Origin: Selaginella moellendorffii
Taxonomy: Eukaryota > Plantae > Lycopodiophyta
DNA: 64,000 bases
NCBI RefSeq assembly: GCF_000143415.4
Contig: NW_003314268.1
Location: 3,232,559 to 3,296,558, forward strand
Reading direction: 5' to 3'
Under the pieces are notes generated by a model, which was not told the DNA's origin, searched no databases, and saw nothing but the letters and a program-made list of their open reading frames with translations. Positions 1 to 64,000 of the stretch are shown piece after piece. Every line of letters starts with the position of its first letter. Within the stretch, counting starts at the first letter, position 1. Position numbers and translations under genes: made by a program.

Positions 1-110
1 CTTGATGAGAGAGCCCTTAGTGGCTATTTTATCCCCATTTATCCCCCAAGGTTCCAAGGATCCACGGTGACAGTATATCCAAATCTCATCCCATGATCAC
101 ATGCGCTACA
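1..110 (-). mobile_element. Part of a TRIM-family LTR (truncated by the window edge)
   Basis: Near-identical to the LTRs at 555-715, 1392-1553 and 7410-7571; ends ...GCGCTACA at 110. Confidence 0.8.
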
Positions 111-554
111 CTAAAGAAGGAATAAAAGAATAAGATGGAAACATATGAAGAAGTAATGAGGAGATAAAAGTGATGGAAATAAAGGTAAAAGAAAAAAAAT
201 AAAAGGAATAAAAGTGAAAGGAATGGATAAAATATAAAAAAGTATGAGATAAGGGAGAGAAACTTTAAAGTCATACTTGGCATGATTGCACTCCAACCAC
301 TTTTGACAATATTTTTTGCTTAACATAACATTATGAAACTTTATTTCTTCCACTTCTTGCTACACATATTTCAACTCTACTTTTTGTGGGAGATAATCCT
401 ATTCTAATGGAGGTTGATGCTACTGTTTCCTGAGTTCAAGTACAAAAGCAAGGATGTAGTCATGGCCATGATATCCATTACTATGTGTGTGATGAGGTTG
501 GTCACACGTATCGGTATTATTGTCATTTTCCAAATTGGCATTCTCCATTTTTTG

Positions 555-1553
555 TGTAGCACACTTTATTTCTCTCCCCTTAATCTAACTAGAAAAAGGG
601 CAATTGCTTGTTGAGAAAGCCTTTAGTAGCTATTTTACCCTATTTATCCCCCAAGGTTCCAAGGATCTGTAATGACAATATATCCAAATCTCATCCCATG
701 ATCATATATGCTACACTCACCCCCCCTTCAAAGATGTTAATGTCTCCATTAACTATTGACTAACAACCTCTACTGAGCTAAAGGGAACTAACACTTCCAT
801 TTCTGCACTAAATGTATCAATCCTTCCATTGTGTAAACTAACTATTCCATGTGAGGTATTCCCATTTCTCTCCTAAGGTTCCAAAGATCCATAATGACAA
901 TATATTCAAATCTCATCCCATGATCACATGTGCTACATTCACCCCCCCTTCAGAGAAATGTCAATGTCTCCATTGACTATTGACTAATAACCCCTACTAA
1001 GCCAAAGGGAACCAACACCTCCATTTCCACACTGAATGTACCAATCCCCCCTTCAGAGAAATGTCAATGTCTCCATTGACTATTGACTAATAACCCCTAC
1101 TAAGCCAAAGGGAACCAACACCTCCATTTCCACACTGAATGTACCAATCCTTTTATTGTGTAGATTAGTTATTCCATGTGAGATAACTAATCATCCACCC
1201 ATACCACAGTCCCATAGTGGATACTTTTGTCTGTGGATGCTCCACCAAGAGGAAGGATGTACATATATCTACTTAATATGTATGATTTCAAATTTAGGGG
1301 TAGGAATATACCTTGCTCAAGGGTATATCATATTTTTAAGTAGCCACTAATTAATAGGAATCGAACTCGTGCTATTTTCTCTGATACCACATGTAGCGCA
1401 CTTTATCTCTCTCTCCTTAAGCCAACTGAAAAAGGGGTAATTGCTTGATAAGAGAGCCCTTGGTGGCTATTTTATCCCCATTTATCCTTCAAGGTTCCAA
1501 AGATCCATGGTGACAGTATATCCAAATCTCATCCCATGATCACATACGCTACA
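555..1553 (-). mobile_element. TRIM (non-autonomous miniature LTR retrotransposon)
   Basis: ~160-bp LTRs TGTAGC...GCTACA at 555-715 and 1392-1553; tRNA-Met PBS (CTCTGATACCA on +, ~1379-1389); PPT (CTCACCCCCCC on +, from 716); 5-bp TSD TTTTG at 550-554 and 1554-1558. Confidence 0.9.
943..1150. repeat. Tandem duplication, 103-bp period, inside the TRIM
   Basis: CTTCAGAGAAATGTCAATG... at 948 and 1051; the units are essentially identical. Confidence 0.9.
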
Positions 1554-1789
1554 TTTTGGGTAAAGACTTTGGCATTAATAATGTCCTATTGGTATTGTTG
1601 TAGTGGAAGTTCTGAACACCAAAATGCTTATGGGAAATAAGGAGTCACATGAGTAGTGGGGAGTTATTACGTGAATAAGTTAATGTCCACTCTATCATTC
1701 TTTTATAAGTATCATTAAGGGGTTCATTTAGTAATAATTTATCCAGTGTTTATATTTTAAGCTCGTTTTTATAATAAAAAGGTATCCTA

Positions 1790-2060
1790 TTATTCTCTCT
1801 ATATTGGTTGATACATGCTTGAGTTTAACTTTTATTACTCAGCTTGTTGCCACACATTACTGTTTATATTTGCTTTGTACGGTATAACTAATTTTCATTC
1901 TTTATGGCAATTGCCATACACACACATATGTAGGGGATAAGGTGGACTTAATTGTGCATGTAGGTGATTTTAAGCTTAAGCTTTAGTCGTTGCGGGTGAT
2001 GCCAAGTCAAGCCTTTAACTTCATCCTTGATATGGATTAGTTGCAATAAGTGTATGCACA
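1790..2060 (+). mobile_element. Degenerate Ty3/gypsy aspartic protease remnant
   Basis: Fragments ILVDTCLSLTFI and FNFILDMD*L resemble the LVDSG..NFI and DVILGMDWL protease motifs. Confidence 0.4.
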
Positions 2061-2169
2061 AATCTTACAAGATTTTAATAAAGTGCTAGCCACAACATTC
2101 TTAACTTAATCCTCTTTAACATATTTGGCTCCGCACAAAGCAAGAGGCTCTAGAAATGATTAAATTGCA

Positions 2170-2375
2170 TCACTAACTCAAATAGCCCTTGATGAAAATG
2201 ATGCAATTGTTGGAAAGTATCATCACAATTATCAACATGTCCAAATGCACGTTTGAAGATGTCTAGGAGAATGCTCCAATCCACATAAGTGGCTATGCCT
2301 AAATCATGGTACCACTATAATGTCATCTTTAGAGACACATAAGAAACACATTAGATGCTCCAGTATGAATCTCAT
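2170..2375 (-). mobile_element. Degenerate retrotransposon gag remnant
   Basis: Minus strand reads WYHDLGIATYVDWSILLDIFKRAF (Retrotrans_gag-like); homologous copy at ~54880-55080. Confidence 0.5.
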
Positions 2376-3725
2376 TGCAAGACAAGAGGAAGGTCATGTA
2401 AAAAAATATATTTTTCTTCTCCTTTTGCAGTTGATAGATGGACATGGCTACCTCTTCTACATGCTGGAATGCAGCTCAAACACCCAAGCATTAGCACCAC
2501 ATCGTAGCAATCCACGTAGCTGAGGAGCTGCCAGTAGGAGACGACCTCTCTATCACTACCCTCGCGCAGCTCCTCCTTGGATTTCTTGAAATTCTCTGTG
2601 TGATCAGTGCCGTTAGATGCATACTGCTGCCCAGGGCAAGAAATCCTTGCCATGCATTCCCTGCCGCATTTGACATTGCAACTTTGCCTTGGGAATCGTG
2701 ATGTCTCACCCGGCATCTCTAGAATTGGGGCCATGGACACCGAAATATTTGGCAAGCCGCAGAGATCACACACTAGATACCATCAATCATGCACTCTAGA
2801 TGGTGGTGTGGCCCTTGTGCTCCTCCTTGGATCACAGAATCATAGAAATTGCCCACTTGCAGCCGAAGAAGTGTCATGCATTGATCAAGTGCATTTGAGC
2901 GACATAAAGAACTTAAATAGGGCTACTCTCCAAGTGCCACATCCCCTTCCCAAGAATTTGCCCTGGAAGAGAGCCATTTTGCCATACACTTGTTACAAGG
3001 CCACCCCAGGCCCGGGCCAGGGCCAGTGGCCATGGTTAGCGGGAATATCGGCTCAATGTTGTGGCAGCCAATGGGCGGGATGCATGTGTGGCCAGGAAGG
3101 GAAGAGGGCGTGGTGACAAGTTTTTATTTTACTGTTCTAAATAAAATGTAAGCTTAAGCTTTTGTGGAATAAACTCCTGGCTATACTCAAATCCTAGAGC
3201 TGACTGGCATCATGGCAGCAAGTGTGGGTGATGCAAGGTATGCAAGTGACCTAAAGGTGTGTGCAACCTGAAGGTGTCAAGGGAGTTCTTTGAGCTGTCA
3301 AAGGAGGAGAAGTTGAAGTACTTTGAGCTACTGAAGGAGGAGAAGTTGAAGTATGCTGCCAATGTATTGTGTGGCTTAAGTTGCTAACAATGGGAAGCAA
3401 TAAGTGGCTGTTTCAACGATGCGTGCTTATGGGCTTTCTTAGGTGTCTCGAATGCTGTGTTAGGTAACCTGATGCTAGTGTAGGAGCAATACTTGGGGCT
3501 GCAACTCAAAATTGTAAAGCTGTGGATTATAGAGATTGGTAAACACAACATTGGAGCTATTTCATTGTTCTTGAGTGTGCTTCGCAAAATTCTAATATTT
3601 TCCTTTCAGATCCAATATATCCAACTGTAAGCAATTCTAAAATATATAGATTATATATAATTATACAATTATATTTATATATATATTATATTCTATTCTG
3701 CATTTCTATTTTGCATAAACTTCTA

Positions 3726-3731
<6 letters not shown>

Positions 3732-3808
<77 letters not shown>
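3732..3808. repeat. Compound (CT)n(AT)n microsatellite
   Basis: Directly visible. Confidence 0.95.
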
Positions 3809-3906
3809 AACCTTAAATCTATAATCAAACTGACTGAAAATGCCTTGCCTCCACCATCTTTTAAGAGCCATATAACATAGTAAACAATCCAATGGAGATT
3901 TAGATG

Positions 3907-4194
3907 ATGCTTTATTTCGTTAAAGTGGGACTTTTCATTATCCCACTTATGGTGTGTGGCCACATGCCATTTTTATAACAACAATAAAAAATTGAAGTTT
4001 TAACTTTATAATTTATAAATTAAAAACTTTTCATATGAAATTGTGTTATAATATTGTGAAATATAAAAAATTAAATTAAAAAATTGATAGAAATATTAAT
4101 AAATATTAATTAAGTACTAGGAAATGGCATGTGGACACATGCTAATTAATGTCCTACTTTACTGAATAAGTCCCACTTTAATGAAATAAAGCAT
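3907..4194. repeat. Nested inverted repeat (foldback/MITE-like)
   Basis: ATGCTTTATTTCGTTAAAGTGGGACTT (3907-) is the near-perfect reverse complement of AAGTCCCACTTTAATGAAATAAAGCAT (-4194); inner pair CACATGCCATTT/AAATGGCATGTG. Confidence 0.7.
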
Positions 4195-4494
4195 GATGCC
4201 TCTGAAACTATGATAGATCATGATACACATACTATAGCTGTTCAAATAATCATGATAATGATTATATACACCAATCAGTTGGATAGTTAGAAGCATCTAG
4301 AACCTTACATGCATGTCATAATGATGATTACATATATCAAGCAATATTAAATCAACCACTCCCACCCATGAATACCACACTAGCAAGCTATAGTATTTAT
4401 AATGGCGCCCAAGAACATTGGATTGTGGAGGTACACTACAGCTTTGGATCAGCTTCCCCGCACCATAAAAGTAGGGGGAGTGTGAAATGTTTTA

Positions 4495-4580
4495 GAGTGG
4501 GTTATTAAACTGTGACTATGGCATTGAATCCTATCAGACCTCCAAAGTTAAGTGTCCCTGGGCATAAATAAATTTTGAGT
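4495..4580 (+). pseudogene. Degenerate 5S rRNA-derived sequence
   Basis: GCATTGAATCCTATCAGACCTCCAAAGTTAAGTGTCCCTGGGC aligns by eye to plant 5S GCACCGGATCCCATCAGAACTCCGCAGTTAAGCGTGCTTGGGC; 3' part (box C) missing. Confidence 0.6.
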
Positions 4581-6642
4581 ATTTTTCCATAGCATATAAG
4601 TGTATGGTCTTTAAATACCACTTACAATTGTGAATGTAAGGTGTATTTGCTAAATTGTGTCATTAGTTAGTTATTAATTAGGATATAAGTCAGAAATAAA
4701 GTGTTATGATTGTCACCATGTGGCATGGCAAGCAAGTCTGCATACAAGGTAAAATACACTAAACTCTATGAGAACAAGCCAAAAGAGCATGCCACGTGTC
4801 AATGTGGCAAACATTGAAAACCATAAAACTCAATAAGCCAAACATATGCCACATATCAAAATAAAATGAGAATATATCTAGGGCCTAACATATTGGGTGC
4901 CCAATATATCTAGGGCCTGACATATCTGGGGCCTAATATATGTTTTAAAATTTATATTAAAACATAAATTTTAATATGAGTAGTTTATCATTCGTTTGTA
5001 CTTTTTGTAATGCATTGCATTTTAAAGATGAAAACTCTTCATTATGCTTCTAGAATAACCAAGTTAAATTACCCCCAATTTCACCTTTACCATTTGATAT
5101 ACTTTCACTTTACAAGCAAACTAATAACTCTAATTTTAGAACAAATATTAGACACCACAATAGTGCTCTTGCTTTCACATCTATATCTTCTAATATTGAT
5201 ATTGTAAAAGGTCATGGTCCTTATTGCTTTAAAATTCATGGTCAAATATATCATAATATTGTGGCAGCACATCCTTCTAAAGGTCAATATCGAACTTATG
5301 GACAACTTTATATGCTTGACACTCTAGAAGCTACAGATATAAGAAAGCAAAACCCTTTTAATTTAAGCTGTAAGACAAACTTACTTGCACTAAAAACATC
5401 TTGATGCTCTCCTTTGTCATGTTAATCCATATGCTCAAGCTTTCAAAATGATGTATGAAATGGAACAAAAAGAAACTTGTTCTACTACACTTCAGGTTAT
5501 CTCATAGGTGGTGTTTACATGTTATTAAAAACTGAAGGAATTGATCCACAATGCTATAATAATCCACGAACAAATGATGTTGCTATTGTGTTTGTTAGAT
5601 GGAGAGCCATCATATACTTGTGAAATTTATACATATCCAACTATAAACAACTCTAAATGTATCTCAACACTTGATTATAATTGTGATCCAATGGTTTACC
5701 CATTAATATTTCTATTTGGTGACAAAGGCTGGCACAAAAATATTTTTAATTCCAGATATCAAATTATATTACTCCAATATTATGCATATCATTTATCTAT
5801 AAGAGACATAATATACCTTGGTTTTGATCAAATTTTACATGCAAAAAAACTCACACAATAATATATAATCGATGCTTCTGTAAAAGTTGAAAGCAATAAT
5901 TTGAATTACTATTGCCCTCATAAGAAACAACTGCAAGTTGAAATGTATATTGGTCTTATAGATTATGTTGCAAACCATGCTACTAATGAAAATATAAATC
6001 CACACAAGATTATTATGTTACCTTCAAGTTTTGGGGTGGCCCTAGAGCAATGCAACAAAATTATCAAGATGCAATAGCTATAGTTACTCATTTCTCAAAG
6101 CCAAATCTTTTCATTACTTTTACATGAAATCCTAAATAGCTAGAAATTTCTAAAAACTTACATCCAAATGAAGGCCTTGAAGATCATCTAGACTTGGTTT
6201 CTAGAGTATTTCATATCAAGCTTAAAGAATTTTTAAATAATATTACTAAAAAAATATTTTTGAAAATTGTATTTTTTTTATATATATAATTGAATTTCAA
6301 AAGAGAGGCCTTCCACATTGTCACTTTCTAGGTATATTATCTCATGAAAACAAAATTAAACACCATGATACTATTAACCAGTATATAATAGTACAATTGC
6401 TTGATCCTCAAGATGAACTTGAAATTTTTAAAATAATACATCTCATATGATATATAGTTTATGTAGGCCTCTTTCCTCTAATAGTCCTTGCATGGCAATT
6501 GGCATTTGCTCAAAAGGTTATCCAAAACCATTTAATTATAAAATTACTTTTAGTATTGATAGATGTCCAGATTATTATAAACTTGATAATGGCTGCACAT
6601 TTCTAAAAAATGGGCGTTATATTAATAATCATTGGGTAGTAT

Positions 6643-7571
6643 TGTAGTGCACATGGTTTTTACCCTTTATCCTATGGTGATTTACCATAGGATAACACTA
6701 CGAAGCGGAACCTAAACCCTCTTTGTGCCACGTGACAGATGCCATGTGTCACATGCCACATGTCCAAAGGACAGTGGTGCGGAACCTGAGTTTTAAGGCC
6801 TTGGGCCACTGAACGAAGGAACAGTGCCAAACTCCCAAGCTTGGAGCCAATGAGTGACGGAACCGAATCATGAAACAACTCCCGAACATACAGCCCAAAG
6901 AGCAAAAGGATAGGAGCCTGAAGCGACTTGGAGCAGTCCTGGAGCAACCAACATCCTAATGCCAGGACCAACATGCAAAATGGAGCCAAACGGAGTCCGG
7001 CGCTATTTCGGCATACCGGTGGGCTAACATGAAGACATGGGTACTCCACCAGCTCCACGGTGACAGTATATCCAAATCTCATGATAATCAATGTCTCATA
7101 ATCTCAGATATCAATGTCCTCATTTACTATTGTACTCCATTTCTGCATTGAATCTACCAATCCTTCCATTGTATAGACCAATTATTCCATGTGAGGCGAC
7201 TAGTCATCCACCCGTACCGCAATCCCAGAGTGGATACCTTTGTCCATGGATACTCCACACAAGAGGAAGGACGTACGCATGGATGCCCAATTCGTATGAT
7301 TTCAAATTTAGGGGTAGGAATATACCTTGCTCAAGGGTATATTATATTTTTTTTTAAGTAGCCACTAATCAATGGGAATCGAACCCGTGCCATTTGCTCC
7401 GATACCAACTGTAGCGCACCTTATCTCTCTCCTCTTAAGCCAACTGGAAAAGGGGCAATTGTTAGATAAGAGAGTCTTTAGTGGCTATTTTATCCCCATT
7501 TATCCCCCAAGGTTCTAAGGATCCACAGTGACAGTATATCCAAATCTTATCCCATGATCACATGCGCTACA
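6643..7571 (-). mobile_element. TRIM-related LTR element inserted into the Helitron Rep domain
   Basis: TG...CA ends; LTR 7410-7571; PBS at ~7397-7407; TSD AGTAT/AGTAC; removing it restores NNHWVV-PYNKYL. Confidence 0.85.
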
Positions 7572-9960
7572 AGTACCTTATAATAAATACCTTTATAAAA
7601 AATATAATGCTCATATTAATATTAAAATTTATGCTACTATAAAAAGTATTAAATATTTATTTCAATATGTCTATAAAGGTTATGATTGTGCTACAATTGA
7701 ATTCCATTTAGCAACCCAACAACCTGATAGTATTTTAAATTGGGATAAAATCTCAACTTTTCTAAATAGACATTATGTATCTGCTCCAAAGGCAATATGA
7801 AACTTTTTAAATTTAAAATGCATGGTTATTCGACCTCTATAATCTGCTTTCCAAATTTTCAAAATGTATATTTTATAGAAGGTTCTAAACAAATGGCACT
7901 TCAAAGAGCTACTCAATATTGATAAAATGGTTTGAATTAAATATAAATGATCCAAATGCTAGACAATATATATATCCTGAAATCCCTTTATATTATATAT
8001 TTAACCTTTATACTCATAATTAAAAAATTTGACATACAAGAAATGTCATTCCCCAAATATATTCTGTGTTGCTATCTAATGTTGAACTATATTATTTACG
8101 TCTTATTTTACTCCATAAAAAAGGTGTTATGTCTTTCAAAGATCTCAAGATAGTTATCAATATTTATTATGATATATTTCAACAAATTGCAAATGCAATA
8201 GGGCTTATAGCTAATGATACCAAATGGAAAAAATATTTAGAAAATGTTTGATTTTTTAGAATGCCATCACAATTAAGACAATTATTTGTATTACTTTGTA
8301 TCATTTGCACTCCAAAAGATCTTTACTTCTTATGGGATAAATTTAAAGATGTCCTCTTAGAGGATTTCATGCAAGTAAATATAATTTTTCATTATAAACA
8401 TGCTTTATATGATATAAATATTAAAATGAAAATGCATGGAAAAACTAATCAAAACTACCACCTACCTTTATCATCTGAAAATTTTGATAATAAAAATATT
8501 TTCAACTCAACACAAATATATCAAAATGTTAAACAAAATATTCCTTGATTAAATCAAGAACAATTAAATATTTTTAATGATATTCTTAATGTTATTGATC
8601 ACCTAACTGAGCATAATCAATACATTTTCATTGATGGACCTAGTGGTACTAATAAAATGTTTCTTCTTAACACTCTTATAAATATTTTACAACTGAAAAA
8701 AATAAACGTTATTAGCATGGCTTTGACAGAAATTGCAAGTACTTTACTTTATAATGGACACACCACTTTTAAACTTCATATTCTAATAAATGAAACATCA
8801 ACTTCTACTATAACTGCTAATAGTAAAGCAGGTATAAGAATCAAAACTACTTACATATTATTATGGGATGAAATAAGTATGGTTAATAGTCATGCATTCA
8901 CTGTTGTTTATTGAGTGTTGCAAGACCTAAAAAATACATCATTACCTTTTGGTGGCATAATTATTGTCACTAGTAGAGACTTTACATAGACACTTCCAAT
9001 CATTCCACATGGATATAGTGTATAAATTGTTTCAAGTTTTGTAATATCTTTGAAAATAAATATGTAACTTGCTTAAAGTGATAAATCATAAGTTAAATGG
9101 CTTCTCAAAGTCGAAAATGGTGAAAATTTTCAAAATTTACCATCTTTACCTTCTAACTCCATTTTATTACCTCATACACAACTAATTTATTGATCTATTA
9201 TTGATTTTATCTACCCTTCAATACTTGATATTTCAAATCCTTATATTGCAGCCAATTGAGTCATATTTACCCCATTTAACAATGACATATTTGCAATCAA
9301 CAACACTATTGTCTCTAAATTACAAGGTGATACATATATCTACAAAAGTGTTGATTTTGTTGATATTAAACATCTTGAAAACTTTCTAATAGAATTCCTA
9401 AATTTTATCACACCTTCTAGTCTCCCACCACACAAACTCTCTCTCAAACAAAATGCTATTTTTATCCTCCTAAGGAATATGTCTCCATCAGTAGGACTAT
9501 GCAATGGCATATGTCTCATCTTGAAAAGTGCACTACCAAATGTTTAAGATTGTGAAATTGTGATGGGGCAATTTAAAGGGACAAGAGTTTTTATCCCATA
9601 TATCACATTAATACCATCAAATATAAAAATTTCAAGTCCATTTAGGTTACTGCTTAACAATCTCCAAATGCCAAAGATATTTAATTGAGTTGGAGTTTAC
9701 TTGCCCCAGTAATTTTCACTCATGGATAACTTTATATAGCTTTATCAAGATACATGGATTTGGAATTAAACACGCTCTTCTATTTTTATAATCAACACTG
9801 TTTATAAAAAGGTTTAATATAAAACCTCTTTCTAAACCACATAGCATTTGCTAGGCAAGTATTGAGCAGCTGTTTGAAAGAACAAGTGTGCCAATTCAGA
9901 AGAACTCTAAATGTGGTGAACAAATATCTTTTTCTCTTTTTCTTTTTATCCATTTTGGCA

Positions 9961-10307
9961 ATGAATGCAAGGGCATTTTGCACTCCTCCATGTACTAGGT
10001 TTGCTTGGCAGCAGCATTGCTCGAGCAAAAGGGCTGTGGAAAGATCGGGGATCAAGCAGCTAAAGAAAAACTATAACCAAGTTATACTTTTCAAGATCGT
10101 CTCCCAAGATCCCCAAAAACTTTTCAGGAAGCAATGCAGAGAGCCCATCATCAAGAAATCCATCAAGAAGAGGGAATTTTTGCTAAAAAACCATTTGAAC
10201 TGGAGAACACACATAGCTGCGGTTTTTGCTGGTGCAATTTTGCTCGCAACTCTTGCATTTGCAGCCGATGCTCTCAAGATGTGCTCTTGTCTTCTGAAAG
10301 AATGCCA
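9961..10307 (+). pseudogene. VDE: Captured violaxanthin de-epoxidase exon (targeting peptide plus start of the Cys-rich domain)
   Basis: ...AILLATLAFAADALKMCSCLLKEC matches the VDE/NPQ1 mature N-terminus (DALKTCACLLKxCR); ends at a GTAATT donor; the following VDE exons are absent. Confidence 0.75.
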
Positions 10308-10746
10308 GTAATTGTATTCTTCTCTTTGAACTTTCTGATGCTTTAAACTTAATAATTGTTTCTTTTCTTTTCTGGTTTTTCCTTCTAAAGGAGAAATACT
10401 GGCAACAAAACCATGATGCTCAAATCTCGAAGCTATCCCAATCATCTGGTACTCACCTCACACACACAGGCAGCTGAGGCAAGATCTTTCTTTCACGCTT
10501 TCTTCACGCTAAAACTTTCAACATATCCAAGTCTCTGTGACATAAAACTCTTGGCCAATGTCTTTATCTTTTGGCTCAGATTTAAAGTTTTTTGAAAACT
10601 TCACTTTGCCAACCCACTAGCTTTCTGCTGGGCAAGTACTAGTTAATATATAGCATTAACCGTACTTAGTTGTGCACCTAGACCATTTTATTTATTTTCT
10701 ATTTGTTCTTAATTTTACGATACATTAGTTAACACCAGCAACTAAG

Positions 10747-10810
10747 GTGGACGTGCCAAGAGGTTACTGGGCTGTGGGCTGGCCCTCGCAGATTTGAATC
10801 CTGACGTCCC
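10747..10810 (+). pseudogene. tRNA-Ser pseudogene lacking the anticodon arm
   Basis: GTGGACGTGCC...GGGC|TGTGGGCTGGCCCTCGCAGATTTGAATCCTGACGTCC is colinear with the tRNA-Ser at 30341-30421 minus its ATGACTAGAAATCA segment. Confidence 0.7.
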
Positions 10811-10845
10811 TTTCTATGTTAAAAAATACGAAATAGTTCCGATGC

Positions 10846-12952
10846 TTACTGCGATTTATCCCACTCAGAGTTTTGCAGGCACGCCGGATCGAGATGGTCG
10901 GGACCCAGCCGGACGCAGTTGATGTAATTCACCAAGCTGTGGCCGGCGATCCCAGGCACGAGCAAGCCTGCAATCCTTGCCACAGTGGACAACCTCGTCT
11001 CGCTAAACTCCCCGCCATATCTATAGCTCATGAAGAAGCTCTGGACGAGCTCGAACAGCGCGTAAAGCCGGGACAGCACCATGTAAACCGGGGAGAGGAA
11101 ATTGGGAAATGGCTCGTCCGGAAGGATCTGCGCAGAAAGTTAATATGGATCCTACTCAAAGAGCAGTGTGTCGAAGTGAAGTACCTGGAGGGTGTAGTTG
11201 TAAGTGAAGTAGCAGCAATGCCCGAAATGCTTGAAGCCAAACAAAGAGTTGTCGAAGGGGACTCGAGCTACCACGTCGTTATTGTAGACAACTCTAAAGT
11301 ACCTCATGGTTGGCTTGTTTAAGCTGGCGTCCATGAAGGACGCGAAGCTCTCGTCTCCAACACGGGGCTGGCCAAACGTGTAGAGCGCCGCGAGCCTCCT
11401 GGCAACATCGTCCTCGGTGTTGTAAAAGATGCGATGCTCTTCCCGGTTGTAGAAGAGCATGGCGGTGAAGAGAGTCGCTAGAGCGCCGCCGAGGCTGTGA
11501 CCGGTGATGTAGAGCTTTGCGTTTCTGTGGTTCCGTAGGATAGTGATGAGCTCCGCGCTGATGTGGTCGTACGCAAGCAGCTTCGTCTCGTCGCTGAGGA
11601 CAAAGTCCGGCAGTCCAGACGTCGGAGTCTGTGGCAACGGAGTCCTCGAGTTCTCGTAGATGTTCTGCTTCAACCTCTGGAAGCTTTGCATCCTGTTCCT
11701 GTCGCCCAGGCCCAGTGCTTCAAGGAATCCGAGATGGACACGGCCGAGCTGCGGCAGCTCGTACCAGGAGAAATCCAAGTCTGTGCACCAGTCGTATGCA
11801 TTGAAGGCTTCCGTTCCCCGGAAGGCAAGAACGATGGCTTCTGCATCAGTTTCCCGGTCGGCGAAGATGAAAGCTTGAGTCGAGCTTTTTTTCTGAAACT
11901 CTGTAGCATGAAAGAGAGACAGCAACGTCAGATGAAACTGGTTAGCGAGAAAAATAACCTCTTACCGTTCCAACAGTTGTAAGTTCCTAGTAGATGCATC
12001 TGCAAAGGAGAAGCTGATGGAGCAGAGGTTGTGCAAGGCTCGGACTTACCTTCCAATTCTGATTCACGACAAATTCGATGAACTTCGGGCTCTCATACGC
12101 AACTTTAGACGCCATAGCACAAACATCTGCTACCGCTTTGGAGTCTGGACATGAAAGACACAGACGCTGAGACGAAGGGGCTTGGAGGAGGCTGGTTCTT
12201 GGTTCCATGTGGCCGTTGAAAGTCAGGTAGCTCTCCGAGTCCTCGGCAAAATCAACAAGCGCTGGAAGAACAGAACACAATCAAAAGTCAACACCGTGAA
12301 ATCAATTCTATTTACCTTGTGGATCTATCGAAAGAGCATACAAGGTCCTGAGAATTCCTCCATTGGCTGCACAAAGGTTAATTGCCTTCTCCGCCCATCT
12401 TCCGAAGTGCTTCAGCGGTTGAGAGACAGACCTCACGCTCCGGAGCATAAACAGAGAACATCTCGCTCTCCAATCCAAGTTCACGCTCCCGACTTCCAAA
12501 GAATGCGAGATGTGAGGCCACAGGTACGACCACACGCTCGTATAGTGTGTTACAAGGTAGCTGCTATCATCTGCGACAATCCCGCTCATCCTGAAAGGAG
12601 CCTCACGATGGGAAAGTTCAAGAGCGAAGAGAAGAATAAGAGGATAGCTTTAAAACATGAAATTCCGACTTACCACAACTCCTTACAAAGAGGAATGTGT
12701 TTGGAAAATTCAGTCAATGCGAGCTGGCTGCTAACTAGTCCCGCACGTATCCTGCAGCACGCTTTTTTCGCCAAAACACGAAATTAGGCCCCTAGTCATT
12801 TTCGTCAAATGAAACACTACCTCGGATGTTGTCCTTCCACGCCGATCTCCTCCGTGTCAGCCCCCTGGCCGTCGTCTCCTGCACTCGATCATCTCATATC
12901 TGCTGTTGCCACCTCTGTCGTTGCGTTTGGATTTCGGCTGCTGGCTCCCCAT
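10846..12952 (-). CDS. Class 3 triacylglycerol lipase (OBL1-like), multi-exon
   Basis: IVLAFRGTE, GRVHLGF, YITGHSLGG nucleophile elbow, YTFGQPRVG, NDVVARVP; exon 12821-12952 splices in frame to MSGIVADD. Confidence 0.88.
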
Positions 12953-13726
12953 GCTGAGACACCTGCTTTTCCGGATGTATCCGCGTTTTTGCCTTCTTGT
13001 CGCCTGCCGGGATACGCATCCTCCGCTTTCTCGCCCGCACTTATTTTCTGCCGTAGCGTTCTTCGAGTACTTTGCGTGAATTTAACCCGAGTGACGACAA
13101 GTACTTGAGATTTTTTAAGTCGTCCCAAAGGTGTTAATGCCTGAGGCTGAGAGATGACTTCCAAATTCTCTCTCCCTGAGACAAAGTTCTGAGCGATAAT
13201 CTGACCGAAATCTGGTGGAGAAGCTGCCCGAGAACGTCACGAGCCGATGTCTCCCTTCACAGCTCTACGGGACTCCTCCCAGAAAATTCGGAACTTCCTT
13301 GTGTCTGGTGCGTTATTGGAGACAAAAGAACTCCAGGGAAACAAGAGCTCCTCCTTGGGCTACGCCACGCACCGCCTAATGGGCCAATGTTTCTCGCTTC
13401 GTTCTTCACACTTATTTCTGGCCATCTTCACCACTTTGGAGGTAGTCAGTGCTCTGATTCTATGTCAACCAGGATGATTTGAAGGTCAGCCATCTGGCCA
13501 GATGGTAGCTCGTGTGGCGCGGGATCGTCGACAGCAACTCTGAAAAAATAACACACAAGAAAAGAAAAGAGAAAAGGTTCAACTCTCTACGATGGAAGTA
13601 TAAGCAAGGCGCTCACCACTCGATTAGATTCCATCTTCAGCGCCAGCTGAAATTTCCGGTAAGTTGAAACGGAGCGCAAAGAACGTAATCGAACCGAGCA
13701 CCTTTCCAGAACAAACACTTTGCATT

Positions 13727-14813
13727 TCAAGACGCTACTGAGCTTAACAGTTTGTCTTTAACCGACTCGGGACGAGGCGTCCCAGTTCTGTTCTCAAACT
13801 CCTCTTCCAGATTCTGCAACAAAGCCGTGAGAGAACATACAACAATGGAATCTATACAGGCAACAGTACCAAAAGTTCTTTTCCAATGGAGTTCAATGCT
13901 TTTGGAGTCATCCGGTCAATGTAGAGGACACCCTGTGCGAACAAATACCACGGCCACCTTGATGTCTGCACAGAAGAAACCAAACGAGACCTTACCTCCA
14001 GGTGATCATACTCATGTTGGAAAATTCGAGCAGTCCAGCCCCTGAAGGTGGTACCGAATTTCTTCCCGTTGATATCTTGAGCTTCGACTCGGATCGATAT
14101 CGGTCTCTGGGAACAAAGACATAAACCATAAAGAGAATCTCTAAGTACAAAGGAATAGTACCTCGACATCGGCTTGAGCGCTGTAAAAAGATAGGCATCC
14201 TTCTCTATCAGCTTCTCGCTCTTTCCCAAACTTGACAATCATTGGATTCACGAAAACGTACTCTTTGCCTTTGCCTCTTTCACCCTCGGGATTAAAGACC
14301 ATGAGCCTGGCATTGACGCCTACCTGTGGAGCGGACAAGCCTACTCCATCTGTCCTGGCAAAAAAGAAAAGAAGACAAGAAAACAAAGCATGCCAGCGTT
14401 TGGCAGCGATGAAATTCGCGAAGAACATACCTGTACATCACGTCCAGCATCTCATCGACAAGCTTCTTGAGGTTATCATCAAAGGAATTGATGCGGATGT
14501 TCCTCGCGCGGAGCTTGGGATCGGGATACAAGACAATGCTGAGATTGGAATCGAATTCCACGGGGCCAGCTGCGAGGAAACAAGAAAATCAGGAGGCAAG
14601 AACCGTATACCACGCAATCTCACCATCGGCTTCCTCCCGTATCTTCTTCAGCTCCGTGAACAGCCGTCTAGCTGCCGTTATCACTTGAAATCCTCGCTGC
14701 TGCTGCTGCCGGAATACGCCCGCATTCAATCTCGATCGAAATCCATTCCGTGGCGCCACGGATTTCCGCCACGCGACGGCGCATCCCACCGCCAGGCGCC
14801 CCGCTGCCGCCAT
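13727..14813 (-). CDS. PDF1B: Peptide deformylase 1B, organellar, multi-exon
   Basis: GVGLSAPQVG, EGCLS and QHEYDH motifs; YPDPKLRA; N-terminal transit-like peptide. Confidence 0.93.
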
Positions 14814-14899
14814 TGCCCAAATAACCACAGGAAATTAGGGTTCTTGCAGATTTATTTTAGGGCTCTCGGCAAGGCGGAGGAGAAGCGCGCGCGGCAGCC

Positions 14900-15166
14900 A
14901 TGGCGACCTCCAAAGTCCAGCGGATCATGACCCAGCCCATCAATCTCATCTTCCGGTTCCTGCAGAGCAAGGCGACGATCCAGGTGTGGCTGTTTGAGCA
15001 GAAGGATTTGAGAATCGAGGGCCGGATCATAGGGTTTGACGAGTACATGAATCTGGTACTGGACGACGCCTACGAGATCTCGCTCAAGAAGAAGTCGCGC
15101 AAGCCGCTGGGCCGGATCCTCCTCAAGGGCGATAACATCACGCTCATGATGAACACCGGCAAGTAG
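14900..15166 (+). CDS. SmE: Small nuclear ribonucleoprotein E, intronless
   Basis: [24 protein letters not shown]...[11 protein letters not shown]...[13 protein letters not shown]; 88 aa. Confidence 0.97.
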
Positions 15167-15480
15167 TAGCAGAAAAAAAATCTCTGAGAGAAGTTGCAAG
15201 ATGGGCTTTATTTTTCGCTCTTGTTCTTGGTGAGTGTCTTTGTATCTCGTTTACCATGGCTCTAGCAGCTCAAAGAGCTTTCACGCATTCTAGTTGAGTT
15301 GACTTTCTAGTCCCGCCCAGTCAAAGACGTTGGCTGGGGTCTTCTTTCATTCACGGCCTTGGACTAGATAAAAGCAAAGCCTCTGCAAACAATGAGAGAA
15401 TTGATCCTACATGACGAAATGAAAGAATCCACGATCGCCCTTGCGGCAAGAAATCAAAGATCGATCCACCTTGAGTTGAG

Positions 15481-17443
15481 CTAGAAATTTACGCACTCCC
15501 TCGGCTTGGCGACGAGCTCCAGCGGCTTGTCCAGCACCGTGAATCCCACTCGCTCGCTCACATCAATCTCCTCCCCTGGCGGCGCGCTCCAATCGAACCT
15601 CTGGATCAACCTCGCCAGCCCCATCACCACCATGCACGACCCCAGCGACGCGCCGGGGCAGCTCCTCCGCCCGGCCCCAAACGGCACCACCCGGCACTCC
15701 GAGTCCATGAGCTCCACGATCTGGGACGAGAGATCGCCCGGCGAGGCGAGGAAGCGATCGGGGCGGAAGAGATGCACGTCGTCGCCCCACACCGATCGGC
15801 TCCTCCCAAGCGAGTACGTGTTGACGAGGATGCGCGTGTTCTTGGGGATGTCGTAGCCACCGATCCGCGTGTCCTCCGTGGAGAAATGCGGGATAAGGAA
15901 CGCGCCCACCGGGTGGAGCCGGAAGATCTCCTTCACCACCGCCTTGAGATAGTTGAGGTTGACCACGTCTGACTCGTCAACGGGCCGGTCAACGCCCACC
16001 GCCGCGTCGAGTTCTTCGCGGACCTTGGCCATCTCTCGCGGGTGCCGTGCCAGCTCGGCCATCGCCCACTCGCTAATCACGGACGAGGTGTCTGTTCCCG
16101 CCGAGAGCATGTCCTGGAAAAACCAGCGAAAAGAAGCAGAAAGCAACGCATTAACTCGCCGCACGAGAAAGTAGCAAATGCCCTTTAAGGGCATATGCTA
16201 CAAGCACAACCGTTAACCCATGTTTGACCAGAGAAAAAGCAGGAAAAGGGCCTTTTAGGGTAAGCACCTATTCACCAACTAACAACGGCATTCACTAGAT
16301 TGTTAACCGCAGTTTTTCAAGCAAAGACGTTCCACACGAGCGACGGTATGTTGCATCTGCAGCAAATGCCGCTAGACGGCAAATGCTGCAAGACCCAAAC
16401 ACGAGAGGAAAGCAAGCAAGCCAGCAAGCAAAAAGGTGGTGGGCACTTACAATCATGATCGCCTTGATGGTCGTCGTGGACAGCTGCTTCTCGCCATTGG
16501 CGCCAGGCACCGACAGCAAAACATCCACGAAGCTGGCCCCCTGCTGTTCCTGGCAAGATCCCCCGCTGTTCTTGGCGAGCTTCTGGCGATGCTCCTCGAT
16601 GATCTCGTCGTAGACCTCGTCCGCGCGCTGCATGATCCGCCGCATCTTCCTCTCGTGGCCCTGCAGATCAAACGCGCGCAGGAAGGGGAGGTAGTCGGCC
16701 ACATTGAACGCGTTCACCAGCGCGAAGCCCTCGTAGATCATCTGCTTGTGCTCGGCGGCGTCCTCGGGCCCGGCGGCGCCCGGGCCGAAGTGCCGCTTGC
16801 CCAGGAGCATCCGCGTGAGGATGTTGCAGGACAAGCTCGCGAATTTGTCGCGGAGATTGATCTTGTGCGTCGTGGGCGATGATCCCTCCTCCCTCCCGAG
16901 ATCCTGGAAGACGCTCTCCACCATGAGATCGAGCTCCTGGCAGCGGCCGTCGCGGAAGGAGGCGATCTTCCGCGGCGAGAGGAGCTCCAGCGTGCAAATC
17001 TTACGCATCGCCCGCCAGTGCTGGCCGTAGGGGGCGAAGGCGATGTCGCGGCCATTGTACGTGAAGTACTGGCACGCGATATTCTCCGGCCGCGACGCGA
17101 AGATGTGATCTTGCTTGATGAGGATGTCGCGGATGATCGCGGGGCTGTCGGTCACGATCGTGGGGACCACGCCCAGCTTGAGATAGACGAGAGGGCCGTG
17201 GCGGCGGGTGAATTCCATCATGCTCTTGTGGGGGAAGGGGCCGATCTGGAGGAGATTGCCGATGACTGGCCATGGTTTGGGCCCCGGGGGGAGATGCAAT
17301 CGCTGGCGACGATCCCTCCCTTTCACGCCTGGATCTACATTGCTCTTGGCTCCCGGCCTGATCGGTCTAAAGAAGAGGAAGTGGATGAGCGAGAGGAATA
17401 GAAAGAAGGCCGCCACAATCGCTTGGAATACCGATGAATCCAT
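15481..17443 (-). CDS. CYP703: Cytochrome P450, CYP71 clan, CYP703-like (exons 17443-16451 and 16113-15481)
   Basis: LPPGP hinge, AGTDTS I-helix, EIFR, PDRF, PFGAGRRSCPG heme motif; TRMLLGKxxFG and FVDVLLSxPGxNG recall CYP703. Confidence 0.88.
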
Positions 17444-17956
17444 CACAGGGAAGGACCTCTACTGCTCTATCTATCTAGATCGTGGAATGGGCACTCTTAA
17501 GTGATCATCAAGAACAGAATGGAGACAAGAAACCTGGATCTTCCCTTATGTTTTTAGCTTTCCCTCGCGACCTCTCGATGATCTAGCGGCGCTGCATTGA
17601 AAAAAGTCGATCAAGTCAAAGAATGCCAGAGCTCCTCCGGCTTGGCCGTGAAAAAAGAGAGCACAGCCCCAGCGAGAAAGAAGTAACAATCCTTAGGTTT
17701 TTAAATGCTCCACACCACCACACCACCCCTTTACTTTCATTACATCGCTGATAGATCGGATATTCTCAACAGGGAGAAACCAGGAGGGGAATCTTTGGCC
17801 CCTCACTCGCGAGGGCGTGACGGCGAGACGTGTGGTTTTCTGTGAGGGAGCGGGAGCGTGTGAATGTGAAGGTATGCCAACGTATTTATATGCGATGGCA
17901 GGGGCGATCTGACGCTCGTTACTGCGTTGGTACGGTAGCTAGCTCTGACTCACTAC

Positions 17957-18019
17957 ACACGTCAGCAAATCACGTGGCACTACTGGCTGGCATGGTGGCC
18001 TGGCATTCTTATCCACGTG
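17957..18019. promoter_or_regulatory. ACGT-core cluster (G-box/ABRE-like) upstream of the P450
   Basis: ACACGTCA 17957, CACGTGGC 17971, CACGTG 18014; ~0.5 kb upstream of the ATG. Confidence 0.4.
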
Positions 18020-18248
18020 CCGCACAGTCATTGGTTGTGCTTTGTGGTAATTGTTCTTTGTTTTAGAGGTTAGTGAATCCTTGAGGTTGTTAGACTGTAT
18101 CTACGTTTGTTCCATCTTTCGATTGAATGGTTGGGAGATGCGAAGTTTGTGTCACATAAATATATTCAATAACTATTTCTCGCTTTATGGCACATGTCTA
18201 TTTGAATAAAAAACTAATAGTAAACGGAAAAATATAAAATATGGATGA

Positions 18249-19190
18249 CTAATTGAGCTCTCTAAGCTCGCCATTAGAAAGCTCAAATCTCTTGTGTTTG
18301 GACAAGCTACTGGCAAGTTCTTCATATGTTCCGAGCTTTTCTGAGCTCCTGTAGTCCACTACTGCCTGGAGGATTTGAAGAACATCACCATGGCCAACAA
18401 TCAAAACAGCAGACCTGGAAGTTCAAATTTTTAGCAAAATCACTACACAAAACTTGCGGCAAGGATTTTTTCCTTACCCGTGCGTTTGTCGCTCGATTTC
18501 ATGAATTGCTTTGAGCACTCTCTCGTACACATCCATGACACTTTCACCGCCTTCAGGCCCAACAAAGGGATCCTTTCTATCGTCGTGAGAGTACTGAAAC
18601 AAGAAAAATACATCTATACTTTGAGATAAAACAAAGATAAGTACCTCCAAGCGCGACTTTAGTTCATAGAATGGCCCAAAGTATCGCTCCCTAAGCTCAC
18701 TAAGAACCTGAATGACCAGAAAAGTTTTTATACTTTAAAGTTCAAACAAAATAGGAAAGTGAAAATGATAAAATCTATGACTTACATGAATGCGTGTATT
18801 CTCAAAGCTTGCATCCACCGCTTCCAAAACGCACTCAGATGTTTGGATCGTGCGGCTAAACGGGGAAGAATAGATCCAGACATTGTCTAGACTAAATTTC
18901 TTGAGTTCCTGTCAGGAAGAAAGAATGAAAAAAGGACAACTTAATTCGAGAGCTGATATCCATCATCACCTTGACGAAGATTTTGCCAGCGTTTCTTGCT
19001 TGCACAAGGCCCTGAGGAGCAAGCCCATACCCAGGCAGAACTCCATTAGCCTGGTAAAACCACTAGTGAGAAAATGATAAAGCTTCGAGAGCGAGCGAAC
19101 CTCGTGTGAGACGATTAGATCCAACTCGTTGGGAACGCTTCGTCCATGCCTGAGCACCCAATACTTGTTGTGAAGATCGGGAAGCTCCAT
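18249..19190 (-). CDS. Phosphoglycerate mutase-like histidine phosphatase, copy 1, multi-exon
   Basis: YWVLRHGRSVPN, YSSPFSRT, LRERYFG, GGES, VGHGDVLQIL. Confidence 0.88.
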
Positions 19191-19432
19191 AGCTTTAACA
19201 AAGACGAAGACTTTGCAACAAATCAATGTTAGAAGAGATTATCCAACACGCAAAGACAATGTCTGCCGGCCCTTTGTGCTTGGAATACTCCAAAGGACAT
19301 TTGATTTCTGCCAAAAACAAAAACAGAAAAGATTGTAAGAAAAGAAAGAAAAATGGAAATAAAGCTTGAAGTTTTTATCAAGTGTTTCAATGTTTGTGTG
19401 TGAGAAAAATAAAAATAAAAATAAAAGAATAG

Positions 19433-20559
19433 TCATGCAAGCCGTCTAAGTTCTCCAGTGAGCAGTGCAAACTTTCGATGCTGGGAAAGAATGGAGACGT
19501 ATTCCTCACTGTCCGTTTTGATCCTGCTTACCTCCGCGGCCTTTGTTATAGTTTGAAGGATCTGGAGTGTGTCACCATGACTTACAAGCAATATAGCATA
19601 ACTGCAACAGCAAAAGCTCCATCGAAACTGAATAAAGACTTCATGTTTTGCCTACCCTTCGTGTTGTAACTCGAGCTGAGGAATCACTGCGGCTACTCGC
19701 TTTGCAACATCGGCTACGCTTTCACCACCTTCGGGGCCAACGAGTGGGTTTCGCGCATCGATTTCCCAGATCTCGGCATACTGCCATGGTAAATGGAGCT
19801 TAAAGACAGAGCGAGAAAAAAAAAAACAGCAAACTTTCTACGTGAAGATGAGACTGCAGCTCTAGAGCTGGCCCGAAGTACCTCTCACGCAGCTCGTCCA
19901 AGACCTGAATCAACGAGAGAATTCTTCTTTTGTCTTACAAACAAGGAAATGCAAAGGACTTACTTTGATCTCCAAATTTTCGTATGCACGCTTGAGAACT
20001 TCAGCTACGCAGTTTGCAGTCTCCATGGTCCGCGTGAAGGGAGAAGAGCAAATGGCGACGTTCTTAAAGCTGCCGTGCTCTTCCAGTTGCTACAAAAGTT
20101 TTCTCAGAAGCGTTTTTCTCCTGAGAAGAATCGGTACCTTAAGAAAGATCTCGCCAGCAGCCTTGGCTTGAACGAATCCCCCCTCGGCGAGGCCATGCTG
20201 AGGTAATGTCCCATTGCTCTACAATCAAAATCAATCAAGTTGGAAAGTGAAAATTGGAGAAAATAAAACTATACACCATCGCTAAGTTGAAAGCATGATC
20301 TATGATTTTTTTCGCAATCCAAGTAAGTTTAGATCCATGCCTTGATCTATACTCCAAAGTAACGAGGCAGCGAATTTTTTCTTTTGACCATTTCTTCTCA
20401 CTACCTTGACTTTTTTCTAGATTTTGATAGAATGTAGCAGTGGATCGAGGGAAGTACCTTGTGAGAAACGATGAGACCAATCTCGTTTGGCACGCTTCGA
20501 CCATGGCGAAGAACCCAATAGCAGTTCTTCAAAGGAGGAGGCGAGCGCTCCTCCTCCAT
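19433..20559 (-). CDS. Phosphoglycerate mutase-like histidine phosphatase, copy 2, multi-exon
   Basis: YWVLRHGRSVPNEIG, CSSPFTRT, LRERYFG, PEGGESV, VSHGDTLQIL; matching exon layout to copy 1. Confidence 0.85.
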
Positions 20560-20635
20560 GCTAAAGGAAACCCTCCAATGAGATAAGAAGCGAATATACT
20601 ACTCAAAGAGCTAGGGTTTTTGGCAGGGTTTATCC

Positions 20636-23372
20636 ATGGCGCAGGCGAAGATGGCCATTCTCCTCAAGCCCTGGCTCGGCGGCTCGCCGCCATCGCTCCA
20701 TTCCACTCCGCCCGGTCGAATGGCGAAAACAGGTGCGTTCTTCGATCGATTTGAGCCCGCATTTCGGGATTTCGGTCGCGCATTGGGCTGAATCGAGTGT
20801 GTGTGTGGATTGTTTGGGCAGCATATCCCTATCCCTGGGGTCGCAGGCAGCGGCGATTCTACTCCGGGCCAGCCGCTCGAGCAGTCGAGGGTGGATCGTT
20901 CCAGGCGAAGTGAAATAATTTGTTTTGGCTTTTATTCGTGAAGGATCGATTGATGGTTTTGCTTGTTCCAGGTACGCTGAAGCCTTTCCTGGGTCCGTCA
21001 AAGTAAAAAAAATCCGCCCTCCCGACTATGATCTAAGAACTGGTACACTTTCGTTCTAGTTCTCGAAGTTTGTGTTGTTTTTCCTGGTTTTGCGAGATTC
21101 ATTCGGTCTTGTTCTCCCTTGCAGATGAGCCATGGAAAAAATATCTCGACACCAAACTTAATAACAACATGACCATCGCCGAATTTATTGCAAGGTTTGC
21201 TCAGGGAAAATCCGGCCTAAGAACCTATCGGCACCAGCGAGCTAAGTTGCCATTGCCAGAGGCAAGAGGAAGGCCGCTTCTACAGTGGCAGGGCCTCGAG
21301 AACCGCAAGCCCGAGACACAGAGAATTGAGCAGCTGCTGCGAGAGTCAGAGGACAAGTTCGTGATGGTTTTGGGAGCTCCCGGCTGTGGGAAAACACGGT
21401 GCATGTTTGAGCTTCTCTCCAACGAGTACGGATTCTACTACACGGCGGAGAGCGAAGTTAACCGGGGGTCAGGCGACACAGTCTACTGCCAACGTATGAT
21501 GCAAGTTCTTATGGACGACGTTTACGACGTTCCAAAGCGGGACGTCATAGCCGAGCAACACGCACGCGCGTTGCTGCTGGGAAGAATGCTGGTCCTCGAC
21601 TATATCTTCCGGTTGCGCGTTCCAGGCTTTAATCCTTACATCTTTCTCCAGCTCCAGGTAAGCTAGACTTTGTTGTCTTCGTTGTTTCTGTCTAAGAGCT
21701 TGTTTTTTTGTAGGTGGAAGGACCTCGAATGACTGGGATGGATATCTTCCGAGAGCTCACGGCAGTATTGTGCGGGGAATACGAGAACGACGACATGACC
21801 CGTCAGATTGACAAAGTCTGGGCACACCTCCAGTACGGGGTTCCCAAGCTCAGAGTCGTGCTCGAAGAAGCTCACGTCCTCTTCCATTGCCGGCCCAACG
21901 TTTTCCCTCTGCGAAAGAGCCACCTGGTTCCCATCTCCATTTACTACCCGATGGTGAAGGCAATGCTCTTTCCAAGCGAAACTCTCAAGGGACACGAGCT
22001 GGTGATCTGCGGCTCGGGCCTGGAGATGCTCGAGGACAAGACGAGCCTCCTGGGACCTCTCAAGCAGACTCCAACCGTCAAGTTTGCCGACTTCTCGGTA
22101 TGGGAGAACGAGATGCAACTAAAGGCATACCTGGACACGTTCATGCAAGTCACAGTGGAGGAGTGCCGGGCTCTGCTGTGGACCTGGAGCGGAAGGATGC
22201 GGCCGCTGGTCAACTGCGTCGAGGGGCTTCTCGGTGGCCTGGATCCAAACTCGAAGCCGACGACGTACAAGTCAGTGGAGAACTGCATCCGGGACTACGA
22301 GACTCACGCGCTAGAGAAGATCGATGCGAGGCACACCCACGCCTACGTGCTCAAGGAGATGAGAGTTATCGACAGGACTACTTACGATCTGGTGAGGAAC
22401 GTCTACAGGGCGTTCGCGTGGTGGGGTGACACCTTCCAGGCCATCACGGTGAAAGAGATGAAAATGGTCTACCTCGGCTTCGCTCGCATGCAAACCATTC
22501 CAGTCGACGACCCGGCCACGGGAGAGTGCCTGGCCGCCCCCGGGGTGATGGTCTCGGCACAGATCGACGAGCCGCTCATCGTCAAAGTCCTCCACAAGCA
22601 CTTCAGCGCCGACGCGGAGCTGCTCCAGGAGCTCAGAGTCTCGTCGCTCGTCCAAGGCAAAGGCAGGCTGTGGGAGATGCACCTCTTCGACGACCTGGTG
22701 AAGCTCTTCGATGGCGCCACCCCGCTACACCAGCACGCTCTCTTCAAAGGCGTGGAGCTCCCGGAGATCTTCCAGCAGCCGGCTAGCATCGTCAACGCCG
22801 AGAAGGCGAGCGGCCCCTGGGTCCAGGCCGGAAGCATCAACGCGGGGCTGTTGGAGTTCATGAGCCAGCCGGACGAGTCGAGAGCTCCACTCCTCATCTG
22901 CGAGGGCATGGCCGGCCCCGACGCATTCTTCTTCGTGCGCTTCCGTGACGGGCGAACGATCGGCGCTGGAGTTTACGTGAAGTACAAGCACAGGACGAGA
23001 TCTTACGCGGGGGCGATGCACTGCACGGATCCAGAGGCGGCCTACACGGCCTGGAGGGGCGATCCGCCGAGAAAGGACGCTGGGATCCAGCAGGCCAAGA
23101 GGCAGGCGTTCGAGGAGTTCGTGAGAAGCTCGAGCAGCGTTCCATGGTCGGCTGGATATATCCGGCTCATGCTAACGTACCCGGCGGCGGAGAGCAGTGG
23201 CGAGAACACGAGAGTGGTGTATCCGGCGAGGGGAGGCCCGCAGCTCGTGGTGGAGGTCTCGGAGAAGAACGCGGCGGAGATTTTCGGCGAGGATCATCGC
23301 AAAGTGTTGGACATGACCAAGCCTGTGCGGCTGCTGGATGTTCGTCCAGAGCCGGTTAGAGAGGACTTTTGA
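20636..23372 (+). CDS. Crinkler-type (CR) P-loop NTPase + PD-(D/E)xK restriction-endonuclease-fold protein; the exons before 21125 are tentative
   Basis: Exon 21125-21657 has Walker A GAPGCGKTR followed by FELLSNEYGFYY; 56-bp intron; exon 21714-23372 has Walker B-like VVLEEAH, GRMRP, GRLWE and GPDAFFFV...VYVK. Confidence 0.72.
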
Positions 23373-24931
23373 AGAGTTTTTGTTTATAGAGCATACACCC
23401 AAAACTACAAATCAAACATGAGTGGATCTACTCCCCAGCCCTTGCGATTTGTGACATTCCTAAGATCAAAGCACACAATGAGAATCTCCGCGGCACAACA
23501 GATCGGCAATGCAGCTTCGCAAACCGCCAGGCGAAGAAGACAAACTACCATGGATTCTCCGACCGTAGTGATTTTTACATTGGGGAGTTACGCATCCACT
23601 TCCAAACGGGTTCAAACGAATGAACTTCCTGAATATAAAAGAAAAACAAGAACAAGAACATACCAAGAAGAAATAACTATGTTGGGCGTTAGTAAAGAAA
23701 CATGAAAGATCAGGAATTGTATATATTGTAAGAACAAATTATGTAAGGGACTCCACCTTTTGCTCTGATAATATAAAATTAACAAAAGAATATTGTAGTA
23801 TTTCATTCTCAGTACACTCATTTTGATAAATTTTAACTGAAACGATGGTGAGATGGATCTGAACAAGCTATACATCAGGGATCTCATGCTTGCTCAAAAG
23901 CTTCACTGCAAGCTTAAGATCTTAGATGTGAACAAAGGCTAGAAAACACTCGCTTTATCCCCTTCTCCTGGGATTTGATATTGGAAGTGTATATAATATG
24001 GAGCTGGGCTTGATTGAATCAATTCTATGCCCGTTTTATGGATAATGCCAAGCTCGCAGCATATGCCCAAAGCAGAAACCTGGAATGCGGTGCCTTAACA
24101 CAAAGTGGTCTAGAGGGAATCCCTGCAAGGCTTTCAGAAGATTCATTAACAAGATATAATGTGCTGGAACGTAATGCTTGCCACATATGTGTTTGAGGAA
24201 TCCTGGTGTCATGGTGAGCTTTTAATCTTGGTGAGTTAGACTGGTATGCAAGATCCATCTGAAAGCAAGAAAATCTACATGATTGTAGAAGTAGTCCAGA
24301 GTTGTTGCACAAGTATATGTCCCTCTCACAAGAGAGCTTGTATGGCCCATATCTCAGTGTGTTCTCCTTGTATGCTAATTCACTTGAACAAACCAGAAGC
24401 TTGACTTGTACGATGAAAATCTATTTTGATCAAAGAAGTCAAGCTCAGTGGTTTTCTAAAGTGAAATAACATACCAGTCAGAAGCACTTAAAATAAAGCT
24501 GCATGGCCCATACAAGCTCTCCTGCAATAGAACCCTACTTAAAGAACAGCTTTGGATTACTTCTCCAATTATGTAGACTTTGTTACTTCTATATCCTTGC
24601 AAAATACAACAATCTGGTGGATTGTTTTTAATGGAAAACATTCAGTCTCCTATGTATCTAGTTGGGCGCCAAAGGATTTAAAACATGGCTGCCAAGTAAG
24701 ATTGGATTCCAGGAGCTGGGATTCTACGGCTGTGGATTTCGCTGCTTCAGAGGGACATCGTTGTGATGCAGAACATGCCAGTTTGTCGAGGATATGCTTC
24801 ATGCAGACACGACCAGCATTCAGACCCCAGGAAGTTTGGGCGGCATATTGGAGAGTTTGACATGCAGGCTTCAACACTTTCAGATGAATTTCCCTGCTGA
24901 AAATGAGAAATTATATGCTCTTCATTACTTT

Positions 24932-24932
<1 letters not shown>

Positions 24933-24982
<50 letters not shown>
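24933..24982. repeat. (GT)n(GA)n microsatellite
   Basis: Directly visible. Confidence 0.95.
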
Positions 24983-24985
<3 letters not shown>

Positions 24986-25574
24986 AGACTTGTAGAGTCA
25001 ACTGTTTCGTCAGCCATAGCCGATTTTCTACACATCACTGCACGATATGTTGTTTTATTTTTTAATGTTCTGGACTCTTAAATTGTAAGTAATTCTTGTA
25101 AGTGCTCTACTCTACCTTCACGTTGTCTCGAGATCGGCAACGAGACTCCGCCTGCAAGGTTACTCAGCTTATGAATCGTTTTTATTTCGAGTTCTAGCAG
25201 CGCAAAGACGTGTTGCGAAAAGTACCTACTGGTCAAAATCGTGTCCCTGGAGAAAACAGAAGAGAAGAGATTTTGTATAGTAGGTCCACCAGAGCTCTCG
25301 CGGGATCTTGGTTGGGGCCATAAAACAAGTACCTGGATATGTTCCTCATGTCAGACAGTGCAAAAAGAATGAACCACCCACCGTGTGATTGGAAAATTGC
25401 CCACCATCTTTTCGCATGAAAAGATGCCGGCTGTCTTCTTGCAGCCTGCAAGGCCGAAAAACACACGCGAAAAGTAGAAATCCAAAAACGAAAAACGAAA
25501 ACACCGTGAGAAAAACTCACAGAGTTTCGAAGCATATCGCCTCACCGAGGTCTGCGTGTGTAAGCTGACAGTAG

Positions 25575-26987
25575 ATGGCTGTTGAGAAGCTCCAGAAAAA
25601 CACGCTCGTAACATGCCGGGCTTTGTGCGGCTTGCTCGTCGTGATCGTCGCAATGGACCCGCTGCGTCTCAGCTTCGTGAGGCAGATCCCCAGCTTTCAG
25701 GCAAAGTATGTGGAGCCGCCAGTCCAAAATGCCGCCACCATGCTCAAGGATCCGAGCAACCGGCTGCTGGGAGCTATGCTGCGGTTCGAGAATGAGTTCC
25801 TGGGACCCGAGAGCATTGCCTTTGATTCCAAAGGACGAGGCCCATACACTGGCGTGAGTGACGGACGTGTGCTTCTGTGGCAAGGCTCCGAAGTTGGCTG
25901 GAGGGAGTTTGCAACGACGTCTGCGAATAGGTACGTGTGGGAGAAGAAAGACGAGAAAAGGTTTCTCTATCACGTTTTACCTCTGATGATGGATTGAAAC
26001 AGGACCAGAGAGTGCGATCCCCGGAATCCCCCGATCGTGTACTTCAAGCAGGAACACATATGTGGACGTCCACTGGGCCTGAGATTCAACAAAAGCTCGT
26101 CAAAGCTCTACATTGCCGATGCTTACATGGGTTTGATGGTCGTTGGTTCGGAGGGAGGCCAGGCACAGGTCCTGGCCAACGAAGTAAATGGCCAGAAGAT
26201 CAAGTTCGCCAACGATGTCGACTTTGATGACAAAGGCTTCGTATATTTCACTGATACAAGCACAAGATATCAAAGAAGGTAACAAAGCTCTCTTATTTCT
26301 TCTCTCTTTAAAGCGCGAGAAAAAAAAAGCGCAGACAGTACCTTGTTTCAGTGCTCGAGGGGGATAACACTGGCCGTTTACTGAGGTATGATCCTCAGTC
26401 TAAGAAAACCATCGTGGTGCTCGACAAGCTCCGGTTTCCAAATGGAATCGCGGTGAACAACGATAGCTCCTTCATCTTGATAGCGGAATCCATCACTGCA
26501 AGGTAGAAAAAAGAAAAGAAAAGTGGAAGCTATAGAAAAGGAGAAGATTGCTTACGCGATGTATCTTACCAGATTGCTTCGCTACTGGCTCAAAGGCCCA
26601 AAAGCTGGAACCACGGATGTCTTTACGACGCTTCCGGGCAATCCAGACAACGTCCGGCTCAACGAAAGGGGCGAGTTTTGGGTCGCAATGTACAGTCGAA
26701 GCAGCCGGATGGAATTCCTGGCCAGCCATCCCCGGCTCAAGACGCTCCTGCTGCGCATTCCAATCCCTCTTGAGTACACATTCTACTACCTTATGGGAAG
26801 ATCTTACGGCATGGTCGCGCGCTACAGCGCCCAGGGGGAGCTCCTCGAAATCCTGGAAGATCGAGAGGGAAAGGTCGTGAAGCACGTCAGCGAGGTGGAG
26901 GAGCGCGATGGCAAGCTGTGGCTGGGATCGGTGATCTTACCTCACATCGCCGTCCTCAATCGCCAAAACTACAGCCTAGAACCCTAA
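25575..26987 (+). CDS. Strictosidine synthase-like (SSL/APMAP family) protein, 4 exons
   Basis: GPESIAFD.KGRGPYTGVSDGR, CGRPLGLRF, YIADAY, FANDVD, YFTDTS, FPNG, PGNPDNVR. Confidence 0.93.
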
Positions 26988-27378
26988 AATAGTCTGTTAC
27001 AAATGAGCTTTGCGAGGGAAAAAGGTGTAAGGTCATAAAAGAGGAAAAGTGCCTTGAGGAGCCCTAAAAACAGAGAGAGCGAGGGTTTGGCGCGCGTGGT
27101 AAGCAATCTGGCCATTCCCATCGGTCTGTGCAGCTTAGAATTTCGTGTGATCCGAGCGCCACAGCTTAGAAATGCTTCTTGCGCTTGATCCACGCAAAAA
27201 TTCGCTGTTCCACGATTTCTGGCCTCTGGAAGTAGAACCTAGAGGTTTTGTAGAGAATTCGCTGGAAAGGAGAGAATTAGTAGAAGCTATATGACGCTGC
27301 TGCGTGGTGTGTTTGGCATTATGACATCTTTCTTTATGATTGCAGTGGCTTGGTTGTGATCTTGCTGGAAGAATTAAA

Positions 27379-28516
27379 ATGCCGAAGGACGTAACTACTT
27401 TAGAACCAGCTGACGATTTAGTTGAGAATACCGAGCTCGTTCTCTTTCACGCCAAGGAATGCTATGTCTACTTGATACCTCCGAGACGATCCGCTGCTTC
27501 TTACAGGTGAATAGCACCATTTCCTTCTTTTGCTTAAAACTATCACGTACTTTTCCAACTCCTGTTTTTTTTTTTTTTTTTTTAATTTAAAATCTCTCTC
27601 TCTGCAGAGCAGACGAGTGGGATGTCAACAAGTGGGCTTGGGAAGGAGCTATGAAAATTTGCAGCAAGGGTGAAGAGTGCACCATAAGACTAGAAGATAA
27701 AACTTCAGGTGGAAGCGCTTTACTTGAAACACAACTAATGCGACGTGTGTTTGTAGGAGAACTCTATGCGCAGGCGTCCGTGCGCAAGGACGAGCCTTTG
27801 CCTATTGAGCGTGTCATCGACAGCAGCAGGTTTGTTAGAAGTTACAATGACGACATAAGCATACTTCTTAGAGTGTTTCTTTTTCTTTTTGTTTCATTGT
27901 GTTCTAGCTTTTGTGTCATTGCAGGTACTTTGTGCTGCGGATAGAGGACAACTCCAGTTAAGTGCAGCTGTGTGAAGGAGACAGCTGACTATTTGTACTG
28001 GCATGTAGGTGGGAAGTCTCGGCACGCGTTCATCGGGATAGGATTCAGAGAGAGGCCACAAGCCTACGATTTTGAAGCTGCTCTTTATGATCATGTGAAG
28101 TATCCTTTCTTTACGTAGACAATTCTGCCGGTTTCTTTAACATGGTATAGCTACTTGAACAAGAAGAAGCAAGCGGAAGAATTGGAACAAGAATACCAGA
28201 CCAAGCCCGCGGTTGATTACAGTTTGAAGAGCGGCGAAACGATCCGCTTGTCTTTGAAAAAGGTAAACATGCTTAGAATATTTTTGTCTGTTGATTGTAA
28301 CTAATCGGGTGTCATGTATAGCCGAGCGGCGAAGCTGCAGGAAAGTCCACATTCACGGATGCGCAATCTCTGAAATCCTCCGAGGCTCCAACTGGTTGGC
28401 CATCTTTTCCACTGGGCCCTTCAGAATCTCTGACAAACGATGATACTAAAGCAAGTAGCCTAGAGAACACTGTAAGTGAATGTGAGGACGAGTTTGGAGA
28501 TTTTCAAACTGCTTAA
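27379..28516 (+). CDS. NECAP: Adaptin ear-binding coat-associated protein, multi-exon
   Basis: CYVYLIPPRRSAASYRADEW, GELYAQA, VIDSSRYFVLRIED, HAFIGIGFRER, DYSLKSGETI, C-terminal EFGDF. Confidence 0.9.
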
Positions 28517-29495
28517 GGGAGTACCATCTCTTTCAATCCGTCTATATATGCTGTCATCTAATGCTGTGTGATGGCGTGGAGCTCATTTCATCACAGGCAT
28601 TTGTGAGACACTGTGAAAACTATGGTTACGGTTGTAAATAATACTGCCTGGTCTGACGGTGCTTCTTTCCTTGAATTGCCCGTATTCCGCCGGTAAGGAA
28701 TATGAGTTTACTACTTCGGAGAGCTGCCGCTGTTGCTACTGACTCTGGTTGGTTCTCACTCTTTTAATTTATCCTCCTTTCCTCCATGTGAAGTGAGTTG
28801 AGCTGACGGTTGCATTCACTCTCTTGCAGGGCCGATAGGAAAGACCAAGAACAAGGGGTGTAAGCAATTTGTTTTGATGTTCCAGTTATCTTTGCTGGAT
28901 GGATTGCTGGGGCGCTTTCCAGTGCATAAACGCTGTGAGTTTTTAACGGTAGTTGAGACATGACACCAAGTTTCGTCTACTTGTGCCAGAATGACTAACA
29001 ACCAAATGTGTTCTATGGTGCAGATCAATCCATGAATAACGAGGTATTGATGGACTGCAAGAGAATTCATCCTTGGGTCCACATCCTTTATGCGGATCCA
29101 CATACACGGCGCCAGGGAATTGTCCTCTGCGTGGCGCCAGCCAATCGGACTTTATGTCCTCTCGGCTAACTGGTCGTCCATTAGCGCCAGTAGGTGCAAA
29201 GGTACCGCACACATTCCAGTGGTATGCAGGCCCATCTTTGGTTTCGTTTCTGACATGGTTGCCTCGTTTCTTCTCGCTTTCCAGCTGCACTCCATCGCTC
29301 TCGAGGTTTACGGCGGTCGTGCTTTGCAATACAGCGGCGCTCACGAAAGTTCATTAAACGAGCTTAATTATCATCCAGGCGGCTTTTGGTTTATATATCC
29401 TGGGCCACAGGACGAGCTCTAGATATCTGCAGAAGAGCCTGAGGAGGAGTGAAGGTTTCGGGACGCGGGCACACTTTCACGCTCGTTTCTTCGCA

Positions 29496-30011
29496 ATGGG
29501 AGAGCGCTCGTCTCCTCTGCTGCTAGCGGTCCTGGTAATCCTTGGGATCTCCTCATGTGGACTAACTGTTTTTGCTGCGAGACCCCTGGAAGAGCAGAAG
29601 ACGCTCGACTGGCTCCACTTCCCACCGCTTCCTCCATTCCCATACTTTTCGCATCCAAGTCCAGGGTATAAGCCGCCATCTTATTCTTACCCGGCTCCAG
29701 AGTACAAGTCCCCTCCATCTTATTCTTATCCCACTCCAGAGTACAAGTCTCCTCCATCTTACTCGTACCCGGCTCCAGAGTATAAGTCTCCTCCATCTTA
29801 CTCGTACCCGGCTCCAGAGTACAAGGCTCCTCCCACGGTTCCTTCGTCTCCAGCTCCGGTTTACAAGCCTCCCACGGTTCCTTCCACTCCAGCTCCGGTT
29901 TACAAGCCTCCCACGCCTTCTCCCGTCTACAAGCCTCCCACTCCGGTTTACAAGCCTCCGACTCCTTCTCCGGTGTACAAGTCTCCTCCGCCTCCGTCGT
30001 CGGGCTACTAG
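29496..30011 (+). CDS. Extensin-like proline-rich cell wall protein
   Basis: Signal peptide; repeats SPPSYSYPAPEYK (39-bp unit) and PVYKPPT; terminal SPPPP. Confidence 0.9.
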   Translation: MGERSSPLLLAVLVILGISSCGLTVFAARPLEEQKTLDWLHFPPLPPFPYFSHPSPGYKPPSYSYPAPEYKSPPSYSYPTPEYKSPPSYSYPAPEYKSPPSYSYPAPEYKAPPTVPSSPAPVYKPPTVPSTPAPVYKPPTPSPVYKPPTPVYKPPTPSPVYKSPPPPSSGY

Positions 30012-30340
30012 CGCGAGCGAAGTGAAAGCAATGTAGCAAGCTCTTTCAAGGTTCTCATTAGGACGTTTGGTTAATCTTCTTCATGGCTCAAGTGCTTCTT
30101 TGTTTGATCGACATAGGAATGCTGCTCTGTGGGAAGAGCGGAGAGAAAATAATATTTGTTCCAAGCCAGGCGGAAATGCGCAACAAGCGTTGCTCTGGTT
30201 TCTTTTCCTTTTTCTTTGGTTTTCTCCTTTCTTGTCCTGATCTTGTACATTGGGAGAGCTATTAAACTTTTTATTAGAAACAAATATTGAAGAACATGAC
30301 CAGCACTCAAATAAAAAACTCCAAAGATTGTCAAGACATT

Positions 30341-30421
30341 CGTGGACGGCAGGATTCGAACCTGCGCGGGCAAGCCCACATGATTTCTAGTCATGCCCAA
30401 TAACCACTCTGGCACGTCCAC
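30341..30421 (-). tRNA. trnS-AGA: tRNA-Ser (anticodon AGA)
   Basis: GTGGACGTGCCAGAGTGGTTATTGGGCATGACT-AGA-AATCATGTGGGCTTGCCCGCGCAGGTTCGAATCCTGCCGTCCACG; all stems pair; long variable arm; downstream T-run. Confidence 0.96.
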
Positions 30422-30668
30422 CTTATATGTTACATTTAGTTTCATGCCACTATTATTAAGAACTAAGCATTAGTATTACAGTTATTCAAAAGTGTTTTGC
30501 GTTGCTTGCATCATGTACCATTGTCTGTTTTGAAATCTTAACTTCCTTGGGTGTTCCCTCCTAAAGACTAAAGGTAATTTGAATAGAAAGTTATTTGAGT
30601 ATTTAGGTTCACTGAAATGGTTTGTAGTCTAGAATTTTTTTTCCGATAATAACTAAATGGTTTATAAG

Positions 30669-30671
<3 letters not shown>

Positions 30672-30712
<41 letters not shown>
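30672..30712. repeat. (AT)n microsatellite
   Basis: Directly visible. Confidence 0.95.
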
Positions 30713-30715
<3 letters not shown>

Positions 30716-31345
30716 CACAAAGTTTTAAAATGTGATTACATTTTATTAATAAATTTAAAAAAATTAATGAGAATACATGATGTAAAAGAAATGTTGATGA
30801 TATAATTGGCCACAATGATTTTAGAAAGAAATGTTATTAAAACAGCAAACAAAAATAAAAAAAATGTAATGAAAGTAATTTTGAAAACATCAAATACCAA
30901 TTTTATATAAGGACCATCATAGCTCCACCAAATACACTGAATTTGAAAATATTCTATATACTATATAAAACATGCTACTTTATATGAACATTATAACAAA
31001 TAATTGAAAAAAAGTAATATTAAAGAAATGGTAAAATAAAATTTGAGAGTGATCTATTCTAATTTTCATCTTGAATATGGGATAAATATAGTATACAACA
31101 CCATAATAATAATTATGTAATTTTATTATAATAACAAAATTATGATTTTAGATTGAACTACTAATGTATTCTATTTGGTATATATGTAGTAAACTTTCAC
31201 AAATACCTAGCTTTTAACTGAAATTTTTAGTTTTTACTTTAATAAAACTAATGGCCTTTTCGCGATCACTTTTTACCCTCAGTATAAATCTGTTGTGGGA
31301 AGCTAGGTTTTCTTTAAACCAAGCGAGAAAAAAGGAGAAGACGTG

Positions 31346-32275
31346 ATGGCGCTCGAGGATGGCGAGTTTAGAGACGACGAGTGTGGCGAGCTTCTCAACT
31401 GGTACACCAGACACGAGAAGTTGGGGCATGGAGGACAGGGCCAGGTCTACTTGCTGAGAGACGCAGCCCACAACCGCTATAGGTACGCAGGAAAGATGTT
31501 TAAGTCGGAGAGTTGTGCCGAAAGGGAGACAAGGATCTTGGACAAGCTTCGCCCCATTCCTGGAGTTGTCTTCCTCCGGGGGCTGAGGAGGGAGAGGAAG
31601 GTTGGCGGGCGTTGCTTTGGAACGATGGTCATGGAACTTTGTGGCCCTAGCCTGCGCGATCTAGCGATGAAAGGGCCACTGAGCGAGGAGGAGGTAGCCG
31701 AGATCGTTAAGAAGCTGGCGGAGACACTCCAGGGCGTCCACTCGAGTGGTGTTGTCCATCGCGATCTCAAGCTGGAGAACGTTTTCACCGAGCTGCAAGA
31801 TGCAAGCACGATCAGGCCGGTGATTGGGGACTTTGGAGTGGCGACCGACGATGCCAGAGAGATGAGCCAGAGCTGCGGGACTGAGAAGTACATGGCTCCC
31901 GAGCTTATCTTTGTCGAGAGATATGGGCTGTCTTACACCAAGGCGGTGGATGTTTGGGGGCTTGGAGTGATCGCATACGAACTCCTCAAGGGCTACAAGC
32001 GATCGAACCTGGAGATGCATTTGCTGCGCGAGGGGGAGTTCCAGTGGCCTGCCAATCTGTCGCCAGAGGCAAAAAATCTGATCATGGGCATGCTGGATTT
32101 GGATCCCAGGAAGCGATTGACACTAGATCGAGTGATCAATCATCCTTGGATTCTAGAGAACTGTAGCACCACACGGGCTACTCCTGCCAATATCACAACT
32201 TGTTGTGGAAGGAAGAGATTCACTCCACAACAACACTCTAGCCATCCAGCTGTGAAGAAACTCAGGGTGGCTTAG
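31346..32275 (+). CDS. Intronless Ser/Thr protein kinase (CAMK-group-like, kinase domain only)
   Basis: GHGGQGQV, AGK, HRDLKLEN, DFG, GTEKYMAPE, DVWGLG, HPWI. Confidence 0.92.
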   Translation: MALEDGEFRDDECGELLNWYTRHEKLGHGGQGQVYLLRDAAHNRYRYAGKMFKSESCAERETRILDKLRPIPGVVFLRGLRRERKVGGRCFGTMVMELCGPSLRDLAMKGPLSEEEVAEIVKKLAETLQGVHSSGVVHRDLKLENVFTELQDASTIRPVIGDFGVATDDAREMSQSCGTEKYMAPELIFVERYGLSYTKAVDVWGLGVIAYELLKGYKRSNLEMHLLREGEFQWPANLSPEAKNLIMGMLDLDPRKRLTLDRVINHPWILENCSTTRATPANITTCCGRKRFTPQQHSSHPAVKKLRVA

Positions 32276-32433
32276 CCAACACTTCCAAGCCAAAGCTCAT
32301 CGACAAACAATGGATTAAAGATCAAGCAGCGTGACTCAAAAAACAAAAAAGGTGGTAGGAGTTAAAACATTATTTTCGTTCTTAGGCATACTTTCTTAGA
32401 CAACACAAAATGAATGATTGAATTGTTGAATGT

Positions 32434-33976
32434 TCACATTATAATCCGCAGTAAACCAAGGCCAACAGCGGTAATAGACACAATTGTTCCTGCAACCACA
32501 AGCATGAACATGAATCCACCGTACAAATAGCAACGCTTACCTATGCAGTACTTGATTACTTCGTACTTTCCTGCTTCCAATTGAGTTTTGAGACCGTGAA
32601 TCTCCTGTATACATCCTCTATCAGTTTTCTGCCCCTGTGAGAAACAAAAAATACTCACCCGGTCTAGTTTGTTGGTTAAATTTGATGTTTCAGCCTGCTG
32701 CTTGTTCAACTCGTCCCTTATATGCCTGTGTCACACACACCGAGCACAGCTCATACAGGTTTATATCGCTGTTATATCGCTAGAGAAACCTGGAGTTTTC
32801 CTACAACAATAGATACCTTACCCCCTTTCCAGGTTCAAGTCAAGGCGTTGGTTTGCCTGTACCTTGTCTATTTCGTATCTGCATCACGCGCATGAGAGCT
32901 CGATCAAAAACGCGAATCTGTCTACTACCTCAACTCGCTTCTCATTTTCTCCATGTCCGTCCGGAGCCTCTCCGATTCACGCTGCAAGGTAGCAAAGTGG
33001 TGCTCCTGTACGCATCATATGAAACGAAGCTTAAAAAGCCGTCACAGTAGCTGTTTACTGACGTACCAAAGAACTCTGCATTTCAGCCTTGAACTTGGAA
33101 AGCGACGCGTCATGCATCATCTCACACTGTGTTTCAGAGACACGCAAACAAAGTCAGAGCTATACGAGCAAGAACTAGTCCATACACACCTTTTGCATGT
33201 CGGTCTTGGACGTGTACGAGTGTGCTACGCTCTCCAGGCTATCATTCAACACGGAAGTCACAACGGCGGTGATAGCCTCAGCTTGCCTCTGGTTGAGCTC
33301 TTGAGCTTCGAGCCTTCGCATCTAGGAGAAAATGGGAGAAGCTAGAGTTAGAAAAGCGAGAGAGGAAAGTTTCACGTACCACCGCGAGAGTATCGACGAG
33401 GAAAGCTCTTCGCGCATTGGAGGAAGCGGGCACTGTGGGTGGCGCCACGGATGACGTGAGGAGCAGTGAGCTAGACGGATTCGAAGGAGACGTGGGTGGC
33501 GTCTGCGCTGGCTGCGTGTTGTGACGAACACTGAGCTGCCGACACCGGAGAGACAATGGGTTCCAATTCAGTCGCTGCCTACTTGTGCTGTTCCTGGCCG
33601 CTTGCAAGCTAAACTCCGCTAGAGAGAAGGAAGGAGACGAAGAGGAAGGGCCCGGATCAACGTAGAGGGCGGGAGGAGCACACCACAGCGCCGTAGGAGT
33701 CGCCAACTTCTTCTTGCGGAGTACCTTCCTCAAGGATTTGCGAAGAGCACCCGACATGACGTGATCCCAAAACTCCAAGTAATCCCCTACATCCACGAGC
33801 GGTGGCGGTGTGGAGCAAGAGGGCGGCGGCGGCGGCGGCGGCGGCGGCAAATGGATGGGCAGCGCGAGAGAAGCTCTTCGCAGCGACGCCGAGGCTACCA
33901 TTGAGTGCTTCCTCCGGCGGGCGACGTGTAGGGCATACCTGTGGTAGCAGCTAGGCGCGCAGCTTCTCAGCACCAT
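32434..33976 (-). CDS. DUF1640 / FMP32 (CCDC90-like) coiled-coil protein, multi-exon
   Basis: AFLVDTLA.VRRLEAQ, QAEAIT, LKTQLEAGKYEVIKYCIGTI C-terminal TM segment. Confidence 0.88.
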
Positions 33977-34768
33977 GGCGCGGCGGCGCAGCTTCCACTC
34001 CCGGTGGCGATTGATTGCCGGACGCTCCCACGCCCCATCCGCGCATCAAACCCTAGAATGGGAACCATTTTGAAAAGCAAAGAAACAGACGCAAGCAAAT
34101 CCACGTCAGTTTCTTAAGCGAAAGAAGAATATTCGTACTAGCCCTAATTTTCTCCGTACGCTTAAAAAATGGGACGAATTCGATGATCGTTGAGAGATTT
34201 TTAGCTTGATTTAACTAGCCAGGATTATACAAACGTTGGTTCAAACGCTTCGTCTTCCAGTGTAGTGCCAGTAACTACCTGGTTCAGACGTGAGCATATT
34301 CTCGGCATCGCCTGGGGCAGGCGCTGGGTTCGAATCCCGCGGGCAGCAGCTGATGACGTGGCACACGCACCCGCCGTTGGATAGTTCAATGCACTTTGCC
34401 ACGTCAAAAGGCTGCAAGTTAACCGGGCGGATTAACCAATGAGCCTCGCAGGTTTAGGGTTTGATGGGCGGCCGCGGGGCTATGGCGCAGCTCTGATCAG
34501 CTCAATTCCTCCGCGAAATCGCTGGATTCTCGTCGCCGCTGGAGCTGGAGTCGATCGATAGGTAGACGGGTTTTTTCTTCCTCGTGTTTTTTCCCCTCAT
34601 CTGGGGAGAGAGGAGAGTGGAAATCAGGAGCTACTGTAGCGCGATTAACCGGGAGAGAGACTCTTCTTTGTCTTTTGGAAGGGGCCAGTTGACCAGTCCG
34701 AGTGAGAATTTGTGATGTCGTTTTGGGTAGCTAGAGTTTGAGCTTCGATTGGACTAGGGGTTGTAGCT

Positions 34769-36532
34769 ATGGCGTCTTTGGTCGATAAGGCGACGAGCGA
34801 CATGCTCATAGGACCCGATTGGGCCATGAACATGGAGATATGTGATATCCTCAACCACGATCCTGGGTAAGTTTGCTCCAGGAAGTAAAAACCAGCTCGA
34901 GCTCACACGATTCAATTGGAAAAAAACTTTTTCCAGGCAGGCCAAGGACGTTGTCAAGGCGATCAAGAAGCGTTTGGGAAATCGCAGCCCCAAAGTCCAG
35001 CTTCTAGCATTAACAGTGAGTGTTTTCGTTTTTCTCTTCCTTTGCTTAAAGCTATTCTTTGATTTCTTTTTGAACTCTTCTTTTCTCGCAGGTGCTGGAG
35101 ACCATTGTGAAAAACTGTGGCGTGGCAGTCCACCAACAAGTAGCTGAAAAGGATGTTTTGCACGAAATGGTGAAGATCGTCAAGAGAAAGGTGCTCGGCT
35201 ACTTGTCTGGGATTGTAACGTTTTTACTTACGTGTGGAGTATCTCGGACAGACGGATATGCATGTAAGGGACAAAATTCTTGTGTTGTTGAGCTCATGGC
35301 AAGAGGCATTCGGAGGCTCGCGGGGAAGATATCCACAATACTATATGGCTTTTGAAGAGCTGAGGGTAAGTTCTTCCCTTCCTAAAAGCAATATGAACTC
35401 GAAATGTCTTTTTCAGAGGATGGGTGTTGAATTTCCCGATCGTCCTGCCGAACGAGATGCACCAATTTTTACTCCGCCTCAAACGCATCCTGTTCAGCCG
35501 TCACCAGGCTATGGCTCGCCTGCTCATATGCCTGCAAGACTCGAATCACTGATGAACAACGACATGCCTGGTCTCAGGTAAACGCTTGGATATGTTTTGA
35601 GTGTTTCGTAACTTTACCAATTTTTGGCAGCTTGACTGATATTGACACCGCTCGTGGAAGAGTGGAGGTTCTATTGGAGATGCTAAATGCTGTCAACCCT
35701 CGTGACAAGCAGGCAAGCACTGTATAGAATGTAGCTTTTAACATTTATTCTGTTGCAAATTTTTTTAGGCTGTTAAGGATGAGCTCATAGTGGAGCTGGT
35801 GGAGCAGTGCCGCTCGACGCAGCAACGGGTTATGCATCTTGTGAATAATACATCGTAAGAATCTTATCTTCATTTTGAGGAACTTACGTTGATTGCGTAT
35901 TCAGTGACGAAGAATTACTCCGTCAAGGATTGGGACTAAATGACGATTTACAAAAGGTCTTGGAAAAGCACGATGCTATTGCAGCAGGGAAGGCCTTACC
36001 CAAGGAGCCACTTCCGTCTTCGGTGGTGGGGGCGTCTCAAAACAAAACTCCAGTTAAACAAGAACCTGAAGATGATTTTGCTCAGTTATCTCGCAGGTAA
36101 GTCATAAAGTTCGTGTGAAGATCTTCAATCTCCTTGCTTGTCCAGATCATCCAAGCCTGCTCAACCGACCGAACCAAGTGATCCTTTCGTGCAACTCGCG
36201 CTGCCCGCTCCGCCAACACCGAAGAAAGAGCCAAGTACCCCGCAAAAGGCAGCAGACCTTATAGACCTTCTCAGTGGAGAAAACCTGGTGGGGAGTTCTT
36301 CGGCAGCTCCTGCTACTCCCGCTGCGCCTCCGTCCGTTTTACAATCAGGCTCTCCCGTATCGCAACCCGATCTTTCGGCCGGAAATCCGTTTGGTCCGGC
36401 ATTTCACGCGACACAGCAGCCGCAGACTCAACCGTCCTTTTCTCAAGCGCAACAGATTCCAAACGGGACATCTTTCGCCAGTCAGCCGCCGAGCTCGGGG
36501 TCATACTCGAGTCCTCCTCAATACAGCTCTAT

Positions 36533-36564
<32 letters not shown>

Positions 36565-37310
36565 TTGCCAATGGTGGTGGAAGTTCTTCGCAGGGATTTG
36601 CATTTCCCCAGTATCAACAGGCTGGGGGAGGAGCACCAGCTTACAACAACAATCCGAGCAGTCCCTACGGCACGACCAACAGTGGCTACAACGCGACGAG
36701 CAGTCCTTACAACTCGACCAACCCCAACAGTGGCTACACCGCGACGAGCGGTGCTTACAACCCGGGCAGCAACGACGCGAGCAGTCCCCAGAGTTACGTT
36801 GCCCCCTGGGCTCTCCCAAAGGAACAGCTGAGCCCCCAGCAGCAAGCTCTCATCTATGGTGGCGTCCAAGGCTCGCAAGCGCCGTCGCAGCCAACTCCAG
36901 CTCCCTGGGTGTCCCAGCAGCAAATGCAATTGTATAACTCCGGTGGCTCCGGTGGTGGTGGTGGCTACTATGGTGGATCCTCGGGTTACAGTCCTTACAC
37001 TCAGCAGTATCCTTACGCGGACCAGTATAACTATCAGTATGGAGCGAGTTCATACTACCAAAACGGCATGGCCTACTCGCAGCAGCAGCAGCCAGGTATG
37101 AATTTCAATCACCTAGCTCTCGTTCCGGCGGGCTCGTCGAGCTCGACTGGGAGTCCATCGCCAGGAACAACAGGGAGTGGAACTTCCAAGCCATCCAATC
37201 CGGCGGACAAGCTGTTTGAGGACCTGGTCGATTTGCAAGGCCTGAGCTCCAAGTTTAAGTCGGCGGGGATCTCGAGCAGCCTCTCGAGGCCGAGCAAAAC
37301 TACGCTATAG
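34769..37310 (+). CDS. TOL: TOM1-like VHS-GAT protein, multi-exon
   Basis: [60 protein letters not shown]-terminal DKLFEDLVD. Confidence 0.93.
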
Positions 37311-37703
37311 AAACAGATTCTTTCCTTCTTTTCGCTGGGCAGGGATCGGACGGCGGGGAACTGATCGAGGATAGATAGCTTTTGTTTGATGGTTGATTCA
37401 CATTTATATTTGTACATATATATATTTTGGGAGAAATAATGAATAATCCAACGGCTATGATTGAACGAATATTCTCTTAGGTATGGGAATATGCTTTGTC
37501 TGGGTGAATGATCCGACGGCCAAGATTAAACGTGAAGGAATATACTTATCGTTGGACATGAAGGGTGGCGAGGGATTTTGTTTGAAATACCATTGTTCTT
37601 CTTTGCTTCTCTTCTTTGTAGCGCATTGCTCTCTAGGGTTTGGTGGACGCTCCAGAGGGGGCGATCGATCCCTGGCGGCTTGGATCGATTCTTTCCGAGC
37701 GCC

Positions 37704-39705
37704 ATGGATCAGCAGCGGCGGGGCGAGGAGAAGAGGGCCAGGGAGAAGCGGGCGCCCTCCATTGCGGATTTCCTCATCCAGTTCCGGTGGATCGTCGTGA
37801 TTCCGGTCATCCTGCCGCTCTCCTTCCTCTTCTACCAGCTTGTGCGGTGGCTGCCCGCGATCTGGACGCTGCTCCATGGGCTGCCGTCGGAGGAATCGCA
37901 CCGAGCGGCCGTGGAGCGCGTCCGGCGGCGCGTCAAGCAGCGCGACCCCCAGCGCGACGGGCTCGTGTGCACGGCGCGGCGGCCGTGGCTGGGAGTGGCG
38001 CTGCGCAACGCCGAGCACAAGCGCGGCGCGCGCTACGAGGTGGATCTGGGCGAGCTGCGCAACGTGGTGTGGATCGATCGCCGCCGCCTGCTCATCAAGT
38101 GCGAGCCCATGGTGACAATGTCGCAGCTCAGCGCTGCCACGCTCCCGTTTGGCGTGGCGCCGGAGGTTCTCCCCGAGCTGGACGACCTCACCATTGGCGG
38201 CGTCATCAACGGGTATGGGATCGAGGGCAGCAGCCACATCTATGGATTGTTTGCCGAGACTTGCAGCGCTTTCGAGCTGGTCCTGGCAGACGGGAGAGTG
38301 GTGCGCGCCACCGCTGACAACGAGTTCTCGGATCTCTACAAAGCGGTGCCATGGTCGCATGGATCCATTGGGCTGCTGGTTGGAGTGGAGATCCGGCTCA
38401 TTCCCGTCAAGGAGTTCATGAAGGTGACTTACAGCCCGGTTGTCGGTAGCCTCGCCAAGATCGCGGAGGTGTACGAGGATTTGTTCTGTCCACGGGATCT
38501 CGATCAAGACAATCCCGAGAAGGTACATTCTTTTTCTTTCTTTCTTCCTCTTTTCGAGTAAAAAAGGCGATGGTCCAGGTTCCCGATTTTGTGGAAGGGA
38601 TCGTATACTCGGGATCCACAGCAGTGATTACAACTGGGCGATATGCCACCAGGGAAGAAGCGGCGAGGAAGGGGAATGTGATCAACGATTTCGGGTGGTG
38701 GTGGAAGCCGTGGTTCCATATCCACGCGCAGAGCGCTCTGGAGCGGGGTACGTTTGTGGAGTATGTGCCTGTGCGCTCGTACTACCACCGGCACACTCGC
38801 TCCTTGTATTGGGAGGGTGGTCTCATTGTTCCCATGGGGAATCACCCGCTCTTCAGGCTCTTACTCGGCTGGCTCATGCCTCCAAAGGTACTGGACGAGT
38901 TTTTCTTTCCTCCTATCGTTTCTCTTCGTCAGCGTTATCAGCTCCTTTTTCTCTCTGTTGTTTACTGCTTCACAGGTGAGCCTGCTAAAGCTGACGCAAA
39001 CGGACGGGATTCGAAAATATTACATCCAGCGTCATGCCTGCCAGGACATGCTAGTACCGAATCACAAGCTCGCTGCCTGCCTGGAGTTTTGTCACGAGAA
39101 CTTTGAGGTGCGTGTCAGATTGGATTCTTTTCTCGAGCTTGAGTTTGTTGGCTGGTCATGTCCATTTAGTCTAGTCTCTTTCTTCTCACCGGTCTGGTTT
39201 CTTGGCTGGCTTTGGCTGCAGACTTATCCGCTATGGCTTTGTCCCCACCGGCTGTTTAAGACGGAGATGGGCACCATGCTCGATTGCGAGCCTGGATTCA
39301 GCAGCAACAAACAACCAGGGGATACGGACTACGCGCAGATGTGGACGGATGTTGGCATCTGGGGCGTGCCCGGGCCCGTGCTGAGGTGCGAGGTGTGGGA
39401 TGGCGTCCAGGCCACCAAGAACATGGAGAAGTGGCTACGAGACAGCCGGTCGTATCAGTGCCTCTATGCGGAGGTTGAGCAGTCGGAGGGGGAGTTTTGG
39501 CAGATGTTTGATCCGTCGCTGTACAACGCGGTCCGCAACAAGTTCGTTCTCTTCCATAGATCTTCGTTCTTGTCTTCTCATACGGACTAAAATCGTTTCT
39601 TTCTCTTCTGTTCCTTGCAGATATGGAGCGGAGTCGGCTTTCATGTCGGTTTACTACAAAATCTCCAACTGCAAGAAGGGAAGTAAGCATGGCAAGAAGG
39701 ATTGA
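37704..39705 (+). CDS. DWF1: Delta(24)-sterol reductase (DIMINUTO/DWARF1-like), multi-exon
   Basis: GLVCTARRPW, ELDDLTIGGVINGYGIEGSSHIYGLF, YYHRHTRSLYWEG, GWLMPPKVSLLK, YPLWLCPH, FMSVYYK. Confidence 0.93.
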
Positions 39706-40083
39706 TATCATCGATCGTATGGTTTTCTTTTCTTTCATTTTTTTTTTCTTGTTGTATCCTGGCTAACGAGTTTTGGTTGTATTCTATAAGTTGTAAGTAT
39801 CGCGGTTGCTAACAGTAAATAAAGCTCTCGCTTTATATTTGAAATATCACTCCTTTTGTCTGGTCTTTTTTTTTCTCTCTCTTTTCTCTTGACGCGATAC
39901 AAGATATATATATATATATATCTTCCTCTTTCTTCTGGATGTTTCCAGGCGAAGGCGACTATATACTAGTTTACAACAACGCGAAGGGATAATGGACAAC
40001 AAACAAGCTTTTGGGCCGCTTTCGGGAAAGGTACCTCTAGGATAGTGCTGTTTTCCTTCCTCTCTCCTGTGTTGATAACTTAG

Positions 40084-42629
40084 TTAATCGGTCCCCGGAT
40101 TCTTATCGAGTTTCACGTAAGAGAGTGGGGACCCCTGCGAAGAAAAAATGGATGAGAAAGAGCCAAAAGGGAGAATCCAGCACACTTAACTGTGGATCGC
40201 TGTGGACTAGTTTCATCACTTCTGAGCTCCTGTTGCTGCTGCTGCTGCTGGTTGTGTCGATTCCTAGAGGCGGGTGATCTTGGCAGTGGTGTCATTCTCC
40301 CGGGGGAGCCATGCGGCGGTAAGTTTGCAAAGGAGGAGGCTGGCGATGAGGCCTCGCGTGGCGTGCATGGGGAAGCGAGCTTGGTGGGCGTAGGCCCCGG
40401 AGCGTACAGGTGTGGACTCTGGGGAGAGTCGGGGGCTGGAGTGTGCTGGAGAGATGGGACTGGGGACGTGAAGCTCGGCGTTGGCTGGAGCGATGATAAA
40501 GGCGAGGCTGCTGCTGTTGGAAAGGCTGAGGAGAGTGCCGATGGGGATGGGGACTTGTCCTCGGGTGGTAGCATGTTAACTTTGATCCTGACCACCATTG
40601 CACAGACAAACCACGGGAAAACGATTAAGAAATTCGACTAGAGGAGGAGACTAGCTAATGGAGGAGAGCTTTACTTGTTGTGGATGTCAACGTATTCGTC
40701 TGTTTCGTCCCATATCTCTTCCTGGAACAAAATGACAGCACGCATTAGCTACAGCTCAACTTTGACGAATGCTCTCCCCTCTTCTTCTTTTCTTTTAATC
40801 ATCTTTGCAGCACTCAAAAGTGTTACCTGTAAGAGCTCTTCAATGACGTCCTCCATTGTGATGATCCCCACGGCCTCGTCGTCGGCAGAGAGCTTTGACA
40901 GCGCGGGACCAACGTCCAGTATGTCGTCCGTTCGGGCTCTCTGCCAGTTTTGTCTTCGCTGGTCGACCGACTCGCCTTTGGTGAGCTTCCTTACAAGCAC
41001 TGGCTCGCTTCCGGGATCGCCGTCTATGTCCACCGCAACGTTGAACTTTTGCGAGGCCTGCGTTGTTAGTAAGCCTGCAAGGAAACTATGAAAAATTACG
41101 TTGGTTTCAAAGGCAACCAGCATCGTTACCATTGGCATTCTTCACAAGCCTCTTCGAGCTTAGCCTACGGTCTAACCCCTTCTTGAAACTTTCGGCGCCA
41201 TCTTTAACGACCACGGCCATATGACTGTGTCCCTTTTGAAACTCATTCAGTATATCATACAGTGGCAAGGACTCTGGCACCCTACGACATTATCCATGTT
41301 AGAAAAACGGGACCTGGATAGTGAAGAAATTACCGAGGAATCTTGCGTATCGTCACGTTTCGAACTGGCGTCTCATCTTCAGGTCGTATACTCAACAAAT
41401 TTTTTACCTGAAACACATGCTGTTACATCAGAAAACGACACTTGGACAAAGAGCTTGCACATACCAGGACCAAGCCGATTACATTTGTTGGTTTACCAGA
41501 ATACACAGGTACACGACTGTGGCCTTTTGTCAAAATCGCAGTCATGGTTTCCCTGGCAAAGTTTTCAAACAAGAGCCATCAGCAACTACAAGACGTTCGA
41601 CATGTAAGATGCATACTGGTTAAGCTTTGCGTTCACATCAATTGAAAATGTAGAGGAGAGAGGTGTCATCGCAACCTTTGCAGTTTTCTCGGTCAGCTCC
41701 AGAGCGCCAGTGATTATAGTCGTCTCATCGTGAGTTAATTCGCCTCCTTTTCCGGCCTATACACCAAAAATTTCAACTTAAGAGTATCATGTATCACAAA
41801 ATCTCACCTCCTTGTCATGGAAGCCAACAAGTGTTTTCAGTTCAGCCCTCCGGAACAGTGCCGAATGGTTCTTGCCAAGTGTGGCATCGAGAAGCTGCAG
41901 TGCTTTCAGACTGAATTCACTAGAAAACAAACGGACACCAAGGAAAACAAGAAAGAGCCACGTACCTTACTAATGGGATACGCAACCGGAAAACACAAGA
42001 CCAAGAGCAAACGAACGAAAGGAGCCATGGTCGCTCCAACAGCTAATCCATACCTTGAGCACACTGCCTGAGGAAAAATCTGTATGTGGCACACATGACA
42101 CAATCAAAACCTCGCTACAGCAACTAGATGGATGGTACCTCTCCAAATAAAAGAATCAGTGTCACAGATATCAAAATGGCAGCCCAAGCCGGAACCAACG
42201 AGTCTAGAAAGATTGGAAGAGCCTAAAAGGCGACGCCAAACCAAGTTGAAAAAGAAGTACAAATTGTGTAAGAAACGATGAATGGGGGAAAGGGAAAAAA
42301 CTGACCTCCATCGCAAGAGCATTACAAATCAAAAGAGTACAAAGAAGAAGGTGTTGCCGTCTAACGACAGGATAGATCTTCCCTGTAAAGAGGAGCGGAG
42401 TAAGCAAGGGAGAGAAGAAATCCCATAGACAAGAAAGAATAGATGCTGTACCTGCGTGCTTTTGATCCTTCTCCTTGCCCGACTTGATCAACACCTCCAA
42501 ATCCACAAGCTCCAGAGACATGAGACCCAGAGTGAGGCCGGACATCAAACCGGCAAACGCGACAATAGCAACGATGATGGCGATGTATCCCCAGAAAGTA
42601 GGACCGCAGCAATGCTCGTGTGTCGCCAT
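40084..42629 (-). CDS. DUF21 + CBS domain (CNNM-like) membrane protein, multi-exon
   Basis: [82 protein letters not shown]. Confidence 0.92.
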
Positions 42630-43204
42630 ACCTCTCGATGCCTTGTTCTTTGCTTCCTCTTTGTTACTGTCAGAAATTCGTCATGGTGCGACGCAATGCG
42701 ACCGATCCGAGCTGCAAGATACACAGGGCCAGCGACTGAGCCCGCGAGCTGATGCAAGATTTCGAGAGATTTTACCCCGAGAGCGAGAAATCCCCTGCTC
42801 CTACCCGCGATCACAATGACGAGCTCCAGGCGCTGCGCAGCGCGGCAAGATCTGAGAGGCGAGATAGCAGAGGCGATGCGCGATGGACCGATCGGACAAA
42901 GTGTCCTCTCTTTTATTCCTGCTGCTGCGTCCTGGCCAGGAAACCTAGCTACTTAGAAATGGCAAAAAATTGCAATGCGTTAGTGAGGGGCCGTCACTGC
43001 TAGTTTGACGGGTGCCTGTCTCTCGAGCGTAACGCCACGTAATGCCGAGAATATATATTTTTAAGAAAGTAAAGTAAAAATTAAAAAAAAAAAGAAGAGA
43101 GGGAGAAAACTCGAACCTCCGACTTTTTTCGCCATAAAACAATTAAAAGTAATTTAGGCTTAATTGAAACTAAAATTCATCCTTTTTTCCAACATCAGGA
43201 GCAA

Positions 43205-43740
43205 GAAATCTACATTTTCCAGTACAATTCTGGTTCGGGAAGCTGGGTGGCGGGAGAATCCCCGACTAGTGGATCCAGTGGATGGACTTTGTGGATGGAA
43301 TTTTGGCTACCACCACTACGAGATCGATACCATGACATGGTGTCGTTCCAGTGCGTGAAAATCCATTTTGGGGATGGGAGCGGATGACGCAGAGCTAGAG
43401 AATTGTAGATATCCGGGGTTTTGTGTACAGAAGACGGCGGATTTTATTGGTTGACAGGGAAGGAAAGAAGAATTGCTTCAAGTGTCTTGGAGAGGGATGA
43501 GGAGCGTTTTGCACTTGACCATGGTTGCATCCCAAAAATACTTGGTGGCAGATGGCCACTTGGCGATATCGGCGCTCGCAGTGAAAGCTGGATGGCTTAT
43601 TTTTGTTGTCTCCATGAGCTCTCGTACTTTGCAAGCAAATGCTTTCCGGACATTCACTCGTATATGCTTCACGGCACGGCCATGGATCTCAAACCTGGAA
43701 TGTGAACCCCAGGTGGAATTAAGCGTGAGCAAAGAAATAT
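43205..43740 (+). pseudogene. F-box gene 3' fragment (eroded duplicate of ~45595-46232)
   Basis: Colinear similarity with many internal deletions and stops. Confidence 0.85.
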
Positions 43741-43797
43741 GTTGGGAAATGAAATCAGTTGAATATTATAGTTGTTACACGTAATATGTTTTAACTA

Positions 43798-44428
43798 CAA
43801 TCCATACATTGATCCTACTGCTCGATATTAGCAGCTGACTAGCCGCAGCCAAGCTGGTAATGGAGGCTGCCATTACCCCCGTCAATCGAGACTCTAATCG
43901 CCAAACCTTTTCTTATGTACAGTACCTGAGTGATGTGTAGTCCACAAACCGTTTAGGACGAGTGCTGGAAAGGTGGAGCGCAAATGCAGTAGCTAGTCTC
44001 CGGCCTGCAAATCCAATCCACACAATTGTCATAGTTTGTAGAGAAAGAGCCAAAACCAAATTGAAGAGAAACCACTCGAACCTCCAGTGATCCCACAAAC
44101 GAATTCTACAGTCGGTCCCTCCAGTGGATCCTGCCGTCGACGGTAGCAAAGCTCGACCGCCTGGAATCCTCCGAGGAGGATCGCTCAGCTCCTCAACTTT
44201 GTAGTTGGTGTGGCTGCTTTGAGCTTGTTCTTCAACCCCACGGTTGGAGATTTTCAACGAAGCTTGTCCCGTTGGGCTGCACGCCTGATTTGCCAAAGTA
44301 CGTACCTCCCATTTTCCACGTTCCTCGTTCCGGCCAGCAGCAACGTAAACAAATGGTGAGAAGCCAAGCAGCCTCTTTGACGAGTAAACCTGGACTTGGA
44401 ACCTCAAGTCCCAGAGCGTTCGAAACAC
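43798..44428 (-). pseudogene. VPS15 3' fragment (eroded duplicate of ~46428-47288)
   Basis: [39 protein letters not shown] shared with the intact copy; multiple deletions. Confidence 0.88.
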
Positions 44429-44699
44429 CTCTCCTTTGCTTCCTCTTCAGAATGCGACCGATTAGAGCTTATGCACAGCCACCGATTGAGCCCGCGAGCT
44501 GAAGCAAATTTACGAAAGATTTCAACCCGAGAGCGAGAAATCCCCTGGGATCACAATCACGAGCTCCAAGATCTGAGAGGCGAGAGAGCGTGGATTGATC
44601 GGACGTCCTCCCTGGCCAAGGAATATAAATAACTGAAAATAATTTATTTTTAAATTAATATTATATTTTCAGCTTAATTAACCCGGGATATTTCTTTTA

Positions 44700-44885
44700 T
44701 CGACCCTATAGCGGTTATCGACTGGGCATTGCTCGTGGGGATCCTCCTGCGACTGGATTTCCACAGCGTCGCCCGGATGCGAGTGGCCTGCCGCTCCTGG
44801 CACTGCATCCTTACCTCTCGCTCGTTTCTGGAGTGCCACAGCAAGCAGCAGCATCCTGGCACTGCATGGGTGGTCCGGACATGGC
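44700..44885 (+). pseudogene. F-box gene 5' fragment
   Basis: ILLRLDFHSVARMRVACRSWHCILTSRSFL duplicates the F-box of 45053-46192 and then breaks off. Confidence 0.85.
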
Positions 44886-45052
44886 TGCCACCCTGGAGCT
44901 TTTGGAAACTGCTAGATCTTAATAACTTTTACATTCATTTAAAAGTTATTAAGATCAAGCAGTTTTCCAAAGCAACATTTAATAGTTTTCAAGCTACATT
45001 AAAAGAAAAAGGAATGGAATGACCCTACCCCGGTTATAGGGCACAGGTTAGT

Positions 45053-46192
45053 ATGGCGATGGGCTCCGCCTTCGACCGGCTGGGGGAGGATGAACTGCTG
45101 GTAAGCATCCTCCTGCGACTGGATGTCCACAATGTGGCCCGGATGCGTCTGGTTTGCCGCTCCTGGTACTGCATTCTTACCTCCCGCTCGTTTTTAGACT
45201 GCCACAGCGAGCAGCAGCATCGTCCTGGCACTGCATGGGTGGTTCGGATGACTCGCTCCTCTGGCCGCCAATCTGCACTTCTGTGGCGTCCATTTTCTGG
45301 CCTGCCACCCGAGCCCACTGCCCTCCCCCTCGCCCCGCCTGGCGTCCCCTCGCCAATGTTTGTCAGCCATTTCACGGTGAGTGGGCTCGTCTGTGGCACG
45401 CTTGCTGGGTGGCCGAAAGAGAACACTCCCCGCTCACGCTCTTTGGCCGTGGGCAATCCACTCACAAACGCTTGGAAGGTGTTCCAGTGTGTCGAGGAGG
45501 TGGAGGAGGTTGAGACGATGGATGTGGATCCTGAGACTGGGATCTACCGGATTGCAGTGTTCAACGTCCAGGAGGGAGACACTGAGGAGACTGCCTACAT
45601 TTTACAGTACAGTTCCGGTTCAGAAAGCTGGGTGGCCGGGGAATCCCCGAGCAATGTATGGAATTTTGGCTACAACCACTATGACCTCGACGCCATGGCA
45701 TGGAGTCGTCCGTTGGTGCGTACGAATCCATTAGGCGACTGGGATGGGAGGATTCTGGAGCTTGAGGATGGCTGCTTCAGCTGGCCTATCCGGGGTTTTA
45801 TGTACAAAGGCCGGAGGATTTTAGTGGTTCACAGGGAGGGAAGTAAGGGTGGTTTCCGGAGAGTTGCTTTGAGCGTGTTGGAGAAAGGCGAGGAACCTGA
45901 TAAGTGGCTGGCACTCTACCATGGTTGCATCCGAGAAATACTTGGAGAAACCATTGGCGACAAGTGGCCACTTGGTGATGTCGACTGTCCCAATGAAAAC
46001 TGGATGGCTCATTTAGCAGGTGATGTGATTGTGGTCTCCAGCCGCATGTATCCTCTGTTAGCGTTTCATCTGGTGGAGAAGAAGTGGGAGTGTTCTAGCC
46101 ACTCGGACGAGGAGCTCTCATACTTGGCAAAAAAACGCTTTCCAGACGTTCGGGCCTATACATTTACTCCCAGCTTCACAGCACGGCCATGA
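45053..46192 (+). CDS. F-box protein, intronless, 379 aa
   Basis: N-terminal F-box LGEDELLVSILLRLDVHNVARMRLVCRSW; GNPLTNAWK; C-terminal FTPSF. Confidence 0.9.
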   Translation: MAMGSAFDRLGEDELLVSILLRLDVHNVARMRLVCRSWYCILTSRSFLDCHSEQQHRPGTAWVVRMTRSSGRQSALLWRPFSGLPPEPTALPLAPPGVPSPMFVSHFTVSGLVCGTLAGWPKENTPRSRSLAVGNPLTNAWKVFQCVEEVEEVETMDVDPETGIYRIAVFNVQEGDTEETAYILQYSSGSESWVAGESPSNVWNFGYNHYDLDAMAWSRPLVRTNPLGDWDGRILELEDGCFSWPIRGFMYKGRRILVVHREGSKGGFRRVALSVLEKGEEPDKWLALYHGCIREILGETIGDKWPLGDVDCPNENWMAHLAGDVIVVSSRMYPLLAFHLVEKKWECSSHSDEELSYLAKKRFPDVRAYTFTPSFTARP

Positions 46193-46422
46193 ATCCCGAA
46201 ACTGGAATGTGAATATTACGTGTGAGCAAAGAAGCAAGGTTAAAAGAACAAATTATATTTCAGGTCAGATTTATGTTGCCTTTCGCTAAGTAGTTCGTAT
46301 TTATGTTGCCCTTAGCTAAGTTGGAACTGGAATAAGTTCCAAGTTGTGTGTTAGATTTTAGATTTCCATTCACGCTATGGCAGTGGAACCGTTTGTACGG
46401 TGGAATTGAAAACTAATAAGCT

Positions 46423-49400
46423 TTACTTCCATACTTTGATCGTACCATCTCTACTACTCGATATGAGCAGCTGACTAGCCGCAGCCAAGCTGGTAATGGA
46501 GTCTCGGTGACACCCAGCCATATCAACCGCAGCCAAGGCGACCTCGCTTTGCACATTTTCGTGCATCGATTCCTGCCATTACCTCCATCAATCGAGACAA
46601 ATCCTCAAACCTTTTCCTACAGTACCTGAGTGATGTGTAGTCCACAAACGGTTTTGGAGGAATACCGGAAAGGAGGAGCGTTCTTCACTGTAGGACCGCA
46701 GATGCAGTAGCTAGTCTCCGGCCTGCAAATCCAATCCACACAGTTGTCATAGTTTGTAGAGCATGAGCCAAAAGAAAAAAGCAAATTGAAGAGAAACCAC
46801 GAACCTCAAGTGATCCCACAAACGAATTCTACAGTCGGTCCCTCCAGTTATAACCGAGGCTCCTGCCGTCGTCGGTAGCAAAGCTCGAACGCCTGGAATC
46901 CTCGGAGGAGGATCGCTCAGCTCCTCGACTTTGTAGTCAGAGAGCTTGGATGCTTCCTGGTGTTGCTGCTTTGGGCCCGTCCTTCGGCCCCACGGTTGGA
47001 GATTTGCAACGAAGCTTGTCCCATTGGACTGCACGGCTGACTTTAAAATCTGCAAAACTCCAAAGCGTGAAGAAAGAACAAGGACAAGATTTAGCGAAGT
47101 ACCTGTTGGCAGTTCCCATTTTCCACGTTCCAAACAGCCACCTCGTTCCGGCCAGCAGCAACGTAAACAAAAGGTCGAGGAAGCGAGGAGCCAACGGGAA
47201 CGCACATAGCCTCCACAGGGTGGCAAGACGGAAGCCGCCACGAGTAAACCTGAACTTGGAACCTCAAGTCCCAGAGCGTTAGAACACCGCGGGATGTTCC
47301 CGACACTAGCCAGTGGCGAGAAGGATCGGCAGCTAAAGCGGAAACGTAGCCTTGCTCCGGTTTTGCCTTTAGCAGCCAGGCGTCCCGCTGTTCTCTAAAG
47401 TCCCACAGGTGAAGTCCATTCTTCTGGGTGCTGTATAGAAGCATACCCCCGAAAGCCTGCAAAGCTAGAACCGAGCCTTCCTGCGCGTCTGTCCTCCGGA
47501 CGTTTGAGATGCCAGAGTACCGCTCCGGAACATTGCCCTCCCGTGCGATGTAGTCTACGCATAACACGCGAATCTCTCCAGCACTCGACGCTGCCGCAAC
47601 CTGTTGATCCGGGCTTAGCATCGCCAAGCAAAGGACGCGCTCGTTCTGCCCAAAGGAGTACGTCAACTTCGATCTGAAAGAGGTACTTCTCTCCAAGCGG
47701 CGGCAGTCCCACACTTTGACAGTCCCGTCGTCCGATGCACTCGTGAAGAAGCTGTTGTCCGAAGAAACCGCCACTTGATTTACTGCTCGTTGGTGCTCAT
47801 GCAAATGCGAGACCAACACACCGCGTGGTCTCCACCTGCTGTCTGAGCCAGCGCTGGACTTCAAGAACTTGTTGAAAGCATCGAATGCGGGCTCGGTGCT
47901 TGTTTCATGTGAAGGAGTTCTCCCGTAAATGGACCCTGTGAACTTTGATGGAATAGCGATGATAGACTTCTGCATCATAGATTTCTGCATCATATCAGAC
48001 TGCGAGTACGCGAGAGTGTCCATAGGCTGACGGTAGATCCGGCTCCACTCCTCATTACCCGAGTTGTCCAACCTTCTATCAGTTGGCGGACGAGAATACA
48101 GCGGAATACTGTCCGTTGCAACATCAAAGTTTGAGAAGAACCCTGCGCCGGTTGCCGAAGCATCCATCTTCTCTGGATTCTCCAAATCCCAGCTGTGCAT
48201 CGTGCTAGACAAGTTTCGAATGTATCCCTCCATAGCTTTGAGCTTCTCACCATCTTCAAAGTCGGGGACGTTCCTTTGTAGTGGTATCTTCATCATCGGA
48301 GTTCTGCCATGACCAAAAGTTGCATCGGGAACTCGTTGACGAGGCTTAGGCCGCTCTGTTGCAGCCTCTGTTGAATTTGAAGTCAGCATCACGTTGCTCA
48401 AAACGCGTTGAAAGACGTCACGAGAAACCGGTGGCTTGAGACATGCCAGAAGCGCTGCTTCAGAAGATATCGACAGTGGCTCCCGTCTGAGAAACGGCAG
48501 TAGAAGCGGTATCAGGTACGCGTGAGCATCTGCTACAGAAAGGTTGGAGCCGCTGGCAGCAACTAACGTGATGGCTGCTCTTCGCACCCACTGGCTCGGG
48601 TGGCAAAGCAGCGGGGAGGCTCGCTCCACAGTCTTCAAGAGAACTCTCTTCTTCAGCAGCTTATAAACACAGAGAGCGGCCAAACATTCCAAAGCGTTGA
48701 CAATAACGGGCTCCTCTACGTTGCTCAGTGCCTGCTCGAGGTACGGAAGTAAGTAGGCTTCGGAGCTGACTTCGCCAACAAAGATGCAGACGTGAACAAT
48801 CTGTTCGAAGAAAAGCGCCCGCAGTTGCTTGTCGCGATCGTTTAGAAACGCTGGCAAAACTGGCAGGAGAAAGTCGTTGCACTGCTTCTTTCCGAAAAAC
48901 TCGCATAACGGCGCGATATGCTCCAGGAGAGCACGCCTTATGGTTGGAGTCTGCTTCTGGCCCATAACCAAGTCATGAATAATACGTCCTATAGTCTCAC
49001 GGAGCTGCGCCAACTCTGTAGTAAAACCAGCCGAGCGTGACTTCTCGTTAAGTTCCTCACTACCACCCTCGGAACTTTGTGAAACCAAAAACCTGTAAGC
49101 TGTGCCCGCTATTTTGTGGATGCAGTCGGCATAACAGATACGTACGCTTTCTTCTGGATCATCGGGTAACATGGACAGCAGCGGAAATATATATTCTGGA
49201 AATACCTTGGCGTCACTCGGAGAGAAAGTCTGAACCATGGATAGAACGTTGCAAAGCGTCTGCAGCGCGGCACAGCGGACAATAGCAGCTGAATCAGACA
49301 AAAGCGCAGCCACAAACGGAACAATGAGCTGCAGCCGTGCGTCGTCGTCGCAAAGCACAGAAGCATTGTACAGAAGTTGCACAGCTGCTCGTCTTGCAAA

Positions 49401-51359
49401 AGGAAGTTTTACGTGCCGCAAACAAGCACAAAGTGCAGACGCAATAAGAACCATTCCCTCGTGAGTGGGTACCTTGGATTTCCTAATTTCTTCTTTGAAC
49501 TGCAAACGGCAAGAAACATTTAAAATCTTTGCAAACAATCAAATTGAAAATTGATAAAAATTAAACCCGGTACCTCTTCGTCGTGCTTTGGTGCCACTTC
49601 TGCCATTTTCACAGCTGCCGCTTTCAGTCGATAAGAACAGGTAAAGCGGTCGGAAACGCTTGAATCTGACTGATGCTTTGTATGCTGAATCGAGGACTTG
49701 CTGTCTTTCAACAGCAGATTGATGTCAGTCAGCAAGTCATGCTGTGTTTGAGCATGAGAAGAACGAGATTTTCTTTGCAAAGGCGGTGATGGTGAAGTTA
49801 TTCGAAGCTCCTTATCCAGGCAGTCGGCAGAAAAACTTTTGTCTTTGGCATCGCGAATCATCAAACTTCGAATTTCGGAAAATGAACTTTGAATAAGTGC
49901 AACCTGGTTTGAGAAGAGTGAGGACGAACGAAGAAAGAAACGTAAATTTACCCTTGAATCGCTCTCCAGATCCATAGTCCGAGTTAAGCAAGAAAACAGG
50001 TTGTGCAAAGCTGGAGAAAAATAGCTGGGAAACACGTCGTAAGCCCATGTTTCCAAGTAATCGTCACAAGAGAGCCGAGACTCGGGAACTACGTGAATCA
50101 TTTGCAATATCATATTCTTGATTCCAGTGTCTGAGATCTGTAAAAAATAGAAACCATCAATAAAATTCGTACAAAAAAGAAGCATTTAGAGCCACAAAAT
50201 AGCCAAACCTTCTCCAAAGACGGCAACGGATCGTAAAGTCTCTTACGATATCCCAGAAGTTGCGAGAGATCGAATAGAGCCTGTCCTTCGAGAAAAAGCT
50301 CAGCAATAACGCAACTGACAAAACGTCACAAAAATGTAAAAGATTCAAGGAAACATATTTGACATACCCGAGAGAGAACATATCCATTGAAGGCTTGAGC
50401 GCTCCTCCTGGCGACACGGGTGACTCGGTTTTTGGATCATAGAAACGCTACAATGATAATGTCACGACCAGTAACCACGTAAGAAAGAAACAAAAGTACC
50501 TCTGGAGCTAAATAACATCGCCTACGGCCTCCAGTGTCGAAAAAGAATGAAAAATCCGCCGGATTATCATCTGGGATATAGGTTGGTTTGAAAGAGGCAA
50601 AGTCTGTAAGGTATATCCAGTTCCAAGACGTTACCAATACGTTCTCGCACTTGATATCTCCTGCACGAATTCCAAAGCTCACCAAAAGAAAAAAAAAACG
50701 ACCAAAGAAAAAAGGAAAACAAGGGCGAAGCCAGAGACTCACCGTGGCATACACCGCGATCATGACTTTGTTTTACTGCATGTAGCAACTATAGAAATCA
50801 TATCGTCAGTCGTAGATAATTTTTTTGTCCGAGATCTCTACCTGGAATGCTAGCCATTTCTTTTGGATCGTACTGAGGAAGGGACGAGTGCTAAGCCTCT
50901 CGTGCAAATTGCTAAAGAAGTATTGCCGGAGCAAATAAGCTGCCTTGTCCGTCTCGTGCCAGCGCTAGAAAGTACAAGAGAAAAACAAAGAAGAGTTCTT
51001 CAAAGAAAGACAAGGAGAATCCCTACCTGGAATGGCCAGACATGCGAATTCTCAACATTTCGAAACTGCTCCCGGATCTCATTGAGCTTGCGCGCGTGCT
51101 CCTGCGAGAATCAAACCACAGCCGATCGACAGCGGCATTGCGCGAGAGAGAGGATTACCCTGAGGTCGAGGACGTCGCCGCGCTTGAAATACACCTTGAC
51201 GAGCAGCAGACCTTCATCGTGCACGCAGAGGATCGCCTTGAAGAATCGCTCGCTCTTGCCGATCACCTCCTTGAGCACCAGATTGAACTCCGATGGGAGA
51301 TCGTTGAGGTAGTACTCCGTCGGGGACGCCTGCGTCGTGCGAGCTAGCTTGTTGCCCAT
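46423..51359 (-). CDS. VPS15: VPS15 / PI3K regulatory subunit (kinase-HEAT-WD40), multi-exon
   Basis: MGNK myristoylation start, [35 protein letters not shown] repeats, WD40 [18 protein letters not shown]. Confidence 0.95.
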
Positions 51360-51706
51360 GGGCCCTAAATCCTAAAGACATTAGGGCTGTCAAAAAAGAA
51401 AAAAAGAATTATCAATAATAATTTGGTTTATAGAACATAACTACTGGAATGTTGACACAGTTTATAATTAATAGAAGTTTGGTCCTCTCGACGTTAACCA
51501 ATCTCAGTGTTCCTAAATGTGAGTTCACCTCTACTGGATGGAGAGTAGTGGCTTCTGGTTGGTGCAAAAGAACCTGGTATATACTCTTAAATTCCACACC
51601 TGGAAAAGAAAATATGTTGACAACTTTTGCAAGAAAAAAGTTTATCTTTACATGCTATAGGACTTTAGCCTGAAGAATGGGTCAAGCAACAATTGATTAA
51701 GTTTGG

Positions 51707-53651
51707 ACCCAATCAGACAAAATGAAGTGCATTCCTGCTCCTTGCTCCTTGCTTCATTCCTGATCCGGTGTAGCTATCACAGGGGAACATCATTTGAAAC
51801 CCAATCAGACAAAATGAAGTGCATTCCTTCCTTGCTTCTTGCTTCATTCTTGATCCGGTGTAGCTATCATAGGGAACATCAGGATGGTTGCCAATATAGG
51901 AGAGGCCACGAATGTTCTAGAAAGGCTCAAGAATCACGCACTTATCACTGAAGAAGAAGAAGAAAGTTACGACTATGTCGAAGTGCCGAAAAAAAAGAAT
52001 TATTACAGGATTCACGATGCGTTGCTGGCTCTTGCTTTGCACATCCTGGAACAAGAGGGCCCCAAGTGTTATTTAAAGGCTGGGCAGTCGCAGATGAGGG
52101 ATGTGGGTGACGCCTTCACGAGTAACTACAGCAGGATTTCACTGGTCGATCGTGGAATTTCGGAAATCCCTCTACCTAAGAAGAACAGGGTCAGAGTTTC
52201 CACCACCACTTGCCTGCTCTTGGATTATAATACCCGTCTCACTGCATTGCCAAGCCTCTCTCTTTTCAAAGGCTTGAAGGTTTTGTGCCTGAGTCACACT
52301 GGGGTGGTAAGTTTGCCACATAGCATTGGACAGCTCAAGACTCTGGAAACTCTGGATTTGTTTTGGAATCCTTCACTCGAAAGCATCCCAAATTCACTGG
52401 GCAACTTGGCGAATTTATCATATATGAACTTAGGATCCTGTTCGAAACTCAAGTCTTTCCCTGTGGATGCTTTGCTCAAACTCACCAAGCTGGTCTACTT
52501 AAACGGAAATGCATGTCAGGGAATGTGGACATGCCACAGGCGGCATCATCGGCTTTTCAAACATAAGAAATCCTTAAACAGGACGTTTGGAAGACTTTAT
52601 CTGGATGGGATGTTTCAGGCATTGACAAAGTTGGAGGTGTTGATTATCAGTACAGAGTTGACTGTGGATCTACCAGCAAGCATAGGCAAACTGGCCCATT
52701 TCAAACAGTTGGAAATTCAGGCTTGGAAACAGCAGGGGGTAACATGTGACAGCTTCAGGGCTTGCCTGACCTTGACATTTTGAGACTGTTGGGACTTCCA
52801 TTGTTAGGCTGGGACTGGAGCAGATTTCTGAGGTTGAGAACTTTGGAAGTGTCATGCTTTGGGCAAAGTGACTTTAAAGTAACCTCCAGAATGGAGAACT
52901 TGCAAGAATTAATTATTGAGGACAATGACCACTTTGAGGGGCTTCCTTTCTTAACACAGGTAATGTTTCCCATGCTAACAAGCCTCTCCCTCAGCAGCTG
53001 TAAAAACTTGATTGGCATTCCCACCATCTCTCAACTGGCATCACTCAAGGTCTTCAAAATTCCCGTCCTCGCTGATGCATACCCAAGTCTAGCTAACCAT
53101 TAAAGAAACAACTCCAAAAGTTAATAGAAAGCACACTATGTGGGAAACACTTTTTCATCTAGTTCCTTCTAAATCTAGAGACAATTCTTCTATGGTTCTG
53201 GAACAAAGTGACCACCATCAACATATTTGAGTGCCCATCACTGAGAGTTGTTAAAATCAAGTACTTTCCATTGCTTGCCTGTGTTGCATTTGGTGGCAAG
53301 TTCCCATGACTTGAAGATATACTCTCTGATGCATTTGAACAGCTTCTAGATGTCTCTCTAGGTGCCACAGATGCCTTCCCACAGTTGATGTGGCTGCAAA
53401 TATAGGGCTTTGGTATTGACCAACTATCAGAATGGTTTGCATCACTCACAATGTTGACAACTCTGGAATTTTGTTTTTTGGAGAACTTGGATATGATACC
53501 TGATGGTATTGCAAGGCTTCCTCTACTAAGGAAGCTTAATTTAGAAGCTTGCAAGAAGATGAACATGTTACCATTTGCAGATTCTAAGGATAGCTCCTTC
53601 TATCCATCCCTGGAGTTCTTATGCTTGAGAAACACATCTGTCTCTCAATAG
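51707..53651 (+). pseudogene. NLR (NB-ARC-LRR) remnant: winged helix with IHD (MHD) motif plus LRRs, frameshifted
   Basis: VLERLKNHALI...YRIHDALLALA; LRRs LPHSIGQLKTLETLDL, IPNSLGNLANL, IPDGIARLPLLRKLNL; frames broken after ~52770; no P-loop found. Confidence 0.8.
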
Positions 53652-54208
53652 CACCTCTTAGAACACCTTTGAAAAATTGCAAAGCTTTAGTTGGAGGATC
53701 AATTTTACAATATAGCACCCTCCTCTCTTACATGGCTACTCCCTTGCCACGCTCACTCCTCTTGGTGGCATGCTTAATCATGCCCAACTTTGCACCCAAT
53801 GACTAACTCTAAATTAGTAATATTAAATTCTAATTAGTAGATGTTAATGACTATACTTTTATAATTAGCTTGTGAATGAACAACTATAATTTATACATAT
53901 ATGACCTATGCTTGGTTTAGGTTTTTCCTCATTATGTTTTATGTTTGTGCTTTTTATATTTTATTTTGGTGAGTGTATGGAATAGGGAAAGAGAATATAG
54001 GAAATGTATATATCTATTAGCCTAAAAACCTTACCTTATATACAAGAGCAAGTGGTTCAAATCGAAATCAATCTAATGGCTATATTAGTATATAGCATCG
54101 TAACAGTCCACTTAGACCTCATATCATCCCCTTTTCTCATAATGATGAAACCCCAAAAGGAACCCCAAAAGCATGACCAAAATGAGTCGTATAGAAAATA
54201 AACACTAA

Positions 54209-54308
54209 ATGAGTTGGTGTAGAGTGAACCCCTTTATGATACTCCTAAAAGAAAGATGGAGCCCTCCATCTTTCTTTTAGGAGTGGGGTTCACTTTACAC
54301 CAACTCAT
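54209..54308. repeat. ~100-bp near-perfect hairpin
   Basis: ATGAGTTGGTGTAGAGTGAACCCC...ACTCCTAAAAGAAAGATGGAG pairs with CTCCATCTTTTCTTTTAGGAGT-GGGGTTCACTTTACACCAACTCAT. Confidence 0.9.
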
Positions 54309-54879
54309 CTAAATATCTAATCTTTATCTTTATTTTTCTTTGCATATTCTTTCATAAGTCATTACTTATTCATGTAAGGTCCCTTTGGTACTCGTGCGAT
54401 TCCTTATTTTCTAAATGTATCTTAGTGTCTAGACCTTTCATTGTAGTAGCACAAACAGGATGTTGTTGATGCCAAGGTCTCCACCTAGGAAATAGAAGTC
54501 ACTAATCTAGAAAATGCCAACAATGCCGATAAGTGTGATCAACTTCATCACACACCCAGTAATGGACATCATGGCCACGACCACATCCTCACCCTTGTCC
54601 TTGAACTTAGGCAACACCAACATGAACCTCCATTAGAACAAGACCATCTTTTACAAGAGGTGGAGCTGAAGGACATGTAGTGAGAAGTGGAAGACACGTC
54701 ATCTCATAATATTATGCCAGGAAAAGGGCATCATCAAAGGTAGTTGGAGCAAGTGCATGCATAAGTTCTACAAGATCTTGACGAAGTGCTAGTTACAATA
54801 TTCCCAGCTTGATCCACTCTAATATATTTGGCTTGGCATAAAGCAAAAGGCTTGGGAAATGAATTCCAAACTATATCAT

Positions 54880-55080
54880 CAACTCAGATGGCCCTTAACA
54901 AAGATGATGTAATTGTTGGAAGGCACTATCACATATCGTCAATATGTCCAAATGTACATTTGAAGATGTTTAGAAGAATACTCCAATCCTCATGAGTATT
55001 TGCACTTAAACCATTGTACCACTATAGCATTGTCCCTTAGAGACACGTAAAAAATTCACGCAAACATCAAGCATAATCCC
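54880..55080 (-). mobile_element. Degenerate retrotransposon gag remnant
   Basis: WYNGLSANTHEDWSILLNIFK; homologous to 2170-2375. Confidence 0.5.
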
Positions 55081-55669
55081 AAGAATGATATATAGCAATC
55101 ATTGTAAAGTGATCGAATCAATGGTACACATCATCCCTAAGATTCCCATAGAAGAACTTCGGCCGAACACGAGGATTGGCAACAAGAGTAGGAAGATCTA
55201 TTGTACTATACTTTATGAATGTCACCATCAATTATATTTGGTTGTTCAATTGTAATTGCATAGCATTACGCAATTGTACCAACTGTTGCTCCAAAGTCAA
55301 AGGAGGAGGGGACTGTTACTCTACCATGAAGATGAATGAAGGAAAAAGAAAAAAAAAAAGAGATAGAAAAAATTAGAAGGAAAGGGAGATGTAAGCAATA
55401 CAAAAGCTAGATCTAAACAAAAAGAAAAAGAAAAGAAATGGAAAAAACTAAAAAGAAAGGGAGATTTAGATAATGAAAAAGTTAAATCTAAACTAAAAAT
55501 CCCAAATCCAAGCATTTAGGGACAATCAAAGTTGCTCCTCACCTTCACCAATGTGAGTGCATAGAAAAATAAAAGAGAATACAAGAAATATACATATCTA
55601 TTAGCCCCAAAACCCTAGTTTATATATAGGAGCAAGTGGTTTGGATCAAGTGGCAAAGCTTCTTTGTGT

Positions 55670-56249
55670 TCGTGGCAAACAAGTGATGAAGTTCATAAAA
55701 ATACTACACCAATGGCACTAAAGAATAGTATAAGGTTGCAAGAGTCCCTTTGGCTTCTCCTATAATATATTTACTTGTTGATAAAGCTTGTATAATTTAT
55801 AATACTCAAAGATATCAGCCTTCATATTCCTTTAATAAAAATTGCATCTAATCAACTCATATATCTTCTTCCCCCCAAAATGCCTGGCCTCTAGACGATC
55901 ATGATAGTAGAATAAAACTTGAGTAATTAATGCATCCATCTGTGGCAAATATACATGGCCATTATAGCAAAGAATCCCATCCACAATGAGAAATATGCTT
56001 CCATTTGGTTTTGCATCTTGAGCCTGAGCACTCTCAATAACTACCCAAACTCACTAACCACTTTACTCAAATGATGACAAAACCATATTTATAATGTATC
56101 ATATGATGAATACAAGATAAAGCATCTACTACTATATTTGATTTTCCCAGACGATGCTCAATAGAAAAATCCCCAAACTCCATGAGTTTGACCATTTAAC
56201 GAACTCTTTTCACAAGAGGTTTATGATTTGTAAACATTATGAATACTGC
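55670..56249 (-). mobile_element. Old Ty3/gypsy pol remnant (RNase H end and integrase start)
   Basis: FTNHKPL...MEFGDFSIEHRLGKSNIVVDAL; continues the frame broken at 63257. Confidence 0.75.
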
Positions 56250-56805
56250 TGTAAGCTCCTGAATTTGGACTTCCCGAGAGGTCACCCAGCCCAGTACTAT
56301 TCAAACCCAAGGATGCTTAACTCCAAATATCCCAACACCCTTAACCGATTGGAAAAGGGGGTGCACTCTTGTTCATGGGCCCTTTCCCTCTATATTTGAA
56401 CCCCAACGGATCGTCTCTCGAGTCGTTCCCTTTGGTTGCTTACAATCCACCATGCTTCCCTGCAAGTTCACGCCCTCGTGAACGGAAGCTGAGAGCCGCA
56501 GCTCTCCCGAGAGCCCCGCTCTCTTGACACCTTACCCCTCAGGTCGAGCCCAGCGGGAACAAACTGGACCAGCCAGATGTCAATCAACATGTGGTGTGAT
56601 TCCCTTAGCCAACCAACAGAGTCGGACCCGAGACCTCTCTGATACCAAATGTAAGCTCCTAAGTTTGGACTTCCCGGGAGGTCACCCAGCCCAGTACTAT
56701 TCAAACCCAAGGACGCTTAACTCCAAATATCCAAAGACCCTTAACCGATTGGAAAAGGGTGTGCACTCTTGTTCATGGGCCCTTTCCCTCTATATTTGAA
56801 CCCCA
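56250..56805 (-). mobile_element. Cassandra-type TRIM with 5S rRNA sequence in its LTRs
   Basis: LTR 56250-56444 (TGTAAGC...GCTTACA); 205-bp internal region; tRNA-Met PBS 56637-56647; second LTR 56650-56805 truncated; each LTR carries a 5S box A to box C segment (AGTTAAGC...AGTACTGGGCTGGGTGACCTC..GGGAAGTCC on minus). Confidence 0.92.
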
Positions 56806-59545
56806 ATGGAAGAGAAAACGGGCTATGCAGGACGCAACAGACTCATCTATTACAAGCAAGCGAGGGTGTATGTTCCAGAAGGGGAACTAAGGAAGGTGGC
56901 CTTAGAAGAGTGTCATGACGGACCTCTTGCGGGACATGGCGGAGTGCCCAAGACGATGGGCTTACTCAAGAGGAAGTACCATTGGCCAGATATGGCTAAG
57001 GACGTCCAAGACTATGTAAAGACATGTCCAACATGTCAGCAGGTAAAAGCCGTGACTAAGGCTAGTGGGGGCTTGTTGCAAAGCATCCCCATTCCAGATC
57101 GTCCGTGGAAATGTCTTACGATGGACTTCATCACGGGACTCCCCCCAAGCGAGGGGTTTGATGCAATATTCGTGGTGGTGGACCGATTTTCGAAAATGGC
57201 ACATTTCATACCCACCACAACGGAGGTGGATGCGGAAGGTGTGGCAAAGCTATTCTTCGAACAAGTGGTTCGAGTGCGGGGAAGTCATTAATGGGCGAGC
57301 TATTGAAGGTCCTGTGGAACTCAGCATAGCCGAGTATCATGGAGAGTTGCCCGCAGTGGAGGCATTCACGGTGGAAAGACTTAGCATTTGGAATCTAGTG
57401 AGGGATTCCTTGGAACGGGCTCAACAAAGGCAAACCAAATACGCGAACCAGAAGCGTCGGGATGTAGAGTTCCAAGCTGGGGAGAAGGTGTGGCTGAACA
57501 CCAAGAACCTCAGACTACCAAGTGGGATCAGCCGAAAGTTGACCCAAAGGTAAAGATGCATGTATTCCTGTAAATGAATTGATCTTGAGTTCCTTAAGCA
57601 GGTTTGCGGGGCCTTACGAGATTGAGGCACGAATCGGTAAAGTGGCTTACCGACTCCGACTTCCTTGAGAGATGGGGAAGATGCACCCAGTGTTCCACGT
57701 GAACTTACTCAAGCCGTACTTTGAGGATCCGCTTCGCAAGGACCAAGTGAGACCTTTACCTGAGGTTATCCAAGGGGAAGAGGAATAGGAAGTCGAGACC
57801 ATCCTCAATGTGCGTAAGAGCAAGCGACAAGGACGCGAGGTGAGAGAGTTCCATGTGAAGTGGAAAGGATTTCCACACTGCGAAGCAACATGGGAACCGG
57901 AGGAGAACCTAGCGAACGCACGAGATCTAGTGGAGGAATTTCTGCAAGGCAGAACTCTATGTACTTATGCAAAATTCAATTAAAAATATCAATTTGCAAA
58001 GTTGAGCAAGTGGCATATGTTGGGACCCGAAGGCGTGCCGAAGGTAAGCTAATTAGCATGGGTTGGATAGGTCGACCAGGCGTAGGGCACTACGCCCGAC
58101 TCCCCGCGGGGATGTCGAATCCGTAGATGTATTCTACGGAGGTTGGGTTCGAGTCTCAACCCCCTAGTAAAGCAAGGTTGGGTTCAAGTCCCAACCCCAT
58201 ACTAGGGCGTGGTGAGGTGAGGGGTATAGGGACACCTATATTCCGTTGTCATGGGCTCTTGGCCGGGGAGGCTAACTTAGGCACACCGCTAAGTGGGGGG
58301 ATGCCCCCGGAGACATGGTCAACAAGTCGTAGGATAAAACGAGACGTTCGATGTGGGCATCGAATTTCTTCTATGGGTGGTGGAGTTGTAAGGAACCAAC
58401 TCGCCGAGGTGTCATAGGATAAAAGAACCCCAAAAGCATGACCAAAATGACAAAGAGTTCATCGGATGGGACCAAGTCGAAGATCGAGTCCAAGACCGAC
58501 TCTAGGACCGAGTTCGAGATAGAGTCCGGAATCGAGTCCGAGACCGACTCGGGGACCGAGTTCGAGTCTGAGTTCAAGACCGAGTTTGAGACGGAGTCCG
58601 AGATCCGAAATCGGGTCCGAGACCGAGTCCGAGGTCGAGTCCGAGGTCGAGTCTGAGATCGGGTCTGAGATCAAGTCCGAGATCGAGTCCGAGACCGAAT
58701 CCGAAGTCGGATCCGAAATCGGGTCCGAGATCGAGCCAGAGACTAAGTCCAAATACTAATACGGGTCAAGGGGTGAAAGCCCAAAGCGTGCGTCTCCCAG
58801 GGAGGGGGGGCTGCAGGGGGTTCCAAAAGTATAGTAGGGATAGTGAGGTCCAGGAACCAGTCTTGAAGGAACTCTCCAGTGGTGCTTCCAAACTGACTTG
58901 AGGTTGAGATTGGGGCCGAGGGGCCGTGGGTGGGAGTGAGCATGGGCTTGAGTGGTGCCAGAGGGGCCACCCAGGGAAGTGCTCAAGAGCAGCTCCCACT
59001 CCCAAAAGGGAAACCGACTGCAGTGCTCCCGGCTCATGTGGAGTGGTGCCCCACTTGAGTACCTTGTGGCTCATTGGTCCTCGCCCTTCCTAGGGGCTTG
59101 GGCCTTTCCTTCGGGATGGAAGTGGGGGGGTAGAGGTACCCATACCAGGCCGTTAGGCTACGGTGTTTCGCCCCGACGTCCCAAAGCAAGTGCTGCACCC
59201 AAGGCTTGGGATTTAGAGGGTCCCATGATCAAGTCTTGTGGTACCAAGGGGTGGTAGGAATCTGAAGGCTTGGTGTGCTTGGCTGCTTGTGCCTGCGGGG
59301 AGTGTAGTCGAACCTTAAGTCCAGTCTAACCCGGGGAGGGGGATTGGGAGAGATTTGGGAATCCGTAGATGGATGGCTAACACTTCGTTGCTCGTGTAGT
59401 GAGTAGCTGAAACCAAGTAGGACCAAGTAGGAGCTGGTACCATAGGCGAGAACCTTGGTGAGGGAACTTAGCACAGGCCAAGGCAGAGTTGGTCGGATAG
59501 ACGAGGTAAGTTGGCAAATTGGAAAGGAAAAATTTGTGGCTTACA
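56806..59545 (+). mobile_element. Chromovirus (Ty3/gypsy) 3' part: integrase, chromodomain and LTR
   Basis: HHCC zinc finger CHD..AGH...CPTCQ, MDFITGLP, deleted DDE core, GPY motif, chromodomain VKWKGFPHCEATWEPEENL; LTR ends GCTTACA at 59545. Confidence 0.9.
58475..58745. repeat. Degenerate 6/12-bp minisatellite (GAGTCC/GAGATC/GAGACC) within the LTR
   Basis: Directly visible; reverse-complement copy at ~63760-64000. Confidence 0.9.
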
Positions 59546-59559
59546 TTATGTTTTATCCC

Positions 59560-60190
59560 TCACTATGACATGGAAAATGCTTGCATAAAATTTTAACATT
59601 TTCAGTAAAGGAAAATGACACTCAGGGACTATATTGAGAAACTTACTCGCTTGATTAATTGGGTTCTCACAAAAGATCCAGATTAGAACAAATCCTACTT
59701 TATTTATGGCTTTTATAATGAGAGCCCATTGCACTGCCACTCCACTATAAGCTTTAAGGTAGGTTAAGTTCCTTATTGTAACATGCCTTAATAGAGCTTC
59801 CCTTTGACCAATGTTGACCATATGGTCAAAGCTGATACTTAATAATTCTTTCCCCCCTAACAAAGTCCTTATCCCAAGGACTAGTTGTACCAGTAATCAT
59901 CTTTTCTAGGGAACCCTACTCAAGCTCTTGATCCATCTTCCACAGCCATATACATTAAGGGTGCATTGGGTTTTTCATTTCGAGATAGTACACCTTTCAA
60001 CTGGCTGACATAAAATACCAGATAAATTTTCACCTTAATTGGCAGTCGCACTTGATAAGTTGCCTTACCAATGCACTCCAGTACTTCATATGAACCAGTA
60101 TACCAATGAGAAAGTTTATCACTCTTCCCATTCTGCAAAGGCACTAAGGTGTTATATTGCTCATTTGACAGAAAGATCACTTGCATGAAA
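59560..60190 (-). mobile_element. Old gypsy integrase C-terminal remnant
   Basis: KLSHWYTGSYEVLECIGKATYQVRLP...VFYVSQLK. Confidence 0.7.
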
Positions 60191-60239
60191 ACAATTTAGA
60201 AGAGTTCTTTGACATGGCTCAAGTCTCATAAGCATTCAA

Positions 60240-63200
60240 GGAGTCCTTCTGTCGAGAATTGTTGTGATAATCATTGTGGACACAAGGATGAAAACAAGTA
60301 TCACTAACTGAAGTCTGTGGTGGCTACCTCATATGCAAAAGGGTCAAAGAAGTAGAAGTTCTTTATGAAAAATTATAGATAGGGTTGTCATCATTGTAGC
60401 AAGCTTGGACACTACAAGGCTAATTATCCATAGTTGAAGAACAAGCAGTAGAGCTTAAAGAATGGCTACTCTTCTATTGATGGTAAATCAAATATTAAAA
60501 AGTTGCAAACTTTGCAGTATAAGGATGACAGAGATGACCATTCTAGTCGGAGGAAGAGGCTTTCAATCCTTGCTTGTCAACTCAATTATGTGTGGAATAA
60601 GATAGAGTTTGAGGACACTCATGAATTAGATTTAATGCTGGAGGGCATGTTCTGTGGTGGTCTAGTGTAGATTTTACTGGATAGTAGGAGTGATGACAAC
60701 TTTGTTTCAGCAAAGTTTGTTGAGAAGTATAGTCTGGTGACACAAGGAGTTCTTCCATATATGATGAAAAGTGTTGCTATGTCTGCTCAGCATTTCAATG
60801 CTTGTGTAGAGGAGTTGGAAGTGTTAGTTGGCAAAACTACACTTGTGGAGACTTTTTATCTCGGAGATATCCATCATATGAATTTCATTCTTGGGATGCC
60901 ATGGTTTATGAAGGTGGATTTGGAGATAAAGTAGAGTATTAAGCATGTCTCACTAAAGTATGGTGGCATTAAAAATGTGTGGTTTGGAGAGGGAGTTCAA
61001 CCTCCAAATCCCTTTTATGAATGTATTGATTAGTGATTAGTTGTTATAATCTCTACTACATCTTTGAAGCAGGCTTGGAAAAACACTTTCAAGTTACTTA
61101 TTGTTTGTTTATGGCTTAGGGGACCAAAGCACATGTGGGGGAGAAGTAGTAATATAGGATGTATTTGATGAGTTTTCTAATGTTTTTCCGTTTAAACATC
61201 CTAGGTTACCTCCATTATAAGGTGTGGAGCATGGGATTATATTGGAGTCAGGGACATGACCAATTTACCGGTATCCATTTGAGTTATATAGAGGAGTAAG
61301 AAGTTTAATAATAAGTCAAGAAGTTACTTGAGTTTGGATTTATTCAGCTAAGTAAATCTTTGTTTGGTGCTCTGATCTTGCTTCTGAAGAAGAAGGATGG
61401 TTCAATGTGAATATGTATTAATTACTGTGCCTTGAACAAGAAGACAATGAAGGATAAGATGCTAATGCCACATGTGGATGATATCATAGAAAAACTTGGT
61501 GAAGCACGAGTATTTACCAAGATTGATTTGAGGAGTGGATATCATTAAATTGTAATAGATGATCCATCTATCTCCAAGACAACATTCAACACAAGCTTTG
61601 GGCATTTTGAGTTTACAATTATGCAATTTAGTTTCACAAATGCACCAGCTACAATTACTCGGTTGACAACAGAAGTATGTGGGCATTATCTTTATAAGTT
61701 TATGAAGATTTTTTTGATGATATTCTTGTTTTCAGCAAAAATATAGAGGAGCATAATGTGCATTTGCACAAAGTTCTTTTGTTACTACATTATAGTTGTA
61801 GCGTACCTGAATTTGGAGATAAACTCCAAGCCTATTGCACTATGAAACCCGGTACAATCCCACGAGCACCAGCTCCCCGTACCTAGCATCTACACATAAA
61901 ATGGTGTCAGACGGAGTCTGGCACAATTTTGGCATACCAATGGCCTAACGTGAGGAGAAGGGTACCTCACCGACTAGAGCAGTGTGAAGCTTGGGCTTAA
62001 ACCCAAGTCGGATGCAGAACAAGGAGTAACACAACATAATAGGAGCTAAACTAATGTCTCAAGTGGTCGAACATGCATTCCAACCACTATCCCTACTATA
62101 TATTTAGAATCCCCCATAACCCCCCCTCCCCCCCCCTCCTTAAGGAACATATACTTTGGGCTTTCACCCCAAGCCTCCCTTAATATTAGGAGTTAGTCTC
62201 TAGGACAAACTTGAAACTTATTAAATATGGAATGTCTCTAGATTGTGAATTTGGACACATGACGAACACCATTGTGTTTAAACTAATCTCTACATTCTAT
62301 AAATATGCCAAATGAGAAAATCTAGACACTTTTCATAAATAGCATTTAGGACCAAAATGAGACTAGCATAAAAAGCATGATAGCAAGGGTGTTTAGCAAA
62401 CATGGTAAATTATCATTTGACGATATTAAGGGACTAGTCTCAATACGCAAGGGTTTTTGCCAAGCTAGTGCAAGACAAAACAAAAGAGAATTAACAAGCT
62501 GGGCCAAATAAATTTATACTTTGGCTAAATAAACACTTAGGAATTCCTTCCTTATGCTCATCCAACCAAGTATAGATGCTAAGTCTAATTTACTAACACT
62601 TAGACAAGAGGAGCTAATAAAGGGAACCAATAGTATTGACCTCCTGCTGTCGTGGCAGTAAGAAAAGAGTGTCCATAAGGACTAGTTGACAAGTATCTTT
62701 CGATAACCAAAGTCACATTCACGACAATAGTAAACTTTATGCCAAGAGGAGGAAATGTGAATTTGCAATATTAAAGATGGAATATCTAGGCCATATTGTA
62801 ATATTTAAGGGTGTCAAGATGGATCTAAAGAAGGTATTTATGGTGGAGAACTAGCCTACACCAACTTTAGTGGCCAAATTATGTAGCTTCCTTGGTATAG
62901 CTAGTTACTAAGAATGTTTCTAGTACAAGTTTGCGGAGATAGCTATTCGTTTGATATAATTATTGCAAAAAAATGTACCATTTGAGTGGAAAAAGCCATA
63001 TAAAGAGAGTTTTGTGGCATTGAAATAGTTATTGAGCATAGCTCCAATGCTTCGCATTGCTAATCCATCAAAACTTTATAAGGTGACATGTGATGTGAGT
63101 GGTTATGCATTGAGTTCTTATGCAAGAGGGATAACTTATTGTATATAAGAGTTGAACTTTGAATTCTGTAGAACAACACTATTCCACATATGAGCAAGAG

Positions 63201-63257
63201 TTACTCTCCATTGTTCATGCTTTGCGGACGTGGCAACACTATCTTTTATGGTGCAGT
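60240..63257 (+). mobile_element. Old Ty3/gypsy gag-pol remnant (zinc knuckle, protease, RT, RNase H)
   Basis: CHHCSKLGH, ILLDS, FILGMPW, KKKDGSM, FTKIDLRSGYH, FDDILVFS, KLYAKRRKCEF, TCDVSGYA, YSTYEQELL...W.HYL. Confidence 0.88.
61797..62726. mobile_element. Solo LTR inserted in the RT remnant
   Basis: TG...CA ends; perfect 5-bp TSD ATAGT (61792-61796, 62727-62731); the RT sequence resumes after it. Confidence 0.85.
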
Positions 63258-63398
63258 TGTAAGCAACCAAAGGGAACGACTCGAGAGACAATCCGTTGGG
63301 GTTCAAATATAGAGGGAAAAGGCCCATGAATAAGAGTGCACCCCCTTTTCCAATCGGTTAAGGGTCTTGGGATATTTGGAGTTAAGCGTCCTTGGGTT
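63258..63398 (+). mobile_element. Inverted partial Cassandra LTR (other end of the 56250 insertion)
   Basis: Reverse complement of LTR positions ~55-195; flank GCAGT is the reverse complement of ACTGC at 56245-56249. Confidence 0.9.
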
Positions 63399-64000
63399 CC
63401 AAGCCCCTAGGAAGGGCGAAGACCAATGAGCCACAAGGTACTCAAGTGGGGCACCACTCCACATGAGCCGGGAGCACCGCAGTCGGTTTCCCTTTCGGGA
63501 GTGGGAGCTGCTCTTGAGCACTTCCCTGGGTGGCCCCTCCGGCACTACTCAAGCCCATGCTCACTCCCACCCAAGGCCCCTCGGCCCCAGTCTCAACCTC
63601 AAGTCAGTTTGAAAACACCACTGGAGAGTTCCTTCAAGACTGGTTCCTGGACCTCACTATCCCTACTATACTTTTGGAACCCCCTGCAGCCCCCCCCCCC
63701 CCTGGGAGACGCACGCTTTGGGCTTTCACCCCTTGACCCGTATTAGTATTTGGACTTAGTCTCTGGCTCGATCTTGGACCCGATTTCGGATCCAACTTCG
63801 GATTCGGTCTCGGACTCGATCTCAGACCTGATCTCGGACCCGACCTCGGACTCGACCTTGGACTCGGTCTCGGACCCGATTTCGGATCTCGGACTCCGTC
63901 TCGAACTTGGTCTCGAACTTAGACTCGAACTCGGTCCCCGAGTCGGTCTCGGACTCGATTCCGGACTCTATCTCGAACTCAGTCCTAGAGTCGGTCTTGG
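63399..64000 (-). mobile_element. Second copy of the chromovirus LTR, inverted, running off the window
   Basis: Reverse complement of ~58490-59101 with scattered substitutions. Confidence 0.9.

What the first reader, a model, noticed from the sequence alone, without database searches (positions are those of the whole stretch)
21125..23372. Crinkler-type NTPase + endonuclease effector gene among plant housekeeping genes
Seen: a long intact two-exon ORF (~730 aa) with Walker A GAPGCGKTR-x-FELLS-x-YGFY, Walker B-like VVLEEAH, a GR-x-R motif, and a C-terminal G-x-x-WE helix followed by GPD-hhhh...V-x-x-K. Known: this NTPase + PD-(D/E)xK restriction-endonuclease-fold architecture typifies the Crinkler/CR-toxin family of oomycetes, fungi and protists. 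It is not part of the typical angiosperm gene set. Inference: this is a candidate toxin or immunity effector of a non-seed plant, possibly of horizontal or transposon origin. The expected (D/E/Q)xK reads YVK and Walker B reads EE, so catalysis may be altered (decoy or binding role).
Basis: partly seen in the sequence, partly recalled or inferred. Interest (0 to 1): 0.85.

Follow-up and report, generated by a model that had tools for sequence, protein, structure and literature searches.

The report
Tamed Crinkler-type gene in a spikemoss
This is an intact, spliced spikemoss (Selaginella) gene whose ATPase-plus-nuclease-like core is related to fungal Crinkler-type toxin proteins, but it has altered catalytic residues and a likely organelle-import leader, so it likely works as a tamed DNA-binding protein of the plant rather than as a secreted toxin.

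Summary
The motifs are real, but the gene has five exons (20636-23372, 815 aa), not two. All four introns are spliced in contigs of four studies, and the product equals Selaginella moellendorffii SELMODRAFT_439683. It has 110 distant relatives (22-40% identity) in a fern, a moss, Selaginella paralogs, fungi and protists; 6 of 53 scanned carry a Crinkler header. The model shows a Cdc6/STAND/TnsC-like AAA+ domain and a C-terminal E...PD...xxK domain of likely restriction-endonuclease fold. CR-type NTPase+REase proteins are already reported in land plants, so the family is known. This copy is the odd one. It departs at 10 of 39 conserved columns (median 2), including Walker B D to E and QxK to YxK, which no aligned relative shows. 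Its alleles differ at 26 silent and 4 conservative sites. It has no Crinkler header or signal peptide; instead it has an acid-free, +8, disordered N-terminus with an RFY|S mitochondrial-type cleavage motif. Best reading: a domesticated, catalytically weakened, probably organelle-imported DNA-binding ATPase. Origin (horizontal or ancestral) is unresolved; targeting and activity are untested.

The parts
20636..20732 (+). Exon 1 (coding, aa 1-32), ATG at 20636
20733..20821 (+). Intron 1, GT-AG, 89 nt
   Evidence: joint in 4 of 4 runs
20822..20909 (+). Exon 2 (aa 33-61)
20636..20862 (+). Putative organelle transit peptide, aa 1-46 (spans intron 1): no acidic residue before aa 55, net charge +8, disordered in the model
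   Evidence: targeting itself untested
20854..20865 (+). R44-F-Y-S47, fits the plant mitochondrial -3R cleavage motif RX(F/Y/L)|(S/A)
   Evidence: motif from PMC4986872
20910..20971 (+). Intron 2, GT-AG, 62 nt
20972..21042 (+). Exon 3 (aa 62-85)
21043..21124 (+). Intron 3, GT-AG, 82 nt
21125..21657 (+). Exon 4 (aa 86-263), start of the AAA+ NTPase
21373..21396 (+). Walker A GAPGCGKT (K175, T176 as in the family)
21658..21713 (+). Intron 4, GT-AG, 56 nt
21714..23372 (+). Exon 5 (aa 264-815 and stop)
21855..21875 (+). Walker B VVLEEAH; family hhhDEAQ (D in 87 of 88 aligned relatives, E in none)
22005..22019 (+). Sensor-1-like ICGSG; family xGTG (T in 73 of 79); the sensor label is inferred
22191..22202 (+). 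GRMR, the conserved GRxR arginine motif, intact
22332..22604 (+). Helical / winged-helix-like linker, about aa 470-560 (inferred from the model and the 2qen match, which runs to aa 558)
22650..23315 (+). C-terminal alpha/beta domain of likely PD-(D/E)xK fold, aa 576-797: E584 on the first helix, G664-P-D666, Y684-V-K686 (family QxK: Q in 51 of 59, Y in none)
20458..20559 (-). First coding part and ATG (20559) of the head-to-head histidine-phosphatase-like neighbour, 76 nt from this gene's ATG

Best explanation
This is an expressed, conserved Selaginella gene for a CR (Crinkler/RHS)-type AAA+ NTPase joined to a likely restriction-endonuclease-fold domain, and it likely acts as a domesticated, catalytically weakened DNA-binding protein that is likely imported into mitochondria or both organelles. 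Shown: gene structure, splicing, family, AAA+ fold of the model, residue departures, allele pattern, absence of a Crinkler header. Inferred steps: (1) the basic, acid-free leader directs import and is cut at RFY|S (about 50%); (2) the intact Walker A and GRxR arginines bind ATP and drive assembly on DNA, as the structural relatives Cdc6/Orc1, TnsC and MuB do (about 65%); (3) the changed Walker B and sensor residues slow hydrolysis, and the loss of the metal-ligand position of QxK leaves a domain that holds DNA but cuts weakly or not at all (about 60%); (4) the role is then genome surveillance or organisation, not killing of another organism.
Against: No targeting predictor or localisation data were available. 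The first 16 residues lack arginine and have a low hydrophobic moment (0.12-0.24), unlike typical mitochondrial presequences (PMC8847149). RRQRR could be a nuclear signal instead. The RX(F/L/Y)(S/A) motif also occurs in 3 of 43 relatives. D to E in Walker B is conservative, and E584, D666 and K686 are kept, so both enzymes may still work; some PD-(D/E)xK enzymes move the third ligand elsewhere (recalled). The nuclease fold rests on motif order, secondary structure and Atlas neighbours at TM 0.40-0.44, below the usual 0.5 bar. No ortholog from another Selaginella species was seen, so conservation is known only among alleles. The 12 motif positions were chosen after seeing the alignment.
Confidence: 0.42

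Rival explanations
1. An active plant defence nuclease: the STAND-like ATPase senses or tracks invading DNA and licenses the C-terminal domain to cut it, or to kill the infected cell, in the nucleus or cytosol.
For: Walker A, E315, GRxR, E584, D666 and K686 are intact. The fold is close to NLR and Avs STAND domains. CR proteins of eudicots were proposed to target invasive intracellular DNA (PMC5289972). RRQRR may be a nuclear signal.
Against: The Tyr at the QxK position and Glu at the first Walker B acid occur in none of 59 and 88 aligned relatives. Strong purifying selection and an apparent single copy are unlike arms-race genes. Transcripts were found in each of the four studies laid.
Confidence: 0.25
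2. A non-catalytic scaffold or decoy: the fold is kept for protein binding, for example as an NLR-like switch or as an inhibitor of the active CR paralogs in the same genome.
For: Four motif positions are changed together while the rest is under purifying selection. Paralogs with near-consensus motifs exist in the same species.
Against: No partner is known. The paralogs are only about 21-24% identical. An organelle leader would separate it from them.
Confidence: 0.18
3. A selfish or mobile element, Medea-like or a transposon-borne toxin with an antidote.
For: CR-NTPase+REase pairs occur in mobile elements and in Tribolium Medea1 (PMC11342252). The fold relatives TnsC and MuB are transposition ATPases.
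Against: Four introns, a 5' end shared with a housekeeping gene, no terminal repeats, no second copy in the window, pN/pS about 0.05.
Confidence: 0.08
4. A secreted or translocated toxin against microbes or competitors, like oomycete and fungal Crinklers.
For: 6 of 53 scanned relatives carry the Pfam Crinkler header.
Against: This protein has no Crinkler header, no hydrophobic signal peptide (best 19-residue hydropathy in the first 30 positions 0.35), and its first 81 residues are disordered in the model.
Confidence: 0.05

Closest known systems
CR (Crinkler/RHS-type) NTPase+HTH+REase proteins (Zhang et al. 2016, known here through the review PMC5289972)
   Same: Domain order NTPase, helical/HTH, REase-like; direct sequence relatives with the Pfam Crinkler header PF20147 in Rhizophagus, Entomortierella and Nowakowskiella; CR proteins are reported in land plants.
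   Different: No ubiquitin-like header; a disordered basic leader instead. Walker B and QxK are non-canonical. Apparently single copy under purifying selection. The numbered CR-NTPase/REase clade could not be assigned.
Other non-seed-plant members: Adiantum nelumboides MCO5580659.1, Ceratodon purpureus KAG0564131.1 and KAG0590547.1, S. moellendorffii XP_024537742.1 array and EFJ13016.1
   Same: Same two-domain core (27-29% local identity; motifs).
   Different: They keep DE and Q (the array has QxR); N-termini differ (CCCH finger in the fern, acidic helical leader in the array); none has an acid-free leader.
Cdc6/Orc1, archaeal ATPase 2qen, NB-ARC/STAND (NLRs, Avs3), TnsC and MuB
   Different: 9-14% identity; no TIR, LRR or repeat sensor; a nuclease-like C-terminus instead.
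Tribolium Medea1 and Wolbachia CifB REases
   Same: CR-NTPase+REase architecture (PMC11342252).
   Different: No direct sequence link was tested; no sign of a mobile context here.
AACRNL (Crinkler-like ADP-ribosyltransferase of free-living eukaryotes, PMC12957317, abstract only)
   Same: A Crinkler-type gene in a non-pathogen with a degenerate header.
   Different: Different catalytic domain; it remains an active, multiplying parasite, whereas this copy looks fixed and weakened.

Membership tests
CR-type NTPase+REase proteins | P-loop NTPase of the Cdc6/STAND/transposon-ATPase class (class assignment recalled from Zhang 2016) | tested here: met
CR-type NTPase+REase proteins | C-terminal domain with the PD-(D/E)xK restriction-endonuclease fold | tested here: inconclusive
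   E...PD...QxK conserved in the family on helix/strand/strand elements; Atlas structure neighbours include PDDEXK_13, PDDEXK_2 and PDDEXK_7 clusters but at TM 0.40-0.44; the domain was not folded and searched alone
CR-type NTPase+REase proteins | Sequence homology of the core to header-bearing Crinkler proteins | tested here: met
   P0008 (E 4e-28) and P0016 (E 5e-18) carry PF20147 above cut-off; Atlas Crinkler cluster at cosine 0.91 and TM 0.54
CR-type NTPase+REase proteins | Canonical catalytic residues (Walker B DE; D...(D/E/Q)xK) | tested here: not met
   E314 for D, Y684 for Q; K175, E315, E584, D666, K686 kept
CR-type NTPase+REase proteins | Assignment to a numbered CR-NTPase/CR-REase clade | not testable with these tools
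   Primary paper and its alignments not held
Crinkler (CRN) effectors in the strict sense | N-terminal ubiquitin-like LXLFLAK header (PF20147) | tested here: not met
   No Pfam hit; not scored by a profile of six header-bearing relatives at E up to 10; aa 1-81 disordered
Crinkler (CRN) effectors in the strict sense | Delivery into another organism's cell and nuclear action | not testable with these tools
   No signal peptide by hydropathy; needs experiment
Plant NLR / NB-ARC receptors | NB-ARC at cut-off with TIR/CC and LRR domains | tested here: not met
   NB-ARC E 0.13, 11.9 bits against cut-off 23.5; no TIR or LRR
Organelle-imported proteins | Basic, acid-poor N-terminal presequence with -3R cleavage motif | tested here: inconclusive
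   Length, charge and motif fit; early arginines and amphipathic helix do not

The most novel reading that the evidence does not exclude
A Crinkler-type toxin module has been domesticated in Selaginella by gaining three 5' exons that encode an organelle transit peptide and by blunting both active sites, making it a lineage-specific mitochondrial or plastid DNA-maintenance factor in a genus known for unusually rearranged organelle genomes.
Probability: 0.25. Interest if true: 0.8.

Novelty: new variant of a known kind. Interest (0 to 1): 0.5.

Why it matters
CR-type proteins in plants have been noted by comparative genomics, but what they do in a plant is open. This copy offers a clean test case: one expressed gene, under purifying selection, with the header replaced and both catalytic motifs altered. 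If it is organellar, it would be a toxin-to-housekeeping conversion and a new candidate for the odd organelle DNA maintenance of Selaginella, whose plastomes are listed among the unusually rearranged ones (PMC11354287, passages). If it is nuclear and active, it is a non-NLR STAND-like defence nuclease of non-seed plants.

Tried and rejected
Two-exon model starting at 21125: rejected. Word-index homolog searches found only the allele P0003, with exon 5, with aa 130-560 and with a 20-row alignment; the relatives came from the index-free search. Single-sequence folding gave pLDDT 32 and was not used. PDB sequence searches gave only Walker-A-level or DARPin chance hits; the C-terminal profile gave none. 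Pfam, NCBIfam and PADLOC gave no nuclease or defence family at cut-off. No nuclease appears in the top 50 rows of the structure searches, but the ATPase fills those lists, so this does not test the C-terminal fold. Viral structures: one weak match (E 8e-4, TM 0.21); viral contigs: 0 of 85 pattern matches confirmed. One metagenome locus (L001) did not match either family profile and was dropped. Prokaryotic genomes were not scanned. Four runs of other organisms laid at 80% likeness covered neither this gene nor most neighbours, so they say nothing on orthologs. No run is on record as RNA; RNA status is inferred from splicing. The Atlas label 'DAP3/mitochondrial S29' (26% of one cluster) was treated as a P-loop label, not as evidence of targeting. 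Horizontal transfer from fungi could be neither shown nor excluded. Literature searches for the gene identifiers (no hits for the three alphanumeric ids among the 20 rows listed, number hits were unrelated), Crinkler+Selaginella, Crinkler+fern+moss and Crinkler+transit peptide showed no paper on this gene. Earlier-findings look-ups were empty.

Full report
Observation. The gene model needed correcting. Contigs of four runs from four studies (X1, X2, X5, X10) each skip four GT-AG introns: 20733-20821, 20910-20971, 21043-21124 and 21658-21713. The runs are not on record as RNA; the splicing shows that they are. Five exons from ATG 20636 to TGA 23372 give 815 aa with no internal stop. This equals P0004, Selaginella moellendorffii SELMODRAFT_439683 / XP_002966381.1, letter for letter. 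P0003 on another scaffold differs at 3 residues and is probably the other haplotype (that this assembly holds both haplotypes is recalled).

Context. The gene lies among ordinary plant genes: P450, a histidine-phosphatase-like pair, a strictosidine-synthase-like gene and DUF1681. Its ATG is 76 nt from the ATG of the divergent phosphatase-like gene, and contigs of X1 and X5 run through both 5' ends, which fits a shared promoter with overlapping leaders. There is no second copy in the window and no convincing terminal repeat pair around it. No whole genome was held, so copy number rests on protein clusters: 3 records from 2 scaffolds at 90% identity.

Selection. Of the 40 differences shown (41 in all), 30 fall in this coding sequence: 26 are silent and 4 are Ser/Thr or Ala/Ser swaps; against 563 silent and 1882 replacement sites this gives pN/pS about 0.05. 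These are contig differences from a few accessions, not a population sample, but the gene is plainly kept functional.

Family. The index-free search gave 111 proteins at E up to 0.001: the allele and 110 others at 22-40% identity. I looked up 20 of the 110: 5 plant clusters (fern Adiantum, the best hit at 27% over aa 132-801; two of the moss Ceratodon; two Selaginella paralog clusters), 11 fungal (Rhizophagus, Cetraspora, Jimgerdemannia, Entomortierella, Calcarisporiella, Rhizophlyctis, Nowakowskiella, Lobulomyces), 2 protists (Soliformovum, Endostelium) and 2 unnamed. None of the 20 is a seed plant or an oomycete; 90 were not looked up. Of 53 longer hits scanned, 6 carry the Pfam Crinkler header; others carry SAM, CCCH-finger or CBM20 N-termini. 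The Atlas lists fungal clusters at cosine 0.97-0.98 and a Crinkler cluster at 0.91. The core is therefore a CR-type module with exchangeable headers.

What is unusual about this copy. Among 106 aligned hits (4 of 110 left out of A2), Walker B has D in 87 of 88 rows with a residue and E in none; position 317 has Q in 77 of 85 (H in 4); position 364 has T in 73 of 79 (S in 6); position 684 has Q in 51 of 59 and Y in none. The window protein has E, H, S and Y. It keeps K175, T176, E315, R424, R426, E584, D666 and K686. In a leave-one-out count over 44 full-length rows it departs at 10 of 39 conserved columns, the next rows at 6, the median at 2; at 12 motif positions (chosen after seeing the alignment) it departs at 4, while 36 rows depart at none, 6 at one and 1 at two. 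Whether activity is lost is untested; D to E is mild.

The leader. The three missed exons encode aa 1-85. There is no Crinkler header and no hydrophobic signal peptide. Residues 1-54 hold no acidic residue, the net charge is +8, and R44-F-Y-S47 fits the plant -3R motif RX(F/Y/L)|(S/A) (PMC4986872, passages). A 46-aa presequence matches the Arabidopsis mean of 43 aa; mean charges are +5.6 (mitochondrial), +6.6 (plastid) and +6.9 (dual). Controls: 1.1% of shuffles of aa 2-130 are acid-free over that length; 1 of 43 relatives with a long N-terminus has its first acid beyond residue 40; 3 of 43 have the motif. Against: no arginine in the first 16 residues and a weak amphipathic moment, which suits plastid or dual targeting better (PMC8847149, passages), and RRQRR may be a nuclear signal. 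I put organelle import near 50%.

Origin. In a quick tree of 45 rows and a careful tree of 22 rows the window protein is a long branch (1.45 and 1.75) in no strongly supported group. Two moss proteins and one Selaginella paralog form a 100/100 clade, so at least one plant subfamily is old. Plant and fungal rows interleave weakly, but one plant clade is not rejected (p-AU 0.251). There is no root. Horizontal origin is possible but not shown. Fragments and most unnamed rows were left out of the careful tree.

Mechanism. Most likely the protein is imported into an organelle, binds ATP through the intact P-loop, assembles on DNA like its Cdc6/TnsC/MuB fold relatives, turns over slowly, and uses a blunted nuclease-fold domain to hold rather than cut DNA (whole chain about 0.42). 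Rivals: an active anti-invader nuclease (0.25), a non-catalytic scaffold or decoy (0.18), a selfish element (0.08), a secreted toxin (0.05).

Comparison with what is known. The review PMC5289972 (section 11 and passages) reports from Zhang et al. [quoted passage not shown] The primary paper was not held; its text and supplement may already list this protein and its clade. PMC11342252 (passages) links the architecture to Medea1 and CifB. PMC12957317 (abstract) describes another Crinkler-like gene in non-pathogens. PMC11064341 and PMC6119762 (passages) added nothing on plant copies. My searches found no paper on this gene or on an organelle-targeted CR protein; the library lacks most subscription papers.

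Verdict. A real, expressed gene; a member of the CR-type NTPase+REase superfamily by homology, not a Crinkler effector in the strict sense. The family in plants is known; the combination of a probable transit peptide, blunted motifs and purifying selection makes it a new variant. Interest 0.5; 0.8 if organelle domestication is confirmed (probability about 0.25).

Noticed in passing
window 20458-20732: Head-to-head start codons only 76 nt apart (20559 on minus, 20636 on plus); contigs of two runs pass through both genes, which suggests overlapping 5' leaders from a bidirectional promoter.
   Followed up: partly
window 18249-20559 (minus): The histidine-phosphatase (phosphoglycerate-mutase-like) gene appears as two tandem copies, about 19433-20559 and 18249-19238.
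   Followed up: no
window 24329-24524: Near-concentric inverted repeats (22 nt at 91%, 23 nt at 83%) in the gap downstream of the gene; possibly a small transposon remnant or hairpin.
   Followed up: no
P0011, P0119-P0124: A Selaginella paralog cluster with 6 of 7 members on one 1.84-Mb scaffold, an acidic helical N-terminus and QxR in place of QxK: an expanding array, unlike the window gene.
   Followed up: partly
P0006, P0014, P0021, P0073: The same core carries other headers: CCCH finger (fern), SAM (chytrid and an unnamed hit), CBM20 (Soliformovum).
   Followed up: no
window 22424-22545: All four runs show two expressed variants here at about 55:45 depth, and each differs from the window at one or more sites; shared heterozygosity or a mixed haplotype in the assembly.
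   Followed up: no
window 21714-23372: GC at third codon positions rises from about 0.6 in the 5' part to 0.82-0.86 over codons 401-700.
   Followed up: no
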